This document shows, in pieces, positions 1 through 64,000 of a DNA stretch of 64,000 nt (within the stretch, counting starts at the first letter, position 1; each line of letters starts with the position of its first letter). The position numbers and the translations under genes were made by a program. This stretch comes from an uncultured Dehalococcoidia bacterium. GTDB taxonomy: Bacteria; Chloroflexota; Dehalococcoidia; Lucifugimonadales; UBA1123. The stretch covers positions 1,813,800 to 1,877,799 of the forward strand of contig OY282441.1 in assembly GCA_958296105.1 (NCBI GenBank). The letters run 5' to 3'. Under the pieces are notes generated by a model, which was not told the origin of the DNA, did not search any database, and saw nothing but the letters and a program-made list of their open reading frames with translations.

Positions 1-762
1 GGCGCGCAGACCATCACCGTCACGCTGCACGACGGATCCAGCCTCGACGCCAGCGTGGTCGGGCGCGATCCGACTACCGATCTGGCGGTCATCAGGATCG
101 AGGCGGACGGTCTCGAACCCGCGCTGCTGGGGCAATCCTCCGAGCTTCAGGTCGGGGAGGACGTGATAGCCATAGGCCACGTGATGGGGCTTTCGGGCGC
201 GCCGTCCGTGAGCAAGGGGGTCGTCAGCGCGCTGGAGCGATCCATCGACACCGCCCGCAGCTCCACCATAGTGGACCTGATCCAGACGGACGCATCCATC
301 AATCCCGGCAACAGCGGCGGTCCGCTGGTCAACTCCGCGGCAGAGGTCATCGGCATCAACACCGCCATCGTGCGCGGCGGACAGGGCATTGGCTTCGCAG
401 TCAACATAGACGACGCGAAGATCGTGGCAAAGCAGCTCATAGACAACGGCTTCGTTCGGCGCGGCTACCTCGGCGTGCTGCCGTCCTCGCTGACGCCGAT
501 ACTCTCCTCTCGGCTGGGCATCGACACGGACTCGAAGGGCGTCCTGCTGCATCGAGTGATCCCGGGTACCCCGGCGGAGCGCGCCGGACTGGAGCAGTGG
601 GACATCATCCTTGCGATGGATGGGCAGAGATTCCAGAACAACGGCGAGATGTCCAAGTTCCTCATCTCGCGCCAGCCGGGAGACACCGTAGAGGTCGACG
701 TGCTGAGAGACGGCGAGGAGATCAGGCTGGAGCTGGTTCTGGGGACGAGACCAGACAACTGA
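1..762 (+). CDS. HtrA/DegP-family serine protease, C-terminal part (end of protease core + PDZ); 5' end outside window
   Basis: Frame 1 is open from base 1 ([33 protein letters not shown]). Catalytic-Ser motif GNSGGPL. PDZ-like segment RGYLGV...[21 protein letters not shown]-track 55..762 is the in-window tail. Confidence 0.85.
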
Positions 763-819
763 AGCCAGCCCCGACACTTGCGGCGCATCGCGCTAGGCAC
801 TAATATGGATCGCAGGATT

Positions 820-1347
820 ATGGCAGGGGCAAGAAACGAATTCACCAGTGTATCAAGGCTCAGCGCCGAGTCTTTCGGCGAGCCTGGCAGCAGGACGTTC
901 CGCATCCACGTGGACAGCGCCAGCAGCAGCGCGTCCATCTGGATAGAGAAGGAGCAGCTGCTTCAGCTCGCGCTGGCGATCCAGCATATGATGACGGCGC
1001 TTCCGGAGGACGCCGCCGCTTCCGGAAACCCTCCGGCCGAGCGCGAGGCGCCGGGACTGACCAGCCTCGACTTCAAGGTGATGAAGCTGGTGCTGGGCCA
1101 CGACAGTCGGCGCGGCCTGTTCGTCATAGACGCCCACGACGTGGACGACGAGGATCGAGCCACGATACGGGTCTGGGCGGACAGGCGGCAGCTCGAAGAC
1201 TTCTCCGAGCAGGCGCTCAGGGTGTGCGCCGCGGGACGCCCGCTATGCCCGCTGTGCGGAAGGGCGATTGACCCGGAAGGCCACAGGTGCGCGCGCGTCA
1301 ACGGCCATGCCAGGCTCGCGCCCGAAGACTTGGAAGAGTACGAGTAG
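820..1347 (+). CDS. DUF3090-family protein (TIGR03847-like)
   Basis: ORF 778..1347. Has FGEPGSRTFRIHV near the N-terminus and C-terminal CPLCGRAIDPEGHRCARVNGH, as I remember for DUF3090. Start at ATG 820 is chosen by homology logic (805 and 778 also possible). Confidence 0.65.
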   Translation: MAGARNEFTSVSRLSAESFGEPGSRTFRIHVDSASSSASIWIEKEQLLQLALAIQHMMTALPEDAAASGNPPAEREAPGLTSLDFKVMKLVLGHDSRRGLFVIDAHDVDDEDRATIRVWADRRQLEDFSEQALRVCAAGRPLCPLCGRAIDPEGHRCARVNGHARLAPEDLEEYE

Positions 1348-1438
1348 GCGGCAGGTCCGCGCACGGAGGGGACACTTGGCCCGCCGCAATCGACAAGCGC
1401 CTCGGACCGTCTTTCCCACGCCGGAGGGCGCGTCGCCC

Positions 1439-2167
1439 GTGGATCCGGACGACGAATCCGCGCGCAGCCTGCTGGAGTCTGGGGAGGTGACGGGCGGCCA
1501 CCGAATGCCCTGGGGGTCGAACTACACCTTCCTAGTCTGGATAGACGCCGGCCCCGGCCGCTACTTCCGCGCGATCTACAAGCCGCGAGACGGCGAGCGC
1601 CCGCTCTGGGACTTTCCCATCGGCTCGCTGTACAAGCGCGAGCGCGCCGCATTCCTGCTGAGCCGACTTCTGGGCTGGCCCAACATCCCGCTGACGGTGA
1701 TCAGAGACGGCCCCTACGGGGTCGGCATGTTCCAGAGCTACGTGGAGTGCGACCCGGACATCACCTACTTCGACATCGTGAAAGACGAGGCGGCTAGGGA
1801 AGACCTGCTCGAGATCATGGTGTTCGACCTGATGACGAACAACGCCGACCGCAAGGGCGGCCACTGCATCGTCGGCGCGGACGAGCGCATCTGGAGCATC
1901 GACCACGGGCTGACGTTCCACCCCAGCTTCAAGTTGCGAACCGTGATGATGGAGTTCTGGGGAACGTCGATTCCGTCGCGCATCGTCTCCGATCTGGGCG
2001 CGCTCCACCGCAAGCTGGAGAGCGAGGCGGCAGCGAGCGCGAGCCTGCGCGAGCTGCTGCGCGGCCCCGAGCTGAAGGCGCTGAAGAAGCGTCTGCGCTT
2101 CCTCATAAGGGACCCCGTGGTCCCCAACCTCGACCCAGGCTACAACGTCCCCTGGCCGTTCGTGTGA
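1439..2167 (+). CDS. SCO1664-family protein (TIGR03843-like, PI3/4-kinase-like fold)
   Basis: ORF 1268..2167. GSNYTFLVWIDAG...YKPRDGERPLWDFP...NNADRKGGHCIV...IWSIDHGLTFH resembles the SCO1664 family that normally follows DUF3090. GTG 1439 avoids overlap with the upstream gene; the start is uncertain. Confidence 0.6.
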   Translation: MDPDDESARSLLESGEVTGGHRMPWGSNYTFLVWIDAGPGRYFRAIYKPRDGERPLWDFPIGSLYKRERAAFLLSRLLGWPNIPLTVIRDGPYGVGMFQSYVECDPDITYFDIVKDEAAREDLLEIMVFDLMTNNADRKGGHCIVGADERIWSIDHGLTFHPSFKLRTVMMEFWGTSIPSRIVSDLGALHRKLESEAAASASLRELLRGPELKALKKRLRFLIRDPVVPNLDPGYNVPWPFV

Positions 2168-2300
2168 CGCCCGCGCCCGGCGCATCGCCGCTATAACTGT
2201 CGGACCGCGTGGCGCGCGTGTTGACTCGACCATTGCCCAGTCTTAGAATAGTGCCAACAAGAAGATGATGGAAGACGCACGAACCCACGGGAGGGAATAT

Positions 2301-2489
2301 TTGGCACACGTAAGTTTGCGAGAGGGCGAAGACCCCGAAGCCCTGCTGAAGCGCTTTCAGACTTCGATGCAGCGGTCAGGGATTCTGAGGGAGCTGCGAA
2401 ACCGCCGCTTCTTCCGAACGAAGGGCGAGCAGACAAGGCTGGACAAGCAGCGCAGCCTGCGACGCATCCGCCGACGCCGACGCCGTTAG
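2301..2489 (+). CDS. rpsU: 30S ribosomal protein S21
   Basis: ORF 2265..2489. (M)AHVSLREGEDPEALLKRFQTSMQRSGILRELRNRRFFRTKGEQ plus a basic tail matches the S21 pattern. TTG 2301 is preceded by GGGAGG (2289-2294). Confidence 0.8.
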   Translation: MAHVSLREGEDPEALLKRFQTSMQRSGILRELRNRRFFRTKGEQTRLDKQRSLRRIRRRRRR

Positions 2490-2511
2490 CCCATCGTCGT
2501 CCGAAAGGCGA

Positions 2512-3783
2512 TCACTCCCAGAGCCACTGGACATCGCCGATTCGGACGATGTCTCCAGAACCTACGCCCGCCTCTTCCAGCGCCACGATCACGCCGGCGC
2601 GCCGAAGCCGGTTGTAAAACTGCATCTTCGCGCCCCAGTCGTCAGGATCGACCATGCTCGCCATGCGCTCGGCGGGCTGCCACTCCACCACGAAGTCGCC
2701 AGCATCGTCCACGTAGACCAGCGGCCTGCGTCGGCGCGGCGTAGGGCGCAGCACAGGCACGCCCCCGCCGCCGTCCAGCTCCACCTCATCCGGGGCCGAG
2801 CGCAGCGCGGCGAGCGTCGAATCCAGCAGGTCATCGACCCCCTCGCGCGTGACCGCCGAGACGAAGCGGATATCCGCGCAATCTCCATCACGGGCGAACG
2901 CGGCGGCGATGTCGTCCCTCAGCACGGATACATCTGTGAGATCGAGCTTGTTTACAGCCACGATCTGCGGCTTGCGCGCCAGACCGTGGCCATACTGCGC
3001 AAGCTCGGCGTTGATCTTGAGATACTCGGCCACTGGGTCGTCCAGCGAGCCGTCGATCAGGTGGATGAGAACGCGGGTGCGCTCGACGTGTCTGAGGAAC
3101 TCGAGGCCAAGCCCCGCGCCGCTGTGCGCGCCCTCGATCAGGCCGGGTATATCCACCATCACGAACGTATCGCCGCGATGCTCGACCACTCCAAGCGCCG
3201 GCTCCAGCGTGGTGAACGGGTAGTCTGCGACCTTCGGCCTCGCCGCGGACACGACCGCCAGCAGGCTGGACTTGCCCGCGTTCGGCGAGCCGATGATGCC
3301 CACGTCCGCGAGGAGCTTCAGCTCCAGGCGCAGATCCAGCTCCTCGCCCGGCGCGCCCGACTGAGCCAGCAGGGGAAAGCGGTTCGTGGAAGTGGCGTAC
3401 CTCGCGTTGCCCGCGCCGCCCTGCCCGCCCTTCGCGGCGAGCAGCGTCTGGCCCGACGTGTCTAGATCGGCGAGCAGCCGCTCAGCGGGTCGGTCCATCC
3501 ACACCTGAGTTCCCACCGGCACGGGGAGCGTGATGTCCGGCCCGTTCCTGCCGTGCTTCAGCTTGCCCTCGCCTCGCCGCCCGTCCCCCGCGCTGAACTG
3601 CCGCCTGTACCTGTAGTAGAGCAGTGTGTTGACGTTGGAGTCCGCGACCAAGAACACGCTTCCGCCCGCGCCTCCGTCTCCCCCATCCGGGCCGCCCCGC
3701 GGCACGTACTTCTCACGCCGCCCGCTGATGGCGCCGTTTCCACCGCTTCCGCTCTTTATTTTAATTGTGATTCTGTCGATCAT
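2512..3783 (-). CDS. obg: GTPase Obg/CgtA
   Basis: N-terminal Gly-rich Obg fold (IKSGSGGNGAISGRREKYVPRGGPDGGDGGAGGSVF). G1 motif GSPNAGKSSLL. DIPGLIEGA and NKLD motifs. C-terminal OCT-like extension. Confidence 0.95.
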   Translation of the reverse strand: MIDRITIKIKSGSGGNGAISGRREKYVPRGGPDGGDGGAGGSVFLVADSNVNTLLYYRYRRQFSAGDGRRGEGKLKHGRNGPDITLPVPVGTQVWMDRPAERLLADLDTSGQTLLAAKGGQGGAGNARYATSTNRFPLLAQSGAPGEELDLRLELKLLADVGIIGSPNAGKSSLLAVVSAARPKVADYPFTTLEPALGVVEHRGDTFVMVDIPGLIEGAHSGAGLGLEFLRHVERTRVLIHLIDGSLDDPVAEYLKINAELAQYGHGLARKPQIVAVNKLDLTDVSVLRDDIAAAFARDGDCADIRFVSAVTREGVDDLLDSTLAALRSAPDEVELDGGGGVPVLRPTPRRRRPLVYVDDAGDFVVEWQPAERMASMVDPDDWGAKMQFYNRLRRAGVIVALEEAGVGSGDIVRIGDVQWLWE

Positions 3784-3838
3784 CTTCTTTCAGAGAATGC
3801 CTGCATAAGGCTAACAGTAACAGTAATGGCGTAGACAA

Positions 3839-4110
3839 CGTCGATAACTCGATCAGCGAGCTGGGGATTCGTACTTGGTTGGGCGCGTGGGCGCAGTCGG
3901 CTGGGTGGGGATAACGTGTCGATAAGTGTGGAATATATGAGCGAGGAGTTGTCTATACAAGTTCTAGTAACTGTTCGGCGTGGCATGTTGTCGACAACTG
4001 AATACAGTTATCGACATTAACAGCTTGGTTATCGACATATTTACCCCCTGCGAGTCGATTTCTTGTCTTGATAGACGTCGAAAAATTGGTTAGCCGCAGT
4101 TAGAAAAAAG
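3839..4110. other. Candidate oriC: cluster of DnaA-box-like 9-mers plus an AT-rich tract, between dnaA 3' end and obg 5' end
   Basis: TTATCGACA at 4008-4016 and 4029-4037 (direct, 21 bp apart). Its reverse complement TGTCGATAA at 3917-3925. TTATCGACg (reverse) at 3839-3847. TTgTCGACA at 3988-3996. AT-rich aaaaattggttagccgcagttagaaaaaag at 4081-4110. Locally much lower GC than the flanks. Confidence 0.5.
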
Positions 4111-4127
4111 GGGGCGCGTTGGGGGTG

Positions 4128-5498
4128 TCAGAGAGCCGCCAGCGCCTCTCTGATGTTGATTATGTCGCGCCGCAGGTGAGGGTCGACGTTCAGCTGGTTG
4201 GCTATGCGTTCACAGCCGTGCATAACCGTATTGTGGGCTTTGCCGCCGAGCGCTTTGCCGATTGCCGACTGGCCAAGCTGGGACTCCTCTCGCAGAAGAT
4301 ACATTGCCACCTGACGCGCTTGGGAGGTCTTCTTGTCGCGCTTGCGCCCCTTGAGAGTCCCGATGCTGACCCCGAAGTGAGACGCCACCGCGGCGATGAC
4401 CTCGCGCTCCGGGATCTGGCGGTCCGCGGCGGTGTCCACCATGTCGGCGATGGTGCGCTTCACTAGGTCGATCGTGACGGGCGCGCCGGTCAGGTCGGCG
4501 AACGCCAGCACCCTGTTCAGACTGCCTTCGAGCTCGCGTATGTTCCTGTGGATGCGCTGGGCGAGGAATTCCAGCACCTCGTCCGGGACGAGCTGACGCG
4601 CGCCTTCGGACATCGCCTTGAGAATGGCGATGCGCGTCTCGATGTCCGGCGGCTGTATGTCGACCACGAGGCCGCCAGCCAGCCGCGACTGGATGCGGTC
4701 TTCGAGCAGCGAGAGCGCGGACACCGGGCGGTCCGAAGTCAGCACTATCTGGCGGTTGGACATGTGGAGCGCGTTGAAGGTGTGGAAGAACCCCTCCTGC
4801 GTCTGCTCCTTGCCGATGAGGAACTGAACATCGTCCAGCAGAAGCACGTCCGCGCTGCGGTATCTGCCCCTGAAGCCCTCGGTCGTCCCCTCCCTGATGG
4901 CGCGTATGTAGGCGTTCGTGAACTCCTCGGTGGTCGAGTAGATGACGGACATGCCGCGCGAGCTTATGCGGTGGCCGATAGCCTGCATGAGGTGGGTCTT
5001 GCCCATTCCCACGTCCGAGTACATGACCAGCGGGTTGTACAGGCTGCCGGGCTTCTCGGCCACGGCCATGCTCGCGGCGTGGGCAAGCTCGTTGGACTTG
5101 CCCACGATGAACCGCTCGAAGGTGTAGCGCGAGTTGAAGGGGGTGGATGCGCGGCTCGGACGCGGCTCGGACTCGCCGGGGGCGCTCGTGTCCGAGTCGG
5201 CCAGCGTCTCGTAGCGCGCCCCATACTCGCCGTTTGCCGAAGACGCGACCGCGAAGCGCACCTCGACCTCGCGCTCCACCAGCCCTTCCAGCGTCTGCGA
5301 GATGAGGGAGTACATACGCTGCTCCAGCATCTCTGCCACGAATGCGTTGGGAGCGCCCACCGTGAACTCGCCGCCGTCGTACCGGACGCCGACCGTCTCC
5401 TTGAGCCAAGTCTCGTAGTTCGGTCTCGTGACGCGCATTTGCATCTGCCCCAGAGCGGATTCCCAGAGCGCGGCGGGATCATGTTCGGCGGTGGTCAT
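4128..5498 (-). CDS. dnaA: Chromosomal replication initiator DnaA
   Basis: ORF 4128..5594. Walker A GMGKTHLMQAIG, LLLDDVQF, sensor and box VII region, C-terminal DNA-binding HTH (KKTSQARQVAMYLLRE...GGKAHNTVMHGCERI). ATG 5498 (MTTAEHDPAALWESALGQ) is preceded by GAGGA. Confidence 0.95.
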   Translation of the reverse strand: MTTAEHDPAALWESALGQMQMRVTRPNYETWLKETVGVRYDGGEFTVGAPNAFVAEMLEQRMYSLISQTLEGLVEREVEVRFAVASSANGEYGARYETLADSDTSAPGESEPRPSRASTPFNSRYTFERFIVGKSNELAHAASMAVAEKPGSLYNPLVMYSDVGMGKTHLMQAIGHRISSRGMSVIYSTTEEFTNAYIRAIREGTTEGFRGRYRSADVLLLDDVQFLIGKEQTQEGFFHTFNALHMSNRQIVLTSDRPVSALSLLEDRIQSRLAGGLVVDIQPPDIETRIAILKAMSEGARQLVPDEVLEFLAQRIHRNIRELEGSLNRVLAFADLTGAPVTIDLVKRTIADMVDTAADRQIPEREVIAAVASHFGVSIGTLKGRKRDKKTSQARQVAMYLLREESQLGQSAIGKALGGKAHNTVMHGCERIANQLNVDPHLRRDIINIREALAAL

Positions 5499-5531
5499 AC
5501 GTCTTTCCTCGCCCTCAGTGCAGGGCATCTG

Positions 5532-5540
5532 ATCATAACA
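5532..5540 (-). promoter_or_regulatory. Possible extended -10 element (TGTTATGAT) for dnaA
   Basis: The minus strand reads TGTTATGAT about 34 nt upstream of ATG 5498. No convincing -35 element. Confidence 0.25.
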
Positions 5541-5624
5541 CGCGCAAGGCGATTTGGGATTGGCTGCCGCTGTCGGGAGGTTGCGAAAGTCCATGCTTGG
5601 CGCGCGTCGGATCGTCTCTTACTC

Positions 5625-6041
5625 TTATATCTTCTCTCCTAGAAAATCGGTCAGGCGGTCAGCGGTCGCGCCCACGTCGCGCAGGTCGCATTCCCACACC
5701 GTCATCACCTCCCAGCCCGCTTCTTCGAGCGACGCCAAGTTACGCTCGTCGCGCGCGCGGTTTCGGTTCAGCTTGGCGATCCAGTAGTCCTGATTGGAAG
5801 ACGGGATACGAACGTGGTCGCAGCCCTCGTGCAGGTGCCAGAAGCAGCCGTTGACGAATACGACCTTGCGCCGCGACGGGAAGACCAGATCGGGGCGTCC
5901 CGGCAAGTCCGCCCGATGCAGGCGGTAGCGATAGCCTAGCCCGTGCAGCAGACGGCGCACGCGCATCTCGGGCTTCATGCCTTTGGATTTGACCCGCGCC
6001 ATAATCGCGCTGCGGACTTGAGGGGTTACGGTGTCGACCAT
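5625..6041 (-). CDS. vsr: Very-short-patch repair endonuclease Vsr
   Basis: SAIMARVKSKGMKPEMRVRRLLHGLGYRYRLHRADLPGRPDLVFPSRRKVVFVNGCFWHLHEGC...YWIAKLNRNRARD is a typical Vsr signature. Confidence 0.9.
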   Translation of the reverse strand: MVDTVTPQVRSAIMARVKSKGMKPEMRVRRLLHGLGYRYRLHRADLPGRPDLVFPSRRKVVFVNGCFWHLHEGCDHVRIPSSNQDYWIAKLNRNRARDERNLASLEEAGWEVMTVWECDLRDVGATADRLTDFLGEKI

Positions 6042-6054
6042 GTTCGAGAGTCCG

Positions 6055-6789
6055 TTAGCTAAAGAAATCTACCCAGCTATCCGAGTAGCCAAGACTATTG
6101 AGGACATCCACGGGGTCGAGCGCGTTGGGTTTCTTTATCTGAAACGAGCGCGCTGAAGCGGCTACTTGCCTGATGATGGTGAACTGAGACCCGTGCGGCT
6201 GCCATGTGAAGGTGTGAAATCCATCGTGAACGTTGCATCCCTCTAAATTGTTGCGCCGATTCAGAGTCCATATGTATTCGGCTGGGTCGAATGCGACCGT
6301 CTGTTGCTCGAATATCTTGAATTGGAATCTTTCCATGTCGCGCATCAAAACGACAGTGCGAAGTTGTGGATATTCTTGCGTCGCTTCTTCGACGCGGGCG
6401 TTCCAGATTTGCAAGACTTGATTACCTGTCTCTTGGAGATCGGCGAGTGGGTCATCGTTGCCGAACGAAAACACGGGAGAGTTTCGGCCTGAGATCAGAC
6501 GCACTCTATCCGCTCGCCTGGGGTTGTTCGACTTCACGGTTTTGGCGGACCAAGCCGTACTGCCCAGCGCGATGTCCGCAATCCCTAGCGGGCTGTTCAG
6601 GTGAACGCCGTTGACGGACATCGCGAAAACGTCTCCCCATTCGTCACCCGACATATCTCTGGCGTTCACCGCTGTCAAGTAAACGATGTTGCTTGCGATT
6701 GACAGGATAACGGAGTCCGGAATCCGGCCGAGAGGATATGGCGTGGAGCTGGTCCAGCCCCCCCTGAGTTTCGGTCTTCGATAGGCCAT
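6055..6789 (-). CDS. Putative type II restriction endonuclease (function inferred from context only)
   Basis: A 244-aa ORF lying between a C5-MTase and vsr on the same strand. Visibly more AT-rich than its surroundings. ATG 6789 is preceded by GAGGA. No family recognised by eye. Confidence 0.4.
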   Translation of the reverse strand: MAYRRPKLRGGWTSSTPYPLGRIPDSVILSIASNIVYLTAVNARDMSGDEWGDVFAMSVNGVHLNSPLGIADIALGSTAWSAKTVKSNNPRRADRVRLISGRNSPVFSFGNDDPLADLQETGNQVLQIWNARVEEATQEYPQLRTVVLMRDMERFQFKIFEQQTVAFDPAEYIWTLNRRNNLEGCNVHDGFHTFTWQPHGSQFTIIRQVAASARSFQIKKPNALDPVDVLNSLGYSDSWVDFFS

Positions 6790-7693
6790 CGAGCATTTTC
6801 CTCAAAATCGCTTCTACCACCGCGACAGGAACGGCGTTGCCCGTCTGCTTTCGTGTCTGCTGGTACGAGCCGGGCAGATCGAACCACTCCGGGAAGCCTT
6901 GCAGTCGGAGCATCTCCCTAGGGGTCAGCCGCCGTTCGCCATTCACCAGCAGGTAGTTGTAGGACGCGCCGGCGCGCAAAGCGCAGGAGAACGGATGGCT
7001 GGATACGTTGCCGCCCTTGTTTTCGTGCCAGATGGACAGGGCGTACCGGCTTTGGTGTTTGGCTTTGCGCTTGGTTCGTATCATGTCGCTGGCGAAGTAC
7101 TTGGGGGGGACGTCGCGCTCCAGAGCGGATTCCAGCGGCGGCGGGTCGCCGAGCGGTTGGGGCCACTCGAACGGCGTGGAGCCGTCTCTGAAGCCGACGA
7201 TGAACGTTCGCTCGCGCTTCTGCGCCAAGCCGAAGTCGAGCGCGTTCAGTATCTTCCAGCGCGCCGCGTAGCCTAGCTCGTCCAAGACGTCCATAATGCG
7301 GCGCAGCGTCCGCCCCTTGTCGTGTGAGCTTAGCTGGCGGACGTTTTCGAGAAGCAGCGCTCGCGGCCGCTTGGCGTCTATGACCGTCGCCAGATCGAAG
7401 AACAGTGTCCCGCGCGTGTCCTTGAAGCCCCTCATTTGGCCGATTATGCTGAACGGCTGGCAGGGGAAGCCCGCCGTAAGCAGGTCGTGGTCGGGAACAG
7501 CGGCGGGGTCTATCTCGGCGATGTCCCCGCGCGGCTCGATGCCGAAGTTGCGCACGTAAGCGCGTCTCGCCTTCGGGTCGATGTCGCAGGCGAAGACACA
7601 CTCCATCCCAAGCCCGGACGCGGCGACGTGAAAGCCGCCGATGCCACAGAACATGTCCGCGAACGTCAGGCGCGCGGATTGTCCGTTGGTCAT
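6644..7693 (-). CDS. DNA (cytosine-5)-methyltransferase
   Basis: ORF 6644..7846. Motif I FADMFCGIGGF, motif IV GFPCQPFS, motif VI ENV, QKRERTFIVG, LTPREMLRLQGFP, motif X GNAVPV. ATG 7693 (MTNGQSARLTFADMF) is the likely start. Confidence 0.9.
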   Translation of the reverse strand: MTNGQSARLTFADMFCGIGGFHVAASGLGMECVFACDIDPKARRAYVRNFGIEPRGDIAEIDPAAVPDHDLLTAGFPCQPFSIIGQMRGFKDTRGTLFFDLATVIDAKRPRALLLENVRQLSSHDKGRTLRRIMDVLDELGYAARWKILNALDFGLAQKRERTFIVGFRDGSTPFEWPQPLGDPPPLESALERDVPPKYFASDMIRTKRKAKHQSRYALSIWHENKGGNVSSHPFSCALRAGASYNYLLVNGERRLTPREMLRLQGFPEWFDLPGSYQQTRKQTGNAVPVAVVEAILRKMLDGLSKTETQGGLDQLHAISSRPDSGLRYPVNRKQHRLLDSGERQRYVG

Positions 7694-8074
7694 ACGTTGA
7701 GACCCCCTACTGTCCGCAATACTACCGAATGGTGCGAAAGTCCGCAATCGGCGCGTGGGTTGGAAATTGGGGCGGGGGCGCGGGTCCATGCGGAGGTGGA
7801 AGGCTCCAAAAGCGGAGCGTCCCAATTTCGGCTTGACGTCCATCAAGCAAATTAAAGCGCGTTATACACGGATAACGCTAAAGACTAGGAAATTAGCCTT
7901 AGATATTCTAGCTTTTAGTGTCCAAATCTTGAAACAGAGATTTCATCTCCCCACATCATCAAACAACCATCAAGCAAACTTCGCCGCTCATGTTGCCCAG
8001 AACGGCAGGTAGGTTCGGCTTCGCGTTCCCGATTCAGGGTTTCGTATGAATATATACCCCGCTTCTGCGCCCCC

Positions 8075-9874
8075 TCACCACCCCATCGCGTAGCCGATGT
8101 TGTTCTTGGCGGATGCGGCGCCTGCTATGATGCCTTGCCTCGCGTGCCAGCGTATGCCCAGCACTTTGCCGTTCGCCCAGTCTCCCGTCGTCTCGACGTC
8201 GTGGCCGCGCCGCGCCAGCTCGTCCAGCGTATCCTTCGGGATGCGCGACTCTGCGACCACCCTGCCGGGATAGGCAGGGCGCGGGTAGAACGAGGACGGG
8301 AAATGAGTGGTGTGGACGGTGGGCGCGTCCAGCGCCTCCTGAAGGTTCATCCCGAACTCGAGGTGGTTGAGGAAGAACTGGATCGTCCACTGCTCCTGAG
8401 AGTCGCCGCCGGGCGTGCCGAACGCCATCCAGGGGCCGCCGTCTCGGGTGACGAGCGTGGGGGTGAGCGTGGCGCGTGGCCGCTTGCGCGGCTCCAGCGC
8501 GTTGGGACGCTCCGGGTTCAGGTAGAACATCTGCCCGCGAGTGCCGAGAGGGATGCCAAGCCCCTTTATGACTGGCGAGGAGCCGAGCCAGCCGCCGCTC
8601 GGAGTGGCGGCTACCATGTTGCCCTGCGCGTCTATCGCGTCCAGATGCGTGGTGTCGCCTATGTGGGCGTGGCCTAGTCCCAGGTCTCTGACCTGCCGAG
8701 CCGCGATGCCCAGCGCGCGGCGGTTGTCCTCGCCCACGCTCAGCGCGGTGTATTCGGGCGCGCCTGCGCCCGCGTCTCCGGGGCGCAGGTCGAGCGAGGC
8801 GGCGTCTCCGATCTGCGCCGCCCTCGAAGCGTTGTAGCCGTCCGACAGCAGCACGTCGAAGGGCGTATCGTCGAACTTCGGGTCTCCGTAGTACGCCTCG
8901 CGGTCGGCGAAGGCGAGCTTGGCGGACTCTATCCACGTGTGCAGGTAGTCCGCCGAGTTGTGACCCATCCCGCGCACGTCGAGCTGGCTCAGGATGGCGA
9001 GGTGCTGAAGGAAGGTCGGCCCCTGCGTCCACGGCCCGCACTTGTGAACGTCGTACCCCTTGTAGTCCAGAGAGACGGGCGCTTCCAGCTCGGCGCGCCA
9101 CTCGGCCATGTCCTCGTATGACAGCAGCCCCGCGTGAGCCTGCCCGCTGGCGTCTTCCACCGGGTGATCCGTTATGAAGGCGATTATCTTCTCGGCTATC
9201 TCGCCCTTGTAGAAGGCGTCTCTGGCAGCCTCGATTCCCGCCGTCCTGCCCCTGCCCTTGGCGGCGCGCTCTGCGCGGCGCATGACGCGGAGCATCTCGG
9301 CGAAGTCCGGGTTGCGGATGACGTCCCCGATCTCGGGCGCGCGCCCGTCCGGGCAGTATATCTCGCCGGTGGTCGGATACAGGTCTGTGAACTTCTCCAA
9401 GTTCGTGGCGATGCTGCGGCGCAGCGCTTCATAGACGGGGAAGCCGTTCTCGGCGAACTCGATCGTCGGCTCCAGTATCTCGCTGAAGCTCATCGTGCCG
9501 AAGCGCGCCAGCGCGGTGGCCCACGTGTCCACCGGCGCGGGGACGCACGCGGGCAGGTAGCCGTCTCCGGGTATCAGGTCTATGCCGTTCTCGCGGCACC
9601 AGTCGATGGTGAACGCTCGCGGCGACCAGCCCATCCCCGATATGGCGTAGGTCTTGCGCTCGCTTGCAGAGTAGATGAGCGTCGGCACTTCGCCGCCTAT
9701 GCCGCAGCTCTGAGGCTCGATCAGCGGCTCGCATATGCCCATAGCCGCCGCCGCGTCGACGGCGTTGCCGCCGCGCATCAGGATTCTCAGCCCGACCGAG
9801 GCGACGAGGTAGTGTCCGGCCGTGACCACGCCCCGAGTTCCCATGACCACCGGCCGAGTTGTGAATTGCGCCAT
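8075..9874 (-). CDS. Gamma-glutamyltransferase-family (Ntn hydrolase) protein, copy 1
   Basis: N-terminal GVVTAGHYLVASVGLRILMRGGNAVDAAAA. Autoprocessing and nucleophile region GDTTHLDAIDAQGNMVAATPSGG. Confidence 0.85.
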   Translation of the reverse strand: MAQFTTRPVVMGTRGVVTAGHYLVASVGLRILMRGGNAVDAAAAMGICEPLIEPQSCGIGGEVPTLIYSASERKTYAISGMGWSPRAFTIDWCRENGIDLIPGDGYLPACVPAPVDTWATALARFGTMSFSEILEPTIEFAENGFPVYEALRRSIATNLEKFTDLYPTTGEIYCPDGRAPEIGDVIRNPDFAEMLRVMRRAERAAKGRGRTAGIEAARDAFYKGEIAEKIIAFITDHPVEDASGQAHAGLLSYEDMAEWRAELEAPVSLDYKGYDVHKCGPWTQGPTFLQHLAILSQLDVRGMGHNSADYLHTWIESAKLAFADREAYYGDPKFDDTPFDVLLSDGYNASRAAQIGDAASLDLRPGDAGAGAPEYTALSVGEDNRRALGIAARQVRDLGLGHAHIGDTTHLDAIDAQGNMVAATPSGGWLGSSPVIKGLGIPLGTRGQMFYLNPERPNALEPRKRPRATLTPTLVTRDGGPWMAFGTPGGDSQEQWTIQFFLNHLEFGMNLQEALDAPTVHTTHFPSSFYPRPAYPGRVVAESRIPKDTLDELARRGHDVETTGDWANGKVLGIRWHARQGIIAGAASAKNNIGYAMGW

Positions 9875-9924
9875 ATCCTGTCCTCCTCGAAAAGCGTGAC
9901 TTGTGAATTACCCTGACCCCGCAG

Positions 9925-9947
9925 CCCTCCCATCGAGGGAGAGGGGG
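9925..9947 (-). repeat. REP-like hairpin (family CCCCTCTCCCTCGATGGGAGAGGG), single inverted copy
   Basis: ccctcccatcgagggagaggggg is the reverse complement of the element seen at 25801 and 28789-29042. Intergenic. Confidence 0.7.
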
Positions 9948-9959
9948 CGATCTCCGATC

Positions 9960-10484
9960 CTACTGCTGCTGTATGAAGCGGCGGTACACCTCCTCCTCAG
10001 AGATGACGTCCGTGTGGAACCACGACTCCTCGATGGCTCTGTGCAGATCGTCGAGTATGGCGAGGGAGCTTCGCATGAGCGCGGCGACCTCTTCGGGCGA
10101 GGACGGCGCGCCGCCGCTGCCGTCGAGGTTCTCTATTGCGCCGCCGATGTGCCGCATCACCTCCAGCGGGGCGACGTGGGTTGCGTTGTAGCGAGCTGCC
10201 ACTAGGCAGCCGCGCAGCGAGGCTCCACTGTCGCGGCTGAGCAGCGCATCCAAGACGGACTCGCCGCGCGATACCGACACGCCGCGCACGTCCGCGGCGA
10301 TGCCGAGCACTTCTTCCATGCTCGGCGCGCCGCCGTCCACTTCGCGCTGCGCCGCCCAGAGCAGCACCCGCGCTATGTTCTGGGCGCGCTCGATCCAGCG
10401 CCCGAGCCAGACGAGGTTGTAGACGCGGGAGTCGGTCAGCCATCTGTCCGTTCCCAGCGCGATCGTCCTGGGGTCCATCGTCAT
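9960..10484 (-). CDS. Alpha-E domain protein (short form)
   Basis: NLVWLGRWIERAQNIARVL resembles the alpha-E/DUF403 N-terminal signature. Last gene of the ATP-grasp/transglutaminase operon. Confidence 0.55.
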   Translation of the reverse strand: MTMDPRTIALGTDRWLTDSRVYNLVWLGRWIERAQNIARVLLWAAQREVDGGAPSMEEVLGIAADVRGVSVSRGESVLDALLSRDSGASLRGCLVAARYNATHVAPLEVMRHIGGAIENLDGSGGAPSSPEEVAALMRSSLAILDDLHRAIEESWFHTDVISEEEVYRRFIQQQ

Positions 10485-10494
10485 GCTGTTTCCT

Positions 10495-11412
10495 CTACAC
10501 GTTCCTCACCACGTATGCGCCTTCGAGGAGACGGAGGGCATCGTCCAGCGTGGCTTCGGTCTCTCCGAATTCGACCGAAGCGATTGCGGCGCACTCCGCG
10601 GCGGTCCCCATGGACAGGAACGAGCCGTTCACGGGCGAGACGTCCGTGTAGTCTCGCCCCACCGCCAGCTTCACGTAGTCGCGCGCAGGCGGATTCACCA
10701 CCCCTCTGGTGGGGTCTGCCCCCAGCCAGCCCTCATACGGATGCAGGAACTCCGCCCATGCGTGCGTCTCGCCCGTCTGCCCTGTGAGCAGCCCGCTGGC
10801 GTACCTGCACGGCGCGCCGAGCGCGCGCAGCATCCCGAGCGCCAGATGCGTCTTGTCTTGGCACACGCCTTCCATCGCGCTCGCCACCTGATCGGCGGTG
10901 GTGGCGACGTTGGTCGCCCCCCGCCCGTAGCGGACTTCCCTGTATACCCAGTCCGTGACCATCCACGCCACTTCCAGCAGCGAGTATGACGCGCCCGCGA
11001 CGCAGAACGCCAGCGCGGACACCCTCTCGGGATCCACCAGCGGCGAGGGCATTACGAACTCCATTCCCTCCGCCAAGCCCTTCACCTCGTCGAGATAGAC
11101 ATCCGCCGGCTGCGGAGCGCGGGTCGAGAGCGACACCTGGCCAGACGTTGCCACGATGAGGCTCCTGTGAGGCTCGACTACGCGCGTCCTGCGTACTCGG
11201 TTGCCAAAGCGGTCGCCATACTCCACGCCGCTGCCTCTGGGCAGCGTCCAGAGGCGCGTTCGCAGCGGATCTTGGCCCTCGCCCTCGCGCGGGAACAGCC
11301 GAATCTGATTGTCGTTGTGCAAGACGTCGCCAGAGTAGCCGTAGCGCGCCGCGTATATGTAAGAGACGGTTGCGCGCCGGCAGTCTAGCTCACCACCCAG
11401 GTAGGTTTGCAT
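10495..11412 (-). CDS. Transglutaminase-family protein (Bact_transglu_N + transglutaminase core)
   Basis: Catalytic Cys context GVCQDKTHLALGMLRALGAPCRYASG. His context HAWAEF. Asp context GADPT. Confidence 0.8.
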   Translation of the reverse strand: MQTYLGGELDCRRATVSYIYAARYGYSGDVLHNDNQIRLFPREGEGQDPLRTRLWTLPRGSGVEYGDRFGNRVRRTRVVEPHRSLIVATSGQVSLSTRAPQPADVYLDEVKGLAEGMEFVMPSPLVDPERVSALAFCVAGASYSLLEVAWMVTDWVYREVRYGRGATNVATTADQVASAMEGVCQDKTHLALGMLRALGAPCRYASGLLTGQTGETHAWAEFLHPYEGWLGADPTRGVVNPPARDYVKLAVGRDYTDVSPVNGSFLSMGTAAECAAIASVEFGETEATLDDALRLLEGAYVVRNV

Positions 11413-12776
11413 AGGCCACCCGAAGAGTTGTTGGTGATTCTGCCACCCGGCAGGGCGACTCTCGTCAGACCCCCGGGAAAGACGGTCACATTGCCGTTTC
11501 CATCCTGGATGGCGAACACTCGCAGGTCTACGCGCCGACGCTCCAGCGCGCCGGCAGCGTCATTGAAAACCATGTGGTCGGAAAAGTCCAGCGTCTCTTG
11601 AGCGATGAACACTTCGGGGTTTTCGATTATGTCTCTGGCAACGCGCGCCCTGTGCGTCTCGCTGAGATCGGGCATGACGTAAACCCCCAGCCCGCCGTAT
11701 CCCTGACGCGCCTTGATGACGAGCATGTCCAGATTTTCGATGACGAAGCGGCGGTCGGCCGCATCCTGAAGGTTGTAGCTCTTCGCCTGTTCGAGAATGG
11801 CGGTCTCGCCCAGGTAGCTCTCGATCATCTGCGGCGCCCACAGAAACACCAGCTTGTCGTCCGCCGCGCCGGAGCCTATCCCGTTGACCAGAACGACCTT
11901 GCGGTCGAGGTACGCCTCGCGCAGTCCGGGGAGGAACATCTCCAGATCCTCCACGCGGCGGTAGATCAGGTCCACCGCGATATCGCGGTCGAGCGTTCGC
12001 GCGTACACCCGGCCGTCATTCCCCACGTACAGGTCTGCCCCCTCCACCAGCGGGATGCCGAGCAGATCGGACAGGCAGCGATGCTCGAAGAAGGCGGAGC
12101 CGAACTTGCCGTCCGTCAGCAGAACGCAGACCGGAGATTCCACGTCGCACAGCGAGCGGAACATGTCCAGATAGCCCTGACGGATGTCGTATGGGCGGAT
12201 GTCGTACCCCTGCGCGAACTCCGGAAAGAGGCGCGAAGCCATGTCCGCGGTCTTGAGCTGGTACGCTATGCCGGAGGGGATTCGCAGGTTGTCTTCCAGC
12301 ACCACGTAGCGCCCCTCGCCCATGTGAACGAGGTCGATGCCGTATATGTGTACGAACACGCCTTTCGGCGGGCGGAAGCCCTGCACCTCCGGGTAGAAGT
12401 ATCGAGAGGTGAACACCACCTCCGGCGGAACGATGGTCTGCTCGCCGTCGTAGAGATCGAGGAGGAAGCGGTTGATCGCCTTGAGGCGCTGAGTCACGCC
12501 CGCGGATATGACTTCCCAATGCTCAGCCGGAATGACGCGCGGCAGCCAGTCGGCGGGGGCTGGCCTGTACTGTCTGGGGTCGAGATAGAAGGTGAAGGCG
12601 TCGAAATCGACCTGCCGCCCCGCCGCGCCCCAGCGTCGCGCCATCTCCTGCGGGCCGAGACGCTCCACCGCCTCGGCGATGCTCTCGTAGTGCCGCCTGA
12701 CTCTGCCTTCGGAGTCCTGCCACTCGCTGAAGGCGCTCACGGCGCGATTCTCCCGATCCAACTGAGAAAGAGACAT
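11385..12776 (-). CDS. Circularly permuted ATP-grasp type 2 protein
   Basis: 463 aa. WLPRVIPAEHWEVISAGVTQRLKAINRFLLDLY and GGLGVYV match the CP_ATPgrasp_2 (DUF404/407) family as remembered. 28-nt overlap with the downstream transglutaminase gene. Confidence 0.75.
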   Translation of the reverse strand: MSLSQLDRENRAVSAFSEWQDSEGRVRRHYESIAEAVERLGPQEMARRWGAAGRQVDFDAFTFYLDPRQYRPAPADWLPRVIPAEHWEVISAGVTQRLKAINRFLLDLYDGEQTIVPPEVVFTSRYFYPEVQGFRPPKGVFVHIYGIDLVHMGEGRYVVLEDNLRIPSGIAYQLKTADMASRLFPEFAQGYDIRPYDIRQGYLDMFRSLCDVESPVCVLLTDGKFGSAFFEHRCLSDLLGIPLVEGADLYVGNDGRVYARTLDRDIAVDLIYRRVEDLEMFLPGLREAYLDRKVVLVNGIGSGAADDKLVFLWAPQMIESYLGETAILEQAKSYNLQDAADRRFVIENLDMLVIKARQGYGGLGVYVMPDLSETHRARVARDIIENPEVFIAQETLDFSDHMVFNDAAGALERRRVDLRVFAIQDGNGNVTVFPGGLTRVALPGGRITNNSSGGLCKPTWVVS

Positions 12777-12912
12777 GCGCCATCCTCGAAAGACCGAACA
12801 GCGTGGGGGCGCTGCACGATTCTAGCGCTTCGCGGCGAACGGCTGCCAAGCAAAAACTGGCGCTGCCCTGCCCGGTGGGCAAGCGCCAGCCTTTGGATAT
12901 CCGAGAAGGCCG

Positions 12913-14097
12913 CTAGCGCGCCGTGGATCCGATCACTTTGTAGCCGTAGTTGTCTTCGGTGCGCTCGGAAGTCGGCAGTATCTCCGCCACCACTCTGGAG
13001 AGGCCGACGACCTCTCCGTTCGAGTCGAAGCTGTAGCTGTTCCCTATCGCGCCGCTCCACGTGATATCGTACAGACAGTCTCTGAAGCCGTCCGCGTCTT
13101 GGTCGTCTTCGGTCTGCTTCAGGCACTCTGCGGCGATGTAGACGTTGTCGTATGCCGATGCGAGGTGCCATGGCAGGGTGAGGTTGACGTAGCTGTACCG
13201 CTCGCGGAAGTTGGCAAGAACCTGCTGGCCCCTTTCGTTGGAGGGGTCCAAGTTTGCGACGATGGCTTTCATGCCGGTGGCGGCGTCTCCCGCAATTTCG
13301 AGGGCAGTCGTTCCCACAGACACCGCTTCCGTATAGAACGGGCCTTCGTAGCCCAGCTCCCGGAGCTGCTTGAAGATGGTGCCGGCGGAGAACTCGGACT
13401 GCGCCGCTACGTGGATCGCGTCCGGGTTGGTGGTGAGCAGCTCGGTCAGCTGGCTTCTGAAGTCGGTGACGTCGGATTCGTAGCGCAAAGCCACCGCCAC
13501 CCTGCCGCCCAGCTTCTCGAACTGCTCTACGGTAGAGCGCCTGACGCCCTCGGCGTAGTCTGTGGATTCGTTGATCGTCGCCAGAGCGCGGATGCCGTCC
13601 GCCCAGAGAAGGCTGCCCATGGCTGCGCCCACCTCGTCATCGCTAATTTGCGTGCGGAAGATGTAGTCGCCCGCGCTGGCGATGGCAGGGTTGCTCGCCA
13701 GTCCCGAGAACAGGATGACGCCGTCCGCCTCCGCAAGCGGCGCCGCGCCCAGCATCGCGCCGCTGCACGAAGTGCCGAGTATTATCTTCACCCCGTCAAC
13801 GTCCGTCAGCTTGTCGTAGGCGACAGTCGCGCCCTGCGGGCTGCACTTGGAATCTTCTACGGCGAATTCGAGCATCCGCCCGTTGACTCCGCCCGCCCCG
13901 TTTATCTCGTCCAGAGCCATCTGCTTGGCCTGAACCGCCACCGTGCCATACGTATCGCCGGGGCCTGTCAGCGACTCCATGACCCCGATCCTGAAGGGGG
14001 GTTCCGCCCTCCCGCTCTCATCTATGCAGGCTGCGGCCGCCAGCGCGCAGACTGCCAGCAGCGCAAACAGAACGATCCATCTGATTGGCGAGGTCAT
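12913..14097 (-). CDS. ABC-transporter substrate-binding lipoprotein (LivJ/Peripla_BP_6-like), orphan
   Basis: Signal peptide plus lipobox LAAAAC. GVMESLTGPGDTYGTVAVQAKQMALDEINGAGGVNGRMLEF is typical of branched-chain amino-acid-type SBPs. No permease or ATPase gene is adjacent. Confidence 0.8.
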   Translation of the reverse strand: MTSPIRWIVLFALLAVCALAAAACIDESGRAEPPFRIGVMESLTGPGDTYGTVAVQAKQMALDEINGAGGVNGRMLEFAVEDSKCSPQGATVAYDKLTDVDGVKIILGTSCSGAMLGAAPLAEADGVILFSGLASNPAIASAGDYIFRTQISDDEVGAAMGSLLWADGIRALATINESTDYAEGVRRSTVEQFEKLGGRVAVALRYESDVTDFRSQLTELLTTNPDAIHVAAQSEFSAGTIFKQLRELGYEGPFYTEAVSVGTTALEIAGDAATGMKAIVANLDPSNERGQQVLANFRERYSYVNLTLPWHLASAYDNVYIAAECLKQTEDDQDADGFRDCLYDITWSGAIGNSYSFDSNGEVVGLSRVVAEILPTSERTEDNYGYKVIGSTAR

Positions 14098-14326
14098 GTA
14101 GTATCTCCTTACGACTGCGATGTTTCGAACGGTCTCAGTCTCGACTGGTATTCTAACGCATCGGGCAGTTGGATTTCAGCCGTTTGACTGCGCGAAAATA
14201 GACGCGCGCGCGGGCTGTTCCGTTTCTGCGCGCGCAGGATGGACAGCGCGGCGTCTGTGTATAATGAGTCGAGCGCGCATCGCCGAGCCAATCGCGCGAT
14301 TCACGAGATCAATGAGGACTGGAACA

Positions 14327-15640
14327 ATGCAAGCGCCTGTACAGACGACCGGATCCATCATAGACGAATTCCGCTGGCGGGGTCTGATTCACGTGACCGA
14401 GGGCGGAGAGGAGCTGCTCACTCCCGGTTTGGAGGAGCTGCTGGCGCGCGAGAAGGTTACTGCGTACATCGGCTTCGATCCCTCAGCCGACAGCCTGCAC
14501 ATAGGCAACCTGCTCGGCATAATGACGCTGATGCGAATGCAGCGATACGGCCACAGGCCAATCGCCATAGCCGGCGGCGGCACGGGGCTGATCGGAGACC
14601 CGGGAGGCAAGTCGCAGGAGCGGCCGCTGCTCACCCGCGAGGAGCTGCAAGAGAATCTGAGAGGCATCGGCGCGCAGCTGGAGCGCTTTCTCGACTTCGG
14701 CGCGCGCGACAACCCCGCGCTTCTGGTGAACAACGCCGACTGGCTGGAGCGGATGAGCGCGATAGACTTCATGCGAGACGTGGGCAAGCACTTCAGCATC
14801 AACTACATGCTCGCCAAAGAGTCCGTCCAGAGCCGAATGGAGGACGGCATCTCGTACACCGAGTTCAGCTACATGCTGCTTCAGGCTTACGACTTCATGA
14901 CGCTGTACGACCGATACGGCTGCGCGCTCCAGATGGGCGGGAGCGACCAGTGGGGCAACATCACCGCCGGGGTCGATCTGATCCGCAGGGCGCGGGGGGC
15001 GCACGCGCACGCGCTCGTCACCCCGCTCGTCACCACGGCGTCCGGCGCGAAATTCGGCAAGACAGAGGCGGGCGCGGTGTGGCTGGACGCAGGCAAGACC
15101 TCCCCGTTCCAGTTCTATCAGTTCTGGCTGAACAGCGCGGACGCGGACGCCGTCCAGATGCTCAGGTACTACACGCTCTTGACTTCGGACGAGATAGACG
15201 AGATCGGCGAGTCCGTGGCGTCCAGCCCGGAGAGGCGCGAAGCGCAGCGCCGCCTTGCGGCGGAAGTCACCCGTATGACGCATGGAGAATCGGGGCTGCG
15301 AAACGCGCTTGCGGCGACGGACGTGCTGTTCGGAGGCGACGTCTCCGGGCTGAGCGCGGACGAGCTGCTCGACGTGTTCCAAGACGTCCCCTCTACGTAC
15401 CTGCCGCGCGAGCGGTTCGAGGGCGAGGGCGTCAGGCTTCAGGATCTGGTGGCGCTGTCGGAGCTGGCATCCTCACGCGGCGAGGCGCGCCGCCTCATCG
15501 AAGGGGGCGGCGTCACCCTCAACAGCCAGCGCGTATCGGACCCAAGGCGCGCCGTCAGGCTGGAGAACGCCGTGGATGGCCGCGTCATAGTCCTCCGACG
15601 CGGCGCCAGGCAGTACAGACTGGTCGGGATTCAGGGCTGA
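14327..15640 (+). CDS. tyrS: Tyrosine--tRNA ligase
   Basis: ORF 14120..15640. HIGH motif (LHIGNL), KMSKS-like KFGKTE, C-terminal S4 domain. ATG 14327 is preceded by GAGGA. Confidence 0.95.
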
Positions 15641-15650
15641 TGGAGTACAG

Positions 15651-15816
15651 CTGCGCAGGCAGGATTCGCAGCCCCGCGATCCGCAACGGCGGCTTGCACA
15701 GGAAGCCGCGCTCTGAGAAAAGGGGTGTAATGGCTGCGCAGGTAGGATTCGCAGCCCCGCGATCCGCAACGACGGCTTGCACAGGAAGCCGCGCTCTGAG
15801 AAAAGGGGTGTGATGG
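15651..15816 (-). repeat. Two tandem 83-bp units, each ending in a copy of the tRNA-Asn 3' end (…GCGAATCCTACCTGCGCAGCCA)
   Basis: Units 15651-15733 and 15734-15816 differ at about 3 positions. The 83-bp phase continues into the true tRNA at 15817. Confidence 0.85.
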
Positions 15817-15888
15817 CTCCGCAGGTAGGATTCGAACCTACGGCCAATCGGTTAACAGCCGATCGCTCTACCACTGAGCTACTGCGGA
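15814..15888 (-). tRNA. tRNA-Asn (GTT), CCA encoded
   Basis: The minus strand reads TCCGCAGTAGCTCAGTGGTAGAGCGATCGGCTGTTAACCGATTGGCCGTAGGTTCGAATCCTACCTGCGGAGCCA. Cloverleaf by hand: 7-bp acceptor stem, anticodon loop CTGTTAA, T-loop TTCGAAT. Confidence 0.9.
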
Positions 15889-16017
15889 GCATTGGGGGAA
15901 ACGGCCTGCTCAAAGCCGTCTACCACTAATAATAGCACCTGATCGGGCTTGGACTCAAGACGAGTTGAGACGGCTTTGGCTCGATAAACTGCGCCCGGCC
16001 GCCCCCGATTCCGAGTC

Positions 16018-16440
16018 TCACTCCGACGGCTGCTCGCAGTTGACCTGCCAGCCGATGCCGAACCTGTCGGTGAGGGAGCCGAAGTAAGCCCCCCAGAACA
16101 TATCCTGCATTGGCATGGAGACCGATCCCCCGTCCGAGAGCGCGCCGAATATCCTGTCCGCCTCGTCGCGGCTGTCCGGACTGACGGTTATCGAAAAGTT
16201 GTCGCCGACCGTCGGGGGAGGTCCGAACGCGGACGTGGTATCGCTGCCCATCAGCACGCTCGATCCAATTGTATAGGACACGTGCATGACGTTGCCCCGC
16301 TCCCCTTCCGGAACGTCCATGTCTGGCGGACCGTCTCCGAACGTCTGCAAGATATCGAACTCGCCGCCGAACACCGAGCGGTAGAACTCGAACGCCTCGC
16401 GGCAGTTGTCATCGAACGTGAGATAGATGCCGAGCGTCAC
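16018..16440 (-). CDS. VOC-family / PhnB-like protein
   Basis: ORF 16018..16611. LTFDDNCREAFEFYRSVFGGEF...MHVSYTIGSSVLMGSD...PMQDMFWGAYFGSLTDRFGIGWQVN. GTG 16440 is preceded by GGGAGG. The upstream part of the ORF is repeat DNA. Confidence 0.7.
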   Translation of the reverse strand: MTLGIYLTFDDNCREAFEFYRSVFGGEFDILQTFGDGPPDMDVPEGERGNVMHVSYTIGSSVLMGSDTTSAFGPPPTVGDNFSITVSPDSRDEADRIFGALSDGGSVSMPMQDMFWGAYFGSLTDRFGIGWQVNCEQPSE

Positions 16441-16541
16441 GCATTGCCTCCCGCTGATCGAGAAATTGACTGTGCGGGCGAGTGTCCGCGCCTGTAAAAG
16501 CGGTGAGAAGCCGCGCCCCCTCGTTTCATGGTAACTACGAT

Positions 16542-16710
16542 TGCGCCGCAGTGCGAGAGCAATGGCAACCGTAGTTGCGCCGCAGTGCGAGTGCAATGGC
16601 AACTTGAGCAACAGGGGGATATACCCGATGTGCTGTATGAACCGTAATTGCGCCGCAGTGCGAGTGCAATGGCAACCGTGACTGCGCCGCAGTGCGAGTG
16701 CAGTCGAGAG
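16542..16710. repeat. Four copies of TGCGCCGCAGTGCGAG(A/T)GCAATGGCAAC arranged as two 34-bp tandem pairs
   Basis: Copies start at 16542, 16576, 16649 and 16683 (the last is truncated). The pairs are separated by about 45 nt. Intergenic, between the VOC gene start and the FIST gene stop. Confidence 0.85.
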
Positions 16711-16730
16711 ACGGCTTGCGAAACCCTCTC

Positions 16731-17930
16731 TCAGCGGATGTCCGCGGGCGTCTTTGGTCTGAAGATGCCGAACGAGCTAGTGTAGCCGTGCAGGTAGGTC
16801 GAGCCTCCGACTTGGCCTATCTCGCCGTTGCAGAAGAACCCCGCCAGCGGCATGTCCCCGATCTTGTCGCGGAACATATCGGTGTCGTGGTCGGGACGCC
16901 CGTAGAGGTACTCGCCGCGTCCGAGACACTGGAACAGCAGCGCCCCCGCGCCGGCGGTCTGAACGCCGTCTTCCGTGTACTGGTCGAGCATCGCGCTCAG
17001 ATCTTGTGAGGAAGTCTCGGAGTCACGCAGGTGGAACTGCACGATCTGCCCCTCCTTCAGAAGCTCGCCCACCGCCAGCGCGCCGCGTCGCGCGTCCAGC
17101 CCTACGATGTTCCTGATGAGGAAGTCGCCCAGCCTCGGATCGTCGTCGAGCTCGTCCATCACCACACCGAGGAACAGCGAGTGCTGCGCGAGCCGCCTGT
17201 CGCGCTCGCCGAGACTTTGGAACAGCTCGCGCAGAACCTCGAACGTGCTTCTGCCGTCCAGCTCCATCAGCATATTGCGCTCGGACGATGTTATCTGCAT
17301 CCGCTCCCCAATCGGACGGCAGCCCTGCGCCACGATGGTATCCACGGCGATGTTGCCGTGCATCGCCACCCCCACCGCGCCGGAGCGATGAGTCTTGCCG
17401 CCGACGTACAGCGCGTTGGAGCCGGGCTGCTGACCGCCGGACGCAAGCCCGCCGATCTTCGCGCTTCGCGGGAATGCGTAGTCGAAGCCCATGAGCAGAT
17501 GCTCTCCGCGCACGCTGAAGGGGTCGGACAGCAGCAGGAACTGCGGGTCGTCGTCCGAGTCTGCGCCCACCAGCTCCTTCCACTTCGAGGGCGGAGCGTC
17601 GCCGTCGGGCAGGTCTTCGTCGCTGACGTGGAACGGAGACACCACGATTTCCGGCAGCGCGGCGGCGGTGAGCGAGAAGCCCGGCCTGTTCTCGACCTCT
17701 CTGCCCGCGCCGATCACCCCTCCGCCGGAGCATCCCACGAGGACGCAGTCGCCGAGCAGCTCGCGCGCGAGGGCGGGAAGCTCTTCGTAGCGGGCGGCGT
17801 GGTGCGCCGAGACGAACGCCACGACGAGGTCGGGCTTGCGGCTGCCGAGCGCAGCCTTGATCTCGCTGGCGCACTCCGCCACCGCGTACTTGAGAAAACG
17901 GTGTTCGGATACCGCGCTTACCCACTTCAT
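16731..17930 (-). CDS. FIST N/C-domain signal-transduction protein
   Basis: ORF 16731..18188. ATG 17930 (MKWVSAVSE...) is preceded by GGAGG. PDLVVAFVSAHH...VGCSGGGVIG...FFCNGEIG is the typical FIST pattern. Confidence 0.7.
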   Translation of the reverse strand: MKWVSAVSEHRFLKYAVAECASEIKAALGSRKPDLVVAFVSAHHAARYEELPALARELLGDCVLVGCSGGGVIGAGREVENRPGFSLTAAALPEIVVSPFHVSDEDLPDGDAPPSKWKELVGADSDDDPQFLLLSDPFSVRGEHLLMGFDYAFPRSAKIGGLASGGQQPGSNALYVGGKTHRSGAVGVAMHGNIAVDTIVAQGCRPIGERMQITSSERNMLMELDGRSTFEVLRELFQSLGERDRRLAQHSLFLGVVMDELDDDPRLGDFLIRNIVGLDARRGALAVGELLKEGQIVQFHLRDSETSSQDLSAMLDQYTEDGVQTAGAGALLFQCLGRGEYLYGRPDHDTDMFRDKIGDMPLAGFFCNGEIGQVGGSTYLHGYTSSFGIFRPKTPADIR

Positions 17931-18252
17931 CGCCAGCCTCCAATCGAGATGTTCAGAGCATGTATCGCCTGTTCCCGCCATTGTAGCAGGGTGTCGGGGT
18001 CTTGACTGAGGACTTGCGCGGGCATCGACCTCGTATCGCTTCGGCGCGGAAGACCTGACGGCGGACGTGATCGAGCTTGTCGCATTCGCGCTCCACGCGC
18101 AGATCCCGATGTACCTATCGGAATGGGATTCGTATTCGATTGGGGAGAAAAATGTTTCGCGGGCGGCGGTACGCGCTGCCGCGCGCAATTCCGGCGCTCT
18201 CTTGCCGCGCTCGTGTGCTAGACTGGAACGACCTCACGGTCGAGGTCTGCAT

Positions 18253-19740
18253 TTGCTCAGTCACAGGCTATCGAACAGCCCACGTTATAAGTGGTGGGTG
18301 TTCGCCGCCGTCGGACTCGGCTCGTTCACGGGCGTTATGACCTTCGGCACGGTGAACGTGGCGCTGCCGACCATCGCCGGCTATTTCAAGACCGATCTTC
18401 CCACCGTCCAGTGGGTGGTCATAGCGCAGACGCTCACTGTCAGCGCGCTGCTGCTGCCGATGGGTCGCCTTTCCGACATGGTCGGGCGCAAGCAGGTTTA
18501 CATCGCCGGCCTGCTTCTTCTCATGGGGGCGTCTGTCTTTGCCGCCTCATCTCAGAGCGTACTCATGCTGGTCATGTCCCGCGTGGTTCAGGGGATGGGC
18601 GCAGCCATGACACAGGGCACCGGCATGGCCATGATCACGTCCGTGTTCCCAGCGAACGAGAGAGGGAAGGGCATAGGCACGCACATGAGCGTAATCGGCG
18701 CCGGAGGCATGGTCGGCCCCGTGATCGGCGGCTTGCTGGTCAGCGCTCTCGGCTGGCGCTGGGTGTTCTTGGTCAACCTGCCGCTGGCGTCCATCGCGCT
18801 GCTCGGCGCGCTTCTGCTGATGGACTCCAAGCTGTTCTTCAGAGAGCGGCGCGGGGCGCGCTTCGACTGGCAGGGCGCGGCGCTTTCCACAGCCGCGCTG
18901 GTGACGTTCCTGATGCTGATGACCAACGGCTACCGACTGGGCTGGACTTCCCCCATAATCGTATCGGCGGCGGCGCTGTTCGCGGCGCTGCTGGCGGGGT
19001 TCGTCTGGTGGGAGCTGCGCGCGTCCGCGCCGATGCTGGACATGTCGCTGTTCAGGCGGCGCGTCTTTTCGATGGGGGTACTCGCCAGCTTCGTATCGTT
19101 CCTCAGCGTGGCGTCGGTGCGCTTCATCATGCCGTTCTATCTTCAGGGGGCGCTGAGGTACGCGCCCAGACAGGTCGGGCTGATAATGCTGCCCACCGCC
19201 ATCACCATGACGATCATGGGGCCGATCGCGGGGCGGCTTTCCGACCGGTACGGCTATCGCGCCTTCAACGTGGCGGGGCTGCTGATGGCGTCGGCCGGCA
19301 TCTTCACCATCTCGCGGGTGTCGGAGGCGACCCCGCTGCCGCTGATAATCGGCGCGATGGTGGTTCAGAGCGCGGGGACGGGGCTGTTCGGCTCGCCCAA
19401 TTCGGCCTCGATCTTTGCCGCCGCGCAGGGCAACAGGCACGGCGTGGTATCGGCGCTGCTCAGCTTGGTGCGAAACTCCGCCAACGTGACGTCCATAGCG
19501 GTGGCGACGGCGGTGGTTGCCGCCACGATGGTCTCGATGGGCTACGCGCCGGACCTGGGCGGCGTGCGCGGCGACGAGGACGGAGGGGCGGTTCTCGCCT
19601 TCGTCTCCGGCATGAACGCGCTGTACAGCGCGATGGGCTGCCTGCTGCTGGCGGGCGCGGCGGCGTCTTTCCTGAAGGGGCCTGCGCCAGCCGGCGCGGG
19701 GCGAGGACGGCGGCCGGCCGGGGCGCGGGCGCGGGACTGA
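18253..19740 (+). CDS. MFS transporter, DHA2/EmrB-like (14-TMS type)
   Basis: ORF 18067..19740. GTVNVALPTIAGYF, LPMGRLSDMVGRKQVY. Many hydrophobic segments. TTG 18253 start is tentative. Confidence 0.8.
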   Translation: MLSHRLSNSPRYKWWVFAAVGLGSFTGVMTFGTVNVALPTIAGYFKTDLPTVQWVVIAQTLTVSALLLPMGRLSDMVGRKQVYIAGLLLLMGASVFAASSQSVLMLVMSRVVQGMGAAMTQGTGMAMITSVFPANERGKGIGTHMSVIGAGGMVGPVIGGLLVSALGWRWVFLVNLPLASIALLGALLLMDSKLFFRERRGARFDWQGAALSTAALVTFLMLMTNGYRLGWTSPIIVSAAALFAALLAGFVWWELRASAPMLDMSLFRRRVFSMGVLASFVSFLSVASVRFIMPFYLQGALRYAPRQVGLIMLPTAITMTIMGPIAGRLSDRYGYRAFNVAGLLMASAGIFTISRVSEATPLPLIIGAMVVQSAGTGLFGSPNSASIFAAAQGNRHGVVSALLSLVRNSANVTSIAVATAVVAATMVSMGYAPDLGGVRGDEDGGAVLAFVSGMNALYSAMGCLLLAGAAASFLKGPAPAGAGRGRRPAGARARD

Positions 19741-19744
19741 GCGG

Positions 19745-20902
19745 CTAGGCGTCGGGCAGGTCTATCGGGTTCTCGAGAGCCTCCAGTATCTCACGGGCGA
19801 CGAAACGCTGCGGTCTCATGCGACGATCCTGATGCACGATTCCCGCTTCGAGCAGACGGTCGAGGACACGCCGGGCGCCAGCGCGGGTCATGCCCAAGAC
19901 TTCTGCCGCTTGGGAGACGGTTATGATGGGACTGGCGAAAAGCTCGTCCGTGAGTCGGAAGGCGCTCCCTGAGTCTCGACGCCCCTGAAGTATCTCGCGG
20001 TACTGTTCCTGAAGTCTCTGGATTCGCCCGATTCGCGCGCGCGAATCGTGGCACTCCTCCAATAAACCCGTCAGGAAGTAAGTCAGCCAACGCTCCCAGT
20101 CACATGTGATGCTGAGGTTGAGCAGCTCGAAGTAGTATCGCTGGCGTTGGCGTTCGAAATACGCGCTCATATACAGAAGGGGCGTGGGCATAACCCCGCT
20201 GGCTATCAGGATCAGCGTAATTAGAAGGCGGCCTATCCTCCCGTTGCCATCCTCGTAGGGGTGAATAGCCTCTATCTGATAGTGCATCATCCCGCAGCGG
20301 ATCAACGGCGGGATGTACATGGTCTCATCGTTGGCGAACCGCTCCCAGTCGTAGAAAAGGTCGCGCAGGTACTCGGGCGGCGGGGGTATGAACCGCGCAT
20401 ACTCTATCGGCGAACCGGGTGAGCCAATCCAGACCTGAGCGCGCCTGAACTGGCTGGGGTGTCTATCCTGTCCGCGAACGCCCGCCATGAGTCGGGTGTG
20501 CATCTCGTTGATCAGTCTAAAAGATATCGGGAGCTGGTTGAGTCGCTCTATGCCATACTCCAGAGCTTCGACATAGTTGACCACTTCCCTGACGTCTCCG
20601 ACCGCAGATCCGCCTCTGCCAGCTTCGTAGGAGAATACGTCTGACAGTGACGCAACCGTACCCTCGATCCTCGAAGAGAGAACGGCCTCTCGTCTCAGCA
20701 GGGGACGAATCAGAAGGCGTGTATTCTGAACATTCTTGCCTTCGCCTGCCAGCGTTCCCACTGCCAGCGTTGTCCGATCCAGCAGCCATACCAAGCGCGG
20801 ACTGAGATCCATCTCCCTGGGCAGAAGGCCCGGCACGAATGCCTGCTGCCCTCGAACAGTCGGGACCAATGCGCCACATGAGCTATCCGCCAGTTTCTGC
20901 AT
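19745..20902 (-). CDS. Fic-family protein with N-terminal inhibitory helix motif and C-terminal wHTH-like tail
   Basis: Fic motif HPYEDGNGRIGRLL. Upstream SSRIEG fits the (S/T)xxxE(G/N) inhibitory motif. More AT-rich than its neighbours. Confidence 0.9.
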   Translation of the reverse strand: MQKLADSSCGALVPTVRGQQAFVPGLLPREMDLSPRLVWLLDRTTLAVGTLAGEGKNVQNTRLLIRPLLRREAVLSSRIEGTVASLSDVFSYEAGRGGSAVGDVREVVNYVEALEYGIERLNQLPISFRLINEMHTRLMAGVRGQDRHPSQFRRAQVWIGSPGSPIEYARFIPPPPEYLRDLFYDWERFANDETMYIPPLIRCGMMHYQIEAIHPYEDGNGRIGRLLITLILIASGVMPTPLLYMSAYFERQRQRYYFELLNLSITCDWERWLTYFLTGLLEECHDSRARIGRIQRLQEQYREILQGRRDSGSAFRLTDELFASPIITVSQAAEVLGMTRAGARRVLDRLLEAGIVHQDRRMRPQRFVAREILEALENPIDLPDA

Positions 20903-20956
20903 CGAATGAAACTCCAGTATCCAAACCCTGATTGTCCGATACTAATTTAGCAAATA

Positions 20957-20983
20957 GTATCATTTCCTACGTCGAAATGATAC
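20957..20983. promoter_or_regulatory. Perfect 10-bp inverted repeat GTATCATTTC-N7-GAAATGATAC in the fic / antiporter divergent intergenic region
   Basis: Read directly from the sequence. Flanked by direct repeats CCAGTATC(C/T)AAAC at 20914 and 20985. The region is AT-rich. Confidence 0.35.
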
Positions 20984-21037
20984 GCCAGTATCTAAACTCT
21001 GCGCTTTAGAAACTTTTAGGGCGGAAAGTTTCCGAAT

Positions 21038-22429
21038 ATGCCATACTGCGTCCCTAGAATCGGATGCGTGTCTGCCAGTCAGAAAGTCCCCAAACCGTTT
21101 GACCTCAGCAGCGAACGAACTGTACACTTCCAACCGTCGATTTCATCCCAAGCCTGCGCGCATGACGCTTGGAGCAATCACTTGGAAGAGCAGCTAAACA
21201 GTCGTCGGCTGTGGACAACCGTCGCGGCGTTCCTGTTGCTGGGCATCCCCGCGCTCGCGCTCGGCGCGCCACAGCTATTTGGCTCGGAGTCTCACCTCGA
21301 CCCGATAGTCGCCGTCCTCATCTTCGGCATCGGCATCGTGGCGGGCGCGTTCCTGCTGTCCTGGGCGGCCGAGGTCGCGCAGATAGACGTGTCGGCATCG
21401 CTCGCGATCGCTGTGCTGGCGCTCATCGCCATACTGCCCGAGTACGTTATCGAGTTCGTCTTGGCGCGGGACGCGGGAGCCACCTTCGATGTGGTAACGC
21501 GGGAGGTTACTCCCGAAATCTCCAGGGTTGCCGCCAACGTGACCGGGGCCAACCGGCTGCTGATCGGGCTTGGCTGGGCCGCGGTCATCCTCATCTACTG
21601 GATAAAGCGGCGTCGCGCGCTGGACATGCGCGGCGAGATGGGCTTGGAGATAACCATGCTCACCATCGCCACGCTGGCCACGCTGCTCATATTCTTCATG
21701 CAGCAGGTCCACTTCATTCTGGCGGTGGGCCTCATCGGCCTGTACGTCGCCTATCTGTGGATCAGCTCCACCAGAGAGTCGGAGGAGCCCGACCTGATTG
21801 GCGCGGCCGCGCTCATCGGGTCGCAGCCAACGGCCCGTCGCCGCGCCATCGTGATCTTCCTGTTCGTGTACTCCGCCATCGTGATCATCGCGGCGGCGGA
21901 GCCTTTCGTGCATGGTCTGATCGAAACAGGCACGCAGTTCGGCATAGACGAATTCACGCTGATTCAGTGGATCGCTCCGCTCGCTTCGGAGTCGCCGGAG
22001 ATCATCGTGGCAGTGCTGTTCAGCCTGCGCGCGAACCCGGTCGCGGGGCTGACCGCGCTGATCTCGGCCGAGGTCAACCAGCTAACGCTGCTGGTCGGAA
22101 GCATGGTCGTGGTATTCAGCGGCGCGGCCGGAGATGCGCTGCTCACACCGCTGAACTTCCCGCTGGACTGGCGACAGTCCGTTGAGTTCCTGCTGACCAC
22201 CGCCGTATCCGCCGCCGCGCTGCTGCTGATAGCCAAGCGCGTCATCAACTGGAATATAGGCGCGATCCTGCTGGTGCTGTTCATCGCGCACCTGCCGTTC
22301 CTCGAACCCAGTCAGCGGCTGCTATTCGCGTTCATCTACTTCGGAATCGCGCTCGGAGTCGTCGCGATGGATTGGCGAAGCGTCAAATTCCTGTTCCGCG
22401 AGGATCCGCAGGAGCTGGAGACGGCCTGA
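21038..22429 (+). CDS. Polytopic membrane protein, probably a CaCA (Na+/Ca2+ exchanger-type) cation antiporter
   Basis: Two internal alpha-repeat-like segments (ILPEYVIEF and LASESPEIIVAV). Highly hydrophobic. The true start is uncertain, since the first ~60 aa look non-membrane. Confidence 0.5.
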   Translation: MPYCVPRIGCVSASQKVPKPFDLSSERTVHFQPSISSQACAHDAWSNHLEEQLNSRRLWTTVAAFLLLGIPALALGAPQLFGSESHLDPIVAVLIFGIGIVAGAFLLSWAAEVAQIDVSASLAIAVLALIAILPEYVIEFVLARDAGATFDVVTREVTPEISRVAANVTGANRLLIGLGWAAVILIYWIKRRRALDMRGEMGLEITMLTIATLATLLIFFMQQVHFILAVGLIGLYVAYLWISSTRESEEPDLIGAAALIGSQPTARRRAIVIFLFVYSAIVIIAAAEPFVHGLIETGTQFGIDEFTLIQWIAPLASESPEIIVAVLFSLRANPVAGLTALISAEVNQLTLLVGSMVVVFSGAAGDALLTPLNFPLDWRQSVEFLLTTAVSAAALLLIAKRVINWNIGAILLVLFIAHLPFLEPSQRLLFAFIYFGIALGVVAMDWRSVKFLFREDPQELETA

Positions 22430-22430
22430 A

Positions 22431-23987
22431 TCAGGAGTCACCGCCGCCTATCCAATCCGCCGCCCGCTCCGCGATCATTATGGTCGTGGCGTTGGTGTTG
22501 GCGCGCACCACGTCCGGCATGATGGAAGCGTCCACCACGCGCAGCCCCTCCATGCCGTGAACCCTCAGATGCTGGTCGACCACCGCCATCTCGTCGGACG
22601 CAGGCCCCATCTTGCAGGTGCCGGATGAGTGGTGTTGAGTTCCCACGTTCGCCATCATCCACTTGTCGAGCGCCTCGTCGCTCGCCAGATCGTCCTCGGT
22701 CGGCGTGACCGGCCCCTCGATCAGCGCGGAGAGCGGCTCGCGACGGGTGAGGTCGACGCAAGCCCTCAGCCCGCCGCGCAAGCGCTCGCGGTCCCAAGGA
22801 TCCACCAGATAGCGGTAGTCCAAGTGCGGCTGGACGCGCGGGTCGCTCGATGTCAGGGTGAGACGCCCGGACGAGACGGCTTTCTGAAGCGCGCAGCTGA
22901 ACCCGGCGTATGACGCGCCTTCCGGAATATCCACGTGCGTTGGCCTATGCTCGCTCGTGAACAGGATTGGGCTCATCTGCATGTCGTTGCGGTGAGGCGA
23001 GCCGGGAGTGGTGTAGCGCATTCCCGCCTGAATGCCGGGGGTGTCCGCAGGCGGCGCGTCCACGTTGGCTTCGAAGAGCATGAAACATGCGGGATGGTCT
23101 CTGAGGTTCTCGCCCACGCCGGGCAGATCGTGGACGACCGCGATGCCCATAGATTCCAGATGGGCTGCCGGGCCGACTCCCGACAGCATGAGCAGGTGCG
23201 GAGAGTTGATCGCTCCGCCGCACAGGATGATCTCGCCGCCGCGCGCCTCGAACATCTCGCCTCCGCTCTCTGCCAAGACGCCCACGGCGCGGCTGCCCTC
23301 GAATATGACGCGGTGCGCTAGAACGTTGGCGCGCACGGTCAGGTTCAGCCTATGGCGCGCCATCGAAAGGTAGGTCAGGTTGGTACTCATTCGGACGCCG
23401 TCCACGTTGTTGAGCGGGCGCGGTCCGACGCCTTCCGACTCGGGATGGTTCTGGTCGAGCGATTCCGGATATCCGGCGGCTATGCAGGTCTCCCAGAATC
23501 GTCTGGGTATCTCGGTCATCTCCTCTTTGGAGTAGCGGCGGACGGGTATGGGGCCGTCGTCTCCGTGGAAATCGTCCGGCCCGTAGGTGAGGTCAGTCTC
23601 CGACTTTCTGAAGTACGGCAGCACGTTGACGTATGACCACTCTGGCGAGCCTAGCTCTGCCCACTCGTCATAGTCCTCCGGGATGCCCCTGAAGAACACC
23701 TGGCCGTTGATGGAGCTGGATCCGCCCGTGAGCTTGCCGCGAGGCAGCGGGAACGGCTCGCGGTCTGGGGTGGCGGTGGCTACGTAGCCCCACGTCTCCG
23801 CCTCCTCGCCGTAGGCGGCGTCCCATACGTTGTTGCCGAACTTGACGCTGTTCGGCATGTTGTCGAAGTCCGAGTAGTCCGGCCCCGCTTCGAGCAGCAG
23901 GACGGATCTATCGGGATTCTCGGTAATCCGGGACGCCAGAGCCGAGCCAGCGGAGCCGGCGCCAACGATGATGTAGTCGTACTGCAT
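22431..23987 (-). CDS. GMC-family FAD oxidoreductase (choline-dehydrogenase-like)
   Basis: ORF 22431..24005. MQYDYIIVGAGSAGSALASRITE. GGSSSINGQVF. C-terminal HHSSGTCKMG...LRVVDASIMP. ATG 23987 is preceded by AGGAG. Confidence 0.9.
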   Translation of the reverse strand: MQYDYIIVGAGSAGSALASRITENPDRSVLLLEAGPDYSDFDNMPNSVKFGNNVWDAAYGEEAETWGYVATATPDREPFPLPRGKLTGGSSSINGQVFFRGIPEDYDEWAELGSPEWSYVNVLPYFRKSETDLTYGPDDFHGDDGPIPVRRYSKEEMTEIPRRFWETCIAAGYPESLDQNHPESEGVGPRPLNNVDGVRMSTNLTYLSMARHRLNLTVRANVLAHRVIFEGSRAVGVLAESGGEMFEARGGEIILCGGAINSPHLLMLSGVGPAAHLESMGIAVVHDLPGVGENLRDHPACFMLFEANVDAPPADTPGIQAGMRYTTPGSPHRNDMQMSPILFTSEHRPTHVDIPEGASYAGFSCALQKAVSSGRLTLTSSDPRVQPHLDYRYLVDPWDRERLRGGLRACVDLTRREPLSALIEGPVTPTEDDLASDEALDKWMMANVGTQHHSSGTCKMGPASDEMAVVDQHLRVHGMEGLRVVDASIMPDVVRANTNATTIMIAERAADWIGGGDS

Positions 23988-24015
23988 GTTCGTCTCCTGT
24001 CGCACGGCTTCGAGG

Positions 24016-25656
24016 CTAAACCCGGTACTGGTCTATGCCCACTGTGGAAGCGCCCTCGCCGGTGGGCATAACCAGCGTCTTGGCGCGGTCCGCTCCCACG
24101 ACGACTATGTACCAGCGATCCACGCTTTCGAGCAGCGGCACGGTGATTTCCAGCCGCTCCCGCTCCGTCAGCCCCTTCAGCCACTGCCACTGTTGGCCTA
24201 CGCGCGCGTCGTCTATCGGCATGTACTGGATCATCTTGCCCAGACTCTGGTTGGCGTGGAAGTGGATGAGCTGCCTTGCCTCCTGTTTCGAGAAGCCCTG
24301 CCCGCCCACCGGCCGCGCCACGTCAGGCGGCATGAAGATCAGCCGCTCCGCGCCGTGGCTGCCGCCAAGCCCGTATGTGCCGAACGTGCTGCCGTAGGCG
24401 ATGGTTTTCAGCAGACCCTCGGCGCTGGTGTTGCCCTGATCCTGAACGTCCAGCTCGCCGTCGGTGATGAACACGCTTACCGCACTCTCGCCCGCGCCGA
24501 AGCCCTGATCCACGTGGAACGGCTGCCACGGGCTCATCTCCTCGTTCTCGGCGATGCAGTGGACGAACTTGCGCGTGGTGCCGATGGTGTCCATATCCAT
24601 CTGTCCCGGGTACCAGTAGCCTAGGTTGCGGAGGCACAGCGAGAAGGCGCGCCCGATGGTGATGTTCACCTCGTTATCGCGGCCGGGGCCGAGACCGGAG
24701 CGCGGGTTGATTCCGATTTCGCGCGCTATGGGGCCGTTGACGACGAGCATGGGCGCGTGCGGGCTGGTGGACATCAGCAGCGACTTGCCGCCGTGCGAGC
24801 CGACCTCGGAGAGCGCCTTGACCGCTGCGATTATCACGGGCATCTGCTCAGGCTTCGCGCCTGCCATGGCCGCGTTTATGGCGATCTTCTCCACCGTCGC
24901 CAGCCCGAACCCCGGCGGCATGTCGCACACGAGATCATCGCGGTCGAGTCCTGTTCCAGAAACCAGCTCGTCGACCGCCTCGGGCGTGGGCGGGTGCAGG
25001 ATCAGCGAATCTCCCCAGTCGCGCATCAGCCACTGCTCGTTCATCTTCAGGATAGCGTCCCAGCGGTCTTCGCCCTCGAAGCGCTCGGTGGCGGTGGTGG
25101 AGTCGCGCTCCGTCCGCCCGTGTAGCTGGTCGACGGTCAGCACCTCGATGATGTCGTCTATCGCCGCCTCGGTCTGGCTGACGCACAGGTCGGGCGCGAG
25201 GTTGCGGTAGATGCGCGGCACTATGACGAACTGGAGGTCTGGCATGGCGAAGGCGCGCGAGCTGGCGATCGCGTCCTCCTCGAAGCGTCCGGATACGATC
25301 GGAATGGCGGGCTTGCCCGTCTTTTCGATCTCGATCATGTCGTGGACCATCCACGACGCGCATGTCCCTCAATCGGCTGTTGCGCCGATGACGACGTCGC
25401 ACTCCCTCGCAGCCTGCTGGACTATCGGCGGCGGAGCAGGGTAGTTGCCGCCTGTGTAGAACCTGATCTCGACGTTGTCGAATCGCTCTTGGATCATCTC
25501 GCCCGCGCGATTCAGCGCCAAGTCGCCGCCGTGCGTGCCGCTCCACAGCAGCCCGACTGTCTTGTTGTCCAGAGTGTCGGGCCTGGGGCTGATCGTAAGA
25601 GAGTTCATCAGCCCGCGCTGCCGTCCTATCGGGTTCAGCGCTTCGAGAAGATACAT
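24016..25656 (-). CDS. Candidate selenoprotein: UGSC-like domain (motif U-G-T-C, in-frame TGA at 25369-25371) fused to a ~370-aa domain of unknown function
   Basis: ORFs 25369..25656 and 24016..25350 are in the same frame, separated only by TGA plus 6 codons. Read-through gives ...VVIGATAD-U-GTCASWMVHDMIEIEKTGKPAIPIV, parallel to the stand-alone UGSC gene at 49186. A perfect 8-bp hairpin lies 14 nt after the TGA (25339-25357). Confidence 0.6.
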
Positions 25657-25800
25657 GGGGAAGCCTCCTAGCGTGTCTTGGATGGGTTGGAATCCGAATC
25701 TCGACGGGGATTATATCCCAATTCGGCGCGGGCGGACACTTCCGCGTAATCCGAATAGCGCCAACGTGCGCGCGTTGACGGATATTCTCTCGAACGGAAG

Positions 25801-25833
25801 TCCCCTCTCCCTCGATGGGAGAGGGAGAGGGTT
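25801..25833 (+). repeat. REP-like hairpin CCCCTCTCCCTCGATGGGAGAGGG, single copy
   Basis: Same element as at 28789-29042 and (inverted) 9925. Intergenic. Confidence 0.75.
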
Positions 25834-25951
25834 ACATATCACTCACAAAATCGTTCGCGCGTTGACGAATTTTGATATTTCTGATCCGCAGACTTAAAAT
25901 GAGCGTCTCGACAGTATATGATACGCCGACGCTTGGAGATTTGCGGAAACT

Positions 25952-26713
25952 TTGGAGATGCCTGAAGCCACGCTGACATTCGAGATAGGCGGTCGAGTGG
26001 AGTTGAAAGACCTCAGCGAGGGGATAACTCTCTTCGAGCGTCTCGTGTCCAGTTTGACGCCCAGGGCAGGCGTGACTTGGGTGGTGGAAGACCTGCGGGC
26101 GGGGAGCGCCACAGCGACGCTGAGAGGCGAAGCCAACTCCCCCGCCGTCTTGGAGCGCGTCATAGCGGACTACGAGGAGATCGGGCGCTGCCTTTCGCTG
26201 AATCGAACCCCGATTCACGACAGCGAGCGGGCGGTAAAAGCCGCGCGAGATATTGCCGCGTTCGCAAACCGCCTCGAATACGTCAGGTTCGAGACGCCGA
26301 GCCAAGACTACCTGATCTACGGAAATGGGAGCGCGGACGCCGATATCCCGACTTCCCCGTTGGTCAGCGTAGGCGCGATAACCGGAAGGGTTCAGACCCT
26401 GAGCAGCCGCTCCGGGTTGAAGTTCACCATGTACGACGACGTTCTCGACAGGGCGGTCGCGTGCTACCTCGAGCAGGGTCAGGAAGACATGATGCGCGAG
26501 GCTTGGGAGGCTTGGGGCAGGCGCGCCACGGTCGCCGGAAGAGTATCGAGAAACCCCGCGACCGGCGTTCCTCTGTCCATGCGCGACATAGTGAAAGTGG
26601 ACATCTTGGAAGACGCCGCCCTCGGAACGTATCGAGAGGCGAGGGGCGCCGTTCCACTGAGACCCGGCGACATGCTGCCCGAAGAAGCCATACGCATTCT
26701 CAGAGATGCCTGA
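25952..26713 (+). CDS. Hypothetical 253-aa protein, translationally coupled upstream partner of the PIN gene
   Basis: ORF 25952..26713. Protein-like composition. Its stop overlaps the PIN start (ATGCCTGA, 8 nt). I recognise no DNA-binding antitoxin motif. Confidence 0.6.
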   Translation: MEMPEATLTFEIGGRVELKDLSEGITLFERLVSSLTPRAGVTWVVEDLRAGSATATLRGEANSPAVLERVIADYEEIGRCLSLNRTPIHDSERAVKAARDIAAFANRLEYVRFETPSQDYLIYGNGSADADIPTSPLVSVGAITGRVQTLSSRSGLKFTMYDDVLDRAVACYLEQGQEDMMREAWEAWGRRATVAGRVSRNPATGVPLSMRDIVKVDILEDAALGTYREARGAVPLRPGDMLPEEAIRILRDA

Positions 26714-27197
26714 TACTCCAAAAGCCATATACTGGGATTCGTGCAATTTCTTGTCGTATGTGAACGAGATGCCGGAGCGCGTCCCCGTTCTCGAAGCCTT
26801 GCTCGAAACGAGCGCTCGGGGCGAGATCGAGTTGTACACGTCCACTATTTCGCAAGTCGAAGTGGCGTTCGGCGCTTCTGAGCAACAACAGCGGGTGCTG
26901 GATCCAGATGTGGAGCACTCAATAGATTCCCTATGGGCGGATCCGAAAACCGTGACCGTCGTCGAGTTCCACCCTCACATCGTTCAGGCTGCAAGAGGCA
27001 TGATGCGCTACGCCATCGCGCAAGGGTGGAGTCTCAAGCCGATGGACGCCATCCATCTTGCAACCGCCCAGTGGCTGCGGAGCGTGGGAGTTGGCGTAGA
27101 AGAGTTCCACACATACGACGGAAGGCTGCATAGGTACGGCGACATAGTTGGCTGCCAGATCCGCGAACCGTATACTCGACAGCCCCCACTGCTTTAG
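26706..27197 (+). CDS. PIN-domain (VapC-like) ribonuclease
   Basis: Acidic residues in the expected PIN spacing: YWDSCNF, SQVEVAF, KPMDAIHLATA, HTYDG. Confidence 0.75.
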   Translation: MPDTPKAIYWDSCNFLSYVNEMPERVPVLEALLETSARGEIELYTSTISQVEVAFGASEQQQRVLDPDVEHSIDSLWADPKTVTVVEFHPHIVQAARGMMRYAIAQGWSLKPMDAIHLATAQWLRSVGVGVEEFHTYDGRLHRYGDIVGCQIREPYTRQPPLL

Positions 27198-27218
27198 GCC
27201 CCGCGCGCGCTTGCCCCT

Positions 27219-28706
27219 TCACTTCCCCGCATCCGCCGAATGGCGCGTCGCGAAATCCTCCTCTGGGGAATAGACCAAGTTCTTTCGCCCCCTGAGCGCG
27301 AAGTAGAGCAGGGCGACCGCGAACCAGAGCGCGCAGCCGTAGATGCCGACTCGATAGTCCGGGTTGAGGAACATGAACGCCAGCGTGACGGCGGAGATGA
27401 CGGCGGCGAACGTCGCGCCGACGATCCCCAGCGGGCTGACGTATGGACGCTCGATGTTCGGCAGGCGAAGCCGAAGGCGGATGAACGCGATCATCTGCAT
27501 TATGTACGCTATCACCGCTCCGAACACCGCCATGTTCAGAAGCACCGCGCCTACGGGCGCGTCCGCCCCGAACCAGTCGTCGCCGAACTCGATCAGCAGC
27601 GCCACGCAGTATCCAATCACCGCGCCCGCTATCAGCGCGACCCACGGCGTCTTTCGACTGGGCAGCGTCACCGAAAGCCACTGCGGAAAGTAGCCCGAAC
27701 GCGACAGCGAGTAGATGTTCCGCCCGTAGGCGTAGATGATGGCGTGGAAGCTGGCGACCAAGCCCGCGACCGCGACCAATACCAGCGCCGACACCGCGAT
27801 TCCGCTTCCGAAGATGGTGGTGAACGCCAAGAACAGCGGCTCGTCGGACTTGCCGACCTCATCCGATCCGGGCGCGATTCCGGCGTTGAGGAACAGCGTC
27901 AGCGCCGACGCGACTATCAGCGTGGCGATACCCCACAGCAGCGCCTTGGGCATATCGCGCTTGGGGTTGCGAGACTCCTCCGCCGCCAGCGGCAGCTGTT
28001 CTATGGCTAGGTAGAACCATATGGCGAACGGCAGCGCCTGCCCCACGCCTATCCATCCGAAGGGCAGAAAGCGCGAGTTGCCCTCGCTCGGCTCGATGTT
28101 CAGCGCCGTCTCCCAGCTGAAGTGCGGAATCGCGCCTATCCAGAACACGGCTAGAATAGCCAGCGCCAAGATGGTTATGAACACGGAGAACTTGAAAGTC
28201 GCCTCCACGCCGAGAATGTTCAGCCCCACGAAGACGGCGTAGAACATCGCCCACCAGACCGGCGCGGGAACCGCGATGTCCAGAACGCTGTTCAGCGCCG
28301 CGCCCATGTAGCCGCCGATGCCCACCACGATAACCGCCGGCGTGAGTATGTACTCGATGTTTTCGGACAGCCCCGTTATGAACCCGCCCCACGGCCCCAT
28401 GGACGCGCGCCCGAACGAGTACGCGCCGCCGGTGTGCGGCAGCGCGGGCGACATTTCGGCGATGGAGTAGCAGATGCCGATGTACATGGCGGCGACGATG
28501 AGAGTCGCTATCGCCATGCCGCCGAACCCGCCGCTCCCCAGCCCGAAGTTCCATCCGAAGAAGTCGCCCGATATGACCGCGCCCACGCCCAGCGCCCACA
28601 GAGACCACACCCCAGCGTATCGCCGCAGCCCGCGCCGTTGGAAGTAGTCGTCGCCGGCGACGTGGTACTCCACCGAGCCTTCCACGCGCCTTTTGGGATC
28701 GTTCAT
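27219..28706 (-). CDS. APC-family amino-acid / ethanolamine-type permease
   Basis: ORF 27219..28802. VWSLWALGVGAVISGDFFGWNFGL...IAEMSPALPHTGGAYSFGR resembles ethanolamine permeases. ATG 28706 is the likely start. Confidence 0.8.
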   Translation of the reverse strand: MNDPKRRVEGSVEYHVAGDDYFQRRGLRRYAGVWSLWALGVGAVISGDFFGWNFGLGSGGFGGMAIATLIVAAMYIGICYSIAEMSPALPHTGGAYSFGRASMGPWGGFITGLSENIEYILTPAVIVVGIGGYMGAALNSVLDIAVPAPVWWAMFYAVFVGLNILGVEATFKFSVFITILALAILAVFWIGAIPHFSWETALNIEPSEGNSRFLPFGWIGVGQALPFAIWFYLAIEQLPLAAEESRNPKRDMPKALLWGIATLIVASALTLFLNAGIAPGSDEVGKSDEPLFLAFTTIFGSGIAVSALVLVAVAGLVASFHAIIYAYGRNIYSLSRSGYFPQWLSVTLPSRKTPWVALIAGAVIGYCVALLIEFGDDWFGADAPVGAVLLNMAVFGAVIAYIMQMIAFIRLRLRLPNIERPYVSPLGIVGATFAAVISAVTLAFMFLNPDYRVGIYGCALWFAVALLYFALRGRKNLVYSPEEDFATRHSADAGK

Positions 28707-28788
28707 CTCACCCGATTTCCGCATCCGTTCGCTGCCATGCCGATTGTACCGCTTCGACAGAAATATTGCCCGCCGCCGGTTGTGGCAG

Positions 28789-29042
28789 ATCCCCTCTCCC
28801 ATAACATAAAGGGAGAGGGTTAGGGAGAACCGCCCCTCGCTGTGAGAGAGCCGCGTATCCCCTCTCTCTTGATGGGAGAGAGTTAGGTAGAGGGAGAACC
28901 GCCGCCCTTCGTTGAGAGAATGCTATGGATCCCCTCTCCCTGATGGGAGAGGGTTAGGGCTAGGGAGAACCGCCCTTCGCTGAGAGATCGCTTCGTATCC
29001 CCACTCCCTCGATGGGAGAGGGTTAGTGAGAGGGAGAACCCC
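28789..29042 (+). repeat. Four tandem ~68-72-bp units, each a REP-like hairpin (ATCCCCTCTCCC..GGGAGAGGG) plus TTAGG..AGGGAGAACCGCCC tail
   Basis: Units begin at 28789, 28857, 28929 and 28997. Intergenic, between the permease start and the MBL hydrolase stop. Confidence 0.85.
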
Positions 29043-29882
29043 CTAGACCGCCTGCCAGTACCTTCTTCCCTCGATGCGAACGAACCTGCCTATGTGCCGC
29101 TCCGGGTGGAAGTGGCCCGCTGCCACGATCATGTTCTCGCGCTCGGCGCGTTCCATGAACGCCCTGCGCGAGCGGCGCGTGTCCTCCGGGCTGGTGTCCA
29201 CGAACGCGCACCAGTCAGGCTCGTGTATCTGCACCGGGTTGTGGATCAGGTCTCCGATTATCGCCGCCCGCTCGCCGTCGGAGCTTATGAGGATCACCTG
29301 ATGGCCCGGCGTGTGTCCCGGCGTCTCCAGAGTCGTTATCTCGTCCGTCACGCTGTGGCCGTCCTCGATGAACTCGATCAGCCCCAGCTCGTCGAGCGGG
29401 ATGACGTTCTGCGAGATGTGCGGCGCGGTGGGCAGCACGTCGGGCTGCATGAAGTGTTCCCAGTCCTTGAGCGGGCCGAGATAGCGCGCGTTCGGGAAGA
29501 ACGGCTTGGGGGCGTCCGCCGAGCCGTCCACGTTCCAGCCCACGTGGTCCGGGTGCAGATGCGTATGGATCACGATGTCCACGTCGCCCGCTCCAACGCC
29601 CGCCTGTCCGAGCGCGCCCAGCAGGTTGCCAGTCCTGTTTTCCAAGTGCGCATGCGGCCCCGGCCCCATGCCCGTGTCCACCAGCACGGTCTTTCCCTGA
29701 GACCTCACGAAGAAGCTGCCATAGTACAGTTGGAGCAGACCATCTTCGAGAACCTCGTCCTCATACGGCGCCCACGCCTCGCGCGGCTGATCCCTGATGA
29801 ACACGGTCGGATCGCGCGGCGGCGGCACCATGTCCAGAACAGCGACTATCTCGACGTTTCCGACTCGGATCATGTCTGTCAT
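29043..29882 (-). CDS. MBL-fold metallo-hydrolase
   Basis: HTHLHPDHVGW (HxHxDH) and downstream His/Asp ligand motifs (TPGHTPGH, AAGHFH). Confidence 0.85.
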   Translation of the reverse strand: MTDMIRVGNVEIVAVLDMVPPPRDPTVFIRDQPREAWAPYEDEVLEDGLLQLYYGSFFVRSQGKTVLVDTGMGPGPHAHLENRTGNLLGALGQAGVGAGDVDIVIHTHLHPDHVGWNVDGSADAPKPFFPNARYLGPLKDWEHFMQPDVLPTAPHISQNVIPLDELGLIEFIEDGHSVTDEITTLETPGHTPGHQVILISSDGERAAIIGDLIHNPVQIHEPDWCAFVDTSPEDTRRSRRAFMERAERENMIVAAGHFHPERHIGRFVRIEGRRYWQAV

Positions 29883-29965
29883 GTGTACGCCTTCCTGAAT
29901 TCGCTCGCGCAGGTTCGTCTTTCACACTATACTACAATCGAGACTCGAGTAAGGGAGATTCAGGC

Positions 29966-30343
29966 GTGGGAACTTTCAGCGTAAAGCTAGAAGTGGGCGA
30001 CCCCGACGGACGGCGCTATGAAACTGTCGACGCTCTGGTGGATTCGGGCGCGACATATACGTTCATGCCGCCGTCGCTGCTGAGGCGATTGGGCGTCATT
30101 CCCCATACCGAACGGGGGTTCGTGATGGCGGACGGGACGCGCATATATCGAGACTCGGGCCAAACATGGATCAGGCTGGGCGATGAAGAGAATGTCTCGC
30201 CCATCGTATTTGGAGACGAGAACGTTACTCCCCTGCTGGGCGCGGTTACACTCGAAATCTTCGCGCTGGGCATCGACCCTGTGAACGAGCGGCTCATCCC
30301 GCTCGACAATCTTCTCATGGGGACTCAGGCGCCCAGTCGCTGA
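29966..30343 (+). CDS. Retropepsin-like (clan AA) aspartic protease, small single-domain form
   Basis: VDALVDSGATYTFMP (D-S/T-G-A). ~125 aa. C-terminal LGIDPVNERL is shared with the paralogue at 31594. Confidence 0.65.
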   Translation: MGTFSVKLEVGDPDGRRYETVDALVDSGATYTFMPPSLLRRLGVIPHTERGFVMADGTRIYRDSGQTWIRLGDEENVSPIVFGDENVTPLLGAVTLEIFALGIDPVNERLIPLDNLLMGTQAPSR

Positions 30344-30356
30344 TTCCGCTGTTGGT

Positions 30357-31031
30357 CTATCGCTCCCCCAGCTCGAACGTCTTGCGCCATATGCCCGGCG
30401 ACTCCGGCAGGTGGATCATCGCCTCGCGCATCCGCGCGTTGTCCGGGTGCGCCGTCTGCTGCCTCAGCCACTGCTGGCCGCTCGACACGTCCGGGCTGTC
30501 GAACTCGTACATCGTCAGGTACTTGGGCTTGCCCGTGACGGCGACGTAGCGCCTTCCGCGTCGGACGCCGGACACCGTCTCGTAGTTCGGCACGTACACC
30601 GTGTCGTACCATTCGTTCCACTCGTCCTCCACGTCTGCGGGGATGTCCATGCGCCCTATCTGAAGCGCGGGCGACATCGGGCTGGATGCGATCTCGTCCG
30701 TCAGGTCGGACGGGTGGATCATCCGGTAGACGTTCCGAATGTACGTGGTGGCAGTGAACTCTGGCGACATGCGCTTGGACCACTCGGTGGGATTCTGTCG
30801 ATAGCGCAGGTACACCTCCGACTCCATGACAGCTGGGCTCTCGATCTCATAGACTGCAAGGTGCTTCGGCCCGCTGCTCACGGCCTCGTACCTCGCCGCG
30901 CTCAGAAAGCCGGGGACTTCGAGCCGTTCGGCGATATGCTCCTCGTTGTACCAGCGGTTGAACTCTTCCTCGATCTCGTCCGGCACCTCGCACCAGACCA
31001 TCATCAGCCCCGTTCCCTTCCTGTTCGCCAT
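30357..31031 (-). CDS. Hypothetical protein with two tandem ~100-aa repeats (possibly a ferredoxin-like/EthD-type fold)
   Basis: Repeat 1: EEEFNRWYNEEHIAERLEVPGFLSAARYEAV...LAVYEIESP. Repeat 2: EDEWNEWYDTVYVPNYETVSGVRRGRRYVAV...LTMYEFDSP. Confidence 0.5.
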   Translation of the reverse strand: MANRKGTGLMMVWCEVPDEIEEEFNRWYNEEHIAERLEVPGFLSAARYEAVSSGPKHLAVYEIESPAVMESEVYLRYRQNPTEWSKRMSPEFTATTYIRNVYRMIHPSDLTDEIASSPMSPALQIGRMDIPADVEDEWNEWYDTVYVPNYETVSGVRRGRRYVAVTGKPKYLTMYEFDSPDVSSGQQWLRQQTAHPDNARMREAMIHLPESPGIWRKTFELGER

Positions 31032-31146
31032 GTGAACCCTCCTCAGTGTGGAGTTTACAGCCGTTGGCTGTCAGTTTACAGTTGTGAGACGGAGTTGTCA
31101 GTCCTGACCAGCCAAACATCCCCAGCAGCAAGGAGCGCGCCAAGCA

Positions 31147-31518
31147 ATGACACAGACAGCGGACGTTACCAAGACGATTCTCGACCTCGAAGACCGGCGG
31201 CTTGCGGCGATGGTGGCGGCGGACGTGGAGACGCTGGACGGCATACTGGCGGACGACCTCAGCTACGTCCACACGACCGCCGCGATAGACACCAAGGAGA
31301 GCCTCACCAGCGGGCTTGCCTCGGGCAGACTGGACTACGAATCCATCACGCCGTCGGGCAGGGCTGTCAGGACGCATGGCGACTGCGCGCTCGTCAGGGG
31401 GCAGGCGCACGTCCACGTCAACGGAAACCACTTCACGCTGGAGTTCAGCGTGGTGTACGTCAAGCCCGGCGACGACTGGCAGATGACAGCATGGCACGCC
31501 ACGCGGCTGCCGGAATAG
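31147..31518 (+). CDS. NTF2/SnoaL-like (DUF4440-type) protein
   Basis: 123 aa. ILDLEDRRLAAMVAADVETLDGILADDLSYVH...WQMTAWHAT is the typical pattern. Confidence 0.6.
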   Translation: MTQTADVTKTILDLEDRRLAAMVAADVETLDGILADDLSYVHTTAAIDTKESLTSGLASGRLDYESITPSGRAVRTHGDCALVRGQAHVHVNGNHFTLEFSVVYVKPGDDWQMTAWHATRLPE

Positions 31519-31593
31519 GAATTCGGCGAGGCATCATTGCGGGCGAATGCCGCTCGCGCTCGCCCCTGAGACGCGACCACAGGAGGACGTGAC

Positions 31594-31950
31594 ATGGGAT
31601 TCGTCTACGCAGATCTCGACATAGCCAGCCCGACCACACCCGACACGACCGAAAGCGTTCGCGCACTGGTGGACACCGGCGCCATACTCAGCGTCTTCCC
31701 CTCGAGTCTGCTGGATAGGCTGGGAGTGGATAGGCTCGGCAGAAGACGATTCTACGGATTCGGCGGCGTGGTCGTGCGTCAGATCGGAATGGCTTACATT
31801 CGCTACGAAGACTCCGTTGCCGGTGTGACAGTAATCTTCGGCGCGGAAGACGACCCTCCCACCATGGGCGTGACCGCGCTCGAAACACTGGGCTACGAGG
31901 TGGACCCGGTCAACAGCAGGCTGAACCGCGTGGACATGCTGATGCTATGA
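31594..31950 (+). CDS. Retropepsin-like (clan AA) aspartic protease, paralogue 2
   Basis: VRALVDTGAILSVFP. C-terminal LGYEVDPVNSRL. ATGA overlap with the downstream PPOX-family gene. Confidence 0.65.
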   Translation: MGFVYADLDIASPTTPDTTESVRALVDTGAILSVFPSSLLDRLGVDRLGRRRFYGFGGVVVRQIGMAYIRYEDSVAGVTVIFGAEDDPPTMGVTALETLGYEVDPVNSRLNRVDMLML

Positions 31951-32411
31951 GTCGGGACAGGCCCAAGATGCCGGAGAGCTGCGGAGTCGGCGATCCACAG
32001 TACGGGTTCGAGCCGATCGCGTGGTCGTGGGTCTCTAGGCAGATGTCCGAGGCGCGCAGCTACTGGGTGGCGACGACGCGAGCGGACGGAAGCCCTCACT
32101 CAGCGCCCGTGTGGGGCGTGTGGGTGGATGAGCGCTTCCACTTCTTCACAGATTCGGACTCGCTGAAGGCGAAGAACTTGGCGCGAGACCCGCGCGCAGT
32201 CGTCCATCTGGAGAGCGGGGATGAGGTGGTCATTCTGGAAGGGACGATAGAGCCGCTCGACCCAGCTGACGAGGTGGTTCGAGCATACGAAGCCAAGTAC
32301 GGCATCTCGCTCGGAGACTCCCCCGCCCCCGCGTTTCGGCTCGATCTTGGCAAGGCGCTCGCTTGGCTGGAGTCGGATTTTCCGCGCACTGCCACGCGCT
32401 GGCAGCTCTGA
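31947..32411 (+). CDS. Pyridoxamine 5'-phosphate oxidase-family (split-barrel flavin/deazaflavin-binding) protein
   Basis: SYWVATTRADGSPHSAPVWGVWVDERFHFFTDSDSLKAKNLARDPRAVVHLE. Confidence 0.7.
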   Translation: MSRDRPKMPESCGVGDPQYGFEPIAWSWVSRQMSEARSYWVATTRADGSPHSAPVWGVWVDERFHFFTDSDSLKAKNLARDPRAVVHLESGDEVVILEGTIEPLDPADEVVRAYEAKYGISLGDSPAPAFRLDLGKALAWLESDFPRTATRWQL

Positions 32412-32515
32412 CAGTCGCCCGCCTGAGCCGTCCCCGTCTCCGCCCATTCGTCGCCAATCCGTCGCAGGCATCGCAGACACAGACTGAATACCGCATACCG
32501 CACCCAATCAATCCG

Positions 32516-32544
32516 TTGACAAGCCACAGAACCGATGTTACGCT
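32516..32544 (+). promoter_or_regulatory. Sigma70-like promoter TTGACA-N17-TACGCT upstream of the DUF362 gene
   Basis: TTGACA at 32516-32521 and TACGCT at 32539-32544, about 80 nt upstream of ATG 32625 (RBS GGGAGG). Confidence 0.4.
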
Positions 32545-32624
32545 CACCAAAATACCAGTACGCTCAGCACGTGCGCGTATAGGGATGTGGTTACAGTTAG
32601 AAAAACAACGCGAGGGAGGCAAAC

Positions 32625-34052
32625 ATGGGCAAATCCGAAGTCTATTGGATGGACGCGCACTCGGAGTCCACAGAGACCAGCTTGGTAGCCAAGATGACGA
32701 CTGTCTTCGACGCCGCTGGGCTGGACAAGATGATCAAGCCCAACGACGTCGTCGCCATCAAAATTCACTGCGGCGAGTGGAACAACACCGCATATCTGCG
32801 CCCCGTCTATCCGCGAGCGCTCGCCGACCGTATCAAGGAGCTGGGCGGCAGGCCGTTCGTCTGCGACACGACCACCTCGACCTACGCACCCTACGGCTCG
32901 CGCTCCAGTCAGCTCGACATACTGCTGACCGCAGAGCGCAACGGCTTCACCTCCGCCACGCTCGGCTGCCCCTTCGTCTGCGCGGATGGCTGGCTCGGCA
33001 CAGCCGACTTCAGGGTCGATATCCCCGAAGGCTATCTGCTGAAAGAAGCATACGTGGCAGAGGCCATAGCAGCCGCAGACGTGCTGATCGCGCTCACCCA
33101 CTTCAAGGGTCACGGCATGGGCGTCATAGGCGGCGCTCTGAAGAACCTCGGCATCGGCGCGCAGTCCAAGCGCGGCAAGCTCAACGTCCACATGGGCGGC
33201 CACCCGAACTACGGGCTTGGCGGCGCGGCGGTCTTCCATCCCGAAGCGTTCAAGGGCAAGGCGAACACGCCCGACTGGGAGCTTCTCGAAGACTGCTGCC
33301 CATACAACCTGTGGCACATCAACGAGAAAGACGAGATAGAGTGGGAGCGCGAGAAGTGCGCCACCTGCTTGGGCTGCTTCGGTGTCATGGGCAGCCGCGG
33401 AATCTTGGAGATACCGCCGGTCAACTTCGACGCCGTCGACATAGCCATAGCCGACGCCTGCCTGGGCGTCGAGAAGGTGCTGAACGGCAAGGTCGGCTAC
33501 ATCAACCTGGCCATAGACGTGTCGCCGCGCTGCGACTGCGCCAACCACGCCGACATTCCCATCGTGCCGCACCTGGGAATCTTCGCCTCCACAGACGCCG
33601 TGGCCATAGACATGGCTTGTGTGGACGCCGCCAAGCGATCCGCCGGAATGCCCGGCTCCGCAGCCGAGCTTATGGAGGCGCACCACCCCGGCGACCGCAA
33701 GTTCGAGGCCGCCGCCGCCACCTTCCACTCGCAGAGCGAAGTCGCCAGCATCAACACCGGCCACGAGATCGGACTCGGCAGCCGCGACTACGAGCTGATA
33801 GACGTCGAACCGCAGGCGGAAGAGCGCCACAGGTTCCCATACGACCGCAGGCCCAGCCGCCAGCGCTACATGGAAAAGTTCGAGCGCTTCATGCCGTTCC
33901 CCTACGACAGGCACGACGGCAAGGGCTTCGCGCGCAACGACGAGGTCGACATCGAGGCCATCAAGCACCACTACGAGGATGCCCCCACCAACGGACACCA
34001 CGTCCTCGAAGAGATCGCGGACCTGGTCCCCGCGGACGATGACGACGACTAG
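32625..34052 (+). CDS. DUF362-domain protein with C-terminal extension
   Basis: IKIHCGEWNNTAYLRP...FVCDTTT...LTHFKGHGMGVIGGALKNLGIG is typical of DUF362. Cys-rich central segment. Acidic DDDDD tail. Confidence 0.7.
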   Translation: MGKSEVYWMDAHSESTETSLVAKMTTVFDAAGLDKMIKPNDVVAIKIHCGEWNNTAYLRPVYPRALADRIKELGGRPFVCDTTTSTYAPYGSRSSQLDILLTAERNGFTSATLGCPFVCADGWLGTADFRVDIPEGYLLKEAYVAEAIAAADVLIALTHFKGHGMGVIGGALKNLGIGAQSKRGKLNVHMGGHPNYGLGGAAVFHPEAFKGKANTPDWELLEDCCPYNLWHINEKDEIEWEREKCATCLGCFGVMGSRGILEIPPVNFDAVDIAIADACLGVEKVLNGKVGYINLAIDVSPRCDCANHADIPIVPHLGIFASTDAVAIDMACVDAAKRSAGMPGSAAELMEAHHPGDRKFEAAAATFHSQSEVASINTGHEIGLGSRDYELIDVEPQAEERHRFPYDRRPSRQRYMEKFERFMPFPYDRHDGKGFARNDEVDIEAIKHHYEDAPTNGHHVLEEIADLVPADDDDD

Positions 34053-34195
34053 ACGCAAGTCGAATCCGTAGAACCCGGGGGACGCGCTCATGAGGGCGCG
34101 TCCCCTCTTGTCTGCGCGAGCCTGCGCCGCGCTTGACGCAATCGCCAATCAACGCCAAAATATGCCCAGCAAACAGCTTGGAGGGAGTGTCGGAA

Positions 34196-34519
34196 ATGCC
34201 ACAATCAGGACAGCAGATGCTGGAACAGAGCATAGCCACTTGCCAGCAGATAGCGGACGGACTCGGCGCGCAGAACGGCGATTGGGAGACCTCCGTAGTC
34301 GAGATCGCCGACAAGTTCGATGAGATCAGCGGCACGTTCTTCTTCCAGACCATGCCCGCGGTGCCGCCGACTCGCACCGCCATGCGAGACGCCGACGCGC
34401 TTCTGGGACTCAAGAACAGCGGCGATTGGGACTCGTTCGCCCCCGCGCTGACCAAGCTCATCGCAAGCGCGCAGGACGTGATCGAGAAGGCGGGCATGAA
34501 GGGGACTACCCTGACGTGA
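34196..34519 (+). CDS. Hypothetical protein (107 aa)
   Basis: ORF 34133..34519. ATG 34196 is preceded by GGAGGGAG. Helical-looking. No family recognised. Confidence 0.4.
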   Translation: MPQSGQQMLEQSIATCQQIADGLGAQNGDWETSVVEIADKFDEISGTFFFQTMPAVPPTRTAMRDADALLGLKNSGDWDSFAPALTKLIASAQDVIEKAGMKGTTLT

Positions 34520-34549
34520 GCGACCGCCACACCCGGCTTCGATCTGAGC

Positions 34550-35452
34550 TTGTCTGAGGAGCGATCTTCCGTGACCGACCAACCAACGCTGATCACGGGC
34601 GGCGCGGGCAGCGTGGGGCGACAGCTCGTCGAGATGTTCGCCGACGCGGGCCGCCCTGTCCGCATATTCGACCTGCCGATGATGGACTTCTCCGGTCTCG
34701 AAGATCGCCGCGCCATCGAGATCGTCAGGGGAGACATAACCGACGCGGATGGTGTTCGCGCCGCAGTCGAGGGCGTCGGAGCGATTCTGCACCTCGCCGC
34801 GCTGCTCCCCCCCAACAGCGAGCGAGACCGCGACCTGACGTTTCGCGTGAACGTGGACGGGACGAGGAACGTCATCGCCGCTATGGAGCGCGCCAATCCC
34901 CACGCGCGCCTGGTGTTCACCTCGTCCATAAGCACCTATGGCGACACCAGCGCGGACGAACCGCCCGTGCGCGCGAGCCACTCCCAGAGCGCCATAGACA
35001 TCTACGCCGACAGCAAGATCGAGGGCGAGCGGCTCATAGCCGAGTCTTCGCTGGAGAATGCGGTGGTGTTGCGAATCGCGGGGATAGCGGTTCCCGCCTT
35101 CCTTGCGCCGCCGGACCCGTGGCCGTTCATGGAAGGCCAGCGGGTCGAGATGGTGCATCGCGACGACGTGGCGGATGCGCTGTTCGCGGCTGCCTCCGCG
35201 CCCAACGCGGGCGGGAAGGTGTTCAACATCGCCGGAGGCCCCACGTGGCAGCTGTACGGACGCGACTACGCCAAGGACTTCTTCGACGTGATGGGCGCGC
35301 CCATCGAGCTGGCGACCTACCGAGACACCCCGGGCTGGATGGACTGGTACGATACCGATGAGTCCCAGCGCATACTCGCCTACCAGAACCGCAGCTACCA
35401 GCACTACATCGGCGAGATGCGGGCGATAATTCGGGCAATGATGGAGGAGTGA
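34550..35452 (+). CDS. NAD-dependent epimerase/dehydratase (extended SDR)
   Basis: LITGGAGSVGRQLV Rossmann motif. YADSK catalytic YxxxK. Confidence 0.8.
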   Translation: MSEERSSVTDQPTLITGGAGSVGRQLVEMFADAGRPVRIFDLPMMDFSGLEDRRAIEIVRGDITDADGVRAAVEGVGAILHLAALLPPNSERDRDLTFRVNVDGTRNVIAAMERANPHARLVFTSSISTYGDTSADEPPVRASHSQSAIDIYADSKIEGERLIAESSLENAVVLRIAGIAVPAFLAPPDPWPFMEGQRVEMVHRDDVADALFAAASAPNAGGKVFNIAGGPTWQLYGRDYAKDFFDVMGAPIELATYRDTPGWMDWYDTDESQRILAYQNRSYQHYIGEMRAIIRAMMEE

Positions 35453-35835
35453 GCGAGTCAGACATGACGACCCTAATAGAGAGCCACATGGATACGAGCC
35501 GCCTGTTCATTCGCCAAGCGGACGAAGAGTTCGCCAAAGGGGACGTTCTTCAGGCGTCCGAAAAGGCGTGGGGATCGGTAGTACACACCCTGAAAGCGAT
35601 AGCTCGCCAGCGAAACTGGCGGCATGGCGGACACTATCAGCTGGGGGTGATCGCCAACCGTCTGGCTGAAGAGACGAGACAGCCGGAGATACGAAACCTG
35701 TTCTCGGTAGCTGAAAGCCTGCACGCCAATTTCTACAACAACTGGAAGCCGGAAGGCGCGGTGCGTGGAGACATCGAAGACGTCAAGACGCTTCTGAACA
35801 TGCTGTGGGAGATACAGGGGGACGAGCTAGAGTAG
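35449..35835 (+). CDS. PaREP1-like / HEPN-like four-helix protein, copy a
   Basis: EEFAKGDVLQASEKAWGSVVHTLKAIARQRNWRHGGHYQL...AESLHANFY. Paralogous to 37016..37369. Resemblance to the archaeal PaREP1 family is from memory only. Confidence 0.45.
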   Translation: MSESDMTTLIESHMDTSRLFIRQADEEFAKGDVLQASEKAWGSVVHTLKAIARQRNWRHGGHYQLGVIANRLAEETRQPEIRNLFSVAESLHANFYNNWKPEGAVRGDIEDVKTLLNMLWEIQGDELE

Positions 35836-36073
35836 ATCGGATGACCACTAAGATACGCTTGCGAGACTCCGATGCCCACGCCGAGCTTGTCTGCGGCGAA
35901 GCGGTCATGGCTTGCGAGGACAACATGGAGTTCATGCTCTTGCGTCAAGGGCGAAATACCCCAGCCGTTCCCCTAGTGCTAATCGGAGTAGCCCCCTGAA
36001 CATATGAATCGTCCGCAATGTACAATTACACAGACCGCATCGGCAGCCTGCCCAATCCCACGGAGACCATCAG

Positions 36074-36946
36074 ATGACGACCCAAACCGAAATCCAAGTA
36101 CTCGACAGACGCGCCGCCGAGCGCAAGATGGATTCGCTGCGCTCCATCCTCCACGAGATGGGTACGGTGATCGTGGCATACTCAGGCGGAGTCGATAGCG
36201 CGTTCCTCGCCGCCGCAGCCAACGAAGCGCTCGGACACGAGGCGCTGGCAGTGACCGCCAAATCGCCGAGCCTTGCGCCGTCGGAGCTTCGGGAGGCGGT
36301 CGAGCTTGCGGATCGACTCGGTCTCAACCACCGCGTCATCGAGACCCACGAGGTCGAGCGAGAAGACTACGCCGCCAACAACCCCAACCGCTGCTTCTTC
36401 TGCAAGGACGAGCTGTACACCTACCTGTCGGCTTACGCCAAGCACGAGGGCTTCGCCCACATAGTCAACGGCACGAACACCGACGATCTCGGCGATTTCC
36501 GCCCCGGCCTGAACGCCGCCAAACAGTACGGCGTCCGCAGCCCGATGGTCGAGGCCGATCTGTCCAAGTCCGAAATCCGAACGCTGTCGCGCGATATGGA
36601 CCTGCCGACATGGGACAAGCCCGCGCAGGCGTGTCTGTCGTCTCGAATCCCATACGGAACGCCGGTCACCGTCGAGGCGCTGACGCGCATCGCGCAGGCG
36701 GAGGAGTTCCTGCACGACCTCGGCATCCGCCAGCTGCGCGTCCGCCACCACGACACGATTGCGCGTATCGAGGTGGAGCCTGCGGACTTCTTCACCCTTG
36801 CCCAAGACCCCGCGCGCGAGAAGGTCACGGACTTCTTCCGCTCCATCGGATACTCCTACGTCACCTTGGATCTGGAGGGCTTCCGCTCCGGCAGCCTGAA
36901 CGAGGTGCTGGCTGGCTTGAGGAAGAAGCGGGAATCCAAGCAGTAA
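36074..36946 (+). CDS. larE: LarE-family PP-loop ATP-dependent sulfur transferase
   Basis: PP-loop VAYSGGVDSAF. NPNRCFFCKDELY. SSRIPYGTPVT...RVRHH. TIGR00268-like. Confidence 0.8.
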   Translation: MTTQTEIQVLDRRAAERKMDSLRSILHEMGTVIVAYSGGVDSAFLAAAANEALGHEALAVTAKSPSLAPSELREAVELADRLGLNHRVIETHEVEREDYAANNPNRCFFCKDELYTYLSAYAKHEGFAHIVNGTNTDDLGDFRPGLNAAKQYGVRSPMVEADLSKSEIRTLSRDMDLPTWDKPAQACLSSRIPYGTPVTVEALTRIAQAEEFLHDLGIRQLRVRHHDTIARIEVEPADFFTLAQDPAREKVTDFFRSIGYSYVTLDLEGFRSGSLNEVLAGLRKKRESKQ

Positions 36947-37015
36947 TCGGCGCAGCCCAGCTGCTTTTGAGCTATACATCGGTCTTGAAGTCGATCGACC
37001 CCGAGGGCAAGAGAT

Positions 37016-37369
37016 ATGCTGACACAAGAGCATGTCCACACATCACAGGAGTTCCTCGCTGCGGCGGATCGTGAGTTCGCTGCTGGAGACCTCGTGCAGG
37101 GATCGGAGAAGCTGTGGGGCGCTGCGGCTCACGTGGCAATAGCAGCCGCTCAACAGCGTGGCTGGCCACACCGGAGTCATCGGTCTCTTAAGAACGTCGT
37201 CGAGCGCATGTCCAGAGAGCTGGATGATCCCTTGCTGGCGTCTGATTTTGCCGTAGCGGAGAAGTTCCATCGCAATTTCTACCACGATGATATGGAAGAC
37301 GACGAACGCGATGCAGACCGACCGAAGGTGGAGCGCTTCGTATCTCGTATGCTCGAAATATCCAGCTAA
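37016..37369 (+). CDS. PaREP1-like / HEPN-like four-helix protein, copy b
   Basis: REFAAGDLVQGSEKLWGAAAHVAIAAAQQRGWPHRSHRSL...AEKFHRNFY aligns by eye with the 35449 protein. Confidence 0.45.
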   Translation: MLTQEHVHTSQEFLAAADREFAAGDLVQGSEKLWGAAAHVAIAAAQQRGWPHRSHRSLKNVVERMSRELDDPLLASDFAVAEKFHRNFYHDDMEDDERDADRPKVERFVSRMLEISS

Positions 37370-37379
37370 GGATATTCCC

Positions 37380-37487
37380 ATGCGCACCCTAGACGCCATA
37401 GCTCATATCCTCAAGTTGGAGGGCTTCCGCTCCGGCAGCCTGAACGAAGTGCTTGCGGGCTTGCGAAAGAAGCGGGCGGGGGAGTAG
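37380..37487 (+). repeat. Chimeric junction 1: copy of the ThDP-gene 5' end (to ...LKLEG) fused to a copy of the larE 3' end (FRSGSLNEVLAGLRKKR...); forms a 35-codon mini-ORF
   Basis: 37380-37424 is nearly identical to 39621-39665 (2 mismatches). 37417-37475 is nearly identical to 36872-36933. The crossover lies at the shared T(T/C)GGAGGGC. Confidence 0.85.
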
Positions 37488-37589
37488 AGAGGGACTATCA
37501 GAGCGATCAAGGACGGGATACGCTCGATACTCGATCCCTCGACCATCGAATTCATAAAGCTGCGCGTCAACGCAGTCGTCCGCTTAGTC

Positions 37590-37844
37590 GTGTGCGCCGC
37601 AATACTCGCTGTTGGCTGGATAGCCCTAATGGCAATCGGAATCGTCCTTGATTTTGCGCTAGAATATACACTAGAGGCAGTCAACGCGCCCGACTTTATC
37701 AGAAACCTCTTATCTCCAATGCCGTGGATAGCGCTGGTTGTGTTGGGAGTCGCCATAACGATAACAAGCATTGGCGACGCAGTAAATCTTGCGAAGGTCG
37801 GTCTCAAAAATTCCTACGAACCCAAAAATGGAAATCAGCGATGA
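37590..37844 (+). CDS. Small membrane protein A1 (start uncertain, possibly decaying)
   Basis: Two TM-like segments. Homology to B1 (PSTIE(F/S)I(K/R)) extends upstream of GTG 37590 into a stretch with no ATG. The stop overlaps the A2 start (ATGA). Confidence 0.35.
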   Translation: MCAAILAVGWIALMAIGIVLDFALEYTLEAVNAPDFIRNLLSPMPWIALVVLGVAITITSIGDAVNLAKVGLKNSYEPKNGNQR

Positions 37845-38554
37845 AAGCCAAACTTTCCGAATACATATCCTTCAGAGATGTTCCATTCGCGCTTGTCTGC
37901 GCGATGGCATGGTCGGTCGTCCTGTGGATTGCAGAATATCCTGTGGGCGAACGCATAGGCGTAGTCGTAATCGCATACGTCGCGCTGTGGACGTCGCGCT
38001 TGGCAATCGTCTCGGCGACGCTTTTCCTGTCAAAACATCTACACAAACTGACTATGGAAACTGCGGAACGTTTGGGCGTCGAGATTCCCGAAGAACCGTC
38101 GTCTGCCGTCCCGACCATAACCCGCGTTTTGATCGTCGTTTTCCTATCGTCGGCAATGCTCCTATCCATGATGGGGTTGTCCCTAATGGTTACGTTTCCC
38201 GTGGCAGCCGTTGTGGGATTGTCGCCGCTCTCCGCCGGATTCGGAATCGCAGGGTTGACTATGTTCGCGTTGGGAGCAATCGAATTGTCGCTGCTCTTCG
38301 GCGTTCCATACATCATGGTCGCCAGAACAGAATCGGTCGTTAACAAGAAATTGGAAGCCGGGATCCGGGCAACATCCAGCATATTGGGCGCGCGTCCGAT
38401 GAGAGCGCCGGGATTCGCGCTGAGTCCGAACACCGTCGTCAGGATGCGGCGCGAACGGCAACTACTACAGATGATACTGCAAGCTGGGATTCGCGCTGAG
38501 TCCGAACACCGTCGTCAGCCGATAACCGAACCGAAATCGGAGGCTCCCCCATGA
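37841..38554 (+). CDS. Membrane protein A2 (237 aa), paralogue of B2
   Basis: YPVGERIGVVVIAYVALWTSRLAI versus B2 YPVDQWVGIVVIAYVSLCLSRVLI. Four or more hydrophobic segments. ATG 37841. Confidence 0.55.
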   Translation: MKAKLSEYISFRDVPFALVCAMAWSVVLWIAEYPVGERIGVVVIAYVALWTSRLAIVSATLFLSKHLHKLTMETAERLGVEIPEEPSSAVPTITRVLIVVFLSSAMLLSMMGLSLMVTFPVAAVVGLSPLSAGFGIAGLTMFALGAIELSLLFGVPYIMVARTESVVNKKLEAGIRATSSILGARPMRAPGFALSPNTVVRMRRERQLLQMILQAGIRAESEHRRQPITEPKSEAPP

Positions 38555-38640
38555 AAGTACTCGACGCCATTACCCATATCCTCAAGTTGGAGGGCTTCCG
38601 CTCCGGCAGCCTGAACGACGGGCTTGCGGAAGAAGCGGGA
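38551..38640 (+). repeat. Chimeric junction 2 (ThDP 5' copy + larE 3' copy, more degraded, with indels)
   Basis: atgaaagtactcgacgccattacccatatcctcaagttggagggcttccgctccggcagcctgaacga... Its ATG overlaps the A2 stop (ATGA). Confidence 0.8.
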
Positions 38641-38699
38641 TGCGGGCGCGTAGATCGTTCTCGCGCCGCGAGACAATATTCGACCGTGTGAGGGAGGCC

Positions 38700-39041
38700 A
38701 TGTTCAGACTCTACCCATCCACAATTGAATCCATAAGGTTCTACTTCAACAGCGCAGTGCTGGGAATCGCGTTTGCCGCAGCGTCCTCAGTCATGGCGGC
38801 AACCAGCATACCCCTGAAATGGGCGCTAGACTATCTATTGACAGTGTTCGAGGTTTCGGAGCGTGTTCAGGCGATCATGTCCCAGCTCGCCATAGGGTTT
38901 CCAATCGTATTTGCGCTTGGGATTTTCTTCAGCGGGATCATGGACATGTTTCATCTGATAAAATTCAGAATTACACACCCAATCAATATGGAAAGAGATT
39001 CCACCGATGTACGTCAGATCGACAGGGAAGATAATAGCTAG
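38700..39041 (+). CDS. Small membrane protein B1 (113 aa)
   Basis: ATG 38700 is preceded by GAGGGAGG. Two TM-like segments. The N-terminus aligns with the A1 upstream region. Confidence 0.45.
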   Translation: MFRLYPSTIESIRFYFNSAVLGIAFAAASSVMAATSIPLKWALDYLLTVFEVSERVQAIMSQLAIGFPIVFALGIFFSGIMDMFHLIKFRITHPINMERDSTDVRQIDREDNS

Positions 39042-39591
39042 AGAGCTGTTGCTGTCCTTTGTCTATACGACAATCTGGTTCGTCATCCTGTTCGCCGTCT
39101 CCTATCCGGTGGATCAGTGGGTTGGCATCGTTGTCATCGCATACGTCTCACTGTGCCTGTCGAGGGTGTTGATTGCCAATCTCGCCGTATTCCTGCTAAC
39201 CAGACTGCATGAGTATGGATCACAGGTAGCGGCGCGCATGGGAATAGAGCGTTCAGACCCCACAGACAATCGAGCATCTCGCGCAGCAGCCTCGCTGTTT
39301 CTCTTCGGTGTGCTGGCAGCGATCTTCGGTTTGACGCTCACCATCACAGGCGCGTGGGCGTCCTATGCGGGACTATGGCCTCTGGGCCGAGTATTCGACC
39401 TTGCTGGGTGGGCGATGCTGTCAGTGGGCTCGTGCATGACAGCGCTGTTCTTCCTCGGTTCTTACCTTCTGTTCAAGGGGGGCGAGGTTCTGTCGGACAA
39501 GCTGAGCAGCCGTGTCAACGCTATCGAACAGTCAAAGGCGCTGGTGGGGAGTTGGAGCGCTAACCCAGCTGCGTTGTCCGCCCCCAGATAG
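39007..39591 (+). CDS. Membrane protein B2 (194 aa), paralogue of A2
   Basis: See A2. Hydrophobic segments throughout. Confidence 0.55.
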   Translation: MYVRSTGKIIARELLLSFVYTTIWFVILFAVSYPVDQWVGIVVIAYVSLCLSRVLIANLAVFLLTRLHEYGSQVAARMGIERSDPTDNRASRAAASLFLFGVLAAIFGLTLTITGAWASYAGLWPLGRVFDLAGWAMLSVGSCMTALFFLGSYLLFKGGEVLSDKLSSRVNAIEQSKALVGSWSANPAALSAPR

Positions 39592-39620
39592 TCCCCATCT
39601 CACACCCCTAGGAGACCCCC

Positions 39621-41267
39621 ATGCGCACCCTAGACGCCATAGCTCGCATACTCAAGTTGGAGGGCATCGAGTACCTCAGCGCCTTCCCGACCACATCGCT
39701 AATCGAGTCGGCGGCGGACATTGGCATCAGGCCCATCATATGCAGGCAGGAGCGAGTCGGGGTCGGCATTGCGGACGGCTACTCGCGCGTCACCAACGGC
39801 AGGCCCGCAGGCGTCTTTGCCATGCAGTACGGGCCTGGAGCCGAAAACGCATACGCGGGCGTAGCCACCGCGTTCTCGGACGCCGTGCCGATGCTGCTTC
39901 TACCGCTCGGACATCCGAGCGGGCGGGATGGCGTGTATCCACACTTCAGCTCCGTCCGAAGTTACGAGTCCGTCACCAAGAACGTCGAGCGTCTTCATTC
40001 TCCGTCCTTGGTCGCAGACGCCATGCGCCGCGCCTTCGCGCTGCTGAAGATGGGACGTCCCGGCCCCGTGATGGTCGAGATACCGGCCGACGTGGGCGAG
40101 ATGGAAGTCCCCGATGGCGTACTCGAAAGCTACATGCCAGTGAAGGCGGCCGTCGCCGGAGCCAACGTCGCCGACGTGGACGAGGCGGCGGCGCTCCTGC
40201 TGGCGGCAGACAGCCCCATCGTGTACGCCGGACAGGGCGTCATGCACGCGGAGGCCACCGATGATCTCGTCGAGCTTGCCGAGCTGCTCCATATTCCGGT
40301 CACCACCAGCATGGCGGGCAAGAGCGGCTTCCCGGAGAAGCACCCGCTCTCTCTCGGCTCCAGCTCGGGGGTGATGAACGGCGCGGCGTACCGCTTCATA
40401 GAGAATGCGGACGTGGTGTTCGCCGTCGGATCCAGCCTCACCAAGCACGGAATGACGCTCACCATCCCGCCGGACAAGACGCTCATACAGGCGACCAACG
40501 ACCCCATCGACATCTCCAAGAGCTACCGCGTAGAGTACCCGCTGCTGGGCGACGCCAAGCTGATCATCCGCCAGATGATCGAGGCGTGCCGCGACCGTCT
40601 TGGCGGCGCGCTCAGAGACGGCGCGACCGCTGAGGAGATCGCCGCCGCGCGCCGCGCGTGGCTGAGCGGGTGGATGCGCAAGCTGGCGTCCGACGAGACG
40701 CCGATCAACCCGTATCGCGTGATGTGGGAGTTCATGCAGAACGTGGACCCGAATCACGCCATAGTCACCCACGACTCGGGCAGTCCGCGCGATCAGCTGA
40801 TGCCCTTCTATCGAGCGGGCGGACCCCACACGTATCTGGGCTGGGGCAAGTCGCACGGACTCGGCACCGGACTCGGTCTGAACATCGGCGCGAAGCTGGC
40901 AGATCCGCAGAAGTTCGTGGTCAACTTCATGGGAGACGCCGCGTTCGGCATGACCGGCATGGACTTCGAGACGGCGGCGCGCTCCGCTATCCCCATCCTG
41001 ACCATCGTGCTGAACAACTCCTCCATGGCTATCGAGACTTCGCACATGGCGCGCTCCCACGAGCTTTACCGCACACGCGAGCTCGGCGGGAGCTACGCGG
41101 AGCTTGGGCGCGCTATGGGCGGGTGGGCAGAGAAGATCGAAGACCCTTCCGACGTCGCCCCCGCCATACTGAGGGCGAAGGCGGCGACCGAAGACGGGCG
41201 CGCCGCACTCCTGGAGTTCGTCACCAGCGAGGAGGGCGAGTTCAGCCACCGCAGGCCGTTCGGGTAG
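39621..41267 (+). CDS. Thiamine-diphosphate-dependent enzyme (acetolactate-synthase / sulfoacetaldehyde-acetyltransferase-like)
   Basis: Three-domain layout. N-terminal LKLEGIEYLSAFPT. ThDP-binding GDAAFGMTGMDFETAARSAIPILTIVLNN. Confidence 0.85.
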   Translation: MRTLDAIARILKLEGIEYLSAFPTTSLIESAADIGIRPIICRQERVGVGIADGYSRVTNGRPAGVFAMQYGPGAENAYAGVATAFSDAVPMLLLPLGHPSGRDGVYPHFSSVRSYESVTKNVERLHSPSLVADAMRRAFALLKMGRPGPVMVEIPADVGEMEVPDGVLESYMPVKAAVAGANVADVDEAAALLLAADSPIVYAGQGVMHAEATDDLVELAELLHIPVTTSMAGKSGFPEKHPLSLGSSSGVMNGAAYRFIENADVVFAVGSSLTKHGMTLTIPPDKTLIQATNDPIDISKSYRVEYPLLGDAKLIIRQMIEACRDRLGGALRDGATAEEIAAARRAWLSGWMRKLASDETPINPYRVMWEFMQNVDPNHAIVTHDSGSPRDQLMPFYRAGGPHTYLGWGKSHGLGTGLGLNIGAKLADPQKFVVNFMGDAAFGMTGMDFETAARSAIPILTIVLNNSSMAIETSHMARSHELYRTRELGGSYAELGRAMGGWAEKIEDPSDVAPAILRAKAATEDGRAALLEFVTSEEGEFSHRRPFG

Positions 41268-41285
41268 GCGCAGGCGGCAGCCGCA

Positions 41286-42203
41286 ATGAATCGCCGAGCA
41301 GCCACGCGCTGCCTATCCCTGACCGTTGCCGTTCTCGCGCTCGTCCTCGCCACGAGCTGCTCCGACGGCTCCACTCCGCAGAGTTCGCCCCCGATTCCAG
41401 ATGGCCTTCCCGACCGCCTCGAGGTTTTGATGGCTTCGACCGATCTGGCGGTGGGCGACAACCGCGTGTCGTTCGGCCTTCTCCGTCCCGGCAAAGGGAC
41501 CGTGAGGGGCGGCGAGGTGGAGGTTCAGACCTTCTTTCTGTCCGAGGGAGATTCGTCCACGCCCAGACAGTCTGTTCAGGCGGAGTTCCGCGAGTGGCCG
41601 GGCGGCGCGGGCGGCGCGTATGCCGCCAGCCTGCGATTCGATCATGCGGGGGAGTGGGGGCTTCGTATCGAGACGCGGCTTCCTGACGGCTCCAGTCTGC
41701 TCGGCGGATCCAGGGTGGACGTGAAGCAGACCAGCTCGACCCCACCCATCGGCTCCGCCGCGCCGCGAAGCGCGAACAGGACTGCCGATGACGTGGACGA
41801 TCTGGCCGATCTCACCACAGACACGGCCCCAGACCCCGATCTCTACCGCAAGACCATTGCGGCGGCTCTGGACGAGCGAATGCCGCTGCTAGTCAGCTTC
41901 GCCACCCCCGCTTACTGCCGAACCGCTACCTGCGGGCCGCAGCTGGGGGTGGTCAAGAGGCTGAAGGACAGCTACTCCGAGCGGATGAACTTCATCCACG
42001 TGGAGGTGTACGACAACTTGGCGGAAATTCGGGAGCGGGGCATAGGCGCGGCTCGTCTAACCCCCGTTCTCGACGAGTGGGGACTTCCCAGCGAGCCATG
42101 GACGTTCGTGATCGACGGAGCGGGCGACGTCAGCGCGAAGTTCGAGGGATTCGTGAACGAGGACGAGCTGACCTCCGCGATTGCCCAAGCTCTGCGCCCC
42201 TGA
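41286..42203 (+). CDS. Lipoprotein: Ig-like (YtkA/FixH-type) N-domain + thioredoxin-like C-domain
   Basis: Lipobox LATSC. LLVSFATPAYCRTATCGPQL...WTFVIDGAGDV resembles a thioredoxin-fold Cys pair. Confidence 0.45.
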   Translation: MNRRAATRCLSLTVAVLALVLATSCSDGSTPQSSPPIPDGLPDRLEVLMASTDLAVGDNRVSFGLLRPGKGTVRGGEVEVQTFFLSEGDSSTPRQSVQAEFREWPGGAGGAYAASLRFDHAGEWGLRIETRLPDGSSLLGGSRVDVKQTSSTPPIGSAAPRSANRTADDVDDLADLTTDTAPDPDLYRKTIAAALDERMPLLVSFATPAYCRTATCGPQLGVVKRLKDSYSERMNFIHVEVYDNLAEIRERGIGAARLTPVLDEWGLPSEPWTFVIDGAGDVSAKFEGFVNEDELTSAIAQALRP

Positions 42204-42209
42204 TGACGC

Positions 42210-42830
42210 TCACGCCAGCCATGAGACGACCTGAGACTGCGGGGATCTCCGCGACGTGGGCGCCGTCTTGGGCGCGCCCAAGAACATCGCGCCGACCATC
42301 ATCCAGTCGCTCTCCGCGCCGAGCGTGGCAGCAAGGTCGGGGTGCTGGGTGACGCCGCCGGTACTCCAGTCTAGGCAAAGCCCCTCGGCGACCGCTGCCA
42401 GCGCCATGTTCTGCACCGCGCAGCAGGCAGTGGCGTAGTTTTCTCGCGTAACCTCTTCGCTGTCTCCGGGGACGCTGTACACGTACACCAGCGCCGGAGC
42501 GTCCAGAACGCGCCTTCTGCTCGCCTCTGCGGAGCGTCGCCTTTGCTCTGGGTTCGGGTTGACCACCTTCTTGGCGGCGACTTCTGCGCCCATCTCCGCC
42601 ACCCGCGCCCTGATCTGGCTGCCCTCTCGCAGAACGAAGAACCGCGTAGGCTCGGTCAGACGGTGGTTCGGCGCCCAGATCGCGGCGTCGAACAGCCTGT
42701 TCAGAGCCTCGTCAGAAACTCGTTCGTCGGTGAACTCCTTGCTCATGCGCCTGCGGAAGATGGCGTCGTACACGCTCGTAGTAGTCTCCGGCACCTCGAT
42801 GTCTCTGCTGCTGATCTTGGACTGCTGCAT
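42210..42830 (-). CDS. Nitroreductase-family protein
   Basis: ORF 42210..43187, but only the last ~205 aa are protein-like. RRMSKEFTDERVSDEALNRLFDAAIWAPNHRLTEPTRF. ATG 42830 is preceded by GGAGG (42845 is an alternative). Confidence 0.75.
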   Translation of the reverse strand: MQQSKISSRDIEVPETTTSVYDAIFRRRMSKEFTDERVSDEALNRLFDAAIWAPNHRLTEPTRFFVLREGSQIRARVAEMGAEVAAKKVVNPNPEQRRRSAEASRRRVLDAPALVYVYSVPGDSEEVTRENYATACCAVQNMALAAVAEGLCLDWSTGGVTQHPDLAATLGAESDWMMVGAMFLGAPKTAPTSRRSPQSQVVSWLA

Positions 42831-42982
42831 CTGCTCCACCTCCATTTGATTCTGCCCCACTTTAACAGATGGCGGACAGGGTGGCGAAGACTGCTGGAAA
42901 AGAGTACGGCTCGCTGTCGTGGCATGATCAGCGAGCCGTGTAAATGGGGGAGCGGTAGATGCGCCGCTGAGCGGATGTGCGG

Positions 42983-43372
42983 CTACACTGTCGAGTATGC
43001 CATCTGCTGGTCTATGACCCCGAAGATTCTCTCCGAAGTCAGCAGCCCTTCCAGCCTGCCTTTTGCCACCACCGGGAGATAGTCGAGCTCGCCGTCTATT
43101 ATGGTTAGCGAGACGTTGTCGATGTGGGCGTCGGGCGCGACGGTCTGGCGCTGGGCGATCATGTGCCGGCCGACGCTGCACCGCCATGGGATATGGCCAT
43201 CCGCCATGCAGCCGAGAACCATGTCGCTATCGGTGATGACGCCCTCGACCGAGCCGCCGCTCGTCGCCACCAAGTACGAGACGCCGTTGTCGCGCATCAG
43301 CTTGGCGGCTTCGAACACGGTGTCTCCCGCGTCGACGCTGTAAGTTGGGTACATGAGTTCACTTACGTTCAT
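42983..43372 (-). CDS. CBS-domain pair protein
   Basis: VSELMYPTYSVDAGDTVFEAAKLMRDNGVSYLVAT...GVITDSDM and a second CBS repeat. ATG 43372 or 43393. Confidence 0.75.
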   Translation of the reverse strand: MNVSELMYPTYSVDAGDTVFEAAKLMRDNGVSYLVATSGGSVEGVITDSDMVLGCMADGHIPWRCSVGRHMIAQRQTVAPDAHIDNVSLTIIDGELDYLPVVAKGRLEGLLTSERIFGVIDQQMAYSTV

Positions 43373-43529
43373 CCTCAGTATCCCTCCATGCAATCTTCAA
43401 CGGCGTCTGTCCGACTGCCATGAAATTATTCTACATATCGTGTGTTAAGTCCATGTTAAGCTGGTGTTACATATGTGTGAATTTTCGGACTCCCACGCGG
43501 CGGCTCACTTGTGATATATTGCACATGCT

Positions 43530-44231
43530 ATGACGTATTCGACCCAAGCGCTCAGAGACGCTCCGCCGCGAGGGTTGCTCAGAGATGCGCTCCTCGCAGC
43601 CAGCGCGCTGCTTATGGCTCTCACTCTGTACCTCGTCTACTTCTGGGCGCCGACCGAGCAGAATCTCGGCGTGTCCCAGCGCATCTTCTACTTCCACGTT
43701 CCGCTGGGCTGGATAGGGATGGTGTCCATAGTCGTCGTGGCGGCTGCCAGCATCCTTCACCTAGCCACAGGCCGCCAGAAGTGGGACGATCTGGCATACT
43801 CGACCGCGGAGCTTGGAATCGTCTACGCCAGCCTCATCATCGTTACGGGGGCTGTATGGGGCAAGCCTGTTTGGGGCGTGTGGTGGACGTGGGATCCAAA
43901 GCTGACGACGACTCTGGTGCTGTGGTTCATCTACGTTGGATACCTAATGATGCGCTCATACGGGCCTGCGGGCGCGCAGGGCAAGCGGTTCGCCGCGATT
44001 ATAGCGCTGATCGGAGCCATAGACGCGCCCATCATATACAAGGCTACCGACTGGTGGCGCACGGCGCACCCCGAGAACAACGTTCCCGGCGGCCTCGACG
44101 ATCGGATCTTGATTACGCTGCTGGTATCGGTGCTGACTTTCACTGTAATGTACGTGTATCTGCTGATGGAGCGGTACTCGCTCCGAAGGTCGGAGTCGGA
44201 CCTCGATGAGCTTTATCGAAGGGTTGCGTAA
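43530..44231 (+). CDS. ccmC: Heme exporter / cytochrome c maturation protein CcmC
   Basis: Trp-rich WWD motif WGKPVWGVWWTWDPKLT. Conserved His in FYFHVP. Six TM-like segments. Confidence 0.85.
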   Translation: MTYSTQALRDAPPRGLLRDALLAASALLMALTLYLVYFWAPTEQNLGVSQRIFYFHVPLGWIGMVSIVVVAAASILHLATGRQKWDDLAYSTAELGIVYASLIIVTGAVWGKPVWGVWWTWDPKLTTTLVLWFIYVGYLMMRSYGPAGAQGKRFAAIIALIGAIDAPIIYKATDWWRTAHPENNVPGGLDDRILITLLVSVLTFTVMYVYLLMERYSLRRSESDLDELYRRVA

Positions 44232-44559
44232 CAGCCCACTCTTCCGCGTGGCGCTGCTGGGCGCGCTGATCGCGCTCGGCTTGGCGGCGTGGTCCGCTTT
44301 CGGGACGGTCGGCGCGTATGATGTCCCTTTCGGGATGCAGCCCGCGCCCGCTCCGCAAGCGCAGCAGAGCGCGGAGGCGAACCTGCCGTTCTTGTTCGCC
44401 GTGTTCATCGTCACTTGGGCGGCGTTCTTCGGTTACGTCCTGTACGTATCCCGCCGCCAGCGTGAAATGCAGGGCGAGATCGAAGCGCTCAGGCGCGCGC
44501 TCGACGACCGCGAGCGCAGCTCCGCCGATCAGCGCCGTGAAACAAACCCCAACAACTGA
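44206..44559 (+). CDS. CcmD-like small membrane protein
   Basis: C-terminal TM plus basic segment LPFLFAVFIVTWAAFFGYVLYVSRRQRE, as in CcmD-family proteins. Position between ccmC and ccmE. Start uncertain. Confidence 0.5.
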   Translation: MSFIEGLRNSPLFRVALLGALIALGLAAWSAFGTVGAYDVPFGMQPAPAPQAQQSAEANLPFLFAVFIVTWAAFFGYVLYVSRRQREMQGEIEALRRALDDRERSSADQRRETNPNN

Positions 44560-44589
44560 GCCGCAACTGTTCAGAGGCGAGACAGCCAG

Positions 44590-45048
44590 ATGTCCCAAAC
44601 AGATACGACCATTCCAGAATCCGCCCAGCCGCAGACCAGCCTAGTATCGTCTCACCGCGTCAAGCTGCTGGTGGGGCTGATGGCGATTGTCGGAGCGCTT
44701 GGATTCTTCGCGTTTCAGGCGTTCGAGGGGGCGACGGTGTACTACTACACTGTCGCCGAGATGAAGGAGATAGGCCCCACGCCCGAAAACCGGACGGTGC
44801 GCGTCAGCGGCAAGCTGGCTGCGGACTCGTTCCACAGGGCGGAGGGTTCGACTCTAGCCGAGTTCGACCTGACGGACGGCGGCGCAATCCTCGCCGCCGC
44901 TCACGAAGGCGTTCTGCCAGACCTGTTCTTCAACGACCACTCCGAGATCATCCTGGAGGGCCGCTACCACGCGGACGGCGTGTTCGTGAGCGAGAACGTC
45001 ATCGTCAAGTGTCCGTCCAAGTACATCGCGGAAGAAGAGTCGGGCTGA
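44590..45048 (+). CDS. ccmE: Cytochrome c maturation heme chaperone CcmE, Cys-type (CPSKY) variant
   Basis: N-terminal TM anchor and OB-fold-like body (VRVSGKL...). VIVKCPSKY stands where classical CcmE has H-x-x-x-Y. Confidence 0.75.
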   Translation: MSQTDTTIPESAQPQTSLVSSHRVKLLVGLMAIVGALGFFAFQAFEGATVYYYTVAEMKEIGPTPENRTVRVSGKLAADSFHRAEGSTLAEFDLTDGGAILAAAHEGVLPDLFFNDHSEIILEGRYHADGVFVSENVIVKCPSKYIAEEESG

Positions 45049-45061
45049 TCGCGCCCTTCCG

Positions 45062-46294
45062 ATGAGCGCGGCGTCCGCTGTGAGCTTTCCCAAGTGGGCG
45101 CGCTCGTTCGCCTTTCCAAACTTCCGCCTGCTGTGGGCGAGCGTGCTGCTTCAGTCTGCGGGTATGGGGATGAACGTGGTGGTGACGGGCTGGCTCGTGT
45201 TCGATGTCACCGGCTCGCCGTTCTTCGTTGGCGTGTCGTCCGCGCTGGCGATGGCCCCGTCCTTCTTTCTCGGCCTCGTCTCGGGCGCGGTCGCGGACAG
45301 GGTGGACCGAGCCATGCTCATGCGCGTGGTCACGGTCGCCGCCGCAGCGGTTTCGGCGGCGATGGGCGCGGCGCTGATCACGGACGCGGCGCGCCTCTGG
45401 CACATACTCGCCCTGACAGCCGCGGGCGGGTGCGTGTCCGCGTTCATTATGACCACTCGCCAATCGCTCACCTACGACATCGTGGGGCGGGAGCTGGCGC
45501 TCAACGGGATGTCGCTCAACTCCGTCAGTATGCAGATAGGCATAGTCTTCGGATCGCTGCTGTCTGGCGTCATCGTCTCGTCATTCGGGGCAGGAGCGCA
45601 GTTCCTGTTCATAGGACTCGTGTTCATTGCATCGGCGGGATTCCTGCTGTTCGCCCGCGCCTCCTCATCGCGCAGGCGGGACGCGCCCCGCGAGTCGGCG
45701 CTGCGCATCCTCCTAGAGTACGTGGGCATAATGCGGCGCAACCGCGTTCTCGTAACCCTCATGGCGCTGGTAGCTGTGACGGAGCTGTTCGGATTCGCGC
45801 ACATGAGCCTGCTGCCCGTGATCGCCAAGGACGTTCTCGGCTTGGGGGCGTTCGGCTTGGGAGCGCTGGCAGCGCTTCGGCAGGTGGGAGGCATTGCCGG
45901 GCTGGTGGGGCTTTCGGCGCTGGGCAGCTTCAGGCGCAAGGGAATGCTCATGTTCGCAGTCATGGCGGTGTTCGGCGTCAGCCTGATGTCTCTGCTGGCA
46001 TCTACGGAAGTGGCGTACTACGCGGCGATGCTGTCTCTGGCGACCGCGTGCGCTATGGCGGTGGATACGCTGTGCATGACGCTGATGCAGGAGAACGTCG
46101 CGGACGAGCAGCGCGGCCGCGCGATGGGCGCGTGGACGCTGAGCATCGGAGTCGCGCCCATCGGCCATCTCGGACTCGGCGGGCTGGCCGGCTACGTGGG
46201 CGCGCCCATCGCGCTGTTCGCCAGCGGCTCGGCGCTCGTGGCAGCCAGCCTCGCCACGGCAGTCGGCCTGCCCGGAATCAGGCGACTGCCCTGA
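45062..46294 (+). CDS. MFS transporter
   Basis: 12 hydrophobic segments. GAVADRVDR loop motif. Confidence 0.75.
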   Translation: MSAASAVSFPKWARSFAFPNFRLLWASVLLQSAGMGMNVVVTGWLVFDVTGSPFFVGVSSALAMAPSFFLGLVSGAVADRVDRAMLMRVVTVAAAAVSAAMGAALITDAARLWHILALTAAGGCVSAFIMTTRQSLTYDIVGRELALNGMSLNSVSMQIGIVFGSLLSGVIVSSFGAGAQFLFIGLVFIASAGFLLFARASSSRRRDAPRESALRILLEYVGIMRRNRVLVTLMALVAVTELFGFAHMSLLPVIAKDVLGLGAFGLGALAALRQVGGIAGLVGLSALGSFRRKGMLMFAVMAVFGVSLMSLLASTEVAYYAAMLSLATACAMAVDTLCMTLMQENVADEQRGRAMGAWTLSIGVAPIGHLGLGGLAGYVGAPIALFASGSALVAASLATAVGLPGIRRLP

Positions 46295-46344
46295 AGAGAC
46301 TGGCGCTCACGGAATCAGTGAGATATTGCTGTTTTCCGCGTATC

Positions 46345-48906
46345 TCATGCCAGCCCTGACAGCGCCTCCCTCTGGCGCGCCATGCGGCTGTCGCGCTCGG
46401 CTGCGAAGCGCGCTATGCCGGCGTAGATGGATTCGGCGTCCAGGCGGGCTTCGGCGATTACGTCCGCCTCGGTTCCGCCGGTCAGCCACTGGTTATCCCA
46501 GTCCGAGGTCAGCGAGTACTCGTCCGTCAGCGGGCCTGGGTTTTGCACGGGCCACATTCGGCGGGTGCCGGTGGTGACTATCATCAGGTCGTACTTCGCG
46601 CTCGCTGGCAGGACGGAGTCTTGGTACTCCTGCGACTGGCGCAGGAACAGATCCTCGCTGATAGCGGCGATCACCCTGACGTTGACTCCCGCCTTCTCCA
46701 GTCTCGGCAGCACGGAGACGAGGTTCACCGTGGAAGACGAACCCTGCACCAGCACGCAGCCGTCTCTGGGCTTGTCCGGGTCGAAGTCTCGGATTAGGTA
46801 GAAGCCCTTTGCCGCGGCCTTTAGGTCGGAGTCCGCGAATGTGCTGCGGTCGGCGACGGGGAAGTCCGGCCTTGCGACTTCGAGGACGATGACGCCCACC
46901 TTCGCCTCGCGCGCGGCTATCTCGGCGGCGGCAAAGTAGCCGGGGGCGACGTCGTTGTAATCCCAGAAGCTGAGCGTTATCGCCTGACCGCGCGGGAACA
47001 GCTTCCACACCTGCGGCGCGAAGATGCCGAAGTGCGTGCGCGCGTCTGCGGCAGTCTCCGGCCCCGAGTGTCCTGCGAGGATGTGCAGTACGCCCGTCCT
47101 GAAGGGGCTGTCTTGGTTCTGCTGGCTCCAGACGCGCGAGGGCAGGTACATCAGCGGCGTGAACGCGCCATACGTGCCGCTGAGCGCCCAGACTCCAACG
47201 TGCTTGTCTGGGTCGAGCGAGACGGACTGCCCCACCAGCCCGATGGCGGTGGATGCGTTGCCCGCCTCTTGGATAGCGGCTTTGAGCCGTCCGCCGCTGG
47301 GGTTGGCAACCGGGTCGAACGTGTCCCAGATCGCGCCATGCTCCACGTTGATCGACTCGGCGAGGTCAGCCGCGACCACGATGAATCGGTTGTCTGTCAC
47401 GTAGTTCATCCACTTGATGATCTCGGAGATGGCCCTGCGCGTGCCGCGCACGTTGCCCGGCTCCTCGAACAGCTTGATGGAGAGCGGCTTGACTTCGCCC
47501 GATGACGGGTTGGTTGCCTCCAGATTCTGAGGCTCCGACGGCAGGTTCTCGACTGCGAGCCGCGAATCTTGGAACGGATCCTTGGCGCGGTCGATTCTCA
47601 GCGGCAGGCTGTCATCCACGCTGTCGCCTATGTCCGCCAGCCTGTCGGCGATCCAGTCGCCCAGCCCGTCGTTGTCGAGGACGGACAGCGCTATGTCCAT
47701 GTTCCGCTTGAACTGTAACAGCCGCTCGCGGTCGTCGGAGACGGCGCCGTTCCTGATCCCCTCGAACTCGACGCCGAAGCGCTCCTCGAACGTGCCTGCG
47801 AGCGCCACGAAGTAGTCGCCGTTCATGGCGAGGTTGTACGGGTGGCTGTGGTAGCTGACGACCTGCTCGCCGAAGCCGGGTATCTGGCCGTCCACCGCCC
47901 CGGGCCACCAGCCCTTGACAGTCTTGCCCACCACGATCATAGGCCTGTCGTCTTCGTGATCCCACTCCTCCATCGTCTTGAGCGCGGCGACGACCTGATC
48001 GTAGTCGTTGCCGTTGTCGAGTGCCATGACGTTCCAGCCATACGATGCCCACTGGTCTTCGATTCTGTAAGCGTCGTAAACCGGGCGTATGACGCTGCCG
48101 ACCAGCTCGTCGTCGATGCCCGCGTTGTTGTAGGAGAGCAGCAGGCGCAGCCGCTTGCCGACCTGCTGAGCCACTGCCGCCGTCTTCATCTCTTGGGAGT
48201 GTCCCGACGTCAGCGCGAACTCGCCCTCTATGGCGATGATCTTCAAGCTGTCCGGCGCGCCTACTATGTCCCAGAAGGCGGCCTTGCCCGCCGACGTGGC
48301 TATCCCGATGCCGGATGGCCCGCCGTTGACGTCGTTGGTCAGGTCTGTCGTCTCGGAGTGACCCGCGAGCGATCTGATTCCGCGAATCTTCGCTTGCGCC
48401 ATGAGCGGGTGATCCACGAGGCCGCTTTCCTGAAGAAGCGTGTCCAGCGCCTCCCTGCCCCGTCGGAAGCCGAGCGCGTCTATCGAGAGCATGGACGTAT
48501 TGGGGTCGGCGGCGTATCGGTCGTCGCCCGTGCTTGCGCGCTTGCGCGCCAGCGCCTCGCCCATGATCATCCACAGCGCATAGGTGACGGGGGCGTTGTG
48601 ACCTCCCGCCAGCATGAAGCGGTCAGAGTACGGGTGCTTCGGCCTGCGATAGTCGTATCTCAGACCGCCGAGATCGGGGCCAACCAAGTGCGAGGCGACG
48701 GTGTAGGGGGTGTAGGCAAGCGGCCCGCCGAAGTGTCCGGTCTGCGCGTAGTTGCCCAGAAGAACCAGGGTCATGGCCGTCAGAAAGCCGACGTCCTCGA
48801 TGCGCTCCTTGTCGTAGTCTGGCAGATCCACTTCGCGCGAGACCCGCCCCTGCGACAGTGATAGGGAGTTGACTATTGCCGTAGAGCTTCCGCTTGTTGC
48901 GACCAT
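46345..48906 (-). CDS. Large transketolase-like ThDP enzyme (853 aa)
   Basis: TGHFGGPLAYTPY and GGHNAPVTYALW resemble the transketolase N-terminal ThDP-binding region. The family assignment is tentative. Confidence 0.5.
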   Translation of the reverse strand: MVATSGSSTAIVNSLSLSQGRVSREVDLPDYDKERIEDVGFLTAMTLVLLGNYAQTGHFGGPLAYTPYTVASHLVGPDLGGLRYDYRRPKHPYSDRFMLAGGHNAPVTYALWMIMGEALARKRASTGDDRYAADPNTSMLSIDALGFRRGREALDTLLQESGLVDHPLMAQAKIRGIRSLAGHSETTDLTNDVNGGPSGIGIATSAGKAAFWDIVGAPDSLKIIAIEGEFALTSGHSQEMKTAAVAQQVGKRLRLLLSYNNAGIDDELVGSVIRPVYDAYRIEDQWASYGWNVMALDNGNDYDQVVAALKTMEEWDHEDDRPMIVVGKTVKGWWPGAVDGQIPGFGEQVVSYHSHPYNLAMNGDYFVALAGTFEERFGVEFEGIRNGAVSDDRERLLQFKRNMDIALSVLDNDGLGDWIADRLADIGDSVDDSLPLRIDRAKDPFQDSRLAVENLPSEPQNLEATNPSSGEVKPLSIKLFEEPGNVRGTRRAISEIIKWMNYVTDNRFIVVAADLAESINVEHGAIWDTFDPVANPSGGRLKAAIQEAGNASTAIGLVGQSVSLDPDKHVGVWALSGTYGAFTPLMYLPSRVWSQQNQDSPFRTGVLHILAGHSGPETAADARTHFGIFAPQVWKLFPRGQAITLSFWDYNDVAPGYFAAAEIAAREAKVGVIVLEVARPDFPVADRSTFADSDLKAAAKGFYLIRDFDPDKPRDGCVLVQGSSSTVNLVSVLPRLEKAGVNVRVIAAISEDLFLRQSQEYQDSVLPASAKYDLMIVTTGTRRMWPVQNPGPLTDEYSLTSDWDNQWLTGGTEADVIAEARLDAESIYAGIARFAAERDSRMARQREALSGLA

Positions 48907-49041
48907 CGAAACAATCTCCGAGCGTGTGTCTGGTTCTGTTTTGAGTCAGAGTTTTCGATCACGCCGCGCCCCCATCGGCTGGGCTGACGCGGCAAGATGA
49001 ATGATAAGGCTAACCGATGTTTGGTTGCAACTTGCGAGCGC

Positions 49042-49071
49042 GTCCGTATGTGTCCGCATGTGTCCGTATAT
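49042..49071. promoter_or_regulatory. Three phased 10-bp direct repeats GTCCG(T/C)AT(G/A)T in a divergent intergenic region
   Basis: gtccgtatgt gtccgcatgt gtccgtatat, read directly. Lies between the transketolase-like gene (start 48906) and the UGSC gene (start 49186). A TATAAT occurs at 49149-49154. Confidence 0.35.
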
Positions 49072-49185
49072 GGTCGAGAATCCGCACGGCTCGGGCGCTT
49101 CGGCGCGTGCAGCCCCCATATACTCAGACCGCGTCCATCCGAACCATGTATAATACCCTTGCCAACTTGCCCCGGAGGTTTCGAC

Positions 49186-49734
49186 ATGGTGACAGCGACC
49201 CGTACCCAGCATATCTTGGTGGATCCCACCACTCAGCCGATTGTGCCTGCGTTCGTTCCGGCTCCGAGGCTGGACTCGCTGGCGAACAAGCGGCTCGGCC
49301 TGATAGACGACGCCAAGGATGGCGCGCGCGAGCTTCTGGAGGAGATAGCGGACGTTCTGAAAGAGCGTCACGGAGTCTCCGGCGTGGCGTACCACCGCAA
49401 GCCTTCGGCGTCCAAGCCCGCCGACCCCGACGTGATGCGCGACATGGCGCGGGATTGCGACTACCTAATCATCGCAATCGGCAGTTGAGGGTCTTGCAGC
49501 GCGTGCAGTGTGCACGACGGAATTCACGCTGAGAAGGCAGGCATCCCCTCGGTGACTATCTGCACCGACATATTCGAGGTGACCGCCAGATCCATGGCGC
49601 AGATGTGGGGCGCTCCTGCCTACCCCATCGTCCTGACTCAGCACCCGATCGCCGAGCTAAACCGCGAGCAGCTGAGGGCAAGGGCAGAGGACATGCTGGC
49701 TGAGATGGAGGCGATACTGCTGGGCGCGACCTGA
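49186..49734 (+). CDS. UGSC-family selenoprotein candidate (in-frame TGA at 49486-49488)
   Basis: ORFs 48997..49488 and 49510..49734 share one frame. Read-through gives ...DYLIIAIGS-U-GSC-SACSVHDGIHAEKAGIPSVTICTD. ATG 49186 is preceded by GGAGG. Candidate hairpin at 49491-49518. Confidence 0.65.
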
Positions 49735-49737
49735 GCG

Positions 49738-50784
49738 CTACCCGGACAGATCCTCGAACACCGTCCGCCACTCCGAGGCGTCCCCGTCTCCGAAGCCGGC
49801 GCGATAGACTATCACGCCGTCCGCGCCAAAGGCGACCTTGGTGGACTGGTAAGTGACCTTGAAGTTGGCGAGAGTCCCCTTGCCCGGCTGGACTATCGGC
49901 CAAGGATACCCTTCTCGCTCGCCGAACGCCTCTAGGCTCTGGAATGTGTCCGTAGGGTCTACGTTCACCGCGTAGAAGTCCACCTTGTCCGCGTACTCCG
50001 GGTAGATGTTTTTCAGGCTCCGCAACTCGGAGCGGCACGTCCCTCAAAACGTGGCGAAGAAGAACAGGAACGCCGGACGTTCACTCTCCAACAGGGTGGC
50101 AGTAGTCATAACAGCGCCGTCGGCTGAGGCGAGAGAGAATTCGGGTATCCGCTCGCCTACGCCGCTGCCAATTTTCGCAGCCGGCGGAGGCGCGGTTGGC
50201 ACAGGCGTAGGAGTTGGAGGAACGGCGGTCGCGGTAGGCGCGGGCGTCGCTGTGTTGGTAGGCGTAGGAGGAATGGCGGTCGAGGTAGGCGCGGGAGTTG
50301 GAGGAACGGCGGTCGAGGTAGGCGCGCTGGTAGGAATCGGCGCAGGAGTGGCAGTGTCGGCAGGCGCGGGCGTTGGAGGCGCAGCTGTGGCGGTAGGTGC
50401 GGTCGATGCGGCGGGAGCCGTCGTAGGCGCGGCTGTGACGGTAGGCGCGCTGGTCGGGATTGGCGCAGGAGTGGCAGTGTCGGCAGGCGCGGGCGTTGGA
50501 GGCGTGGCGGTAGGCGCGGTGGATGCGGGAGCCGTTGTAGGCTCGGCAGTGGCGGTAGGCGCGCTGGTCGGGATAGGCGCAGGCGCGGCTGTGCTGGTCG
50601 GAATCGGCGCGGGCGTGTTGGCAGGCGCGGGAGGCGGCGTGCTGGTGGGCGCGGATTTCGAGGCGAGCGCGGCAGTCGCCACTGCCGCCGGCGCGGACGG
50701 CTCCGCTTCCGGCGCAGTCGTTCCGCACGCCACGGCGACGAGGGCAATTGTCGATATGATTACTGTAACGATGAGCCTAGTCAC
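49738..50784 (-). CDS. TlpA/ResA-like thioredoxin-fold lipoprotein, selenoprotein candidate (U-G-T-C; TGA at 50044-50046) with a long Pro/Ala/Thr linker
   Basis: ORFs 50044..50784 and 49738..50025 are in the same frame. ...ERPAFLFFFATF-U-GTC-RSELRSLKNIYPEYADKVDFYAVNVD aligns with the WCxxC region of TlpA/ResA. Signal peptide plus Cys (LVAVAC). Confidence 0.65.
50321..50680. repeat. Tandem ~114-123-bp repeats encoding the Pro/Ala/Thr-rich linker
   Basis: Units start at 50321, 50444 and 50558 (ggcgcgctggt(a/c)gg(a/g)at...). The protein repeat reads APIPTSAPT.TA.PTTAPA.STAPTAT..PPTPAPADTATP. Confidence 0.75.
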
Positions 50785-50874
50785 CAGACTTCACCCACTT
50801 CGATCATTTTGCTTGCTTGCCAGCGCCACTATGGTACACCATGATGCCGCTGGGCGTGAAGGATTTCCGCGCCC

Positions 50875-51498
50875 CTAGCCGGACAGCTGCTCGAACACCT
50901 TGCGCCACTTGTTCAGCCCGCCGCGTCCCATTCCCTCTCGGTAGATGATGATTCCGTCCGACCCGAAGGCGATTTTCGTAGATTGCTGGGTGACGTGCAG
51001 GTTGACGAGTATGTCTCTGTCCGAATGGGCTATTGGCCAAGGATATCCTTGATTCTTGCCGAACTCTTCCAGCTCTTCCAGCTCCGCGCTCAGATCGACG
51101 TTCACCGCGTAGAAGTCCAGCCTCTCGGCGAACTCAGGGTAGAGACCTGTCAGGCTCCGCAACTCGGAGCGGCAGACCGATCAAGTCATCGAGAAGAAGA
51201 ACAGGAACGCGGGCCGCTCCGAGCTCTGAATCTCGGCCGACGTCAGCGGCGACCCGTTCGTCAGGCTGATCTCGAACTCGGGCACGCGATCCCCGATATC
51301 GAACCCCGTCTTGCCGCTGAAGGCTATGGCGGTCGGCTCCGAAGGCGCAGCCGCCGCTTCCGACGCCGCGGGCGTATCCAGCTCGGGCGCGCCGCAGGCG
51401 ACGATCAGCGCCGAAATCAGCGCGACTCCGATCGCTGTCAGCGCCATTGCGATTGCAAACAGTATGGTTGACGTTGGAGTTTTTCCGCTAGTTCTCAT
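50875..51498 (-). CDS. TlpA/ResA-like thioredoxin-fold lipoprotein, selenoprotein candidate (U-S-V-C; TGA at 51181-51183)
   Basis: ORFs 51181..51498 and 50875..51162 are in the same frame. ...ERPAFLFFFSMT-U-SVC-RSELRSLTGLYPEFAERLDFYAVNVD. Lipobox LIVAC. Confidence 0.65.
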
Positions 51499-51587
51499 CG
51501 GTCTTGTCCGCCGCTGTGCGGTTACTACAGTTGTTTAGATGCCATTTGTCGGTCGGTGGGTTCAGGGGACGCCGGACGCTCCCGACG

Positions 51588-52289
51588 TCAGCTCAGCCCC
51601 ATGAGGTCGACCAGAGCTGCGAGGTCTGGCGTCTCGAGGTCCGGCTTCGCATCGGTCGGGCGTGTCGCGCCCACCCCTTCCCTGTCGTGTCCCCTGTTGA
51701 CCCACACGTTCGAGATGCCCAGCTCGTTGGCGGGCGCGATGTCGTGGTACAGGCTCTCGCCCACGTGCAGCCACCGACTCTTGTCGACTCCCATGCGCTC
51801 CAGCGCCGCCTCGAAGTTTCGGTGGCTCGGCTTGTAGCTGCGCACCTGCTGAGCCGTGATTACGGCGTCCATCTCCACGCCGAGAACCTGCGCTGTCTGC
51901 GCGAACAGGTCGTCGTCCACGTTGGATATGATCGCCAGCTCGAAGCGAGACTTCATCGCCCGAAGCGAGCTGCGGGTGTCAGGGAAGATGGGCCAGAGCG
52001 GGAGCGTGTCGGCTAGACAGGTCAGGTCCGACTCTGTGAACTGGAAGCCCAGCTCCACGCCGATCATCGCCATCACGCGGCGCAGCACGCGGCGGTATTC
52101 GAGATATCGGCCGCCGTCCTGTATCTGAGGCTCGACCTTGGCGAAGAGTTCGAGAATCTCGGATCTCGAAAGATGGATGTCGTGGGACGCCAGCGCAGCG
52201 GCGACGGCGTCCGAGATCCCCGTCTCCCAGTCGATCAGGGTTCCGTAGCAGTCGAAGCTCACCCACGTGAACCGGTCGAAATCGAGCAT
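51588..52289 (-). CDS. HAD-superfamily hydrolase (haloacid-dehalogenase type II-like)
   Basis: ORF 51588..52349. ATG 52289. VSFDCYGTLIDWE (DxYGT motif I). SNVDDD. GESLYHD. Confidence 0.8.
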   Translation of the reverse strand: MLDFDRFTWVSFDCYGTLIDWETGISDAVAAALASHDIHLSRSEILELFAKVEPQIQDGGRYLEYRRVLRRVMAMIGVELGFQFTESDLTCLADTLPLWPIFPDTRSSLRAMKSRFELAIISNVDDDLFAQTAQVLGVEMDAVITAQQVRSYKPSHRNFEAALERMGVDKSRWLHVGESLYHDIAPANELGISNVWVNRGHDREGVGATRPTDAKPDLETPDLAALVDLMGLS

Positions 52290-52359
52290 GAGACGCGCTC
52301 CTTGAAAATTGTGGCTTGCGGGGCAATGTCCCAGCCCACAGATGCCCACCCGCAGGCGG

Positions 52360-53277
52360 TCAGTCCAGCCCCACGCGCCCCACGCCGCCCGTGGCTCCGG
52401 GGCCTGAGATGAACCCCCGTATATCGTCCGCGTACCTGACTTCGGAGTCGTCTTCGGGCGCGTAGCCCAAGACCTCGCGCGCGTTGGAGAGCGACCAGAA
52501 GGCGCGCGTGTTGTTGCTGATGCCGTAGACGACCTGCCACGGTATGCCGTGTTCGTTTTCGATGCTGGGCGCTTCCAGTCCCTTCGTGAACAGCTGGGTG
52601 AGGTCTCGCGGGCTGATGTATGCGCCGAGGTCGCGCTTGTAGTTGGCGGGGTCTCCCTCGTAGGTGGCTAGATCGAGGTCTCGCGGCGCGCCGATTCGCA
52701 CCATGACCACGCCCAGCTTGCGCTGCCGCGCCTGTGACGCTCCCGTATGATCCTGGCCGCCGCCCGCAGTCTGGAAGCCCATCGCGCCGCAGGCGAACAG
52801 AAAGCCCATATGCTCATACGTGGCTTTTGCCCAGCCGTAGAAGTTGTCCGAAAGCGGTATGCGGTAGGGATCGAGCGACTCCATCTTGCGCGCGTGGATC
52901 AGGTTATGCTCGTACCAGTCCGCCGCGTGGTTGGAGCTTGCCATGACTACGCGAGACGCTCCGGCATCGTATGCGGAGCGAAAGACGTTGTACGCCATTT
53001 CGACGTTCTCCTTCTCGTCGAAGAAGTGGTCGAGGGGGTTTTCTCCCGAGCGCCGCTTGTAGCCGAGGTGGATCACGCCGTCCACCCCATCGAACAGGTG
53101 CGCGTAGGAGTCGCGGTCGGAGTCTATCAGGTCCTGTATGACCACGCCTTCGACCTTCTCGCCGCGCCGGTTCGTGTCGACCACGTCGACCAAGACCGTC
53201 TCGTATCGCTCTCTGAAAGTGGGCAGAAGCTGGTCTGCGATGTATCCGGCGGCTCCGGTGATCAGGACTTTGTTCAT
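52360..53277 (-). CDS. NAD(P)-dependent epimerase/dehydratase-family protein
   Basis: ORF 52360..53355. ATG 53277 is preceded by GGAGAG. MNKVLITGAAGYIADQL. YGWAK catalytic YxxxK. Confidence 0.8.
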   Translation of the reverse strand: MNKVLITGAAGYIADQLLPTFRERYETVLVDVVDTNRRGEKVEGVVIQDLIDSDRDSYAHLFDGVDGVIHLGYKRRSGENPLDHFFDEKENVEMAYNVFRSAYDAGASRVVMASSNHAADWYEHNLIHARKMESLDPYRIPLSDNFYGWAKATYEHMGFLFACGAMGFQTAGGGQDHTGASQARQRKLGVVMVRIGAPRDLDLATYEGDPANYKRDLGAYISPRDLTQLFTKGLEAPSIENEHGIPWQVVYGISNNTRAFWSLSNAREVLGYAPEDDSEVRYADDIRGFISGPGATGGVGRVGLD

Positions 53278-53363
53278 GGCATCTCTCCGTTGATTCCAGT
53301 CGGCGTTTGGCATGGATGGGCAGGTATCCGCCTTCTGGCGGGTTTGCGCTCTCACTCTCGGCG

Positions 53364-54077
53364 TCAGTGATCTACGGCGATTCTGAGACGCTTGTTGATT
53401 CTGCCCTTCGACTCGTGGCCCGTGACTCGTATCCGCCCGACCTCGCGGGTGTTGGCTACGTGCGTTCCGCCGTCCGCCTGAAGGTCGAGGCCGCGAATGT
53501 CTATGGTGCGCACCTCGCTTATCTGCGGCGGAAGCAGATTGATCTTGGTGCGGATGAGATCCGGTATCCGGAACGCCTCCTCACGCGGCAGGATGCCCAC
53601 GACCACGTCGCGCTCTGCGGCGACCTCGGCGTTGATCAGCTCTTCCACGCGCTCGGCGAAGTCTGCGGACATGCTCTCCAGCTCGAAGTCCATCCTCGCC
53701 CTGAGCGGCTCCATGTTGCCGCCCGTGACCTGCGCGCCGTAGTCGCGCCAGACCACCCCGCAGAGTATGTGCAGCGCGGTATGGGTTCGCATGAGCTGGT
53801 AGCGGCGCTCCCAGTCTATAGACCCTCGCACGCACGCGCCGACTTCGGGGCGCTCCCCGCCCTCGATTTCGTGGACGTACTGGCCCGAGGCGCGGCGCAC
53901 GCGCTTGACGGTGTATTCGTCCGAGCCGTCGGACAGCGTCCCCGAGTCGGGCGGCTGCCCACCGCCGCCGGGATAGAACGCCGTGCGGTCGAGGACGACG
54001 CCGCGCCCGACCACCGCCGCTATGGTGGCGTCGAAGGTCTTCAGATAGCTGTCTTCGTAGCAGAGTATATCGGTCAA
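53364..54077 (-). CDS. Alanyl-tRNA editing protein (AlaX-M-like; tRNA_SAD)
   Basis: TAFYPGGGGQPPDSG. Zinc motifs HTALHIL and DGGTHV. Confidence 0.8.
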   Translation of the reverse strand: MTDILCYEDSYLKTFDATIAAVVGRGVVLDRTAFYPGGGGQPPDSGTLSDGSDEYTVKRVRRASGQYVHEIEGGERPEVGACVRGSIDWERRYQLMRTHTALHILCGVVWRDYGAQVTGGNMEPLRARMDFELESMSADFAERVEELINAEVAAERDVVVGILPREEAFRIPDLIRTKINLLPPQISEVRTIDIRGLDLQADGGTHVANTREVGRIRVTGHESKGRINKRLRIAVDH

Positions 54078-54141
54078 CTGGGATTTCCTAAGTCTGGGGG
54101 TTGGCTGCCCCTGTAGCGGGACGGTGAATACGTCGAGCGCT

Positions 54142-55320
54142 CTACCCGTGCGGCGCCTCGTTCGTGAATATCAGGCTTCCCGCCGCCATGAACATGCCGC
54201 CCACCCCTTGGCAGAAGGACGTCCTGACGCCCTCGACCTGATGGGCGGCTTCGCCTCTCACCTGTCGCACGGACTCCTGCATGGCGAACATGCCGTACAT
54301 GCCGGTGTGCGTGTAGGACAGGCCGCCGCCGTTGGTGTTCAGCGGCAGCCTGCCGCCCGGTGACGTATTGCCCTCCTCGATGAACGCCCCTGCCTCGCCG
54401 CGCCCTACGAAGCCGAGATCTTCCAGCCCGTATATCGGCAGGTGGACGAAGGCATCGTATATCTGGACGTGATCTATGTCCGCATGAGTGACTCCGGCTT
54501 CGGCGAACGCCTTCGAGCTGGAAGCCTTGAACGCGGCTGAGCTGGTCATGTCGTACATCTGGCTGACTACAGGCGTCTCCACAGCCTCGCCGCTGCCGAG
54601 TATATAGACCGGCTTGGTCGGGTAGTCGTCAACGCGCTCGGCGCTGGTGAGGATGAACGCGCCGCCGCCGTCCGTGACGGGGCAGCACATGAACAGGCGA
54701 TACGGGTAGCAGATCATGCGGCTGGCCAGCACCTCTTCGACGGTGACGAGCTGGCGGAACATGGCGCGCGGCACCTTGCTGGACCATCTGCGCTGCGCAA
54801 CCGCGACCGATGCGAGCTGCTCGATGGTCGTACCCGTCTCCTTCATGTACCTCAGCACGCCCATTCCGAACAGCGTGGTTGGTCCGAGCGGCCCGTAGAT
54901 AGACTCGAACTGGCCCGGGTAGGATACGTCGTAGCTCGGTCCTGAAGGTCCCGCTGCCGTTCCGATGCGCGGCGCGCTCACCCCGACCCTCGAACGACCG
55001 CTCTGACCCATGCAGCACAGCACCGTCGTTGCGAGTCCGGACGCTATGGCGGCGGCGGCGTGGCGCATGTGGATCAGGAAGGACGTGCCGCCTACGGATG
55101 TGTTGTCCACCCAGTCCGGAACGATGCCGAGGTAGTGCGCGAGCGTGGCGGGATTCATGGTGGCGGATATGCCGTCTATCTGGCTTGCGTCTATCCCGGC
55201 GTCGCGCATGGCGTTGATCGCGGCGTCGACGTGAAGCTGGGTCTCGGACATGTCGGGAATCACGCCGAGCTGGCTGGTCTCGGCCGCTCCGACGATGGCG
55301 GTCTTGTAGCGCAGTGACAT
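54142..55320 (-). CDS. Thiolase-fold protein (SCP-x / lipid-transfer-type)
   Basis: 392 aa. C-terminal NTNGGGLSYTHTGMYGMF. Paired with an upstream DUF35 gene, as is typical. Confidence 0.8.
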   Translation of the reverse strand: MSLRYKTAIVGAAETSQLGVIPDMSETQLHVDAAINAMRDAGIDASQIDGISATMNPATLAHYLGIVPDWVDNTSVGGTSFLIHMRHAAAAIASGLATTVLCCMGQSGRSRVGVSAPRIGTAAGPSGPSYDVSYPGQFESIYGPLGPTTLFGMGVLRYMKETGTTIEQLASVAVAQRRWSSKVPRAMFRQLVTVEEVLASRMICYPYRLFMCCPVTDGGGAFILTSAERVDDYPTKPVYILGSGEAVETPVVSQMYDMTSSAAFKASSSKAFAEAGVTHADIDHVQIYDAFVHLPIYGLEDLGFVGRGEAGAFIEEGNTSPGGRLPLNTNGGGLSYTHTGMYGMFAMQESVRQVRGEAAHQVEGVRTSFCQGVGGMFMAAGSLIFTNEAPHG

Positions 55321-55398
55321 TTTCGTAAAGCTCCTTGAGCGATCTTCCCTCGCCGTGAACGGGATGCCGTTCGGCGCGGAATGGAACGGGGCTGGCCG

Positions 55399-55821
55399 CT
55401 AGGCAGGCTCCCAGTTGGGGATGGCGATGTCGTCGGTCGCGTCCGTGAAGGTGACTTTCAGCGGCATGTCCAGCGCGAGGTTCTCCGGCGTGTTTTCGAT
55501 GCCTACGATGTTTCCCATCATCCTGGGCCCTTCCTCCAGCTGGATGACTGCAATCGCGTAGGGTGCGTCCGCTTCGAATCCGGGCGCGGGGCGGTGATTG
55601 ATCATGTAGGTGTAGAGCGTCCCCCGACCCGACGCGCGGAACCACTCGATCCTGTCCGACATGCAGCCGGGATCCGGGCAGTGCAGTCTGGGGTAGAAGA
55701 AAGGCTCGCCGCAGTCTATACACCGCTGTATCCACAGCTCGTGCTGCCCCGCCTTGCGCCAGAAGAACTCGGTCTCCGGCGAAGGGTGCGGAATCGGCTT
55801 TCGGTACTCCTGCTCGGTCAT
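55399..55821 (-). CDS. DUF35 Zn-ribbon/OB-fold protein
   Basis: FFWRKAGQHELWIQRCIDCGEPFFYPRLHCPDPGC...GTLYTYMINH. Confidence 0.8.
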   Translation of the reverse strand: MTEQEYRKPIPHPSPETEFFWRKAGQHELWIQRCIDCGEPFFYPRLHCPDPGCMSDRIEWFRASGRGTLYTYMINHRPAPGFEADAPYAIAVIQLEEGPRMMGNIVGIENTPENLALDMPLKVTFTDATDDIAIPNWEPA

Positions 55822-55976
55822 GGTAGCGGGCCTCCTGATGAACTCGTTCCGGGTGCAGAGTCATTGTATTGAAGCGCGGAGGAGACGGCAACGCAGCGAA
55901 GGCTATCGACACTCGCGCCACATCGACACGCTCCGCGTGACGGCCCCGATGCGAGGCTTTGGGGAACTGTCCCTCG

Positions 55977-57515
55977 CTACGCCAGCTCCCAGTCGCGCAG
56001 CACTGCATGGGCGGCGTTGTGTCCCGGCGCGCCGGTGACTTCGCCGCCGGGGTGGGTTCCAGCCCCGCACAGGTACAGCCCATCGACCGGAGTTCGGTAG
56101 CCGGACATGAGCATACTGGGCCTGTTGGCGAACATCTGCGCTGAGGTGATGTCGAGATGGCGGATGTTGCCGTCCGTCAGACCCACGCGCTCCTCCAGAT
56201 CCTGCGGCGTGAACAGCTCCCAGTCGCGCACCGACTTTCGGAATCCGGGCGCGTACTCCTCTATCGTGTCTATCATCCGCTCGCCGGTCTGCTCGCGCAG
56301 ATCGTCCCACGCGCCCACGCGCGGCTTTACCGGAGCGTACAGCGCCCAGATGGACATTACGTGCTTTCCCTCGGGCGTGAGCGACTTGTCCAAGACAGAG
56401 GGTATCTGGATGTGCATTACGGGGGAGGACGAGGGCAGACCCGCGCGCGCCTCGTCCGCGCTCTGCTGGAAGTATTCGACGGATGGGCAGATGCGCACCT
56501 GCACGAGGAGGTTTTCGTCGTAGCGCGCGCCCAGATAGCCGCTGAAGTCTGGCAGCTCGTCCAGCGCGGCGTGGAACTTCAGGTACGATACGTCTGTCTT
56601 GAGCCTGCGGACTCCGCGCGCCAGATCGGGCGCAAGCTGCTTCTCGTCCACGAGAGACAGGAACGTGCGCTTGGGATCGGCGTTGGATAGAACTACGTCC
56701 GCCTCTACGATCTCTCCGTCAGCGAGCCGGACGCCGACGGCGCGGCCGTCGCGGACGACTATCCTGTCCACGGGCGAGTTCGTGCGTATCTCTACGCCCA
56801 GCGACTCGGCGGCGCGAGCCATTGCCTGCGTGATGCCGCCCATGCCGCCGCTTGGGATGCCCATGTCGCGCGGCTCGGTGAACAGGTCGGTGTCCGTGTA
56901 TGCAACGGACATGATGGAGCCGGGCGCGCGCGGGTCGCCTGCGTCTTGGGCGTCTATGAACACCGCGCGGGCTTCCGCAGACTGAAAATGCTCCTCCACG
57001 AGGTCGCGCATGTTTCCGGTGAGCATCCTCTCCCACACCGCTTCGTTCGAGGTTCCGCGAACGTCCTCCGTCACCTGCGCCAGAGTCGGGGGATCCTCTA
57101 GGAAGTAGCGGTGCAGGATGCCGGCCGCGCGCGCCATGAAGTCCTGATAGCGGTGGTAGCCGTCCAGGTCCTCGGGGGCGAGCCGCGCGATCTCCTCTGC
57201 GTTGTTGGCTTCGTCGTGCCAGCGCAGCATGTACTCGCCGCTCGGAAATGGCTGGAAGCGGTACGGATCGACCGGGTGGATGTGGAGGCCGTGCTTCCGA
57301 AGCTCCAGATCTTCGATTACCTTCGATTGGAGCATGTGGCATATATAGGAACACGAGGAGACGCGGAAATCGGGGAACAGCTCCTCCGTAATACATGCCC
57401 CGCCCACAAAGTCGCGACGCTCCAGCGCCAGCACCCTCGCGCCGGCCCTGGCGAGATAGTTCGCCGTAACCAGTCCGTTGTGTCCCGCTCCCACGATGAT
57501 AGCCGAGTATGTCAA
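55977..57515 (-). CDS. Phytoene-desaturase-family (CrtI-like) FAD oxidoreductase
   Basis: IIVGAGHNGLVTANYLARAGARVLALERRDFVGGA. C-terminal GLYLCGAGTHPGGEVTGAPG. Confidence 0.8.
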   Translation of the reverse strand: MTYSAIIVGAGHNGLVTANYLARAGARVLALERRDFVGGACITEELFPDFRVSSCSYICHMLQSKVIEDLELRKHGLHIHPVDPYRFQPFPSGEYMLRWHDEANNAEEIARLAPEDLDGYHRYQDFMARAAGILHRYFLEDPPTLAQVTEDVRGTSNEAVWERMLTGNMRDLVEEHFQSAEARAVFIDAQDAGDPRAPGSIMSVAYTDTDLFTEPRDMGIPSGGMGGITQAMARAAESLGVEIRTNSPVDRIVVRDGRAVGVRLADGEIVEADVVLSNADPKRTFLSLVDEKQLAPDLARGVRRLKTDVSYLKFHAALDELPDFSGYLGARYDENLLVQVRICPSVEYFQQSADEARAGLPSSSPVMHIQIPSVLDKSLTPEGKHVMSIWALYAPVKPRVGAWDDLREQTGERMIDTIEEYAPGFRKSVRDWELFTPQDLEERVGLTDGNIRHLDITSAQMFANRPSMLMSGYRTPVDGLYLCGAGTHPGGEVTGAPGHNAAHAVLRDWELA

Positions 57516-57545
57516 TGTACGAACTCCGATTCACATGTTGGTTCA

Positions 57546-57653
57546 ACTGTCATGGTAACAGCGCAGGGCTGACAGTGGGAATGGCGGCGCGAGGATGCCG
57601 CCCATCCGCTCGATTCGACTGTCATGGTAACAGCGCAGGGCTGACAGTGGGAA
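57546..57653. repeat. Two copies of a 36-bp element ACTGTCATGGTAACAGCGCAGGGCTGACAGTGGGAA (each an internal 7-bp-stem hairpin) flanking a GC hairpin
   Basis: Copies at 57546-57581 and 57618-57653. The central GGCGGC-N8-GCCGCC hairpin is at about 57583-57602. Intergenic. Confidence 0.8.
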
Positions 57654-57674
57654 ATGTAGAGTCGTCCGCCCCAG

Positions 57675-59006
57675 TCAGCCATCGCTCTGTCGACCGCCGA
57701 TCACTGCCTCCCGCCTCACCGGCGCTTTCGCCATGAAGACCAGCGCCATGGACACCAGCGCGGCGGCGGAAAATGCGAAGAATGCGTAGGTGTAGCTGCC
57801 CGTAGTGTCGTAGGCGTAGCCGCTTATGATCGGACCCGCTATTATCCCGCCCATCTGAACGCTCGATCTGAACCCTTGTATAGTGGCATACGAGCGCCGC
57901 CCGAAGTAGTCGGCTATCAGCGACTGCGGTATGACCGATGTCCCGCCCTGCGATGCCGCGAACGCCACCAGTACCGGGATGACCGCGCTCACGCTCGGCG
58001 CGCGCGCCATGAACACTATCGAGACTGCCATCACCAGCAGCGACACGACCATGACGTAGCGCTTGTTCACGAAGTCGCCGAGCGCGCTCAGCCCGAAGCG
58101 CCCCGGAATGCTCATCACCCCCACCGACCCCGCCAGCGCAGCCGCGCCCACAGGGGACGCCCCAAGCCCAACGAAGAACGGCACCAGATGCAGCCCTATC
58201 CCGCCGCTCACCAGAGACCTGACCATGATGGACATGGTGAGGAACCAGAAGCTCGAAGTCCTCAGCGCCTCGCGCGCCGTGAAGTCGTCCGAGAAGTCCG
58301 GCATGATCGGCGGTCTGGCGCGTCCCGATCCCGCGCTCGCCGTCGGCGCGCGCCCGTCCGGGTAGTAGCCGTACTGCTCCGGGCGGTGGCGCATGACCGC
58401 CGCGACCGGCAGACCGAGCGCCACGATGAACACGCCAACCGCCACCGCCGCCGGACGCCAGCCGTATGTCTCCACCAGCCATCCGAGCGCAGGCACGAAC
58501 AGGCCGCCGAATCCCACGCCAGACCACATTATGCCGAAGGCGAGGCCGCGCCTGCGGCTGAACCAGTTGGCGACGGCGGCGGTGATCGGCGTACTCATGC
58601 CCAAGCTGTTGCCGAGCGCGATCATAAACACGTAGACGAAGAAGAACGCGAGCAGGCCATCTATGCGGCTCATGGCGATGTAGCCCAGACCCATCAGCGG
58701 GATGCCCACCGCGATCAGCCTGCGCGGACCGACCCGATCCACCGCCCAGCCCTCCGCCGGCCCGATCAGCCCGGACTCCAGCCGCGCCACGCTGAAGACT
58801 ATGGAGATGGTCGTTCGGCTCCAGCCGAACTCGTCTCCGAGCGGGATGATGAAGTTGCCGAAGCCGTGGAAGTTGATGCCAGACGCTATCGACATGGCGA
58901 TGCCGCCGGCGACGACTATCCACCAGCCGTAGAACACGCGGGGGCTGGCGAGATTAACTGCCTTCAGTCTTTGGGAACCTCTCCACCCGTCGCGCTCCCG
59001 CCCCAC
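57675..59006 (-). CDS. MFS transporter (oxalate/formate-antiporter-like)
   Basis: 12 hydrophobic segments. GWAVDRVGPRRL loop motif. Confidence 0.8.
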   Translation of the reverse strand: MGRERDGWRGSQRLKAVNLASPRVFYGWWIVVAGGIAMSIASGINFHGFGNFIIPLGDEFGWSRTTISIVFSVARLESGLIGPAEGWAVDRVGPRRLIAVGIPLMGLGYIAMSRIDGLLAFFFVYVFMIALGNSLGMSTPITAAVANWFSRRRGLAFGIMWSGVGFGGLFVPALGWLVETYGWRPAAVAVGVFIVALGLPVAAVMRHRPEQYGYYPDGRAPTASAGSGRARPPIMPDFSDDFTAREALRTSSFWFLTMSIMVRSLVSGGIGLHLVPFFVGLGASPVGAAALAGSVGVMSIPGRFGLSALGDFVNKRYVMVVSLLVMAVSIVFMARAPSVSAVIPVLVAFAASQGGTSVIPQSLIADYFGRRSYATIQGFRSSVQMGGIIAGPIISGYAYDTTGSYTYAFFAFSAAALVSMALVFMAKAPVRREAVIGGRQSDG

Positions 59007-59389
59007 GCCGCTGAACGAGGACGCTGATGACGCCTTCCTGCCCGGATTGGGTTCGCTCCACGCCGTCGAGCCGGGAGCCTATGCTCTCTCTGATATCCTC
59101 GATTTCGGACTCCAGCCTTCTATCGCCGCTCTCACGCTTGGCTTCGAGCCGCAGCATGGCTGCCCATCTTCTGAATGAGCGCGATGCCACTCCCCCGCTC
59201 CCCCACTCCGAAGATTGCGCTCGGAAGCGCTGCCAGTGAGACGGTCGACCCTATTCACTGACCCGCTTCCATGATCGCCCTCTCGCCCCTGTGTGGGTGT
59301 GGAGCTTCGGACGGCTCAGCCGAAGATCGCCCAATCGCCCGCGGCCCAATCGCCTGCGGATTGTAGCACAGCCCGAATGTCGCCGCCGC

Positions 59390-61030
59390 CTAATACCCAA
59401 TCGCCGCGCCGTCCCGTCGAGGGTCTGCGCCTCCCTGGAAGGTGCCCGATTCTTGATCTATGAGTATGCCCTGCGCGCCTCCGACAGTCGTCGAGAACGG
59501 CTCTGCCAGCTCTATGTCGTGTCCTTTCTCGGCGAGCGCGGCGCGGACGGGCGCGGGGAAGCGCTCCTCCATCACCACCCGCCGCTCCTCGAACACGCGC
59601 AGGCGCGGCGCTTCTATCGCCTCCTGAACGTTCATGCCGAAGTCGAGGACGTTCATCACGAACTGCGGCGTGGTTTGCAGTATTCCCCAGCTTCCGGGCG
59701 TGCCTAGGCTGACGTGGAAGCTGCCGTCCCTGAACGTCTGCGTGGGCGCGACGCAGAAGTCGACTCGCTTGCCGCCTTCGAGACGGTTGGGCGCGCCCTC
59801 TTCCAGATCGAACCAGTGCGCCATGTTGTTCAGGAACAGCCCCGTGTCCCCCGGCGCGACCGCCGAGCCGAAGCCGCCGCCGAGCGTCTGCGTTACGGAC
59901 ACCACGTTTCCATCCCTGTCCGCCACTGCGAAGTGCGTGGTCATGCCCCCATCGAAGGCGTCCGGACTGCCCGCCTTGATCGAGCCGGACGGGACGAGCC
60001 TGCTGAACTGCTCGCCGGACACTGTGGCGGCGCGGTCGCGGTCTATGCGCGCGCGCTGCTGCGCGGCGTACCCGTCCGAGAGCAGCGCGCCCACGGGCGC
60101 CTTCACGTATGCGGGATCGCCGCCCCACTTTATGCGGTCTGCCACCGCCAGCTTGACGCACTCGATATACAGGTGGAGCGTTTCAGGGTGCTGGAAGATC
60201 AGATCCGCGCCCTCGAACCCCTCCATCATCTTGAGCGTCTCCAGCAGCTGGAATCCCGTCGAGTTGGGCGGCACGGAGAATATCTCGTATCCCCGGTAGC
60301 CTATGCCTATCGGCTCGCTCCATTCCGCATCGTAGGTGGCGAAGTCTTCTTCGGTGATCTGGCCGCCAAGCGCGCGCGCACCCTCTACGAGCCTGTTGGC
60401 CAGCGCGCCCCGGTAGAACTCGTCCTTGCCGCCTTTGGCAAGCGCCCTCAGCGACTGCGCCAGCTGCGGCTGCTTCACACGCTCGCCCGGCCTGGGCCCC
60501 CTGCCGTTCTTGACGAATATGCCCGCGGACGGGAACATCGACAGCCTCGGGACGGATCTGCCTATCGACTTGGCGTTGAAGTGGGTGATCGCCGTGCCGT
60601 TCTCGGCGTAATCTATGGCAGGCTCGAACAGCCGCTCGCGCTCCAGCCTGCCGTATGTCTCGTGCAGGGTGAGCCAGCCGGCTGCGTTGCCCGGCACGAG
60701 CGCAGAGCGTATGCCCACGTCCTTGTCCCCTTCCGCGTACTCCTCCGGGTCGGCGGCTTGCGGCATCCGCCCCGAGAAGTTCAGCGCGCGCACCCTGTCC
60801 TCTGCCGCCACGTACGCGAGCGCCACGCCCACCCCGGCCGCGCCGGACATGAACGGCTCGCACACGTTCAGCGTGGAGGCGACGGCGACGGCGGCGTCGA
60901 AGGCGTTGCCACCGTCCATCATCATTCGTACCCCCGCCAGCGACGCCAGCGGATGGGCCGAAGCCGCCATCCCGTTGACGCCCACCGCCGCGGACCTGCC
61001 CGCCGGGGGAATGACTGAAAGACTGGACAT
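59390..61030 (-). CDS. Gamma-glutamyltransferase-family protein, copy 2
   Basis: ORF 59390..61072. ATG 61030 is preceded by GGAGG. AASAHPLASLAGVRMMMDGGNAFDAAVA. Nucleophile region GGMTTHFAVADRDGNVVSVTQTLGGGFGS. Confidence 0.85.
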   Translation of the reverse strand: MSSLSVIPPAGRSAAVGVNGMAASAHPLASLAGVRMMMDGGNAFDAAVAVASTLNVCEPFMSGAAGVGVALAYVAAEDRVRALNFSGRMPQAADPEEYAEGDKDVGIRSALVPGNAAGWLTLHETYGRLERERLFEPAIDYAENGTAITHFNAKSIGRSVPRLSMFPSAGIFVKNGRGPRPGERVKQPQLAQSLRALAKGGKDEFYRGALANRLVEGARALGGQITEEDFATYDAEWSEPIGIGYRGYEIFSVPPNSTGFQLLETLKMMEGFEGADLIFQHPETLHLYIECVKLAVADRIKWGGDPAYVKAPVGALLSDGYAAQQRARIDRDRAATVSGEQFSRLVPSGSIKAGSPDAFDGGMTTHFAVADRDGNVVSVTQTLGGGFGSAVAPGDTGLFLNNMAHWFDLEEGAPNRLEGGKRVDFCVAPTQTFRDGSFHVSLGTPGSWGILQTTPQFVMNVLDFGMNVQEAIEAPRLRVFEERRVVMEERFPAPVRAALAEKGHDIELAEPFSTTVGGAQGILIDQESGTFQGGADPRRDGAAIGY

Positions 61031-61304
61031 GATCGACCCTCCTCGGAAGCTGATTCTCGAACCCGCATCCAACGCTATAATCCGCCCTGAGCGATGTCAA
61101 GCGCGCGTCTCTCGGAAGCGCCCATCTTCGCAGGGTAAGATATGGTTGCTGGCAGAAGCGCGCGCCGCGTTCGGCTGAGCGCAGCCCCAGACTGCCTTCG
61201 CGCAGCGCGCATCCTTCTTTTGATCTGTGTTAAATTCATTCTGCGCCCTGCCGCGATGAAGTGAGGCCGAAGGGCGGCGGAGCGGTTCCACTAGGAGAAT
61301 TCAG

Positions 61305-62360
61305 ATGACTGACAAGCGTATCGTGATCATGGGCGCGGGAGCGGCGGGGAGTTACTTGGGCGCGTACATGACCAGAGAGGGCTATGACGTGACCCTTGTG
61401 GACATGTGGGGCGAGCATGTGGAGAAGATGCGCGCCGACGGACTGCGCGCGTCCGGCACGCAGGACGACTTCACCATCCCCGTCAGCGCCCACCACCTTT
61501 CGGACGCCATGCAGCTGACGGGCGGATTCGACATCGGCTTCCTGGCGATGAAGAGCTACGATACCGAGTGGGCGGCGCACTTCCTGAAGAGGCTCGTCCG
61601 CGCCGACGGCGTGATCGTATCGTCCCAGAACTGCATGAACGACCGCCTCGTGGCGTCCATCGTGGGCTACGAGCGCGCCGTGGGCTGCATCATGTCCAGC
61701 ATAACGGTTGCGCTGTGGCAGCCGGGACACGTCACGCGCGGCGGCGCTCCGGGTCGCGGACGCGGCCACGTGGTGTTCCGCGTGGGCGAGCTGCACGGAC
61801 GCATCACCCCCAGAGTGGAGGAGCTGGCGGACATCCTGATGTGCGTGGACGACGCCAAAGCCACCTCCAACCTGTGGGGCGAGCGCTGGTCGAAGCTGAC
61901 GACCAACTCCTCCGGCAACCCGGTTGGCGCGATGACCGGCCTCGGCTCCGAGGGCGTGGCTTCAATGCCCGAGGCTCGGCGCGTCCAGATCGAGATATGC
62001 AAAGAGTCCTGTCAGGTGGCGCTGGCGCAGAGCTACGAGGTCGAGCCGATCCGAGGCGTCTCCGCCGAGACATACGCGCGCGCCGATGACGGCGAGGTGT
62101 ACGAGGATCTGGACGCGAAGTTCCAGCCCAGCGGAGGCGGCGCGGATTGGAAGTCGTCCATGGGCCAGGACGTGGAGAAGGGACGGCGCACGGAGATCGA
62201 GTTTATGAACGGATACATCGTGGACGAGGGGCGCAGAGTCGGCGTTCCGACGCCGGTCAACGCCGCCATCGTGCAGGTGGTGAGGGAGGTCGAATCCGGA
62301 GAGCGAGCGCCCGGCCCTGACAACGTCCGTCGCGTGCTGACACTGGCCGGCCTTGCATGA
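61305..62360 (+). CDS. panE: 2-dehydropantoate 2-reductase-family (ApbA/PanE) oxidoreductase
   Basis: IVIMGAGAAGSYLG Rossmann motif. C-terminal SMGQDVEKGRRTEIEFMNGYIV is typical of the KPR family. Confidence 0.8.
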   Translation: MTDKRIVIMGAGAAGSYLGAYMTREGYDVTLVDMWGEHVEKMRADGLRASGTQDDFTIPVSAHHLSDAMQLTGGFDIGFLAMKSYDTEWAAHFLKRLVRADGVIVSSQNCMNDRLVASIVGYERAVGCIMSSITVALWQPGHVTRGGAPGRGRGHVVFRVGELHGRITPRVEELADILMCVDDAKATSNLWGERWSKLTTNSSGNPVGAMTGLGSEGVASMPEARRVQIEICKESCQVALAQSYEVEPIRGVSAETYARADDGEVYEDLDAKFQPSGGGADWKSSMGQDVEKGRRTEIEFMNGYIVDEGRRVGVPTPVNAAIVQVVREVESGERAPGPDNVRRVLTLAGLA

Positions 62361-62974
62361 GCGAGCTGCGAGAGCTTCTTCACGATCTGACCGAGTGGAC
62401 GCTGGCGCTCGCCGACAGCGATTGGGCAGTAGCGTTGCTGGCGCTGGTCGCCTTCAGCGAGTCGGTGGTGTTCCCCATACCCCCGGACCCGTTGCTGATG
62501 GCGGTGGGAATCGCCAACCCGGGGCTGGCGATATGGGTGGCGGCGTTGGTGACAGTCGCCTCGGTGTGCGGCGCATACGTGGGCCATGCTCTGGGCAGGC
62601 GTGTTGGAAGACCGTTGCTGTACAGACTCGTGTCGAGCGAAAAGGTCGACCGCGCCGAGGCCTTGTTCGCCAAGTACGGCGCTTGGGCGATACTGGTGGC
62701 AGCGTTCACCCCCATTCCGTATAAGGTATTCACCATCTTGGCGGGAATCCTGAATCTGCCGCTCAGGACGTTCCTTCTAGCCTCGCTTGCAGGCAGAGGC
62801 GCGCGATTCGTCACCATCGGCGTTCTCATCTACATCTTCGGCGAGTCGATCCGAGACTTCATCGAGGGCAACTTCGAGCTGTTGACCATAGCCGCCGGCG
62901 TGGTCGTGATCGCGCTGTTGGTGGGTTATCTGGTATATAGACGAACGCAGACGTCGCGGATATCTGCCACCTGA
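62357..62974 (+). CDS. DedA/YqaA-family (SNARE-associated) membrane protein
   Basis: FSESVVFPIPPDPLLMAVG. TPIPYKVFTILAGIL. ATGA overlap with panE. Confidence 0.8.
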   Translation: MSELRELLHDLTEWTLALADSDWAVALLALVAFSESVVFPIPPDPLLMAVGIANPGLAIWVAALVTVASVCGAYVGHALGRRVGRPLLYRLVSSEKVDRAEALFAKYGAWAILVAAFTPIPYKVFTILAGILNLPLRTFLLASLAGRGARFVTIGVLIYIFGESIRDFIEGNFELLTIAAGVVVIALLVGYLVYRRTQTSRISAT

Positions 62975-63340
62975 GTTGTGGTAATCGAATGTACGAGCCA
63001 GAGCCAAGACTTCATCGAGGTCAACTTTCGAGCTGCTGACCATAGCCGTCGGCGTCGGCGTGGTCGTATTCGCGCTGTTGGCGGGTTATCTGGCGTATAG
63101 ACGAACGCGGACGTCTGCCACCTGAGTTGTGGTAATCGGATGTACGAACCAGAGCCAAGACTTCATCGAGGTCAGCTTCGAGCCGTTGATCATAGCCGTC
63201 AGCGTGTTCGTGTTCGCGCTGTTGGTGGGTTATCTGGCGTATAGACGAACGCGGATGTCGCGGCTGCCTGCCACCTGAGCCATGTGAAGCGGATGGATGA
63301 ACCAGAACCAAGTATAGACGAACTCGGATGTCTGCTACAG
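62855..63340 (+). repeat. Tandem ~152-bp triplication (plus a truncated fourth copy) of the DedA gene 3' end and its trailer
   Basis: Units start at 62855, 63008 and 63159. Each encodes DFIE(G/V).FE.L.IA....V.ALL.GYL.YRRT...AT followed by a stop. Confidence 0.85.
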
Positions 63341-63341
63341 A

Positions 63342-63367
63342 GGGGACTTGAAATCCCCACTTCTTTT
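63342..63367 (+). terminator. Possible intrinsic terminator (GGGGA-cttgaaa-TCCCC followed by acTTCTTTT)
   Basis: Short 5-bp stem plus a T-rich tail, directly after the DedA repeat array. Confidence 0.35.
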
Positions 63368-64000
63368 GAGGAATCCCCAGACATTTAACTCTGGACGCCT
63401 ACTGTCAGGAGACGTCAGCCGGGCGGTTTCGGGCTACCCTCACCGATTGGAGGAGATAGCTTGTTCGGCTCTCTCAGCGGTTTTGGGCTACCCTCGCTGA
63501 TCCCCAGACACTCAGTTCTGTGCGCCCATTGTCAAGAGGCGGAAGAGTCGTAACCCTCCCGCGCGCGGTGTGGAGATTTAGAGCGGAGTCCGAACTGCGA
63601 GGTCTCGCCGGGGATTTCGAGGATCGGGTCTCAACCGACTCGCCCCGTCGCGGCGGGAGACCGTCCTGACCACCACACCCACTGTGTGAACCCCAGCCCG
63701 TCCATCATCCCCTCCCGGCTCTTGTACCTCCAGCCGCCTTGTATTCGATTTGCTGCGGGAGAAGAGACGGTGGAGGACACGAGTCCCTGTCGCTCCCGGC
63801 TGCCGTTTTGTATCCGATCTTGCTTCTGCCTATGTCCCGCCTTGGCGCGTCACTTATGAGACGAGTTCAGCGCCAGCCGTCCGAGCTTTCGGATCGCCGC
63901 GTACCCTGCGCTCCATATCCACAAGCTCTCGACCACCGCCCGCCGCGCCGTGCCGCCTCCCCATCGAACTGTCTGATATTCCTCCGAACGGCTTCAATGG

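Follow-up and report, generated by a model that had tools for sequence, protein, structure and literature searches.

The closest described relatives of the locus analysed here are the UGSC selenoproteins (PF24696, NF041046; PMC2398784, PMC1976440), proteins of about 180 residues (150-215 aa) which share a U-G-S/T-C motif and are still listed as a family of unknown function. According to the 2008 GOS selenoproteome study, UGSC ranks with the most abundant selenoproteins of ocean metagenomes, being represented by 255 genes in GOS, and a 'UGSC/Unknown_1' fusion is mentioned there (Fig. S1A), in which Unknown_1 is a conserved domain of unknown function with a conserved cysteine that also stands alone in certain aquatic organisms (PMC2398784). 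The same study includes a table in which PrdB is given with a UxxC motif (PMC2398784). Together with GrdB, GrdF and GrdH, PrdB makes up the selenoprotein B subunits of glycine, sarcosine, betaine and D-proline reductases, a second group to which the system can be compared: profile similarity is weak but recurrent and centres on the Sec region, the UxxC motif is shared, and a second, substrate-specific component is needed. Fusions of a redox module to its client enzyme are also represented by methionine sulfoxide reductases and peroxiredoxins that carry a thioredoxin or glutaredoxin domain. The logic is a common one, in that a CxxC/UxxC relay domain is encoded next door in certain genomes and fused in others, whereas the relay domain described here is predicted to be flavodoxin-like and not of the thioredoxin fold.

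The gene of interest is located on the minus strand (25656..24016) of a 64-kb stretch of Dehalococcoidia DNA, which is referred to as the window in the following. Its product resembles the UGSC family in an end-to-end match to the family model, in the U-G-S/T-C motif and in the offset of the SECIS element, while it differs in its length of 546 residues and in an extra domain of ~355 residues, termed C-domain below. This architecture fits the text description of UGSC/Unknown_1 (PMC2398784). Since the 2008 study names a UGSC/Unknown_1 fusion, the architecture itself is unlikely to be new (PMC2398784). That paper describes neither a partnership of neighbouring genes, nor its scale, nor a fold (PMC2398784), and a systematic partnership of UGSC and C-domain appears not to have been reported previously.

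Reading frame, selenocysteine codon and SECIS element

On the minus strand, positions 25656..24016 constitute a single frame of 546 codons, which begins with an ATG at 25656, 7 nt downstream of a Shine-Dalgarno sequence (AGGAGG, 25664..25669), terminates with a TAG at 24018-24016, and is interrupted solely by a TGA at codon 96 (25371-25369). The two open reading frames on either side (25656..25372, 95 codons, and 25350..24016) share this frame and are separated by the TGA and six sense codons only; that they might be joined by read-through into ...GATAD-U-GTCASWMVHD... had been proposed in a preliminary description of this DNA and was confirmed by translation. The 95 residues preceding the TGA are about as conserved as those following it (mean identity 80.5% and 84.2%, respectively; r = 0.87; 82 orthologues). 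The codon itself is a TGA, never TAA or TAG, at every one of the 83 orthologous loci from Dehalococcoidia/SAR202, in which it resides within an invariant ATAD-U-GTCASWM motif. In addition, homologues of 549-582 aa carry C-G-S-C in the place of U-G-T-C, and in tblastn searches these full-length Cys homologues align straight over the TGA (25680..24058). Because of its strict retention, the equal conservation on either side and the Cys homologues aligning across it, the conserved in-frame TGA with coding sequence on both sides is judged to be far beyond chance, and the comparison strongly indicates that UGA96 is recoded as selenocysteine (U96). Cys99 of the U-G-T-C motif (25362-25360) is, as judged from the motif, the putative resolving cysteine. 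The preliminary description had further claimed that a Sec module is fused to an unplaced domain; this is borne out by the uninterrupted Cys homologues and by 19 further fusions, in which the order is always UGSC followed by C-domain and the linker is free of stops.

Alternatively, the locus might comprise two separate genes, namely a truncated UGSC fragment ending at a genuine TGA stop and a 444-residue protein starting from ATG 25350. This is the form in which the gene appears in the databases: every record examined is split into ORFs of 95 aa and roughly 444 aa, and the top 120 database homologues are all recorded at about 389-450 aa, starting just past the TGA, with 95-aa ORFs called upstream. 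However, a gene boundary at the TGA would fall in the middle of the UGSC domain (Pfam match to residues 7-174), ATG 25350 is not preceded by a ribosome-binding site, and the invariable nature of the stop, the conserved and covarying hairpin behind it and the uninterrupted Cys homologues likewise speak against it. We consider this arrangement highly improbable, and the evidence strongly suggests that 25656..24016 is one gene for a 546-residue selenoprotein, which has been wrongly split in the databases at its Sec codon. As the score against NCBIfam NF041046 (93.1 bits) is below the equivalog cut-off of 125, annotation pipelines miss the fused gene and split it.

The TGA is followed by a hairpin with an 8-bp stem (GUCGUGGA/UCCACGAC) and a UGG loop at 25357-25339 of the minus strand. 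A perfect 8-bp stem 14 nt after the UGA had been noted before; the stem stands as described, but the spacing is really 11 nt from the last base of the UGA, 14 nt being obtained when counting from its U. Among 79 distinct orthologous sequences, five synonymous sites within the stem (GCG TCG .. GTC CAC GAC) show no variation or almost none, the one change being a G-U wobble, and the synonymous sites flanking the stem vary freely (up to 1.86 bits of entropy). In 74 diverse Sec-type UGSC genes, double-sided changes occur in six of the eight stem pairs, pair 21-27, for example, being GC in 46 and CG in 26 of the sequences. The stem is paired in 89.7% of cells in this set as compared to at most 45% in slid controls, and its covariation score is 0.249 versus 0.117 for shuffles, with none of 500 shuffles reaching 0.249. 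Taken together, the predicted fold, the frozen synonymous sites and the covariation strongly indicate that the stem is under selection as RNA and belongs to the bacterial SECIS type, so that the SECIS check suggested in the preliminary description came out positive.

The window also contains a stand-alone UGSC selenoprotein gene (49186..49737, TGA at 49486-49488), whose hairpin and its offset match those of the fused gene, and which has no C-domain partner. Residues 95-99 of the fused product (D-U-G-T-C) align with U-G-S-C of the stand-alone protein as well as with C-G-S-C of the Cys homologues. In the UGSC genes of other loci, the U column is occupied by TGA in 72 cases and by a Cys codon in seven. 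In addition to these, Cys was found at this column in the homologues P0124, P0127, P0138, P0140, P0150, P0151 and P0168. No selA, selB, selD or tRNA-Sec was found in the 64-kb window by ARAGORN, by Rfam or by tblastn with SelA as query. Three UGA-interrupted redox genes are located inside the window.

The UGSC domain and its C-terminal partner

The UGSC domain (residues 7-174, 25135..25638, minus strand) matches Pfam PF24696 at 100.4 bits (cut-off 25; E 1.6e-28), covering profile positions 3-171 of 172. No match to the UGSC sequence or profile was found in the PDB. The pTM of an AF2 model of the full-length Cys homologue P0124 is 0.91, which points to a confident packing of the two domains, and the CxxC motif is located at a strand-to-helix junction. 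Foldseek with the full-length model exclusively returned generic flavodoxin-like folds (flavodoxin/WrbA), all via the UGSC domain, and no GrdB/PrdB structure was among the matches. The modelling thus predicts a flavodoxin-like alpha/beta fold for UGSC, in which a helix begins with the redox motif. This prediction replaces the thioredoxin-like fold which had been the guess of the older literature.

A variable linker of low conservation and differing length (residues about 175-191, 25084..25134), which coincides with a dip of pLDDT at the corresponding residues of the modelled P0124, connects the UGSC domain to the C-domain (residues about 192-546, 24019..25083, both on the minus strand; AF2 pLDDT 89.9, pTM 0.91). 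The latter belongs to a large unannotated family of more than 5,600 proteins, with 3,953 cluster representatives at E<=1e-3 when the 444-residue ORF was used as query. Neither the C-domain nor 18 of its stand-alone homologues matched any Pfam or NCBIfam model even at E<=10, and no match to the C-domain was obtained among PDB sequences by phmmer or profile hmmsearch, in agreement with the earlier statement that the domain following about residue 190 could not be placed. Profile self-comparison revealed no internal repeat, and no recognisable cofactor or substrate motif was found within the domain. Across the family, the C-domain columns D25, R145 and E179 are invariant, and K172, E181, H190 and C176 are conserved at 91-93%. 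The best-conserved cysteine of the family (93% of 261 sequences, by hmmalign columns) is represented by Cys367 (24556..24558) within K-x-x-x-C-x-A-E-N-E. A further cysteine, Cys76 of the motif A-I-N-A-V-M-A-G-C, is present in 93% of the family and is replaced in this clade, in which the position is Ala267 (24856..24858). Because of this alanine, a relay requiring both C-domain cysteines is impossible here. Certain fused homologues lack the CxxC motif, yet retain C176; redox cycling therefore does not extend to every member of the family.

When the C-domain model was compared by Foldseek, class I fumarate hydratases came out best (M. jannaschii FH alpha, 7xky; L. major FH, 5l2r). The top match, 7xky_A, has an E-value of 6.9e-6 and a probability of 0.99, but a TM-score of 0.25-0.29 and an rmsd of 17 A; it is followed by about 20 Leishmania FH chains, with overall TM-scores of 0.20-0.29 and rmsd values of 15-19 A. 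Other matches are Toblerone-fold amidohydrolases with poor TM-scores. Based on these matches, the C-domain might be a distant Fe-S hydro-lyase fold of the class I fumarate hydratase/tartrate dehydratase type which hydrates or dehydrates a dicarboxylic acid, while UGSC would supply ligands to the cluster, protect it or repair it, with no redox turnover on the substrate. Two conserved family cysteines about 100 residues apart would, together with U/C-x-x-C, yield four potential ligands, and carboxylic acids as substrates would fit the neighbour genes of other loci, which handle carboxylic acids and CoA esters. However, TM-scores do not exceed 0.29, and sequence or profile similarity to these enzymes was not found: the probability assigned by hhalign in comparison with E. 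coli FumA is 0.1, and Pfam Fumerase gives no match even at E<=10. Furthermore, the three-Cys cluster site of the fumarate hydratases is not conserved, as the conserved cysteines number two and this clade retains one. Moreover, a Sec-ligated Fe-S cluster is not known from nature. We regard a hydro-lyase as quite improbable, and the likeness to class I fumarate hydratases as a weak lead from structural modelling rather than an assignment.

Association of the two modules and gene neighbourhoods

In addition to the fold comparisons, a survey was carried out of whether C-domain genes of other genomes neighbour UGSC genes, a Rosetta-stone approach that had been proposed in the preliminary description. 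The outcome was positive. On five long contigs, all ten C-domain genes are fused to a UGSC gene or adjoin one, and in an independent metagenome sample UGSC is fused or adjacent to 68 of 82 C-domain copies (17 fused, 26 upstream-adjacent and 25 downstream-adjacent). The remaining 14 copies have no UGSC partner, seven of them being situated at contig ends. A TGA is present in 60 of the 66 UGSC partners of this sample that could be read. Thus, members of the C-domain family are almost always paired with UGSC, either fused or next door, and the partner usually bears Sec. A natural pair of separate genes is found, for example, on a plasmid of Natrinema zhouii. Since the two modules are fused here and encoded by directly neighbouring genes elsewhere, UGSC and C-domain are likely to work as one unit.

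Beyond the pair itself, the surroundings of the fused gene show no conservation. A comparison of 83 orthologous loci identified no constant neighbour; the GMC oxidoreductase, permease and exchanger located downstream in the window recur in none of them and the PIN pair in one. As a consequence, this clade offers no operon clue. Near UGSC/C-domain genes elsewhere, genes for TctC, TRAP and ABC binding proteins, family III CoA-transferases, enoyl-CoA hydratases and acyl-CoA dehydrogenase are recurrent, and one such locus also harbours a thioredoxin-reductase-like flavoprotein and SelA. On contig L087, SelA adjoins a UGSC/C-domain cluster.

The Sec-bearing B components of glycine and proline reductase provide another possible precedent. 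In a profile scan, 10 of 21 UGSC domains matched the GrdB model over the Sec region (best E 2e-5), seven matched GrdF and two PrdB; the scores are far below the family thresholds, as illustrated by the stand-alone UGSC protein of the window, which scores 17.7 bits at a family cut-off of 602. UGSC is probably a distant relative of that part of GrdB/PrdB which bears Sec. It might be speculated that the UGSC pair truly corresponds in function to these components, in which case Sec would attack a substrate activated on the C-domain and reductively cleave a C-N, C-O or C-S bond via a selenoether to be resolved by the neighbouring cysteine. Such a role would agree with profile matches that fall exactly on the Sec regions of GrdB, GrdF and PrdB, with the UxxC motif in common with PrdB, with an obligate second component that parallels GrdE/PrdA, and with the strong preference for Sec over Cys (60/66, see above), as would befit a catalytic nucleophile. 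In contrast, the C-domain does not resemble the pyruvoyl proproteins GrdE/PrdA, Pfam Gly_reductase being among the models that it does not match, and no GrdA, GrdC or GrdD-like genes were found in the neighbourhoods examined. In addition, certain fused homologues are devoid of the entire CxxC, and the hosts of the family include aerobes and haloarchaea and are not Stickland fermenters. A reductase of this kind therefore appears unlikely to us.

Proposed function and implications

The reading that we favour, to which we assign a probability of roughly 70%, is that of a single gene with Sec codon and SECIS element, the product of which combines a UxxC redox module with a catalytic C-domain that it serves, fused here and occurring as a two-subunit pair elsewhere. 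According to this model, translation would start from ATG 25656 behind the AGGAGG ribosome-binding site, and UGA 25371-25369 would be decoded as Sec, directed by the hairpin 11 nt downstream, which would be read by SelB. The C-domain would constitute the substrate-binding and catalytic part, with the invariant D/R/E, the near-invariant K/E/H/D and Cys367 as candidate residues. The UxxC module would act as a built-in two-electron redox centre that cycles between the selenol/thiol and the selenenylsulfide state and may be re-reduced by a thioredoxin-type system. The neighbour genes found elsewhere suggest small organic acids or CoA esters as substrates. The comparisons show the single frame, the Sec recoding, the SECIS element, the fusion and the obligate pairing of the modules, and we infer the chemistry of the redox cycle, the class of substrate and the electron donor.

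More tentatively, it might be hypothesized that UGSC and its partner represent an unrecognised but widespread two-component or fused selenoenzyme, a third lineage beside the B components of glycine and proline reductase that would carry out reductive Sec/Cys chemistry on organic acids; we consider this extension possible, if somewhat doubtful.

A literature search found no paper linking SAR202 with selenoproteins. The present analysis points to the use of selenium by SAR202, as the window alone harbours three genes for redox proteins that are predicted to be recoded at UGA. For the orphan UGSC family, it provides a constant partner, and the resulting two-part system lends itself to joint expression, assay and crystallisation. 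If the more far-reaching hypothesis is true, it would explain what is done by an orphan selenoprotein family that ranks with the most abundant of the ocean, and add a new catalytic fold, and the enzyme would be at work in marine and soil heterotrophs that include SAR202, other Chloroflexi, Burkholderiales and haloarchaea.

The reading frame and its selenocysteine codon

The fused gene (25656..24016, minus strand) is a single gene in which UGA serves as a selenocysteine codon. Its ATG start at 25656 is located 7 nt downstream of the ribosome-binding site AGGAGG (25669-25664), its stop codon TAG lies at 24018-24016, and the TGA at 25371-25369 is the sole interruption of the frame; read-through results in a protein of 546 residues with ...GATAD-U-GTCASWMVHD... 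around residue 96. The two ORFs joined in the preliminary description, 25369..25656 and 24016..25350, were recovered in the mechanical ORF list of the window, the latter beginning at Met103, the first ATG past the TGA. As the Pfam UGSC model is matched end to end by residues 7-174 (E 1.6e-28), the TGA resides inside a domain rather than between two genes. Database records of the best 120 homologues uniformly give proteins of about 389-450 aa that are cut off at the TGA point, and in two contigs a separate 95-aa 'UGSC' ORF lies directly upstream of the homologue; translation through the TGA yields the same ATAD-U-GTCASWM. In these two contigs, the window and 80 genome loci, the latter all from Dehalococcoidia, SAR202 or Chloroflexi MAGs and 75-93% identical, the codon at this position was TGA in 83/83 cases. 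The 95 residues before the TGA show conservation similar to that of the part after it, with mean identities of 80.5% and 84.2%, respectively (r = 0.87). An exhaustive search of cluster representatives further identified homologues of 549-582 aa, matching from near residue 100, with Cys in place of U (e.g. CTADCGSCTSW and STGDCGSCTSW), two of which align in tblastn right through the TGA of the window (25680..24058).

The TGA is followed by the hairpin GUCGUGGA-UGG-UCCACGAC (25357-25339, minus strand). While the hairpin proposed earlier is real, its spacing of 14 nt holds only when counted from the U of the UGA; from the last base of the codon it is 11 nt. In a set of 79 distinct orthologous sequences, the synonymous third positions flanking the hairpin on either side vary freely (entropy up to 1.86 bits), whereas of the five synonymous sites within the stem (GCG, TCG, GTC, CAC, GAC) four are unchanging and one shows a single C-to-U exchange that keeps a G-U pair. 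A hairpin at the same offset occurs in 72 TGA-containing UGSC genes of unrelated loci. When 74 distinct sequences were aligned without gaps, 89.7% of the cells were paired, compared to 15-45% with the 3' arm slid; two-sided changes occur in six of the eight stem pairs (at pair 21-27, 46 sequences have G-C and 26 have C-G), and the covariation score of 0.249 (0.117 when shuffled) was reached in none of 500 shuffles. Thus, the SECIS element suspected in the preliminary description is borne out by near-frozen stem sites and by covariation. In E. coli fdhF, the minimal SECIS requirement is the upper stem-loop 11 nt after the UGA, and the hairpin of the fused gene conforms to this. The hairpin has been lost from some Cys-type UGSC genes (minimum free energy near -7.6 kcal/mol), among them those of loci L131 and L136, while others with TGC or TGT codons (L083, L091, L092) retain a good stem-loop where the SECIS would be. 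The latter may mark recent Sec-to-Cys conversions; alternatively, the complementarity may be partly forced by the conserved S-W..H-D peptide.

Pairing of the UGSC module with its partner domain

The C-terminal domain (C-domain, residues ~192-546), which the preliminary description could not place, has no relative in Pfam, NCBIfam or PDB sequence searches. Its family is nonetheless very large: the 444-residue ORF was matched by 3,953 cluster representatives (E<=1e-3), and a profile of the C-domain alone by over 5,600 of the proteins scored as candidates, every family member being named 'hypothetical'. Sources include Chloroflexi, Burkholderiales, Methylomirabilota, actinomycetes and a Natrinema plasmid.

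On five long contigs in which the C-domain has genes of its own, 10/10 C-domain genes are fused to, or directly beside, a UGSC gene on the same strand; on the haloarchaeal plasmid among them the two genes overlap by 4 nt, and on two contigs three units occur in a row. Eighty metagenome loci with C-domain motifs, sampled independently, comprised 82 C-domain copies. Seventeen are fused, always UGSC then C-domain with a linker lacking a stop; UGSC lies immediately upstream in 26 and immediately downstream in 25, and none was found for 14, 7 of them within 700 nt of a contig end. Where the key residue of the partner UGSC could be read, it was TGA in 60/66 and Cys in 6/66. These arrangements in contigs and metagenomes indicate that UGSC and C-domain form one functional unit, of which the gene described here is the fused form. 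The fusion, seen also in the uninterrupted Cys homologues, is real and the pairing obligate (68/82 sample copies), in line with the earlier interpretation. In other organisms, loci L087 (2371-10765) and L088 (1933-9107) each carry three tandem units, of which one is fused and two are pairs of separate genes, with TGA in all of them; those of L087 adjoin SelA and a thioredoxin-reductase-like gene.

Predicted folds and possible chemistry

A confident AlphaFold model of P0124, a full-length Cys-type homologue (pLDDT 91.2, pTM 0.91), places the CxxC at a beta-strand/helix junction. The PDB folds that it matches are those of flavodoxin, WrbA and other three-layer alpha/beta proteins of this kind, and the UGSC module is therefore predicted to be flavodoxin-like rather than thioredoxin-like, the latter having been the guess in 2008 (PMC2398784). 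In an NCBIfam scan of 21 diverse UGSC domains, models of glycine and proline reductase B-type subunits were matched over their Sec-bearing regions: GrdB by 10 (best E 2e-5), GrdF by 7, the general selenoprotein B subfamily by 5, GrdH by 4 and PrdB by 2. As these matches are sub-threshold, but recurrent and positionally consistent, we read them as suggesting remote homology to, not membership in, the GrdB/PrdB-type reductases. Together with the strong preference for Sec, this link makes it possible, by analogy, that Sec itself has a direct nucleophilic role.

The fused gene's own C-domain was modeled with similar confidence values (pLDDT 89.9, pTM 0.91). In a Foldseek search of the PDB, class I iron-sulfur fumarate hydratases ranked highest (E 6.9e-6, prob 0.99), although TM was only 0.20-0.29; Toblerone-fold cyclic amide hydrolases came next (E ~0.2). 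This hint in the modeled fold makes an Fe-S hydro-lyase possible, a weaker alternative than a Grd/Prd-like role of Sec. An hhalign comparison of the C-domain with E. coli FumA was negative, and no internal repeat was seen in the C-domain. In C-domain numbering, D25, R145 and E179 are invariant across the family, K172, E181, H190 and D163 are 91-93% conserved and K266 86%. The sole two conserved Cys columns are C76 and C176 (93% each); C176 corresponds to Cys367 of the fused protein, and C76 to Ala267, a substitution peculiar to the window's clade. Some fused homologues have lost the CxxC and kept C176, an indication that catalysis resides in the C-domain. The C-domain is inferred to act on a small carboxylate-type substrate, which it would bind and convert, while the D-U-G-T-C centre would alternate between selenol/thiol and selenenylsulfide, delivering or removing two electrons, and would be re-reduced by a thioredoxin-type system.

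Genomic surroundings and significance

Nothing in the surroundings of the fused gene is conserved among loci of the window's clade. A GMC-family FAD oxidoreductase (22434..23987, minus strand) starts 28 nt past its stop with its own GGAG and is thus probably co-transcribed with it; 0/82 other orthologous loci have this gene at the equivalent position. Near unfused pairs elsewhere, TctC, TRAP and ABC solute-binding proteins, family III CoA-transferases, enoyl-CoA hydratases, acyl-CoA dehydrogenase, and HMG-CoA-lyase-like and amidohydrolase genes recur, which loosely suggests that organic acids are taken up and degraded by CoA-linked routes; one such locus also harbors a thioredoxin-reductase-like flavoprotein and SelA. 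What looks like a toxin-antitoxin-like pair (25952-27197, plus strand) is arranged head-to-head with the fused gene; in it, a 253-residue ORF without Pfam match shares 8 nt with the gene of a PIN-domain protein (26706-27197), and the pair was found beside the orthologue in one other locus alone (L025). Downstream of the fused gene, a protein combining a Fic/DOC domain with a C-terminal winged-helix region (19748-20902, minus strand) and a Na/Ca-exchanger-family membrane protein (21038-22426, plus strand) are ordinary and unrelated to it.

The window also encodes a stand-alone UGSC selenoprotein (49186-49737, plus strand; NF041046, 143 bits; TGA at 49486-49488) with the hairpin GCGUGCA-GUG-UGCACGA, of the same type and offset as in the fused gene. 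In contrast to most C-domain/UGSC pairs, this gene is without a partner C-domain in the entire 64-kb window. Its neighbors are a transketolase-like gene (46345-48906, minus strand) and a third candidate selenoprotein (49738-50784, minus strand; in-frame TGA at 50044-50046). In the latter, read-through connects an N-terminus resembling that of a lipoprotein, via a linker of ~200 residues rich in Pro, Thr and Ala, to a thioredoxin-fold domain of the AhpC-TSA/Redoxin type that contains FFFATF-U-GTC (PF00578; E 2.3e-13 when C is substituted for U); the hairpin GCUCCG-AGUUG-CGGAGC begins 10 nt past its UGA.

UGSC-containing proteins have been described as abundant selenoproteins of unknown function (PMC2398784), and their function is still listed as unknown in reviews up to 2026. 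The UGSC/'Unknown_1' fusion mentioned in 2008 (PMC2398784) very probably has the same architecture, and the fused gene is of a kind already noted, but uncharacterised. A literature search yielded no report of a systematic UGSC/C-domain gene-neighbor partnership, of the UGSC fold, of a link of the family to GrdB/PrdB or of Sec use in SAR202. What the analysis adds is a constant partner of UGSC, through which the function of this family becomes open to experiment.

What the first reader, a model, noticed from the sequence alone, without database searches (positions are those of the whole stretch)
36870..39665. A chimeric junction (ThDP-gene 5' end fused to larE 3' end) occurs twice and bounds three cassette slots
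The first 45 nt of the ThDP-enzyme gene (atgcgcaccctagacgccatagctcgcatactcaagttggagggc, 39621-39665) recur at 37380 and, more diverged, at 38551. In each recurrence they are fused at T(T/C)GGAGGGC to a copy of the last ~60 nt of larE (cttccgctccggcagcctgaacgaggtgctggc...aagaagcggg, original at 36879-36933).

The crossover sits where both parent genes encode L(D/K)LEG.

Resulting layout: larE | slot 1 (PaREP1/HEPN-like gene) | junction 1 | slot 2 (membrane pair A1-A2) | junction 2 | slot 3 (membrane pair B1-B2) | ThDP gene.

This is the footprint of repeated tandem duplication through an 8-9-nt microhomology, followed by divergence or replacement of slot content. Alternatively, the junction could be a reused recombination site. 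Junction 1 keeps an intact 35-codon mini-ORF (MRTLDAIAHILKLEGFRSGSLNEVLAGLRKKRAGE) with the ThDP gene's translation-initiation context.
Basis: seen in the sequence. Interest (0 to 1): 0.7.

Follow-up and report, generated by a model that had tools for sequence, protein, structure and literature searches.

The report
Gene-end linkers separating swappable gene cassettes
Between two ordinary enzyme genes of an uncultured Dehalococcoidia bacterium lies a strain-variable stack of small gene cassettes, separated by short linkers made of the start of one enzyme gene fused to the end of the other. Related genomes have made such linkers independently at least four times.

Summary
A fusion of the first 45 nt of the ThDP-enzyme gene to the last ~60 nt of larE occurs twice (J1 at 37380, J2 at 38551) and bounds three slots.

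- **Slot contents are not diverged duplicates.** Membrane pairs A and B share only 29-32% amino-acid identity, against ~90% nucleotide identity for the linkers. In one relative (L081) A and B lie side by side with no linker.
- **Slot number varies.** Related genomes carry 0 to 3 cassettes. The closest relative (L181, ~99% identical) has slots 1 and 2 only.
- **There is no fixed recombination site.** Other lineages carry the same kind of linker with four other breakpoints.
- **The 8-9-nt microhomology is secondary.** L181 and 21 other relatives have a different codon 13 (AAA in L181, never TTG) in the real ThDP gene. The window's ThDP start was overwritten from a linker.

Best reading: this is a polymorphic cassette array with no recombinase gene nearby. 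Recurrent head-to-tail illegitimate joins made the linkers. The linkers then act as portable homology for gain, loss and shuffling of old cassettes. Four independent linker types keep an open frame from the ThDP start codon to the larE stop, which suggests translational coupling to the next cassette. Interest is moderate.

The parts
36074..36946 (+). larE gene (ATP-dependent sacrificial sulfur transferase), the left anchor of the array
   Evidence: TIGR00268 at 340 bits against a cut-off of 150. ORF listed.
36874..36933 (+). Parental larE 3' tail segment that is copied into both linkers
   Evidence: The first 30 nt are identical in all three copies. Alignment.
37016..37369 (+). Slot 1 cassette: a PaREP1 (HEPN-T clade) gene
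   Evidence: PF05942 at E = 1.4e-14. Its closest homologues sit elsewhere, between leuC and leuD. HEPN-T assignment from PMC3710099.
37370..37487 (+). Linker J1: ThDP ribosome-binding region, then ThDP nt 1-45 (37380-37424), fused to the larE tail (37418-37487). It forms the 35-codon ORF 37380-37487, which ends at a larE-type TAG.
   Evidence: The tail end and downstream sequence are orthologous to the native larE-A1 boundary of L081. The same linker is present in L181.
37488..37844 (+). Slot 2, gene A1 (small membrane protein). The start codon is uncertain: ATA where L083 has ATG. The first canonical start is GTG at 37590.
37841..38554 (+). Slot 2, gene A2 (predicted four-helix membrane protein). 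Its start overlaps the A1 stop (ATGA). Its C-terminus is extended by an insertion.
38407..38518 (+). 36-nt direct repeat (38407-38442 and 38483-38518) around a unique 40-nt filler. This is a 76-nt insertion absent from L181, read as the scar of an illegitimate join between two A2 3' ends.
   Evidence: All other family members have the short C-terminus.
38519..38691 (+). Linker J2: the boundary from the A2 end to the ThDP ribosome-binding region, then ThDP nt 1-45 (38551-38595), fused to a larE tail with an 8-nt deletion. The ORF 38551-38691 is out of the larE frame.
38700..39041 (+). Slot 3, gene B1 (small membrane protein), with its own GAGGGAGG Shine-Dalgarno sequence and ATG at 38700
39007..39591 (+). 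Slot 3, gene B2 (predicted four-helix membrane protein)
39607..39665 (+). Parental ThDP ribosome-binding region plus the first 45 nt. In this genome it has been partly overwritten by linker sequence (TTG at codon 13).
   Evidence: 5 of 45 differences from L181, against 6 of 835 in the rest of the gene. Alignment of 21 relatives.
39621..41267 (+). ThDP-requiring enzyme gene, the right anchor of the array
   Evidence: NF004807 at 718 bits against a cut-off of 607. Pfam TPP_enzyme_N, M and C domains.
35449..35835 (+). Second PaREP1 paralogue upstream of larE (37% amino-acid identity to the slot-1 copy). It is part of a variable islet on the other side of larE.
   Evidence: Compare the gene tables.

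Best explanation
The larE|ThDP interval is a polymorphic cassette array with no recombinase gene nearby, found in one clade of Dehalococcoidia.

**What it is made of.** The cassettes are old and divergent. They include several types of two-gene membrane-protein pairs (A, A', B, C), a PaREP1/HEPN gene, and a transmembrane coiled-coil gene. They stand head to tail between two conserved enzyme genes. Where two cassettes are stacked, they are usually separated by a chimeric linker: the ThDP ribosome-binding site plus its first codons, fused to the last codons of larE.

**How it most likely works.**
1. *Linker formation (shown).* Linkers arise by recurrent illegitimate head-to-tail joins between the ThDP 5' end and the larE 3' end. 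The join is of the tandem-duplication type. Whether it forms between sister chromosomes, or by one-sided-homology integration or circularisation of DNA from co-occurring strains, is not resolved.
2. *Shuffling (inferred, with specific scars).* Once a linker exists, its two halves are portable homology. Homologous recombination among linkers, the real larE tail and the real ThDP start adds, removes and reorders cassettes. The window's slot 3 differs from its nearest relative in this way.
3. *Gene conversion (shown).* Conversion runs both ways between linker copies and the real ThDP 5' end. It keeps the linkers similar to their parents and created the apparent 8-9-nt 'microhomology'.
4. *Linker function (hypothesis, about 0.35-0.4).* The linker ORF is kept in frame because translation started at the ThDP site must end at the larE-type stop. 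That stop abuts or overlaps the start of the next cassette gene, so this recreates the native translational context.
For: **Slot number and content vary among relatives.**
- None: L014, L016.
- Transmembrane coiled-coil gene: L001, L010, L011.
- B only: L079, L080.
- A+B with no linker: L081.
- PaREP1|J|A: L181.
- Two slots: L183, L184, L186.
- Three slots: L083, L084, L182, L185.

**Five breakpoint types, all of the same topology.**
- 45|60: window and L181.
- 6|~100: L083 and L182-L185.
- 90|36 and 72|34: L084.
- ~165|~170: L186.
- Sources.

**Cassettes are far older than the linkers.** A1/B1 share 29% and A2/B2 32% amino-acid identity. The interiors of units 2 and 3 give no significant nucleotide match beyond a 32-nt stretch. 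The linkers are about 80-91% identical.

**Each cassette type carries its own variant of the larE end.** That variant is found as the native larE end in other genomes.
- The window's J1 tail plus A matches the native larE-A boundary of L081.
- The A'-type end GCGAATGTTTAG is native in L084 and L183, and sits in linkers in L083, L084, L185 and L186.

**Gene conversion is visible against L181.**
- Baseline difference is 0.7-1.4%. The first 45 nt of ThDP differ at 5 of 45, and the J1 region at 9 of 130.
- The variant states are shared among paralogous copies.

**Other support.**
- The window has a 76-nt scar in A2 that L181 lacks.
- No recombinase gene appears in the ±6-8 kb gene tables, apart from a DDE transposase about 5 kb downstream in L083 only.
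- Four independent linker types (T1, T2, T3, T5) are in frame, and the three internal deletions of T5 are all multiples of 3.
- Every linker in front of an A' cassette, whose ATG overlaps the linker's stop codon, is in frame.
- A2-family proteins are mosaics.
- The same kind of join (leuD 5' joined to leuC 3') lies between two PaREP1 copies in L086.
Against: - **The joining mechanism is not shown.** Intrachromosomal duplication followed by cassette replacement would give the same end state.
- **Predicted single-cassette haplotypes were not found.** Neither larE|PaREP1|ThDP nor larE|A|ThDP turned up. The closest PaREP1 homologues lie at other loci.
- **The direction of the window/L181 difference (gain or loss of slot 3) rests on parsimony only.**
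- **The in-frame statistic is small.** Four of four gives about 1/81. Microhomology that happens to be in the same frame in both genes (GCG GAC in T5) could contribute.
- **Coupling is not general.** In the window, A1 lacks a canonical start and lies about 30 nt after the J1 stop. B and C cassettes have their own Shine-Dalgarno sequence and start codon.
- **Cassette function is unknown.** There were no Pfam, NCBIfam or PADLOC hits, the structure model was of low confidence, and Foldseek found no match.
Confidence: 0.6

Rival explanations
1. In-situ tandem duplication through the TGGAGGGC microhomology, followed by divergence of the copies.
For: - The topology is head to tail.
- J1 and J2 share one breakpoint and shared variants.
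- Microhomology-mediated tandem duplication is a well-described process (papers listed).
Against: - Pair A and pair B share 29-32% amino-acid identity, against linkers about 80-91% identical in nucleotides.
- A and B are adjacent without any linker in L081.
- Slot 1 holds an unrelated PaREP1 gene.
- TTG is absent from the real ThDP gene of L181 and of 21 other relatives, so the 8-9-nt match is secondary.
Confidence: 0.08
2. In-situ amplification of a whole [larE tail-A-B-ThDP 5'] unit, followed by complementary deletions: one copy lost B, the other lost A, and slot 1 was replaced by PaREP1.
For: - L081 shows an A-B ancestor arrangement.
- The L186 linker shows that internal deletions do trim these regions.
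- Redundant copies are expected to be lost.
Against: - It needs at least four tidy deletions plus a replacement.
- It does not explain why each cassette type has its own larE-end variant that is native elsewhere.
- It does not explain the 76-nt join scar in A2.
- It does not explain different cassette combinations behind one linker type in co-occurring strains.
Confidence: 0.15
3. The junction is a dedicated site-specific recombination site, like an integron attC or a dif site, used repeatedly to insert cassettes.
For: - The same core recurs at every slot boundary in this window.
- The arrangement looks like an array of cassettes without promoters of their own.
Against: - Five different breakpoints occur in related genomes.
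- No integrase or recombinase gene is called within ±6-8 kb in any of the arrays.
- The linkers contain no inverted repeat.
- The linker sequence is fully accounted for by the two parent genes.
Confidence: 0.03
4. Assembly artefact: a chimeric contig or a mis-expanded repeat.
For: All the sequences come from metagenome assemblies, and no reads are available here.
Against: - J1 is found in an independent assembly from another sample (L181).
- Linked arrays occur in at least eight further contigs from several samples, including three contigs of 4.3-4.6 Mb whose names carry coverage figures of 22-32x.
- The repeated pieces are only about 100 nt long and their flanks are unique.
Confidence: 0.02

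Closest known systems
Join points of bacterial tandem duplications and amplifications (illegitimate or microhomology-mediated tandem duplication)
   Same: The novel joint links the downstream end of a segment to its upstream end, here the ThDP 5' end to the larE 3' end. Copies within one genome share the breakpoint, as expected when later copy-number change runs through homologous recombination. Background papers are listed (for example bioRxiv 10.64898/2026.02.28.708716 and PMC8639346).
   Different: The units between the joints are not copies of each other (29-32% amino-acid identity, or unrelated genes). Joints formed at least four times at the same gene pair in related lineages. They persist and undergo gene conversion. 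Several of them show 0-1 nt of microhomology.
Orphan toxin/immunity modules downstream of cdiA and rhs genes
   Same: These are arrays of divergent cassettes, each preceded by a fragment of the conserved upstream gene. The fragments are proposed to allow recombination that reshuffles modules, possibly after tandem duplication (PMC3150448).
   Different: The upstream gene here is a metabolic enzyme (larE), not a polymorphic toxin. The linkers also carry the start of the downstream gene. No toxin or immunity function is known for the cassettes.
Integron cassette arrays
   Same: Cassettes without evident promoters of their own are stacked at one site behind a fixed gene and separated by recurring short elements. 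Their number varies between strains.
   Different: There is no integrase, no attC-like structure and no fixed crossover point. The linkers are plain pieces of the neighbouring genes.
Homology-facilitated illegitimate recombination and additive flexible genomic islands (from my own knowledge of the literature, not checked here)
   Same: Foreign DNA is added next to a homologous anchor, with an illegitimate joint at the other end. Strain-variable islets lie between conserved genes.
   Different: Uptake and integration were not shown here. The islet is unusually small (0-3 kb) and lies inside what looks like one operon.

Membership tests
Tandem-duplication join point | Head-to-tail order: the downstream-gene 5' end is joined to the upstream-gene 3' end | tested here: met
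   All five linker types have this order.
Tandem-duplication join point | The units on either side of the joint are copies of one another | tested here: not met
   A and B share 29-32% amino-acid identity, and slot 1 holds an unrelated gene. L081 has A-B with no joint.
Tandem-duplication join point | Microhomology at the breakpoint | tested here: inconclusive
   T5 has GCGGA(C), 5-6 nt. The T1 match of 8-9 nt is secondary. T2-T4 show 0-1 nt when read against present-day parent sequences.
Integron-like or site-specific cassette system | A recombinase gene next to the array | tested here: not met
   The gene tables with Pfam hits for ±6-8 kb in L079, L083, L084 and L182-L185 show no integrase or recombinase gene next to any array. 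The only mobile-element gene is a DDE transposase about 5 kb downstream in L083.
Integron-like or site-specific cassette system | A fixed crossover core shared by all insertions | tested here: not met
   Five different breakpoints.
Integron-like or site-specific cassette system | An attC-like imperfect inverted repeat in the linker | tested here: not met
   No inverted repeat lies within the linkers.
CDI/Rhs-type orphan module array | Each module is preceded by a fragment of the conserved upstream gene | tested here: met
   A larE tail precedes every stacked cassette.
CDI/Rhs-type orphan module array | The upstream gene is a polymorphic toxin and the cassettes encode toxin tips or immunity proteins | tested here: not met
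   The upstream gene is LarE (TIGR00268). The cassettes have no hits in Pfam, NCBIfam or PADLOC. An immunity function cannot be tested here.
Translationally coupled leader ORF | The ORF's stop overlaps or abuts the start of the downstream gene | tested here: met
   The A' start ATG overlaps the linker stop (AATGTTTAG) in L083, L084, L185 and L186. In the window, the J1 stop lies about 30 nt before the A1 region, which lacks a canonical start.
Translationally coupled leader ORF | The reading frame is preserved from the start codon to that stop | tested here: met
   T1, T2, T3 and T5 are in frame, and the three internal deletions of T5 are multiples of 3. The two out-of-frame linkers precede B cassettes (ATG in the window, GTG in the degraded L084 copy, 9-45 nt after the stop).
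Translationally coupled leader ORF | The ORF is translated, and downstream expression depends on it | not testable with these tools
   This needs Ribo-seq or reporter assays.
PaREP1/HEPN-T family (slot-1 gene) | Match to PF05942 above the gathering score | tested here: met
   54.4 bits against a cut-off of 24.4. Clade assignment from PMC3710099.

The most novel reading that the evidence does not exclude
The chimeric linkers are not mere scars but the working parts of a cassette system that needs no recombinase. Pieces of the two flanking housekeeping genes would serve two roles at once. They would be portable homology that lets a population gain, lose and reorder fast-evolving membrane-protein cassettes by ordinary homologous recombination. 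They would also be ready-made expression adaptors: the ThDP ribosome-binding site and start codon, read in frame to the larE stop, would translationally couple each newly stacked cassette.
Probability: 0.3. Interest if true: 0.7.

Novelty: new variant of a known kind. Interest (0 to 1): 0.55.

Why it matters
This locus shows, at single-nucleotide resolution and across about a dozen related genomes, how a tiny flexible islet inside an operon is built and reshuffled without any mobile-element machinery.
- Illegitimate head-to-tail joins recur at the same gene pair.
- The resulting gene-end linkers then act as substrates for recombination and undergo concerted evolution with their parent genes.
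- The linkers appear to be kept translatable.

If the coupling role is real, the locus gives a simple rule for how stacked cassettes stay expressed.

It also carries a practical warning. Apparent microhomology at a duplication joint can be produced afterwards by gene conversion, so it should not be read as the cause of the duplication without an outgroup.

The cassettes themselves are a rare membrane-protein pair seen here only in Dehalococcoidia-type genomes. They are unstudied, and their strain-level turnover suggests a role in some conflict or in the cell surface.

Tried and rejected
- **Python analysis.** The script machine was lost. All later comparisons used the alignment and search tools, plus counting differences by eye from the alignment outputs.
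- **Exact look-up of the ThDP protein.** Nothing on record.
- **Search for multiple larE-tail copies in the genome-scan loci.** No locus had more than one copy.
- **Metagenome scan for the larE-tail motif.** It returned 93 stretches, and each of the 80 listed had a single copy. No further arrays exist in that collection.
- **Search for a larE|PaREP1|ThDP haplotype.** The closest PaREP1 homologues lie between leuC and leuD instead.
- **Function of the membrane pairs.**
  - Pfam, NCBIfam and PADLOC gave nothing meaningful.
  - The AlphaFold model of B2 has mean pLDDT 67 and pTM 0.42, and shows four long helices.
  - Foldseek against PDB found nothing below E = 0.3 and no TM-score above 0.35.
- **Promoter and terminator scan of 35400-39800.** Counts were no higher than in shuffles, and no signal lies in the linkers.
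- **Origin of the 40-nt filler in A2.** It is unique in the window and absent from all fetched loci.
- **Eroded linker in L081.** By eye, part of the A2-B1 spacer resembles the region upstream of the ThDP gene, but the alignment gives no convincing match. I treat L081 as having no linker.
- **Stop-codon read-through as the source of A1.** J1 and A1 are in the same frame in the window, but L081 has a different frame relation, so I rejected it as a general mechanism.

Full report
**1. The observation**

The sequence is as described.
- The core GGAGGGC lies at 36874 (inside larE), 37418, 38589 and 39659 (inside the ThDP gene).
- The 30 nt that follow it in larE recur without mismatch at 37418 and 38589. 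Shuffles expect 0.00 copies.
- The ThDP-derived 33-mer recurs at 37392, 38563 and 39633 with at most 3 mismatches. Shuffles expect 0.00.
- J1 (37380-37487) differs from the ThDP start at 3 of 45 nt and is 91.5% identical to the larE tail.
- J2 (38551-~38660) is more diverged in its ThDP part and carries an 8-nt deletion in its larE part.
- J1 and J2 share variants that neither parent gene has (CATATCCTC, GCGGGCTTGCG). They therefore descend from one junction.

- larE matches TIGR00268 at 340 bits, and the ThDP enzyme matches NF004807 at 718 bits.
- Two PaREP1 genes are present. PaREP1 belongs to the HEPN-T clade (PMC3710099).
- The two membrane pairs are homologous: A1/B1 at 29% and A2/B2 at 32% amino-acid identity.

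**2. The first discrepancy**

The three units bounded by the core are 544, 1171 and 1070 nt long.
- Between units 2 and 3, only the linker ends and one 32-nt stretch give a nucleotide match. The interiors are related only at the protein level.
- Non-functional gene fragments that are about 90% identical cannot be the same age as coding regions at about 30% amino-acid identity.
- So either the cassettes are older than the linkers, or the linkers are kept alike by some process.

**3. Related genomes**

A scan of species-representative genomes with the ThDP protein found 21 close Dehalococcoidia relatives at 82-89% identity.
- In L014 and L016, larE is followed by the ThDP gene after about 40 nt.
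- In L001, L010 and L011, a transmembrane coiled-coil ORF of 105-123 codons fills the gap.
- In L002 and L005, the two genes are not neighbours.

The membrane pairs are a rare family: 12 proteins for B2 and 38 for A2. Their contexts are decisive.

| Locus | Arrangement between larE and ThDP |
|---|---|
| L079, L080 | B |
| L081 | A, B (no linker between them) |
| L181 | PaREP1, J1, A |
| L183 | A', linker, C |
| L184 | A, linker, C-type first gene plus a 194-residue second gene (the length of B2) |
| L186 | A, linker, A' |
| L083, L185 | A, linker, A', linker, B |
| L182 | A, linker, A', linker, then a pair with a C-type first gene and a 194-residue second gene |
| L084 | A', linker, A', linker, degraded B |

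- L181 is about 99% identical to the window.
- Slot number therefore varies from 0 to 3.
- Three large contigs of 4.3-4.6 Mb from one sample carry 2, 2 and 3 slots.

**4. The linkers elsewhere**

Every linker has the same topology: ThDP ribosome-binding site and first codons, then the larE tail. The breakpoints differ.

| Type | ThDP nt / larE nt | Found in |
|---|---|---|
| T1 | 45 / 60 | window, L181 |
| T2 | 6 / ~100 | L083, L182-L185 |
| T3 | 90 / 36 | L084 |
| T4 | 72 / 34 | L084 |
| T5 | ~165 / ~170 | L186 |

- T4 may be T3 with a 17-nt deletion.
- T5 was later trimmed by internal deletions of 27, 21 and 45 nt.
- The joints therefore formed independently at least four times. There is no fixed site.
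- Apart from a DDE transposase about 5 kb downstream in L083, no recombinase gene is called within 6-8 kb of any array.
- Within one genome the linkers share a breakpoint while their last 15-20 nt differ according to the cassette that follows.
- Each cassette type thus has its own version of the larE end. That version occurs as the native end of the real larE in other genomes.
  - The window's J1 tail and the sequence after it are orthologous to the native larE-A1 boundary of L081.
  - The A'-type end GCGAATGTTTAG is native in L084 and L183, and sits in linkers in L083, L084, L185 and L186.
- This pattern is expected if each cassette once stood directly behind a complete larE and was later stacked. 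Once one linker exists, homologous exchange between a linker's tail and a real larE tail gives this outcome.

**5. The microhomology is secondary**

- In 21 relatives, ThDP codon 13 is AAG, AAA, ATA, AGA or ATG, never TTG.
- In L181 the real gene reads AAGAAAGAGGGC, while its J1 reads AAGTTGGAAGGC.
- Against L181, the window differs at 6 of 835 positions in ThDP nt 46-880, but at 5 of the first 45.
- It differs at 12 of about 870 positions across larE-PaREP1, but at 9 of about 130 in the J1 region.
- The variant states are shared among paralogous copies:
  - GCCATAGCT in the window's J1 and its real ThDP;
  - GCCATTACC in L181's J1 and the window's J2;
  - TTG in all T1 linkers and in the window's ThDP.
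- This is gene conversion between linker copies and the real gene start, in both directions.
- The T1 joint lies to the left of codon 13. There the parent genes share at most one base.
- T2-T4 also show 0-1 nt of overlap. T5 uses GCGGA(C).

**6. How the window differs from L181**

- L181 lacks J2 and the B pair. Its A2 has the C-terminus typical of the family (...SPNTVVSR*), which the alignment of 25 members confirms.
- The window's A2 carries a 76-nt insertion: a unique 40-nt filler plus a second copy of the preceding 36 nt. It shifts the frame and extends the ORF into J2's ATG.
- The boundary from the A2 end to the ThDP ribosome-binding site (CAGCCGATAACCGAAyC...GGAG...CCCCATG) is the same in three places: before L181's real ThDP, before the window's J2, and before the L083 and L084 linkers.
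- The most economical reading is that two haplotypes were joined inside the A2 3' end. The window's three-slot state would then be derived. This is inference.

**7. The linker ORFs**

- T1, T2, T3 and T5 all read from the ThDP ATG, in the larE frame, to the larE-type stop.
- All three internal deletions of T5 are multiples of three.
- Chance alone would give four in-frame joints about once in 81.
- The two out-of-frame linkers are the window's J2 and L084's T4. Both precede B cassettes.
  - In the window, B1 has its own Shine-Dalgarno sequence and an ATG 9 nt after the J2 stop.
  - In L084, the degraded B1 starts at a GTG about 45 nt after the linker stop.
- Every linker before an A' cassette is in frame, and there the ATG overlaps the linker stop (AATGTTTAG). 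This holds for three independent types.
- I therefore propose that the linker ORF recreates the native translational context of the cassette's first gene.
- This is a hypothesis with about 0.35-0.4 confidence.
- In the window itself A1 has no canonical start, so the case is weaker there.

**8. Generality**

- The closest homologues of the slot-1 PaREP1 gene sit as tandem pairs between leuC and leuD in other genomes.
- In L086 the spacer between the two copies contains the leuD upstream region and its first ~40 nt, joined to a diverged copy of the leuC 3' end.
- That is the same kind of joint at an unrelated locus.

**9. Comparison with known systems**

- The joints are tandem-duplication join points in topology, but the units are not copies of one another.
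- The array resembles the orphan-module arrays of cdiA and rhs loci. There too, fragments of a conserved upstream gene precede each module and are thought to mediate reshuffling (PMC3150448). The anchor genes here are metabolic, and no toxin is involved.
- It resembles an integron only in outline. The integrase, attC and fixed-core features were all tested and not met.

**10. Verdict**

- The locus is a polymorphic cassette array with no recombinase gene nearby. It was built by recurrent illegitimate head-to-tail joins and is maintained by homologous exchange and gene conversion.
- It is a new variant of known processes rather than a new kind of system.
- Its value lies in the unusually clear comparative record and in the possible expression role of the linkers.

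Noticed in passing
L086 4496-5440 (also L087, L085): Two PaREP1 genes stand in tandem between leuC and leuD. In L086 the spacer holds the leuD upstream region and its first ~40 nt, joined to a diverged leuC 3' end. This is the same kind of chimeric joint at a second locus.
   Followed up: partly
window 37488-37600; L081 5520-5620; L083 3516-3560: A1 has no ATG, GTG or TTG ahead of its N-terminal region, which is conserved at the amino-acid level. The window and L081 read ATA...ATA where L083 reads ATG...ATG. Between the window and L081, 6 changes are synonymous and 5 are not. This suggests a non-canonical start or re-initiation.
   Followed up: partly
window 35937-35999: The last 20 codons of a BglII-like restriction endonuclease survive as a remnant (75% identity to the C-terminus of the L001 enzyme). 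Upstream of larE, relatives carry varying sets of DUF2283, PaREP1, N6/N4 methyltransferase, restriction endonuclease and RNase T genes. This is a second variable islet.
   Followed up: partly
proteins P0135, P0139, P0140 (alignment A6): A2-family proteins are mosaics. P0139 has the N-terminal half of P0135 and the C-terminal half of the P0140 type. This points to recombination inside the cassettes.
   Followed up: no
L001 7621-7974; L010 7572-7943; L011 7660-7977: In these relatives a different small gene occupies the larE|ThDP slot: one transmembrane helix followed by a long coiled coil.
   Followed up: no
L084 5800-6480; L001 6745-7624; L181 ~7010: Some array or anchor genes look broken. In L084, B1 has an internal deletion and B2 is truncated. 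In L001, larE is split into two ORFs. In L181, A2 has a frameshift. These may be decay or sequencing errors.
   Followed up: no
window 16540-16702 and 15650-15815: Four copies of a ~30-nt unit with internal dyad symmetry (TTGCGCCGCAGTGCGAG(A/T)GCAATGGCAAC). Nearby lies a perfect-register 83-nt tandem duplicate at 96% identity.
   Followed up: no
window 62848-63331; 50192-50625; 49958/51095; 28788-29043; 57542-57653: Further short tandem or dispersed direct repeats, with units of 40-160 nt at 80-98% identity. Their nature was not examined.
   Followed up: no
L085 8060-10354: A related genome encodes a full LigD (ligase, primase-polymerase and N-terminal domains). End joining is therefore available in this clade, which may bear on joints that show 0-1 nt of microhomology.
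   Followed up: no
window 35997-36026: The only promoter-like match on the + strand (TGAACA, 18 nt, TACAAT) lies just upstream of larE. The count of such matches is no higher than in shuffles.
   Followed up: no
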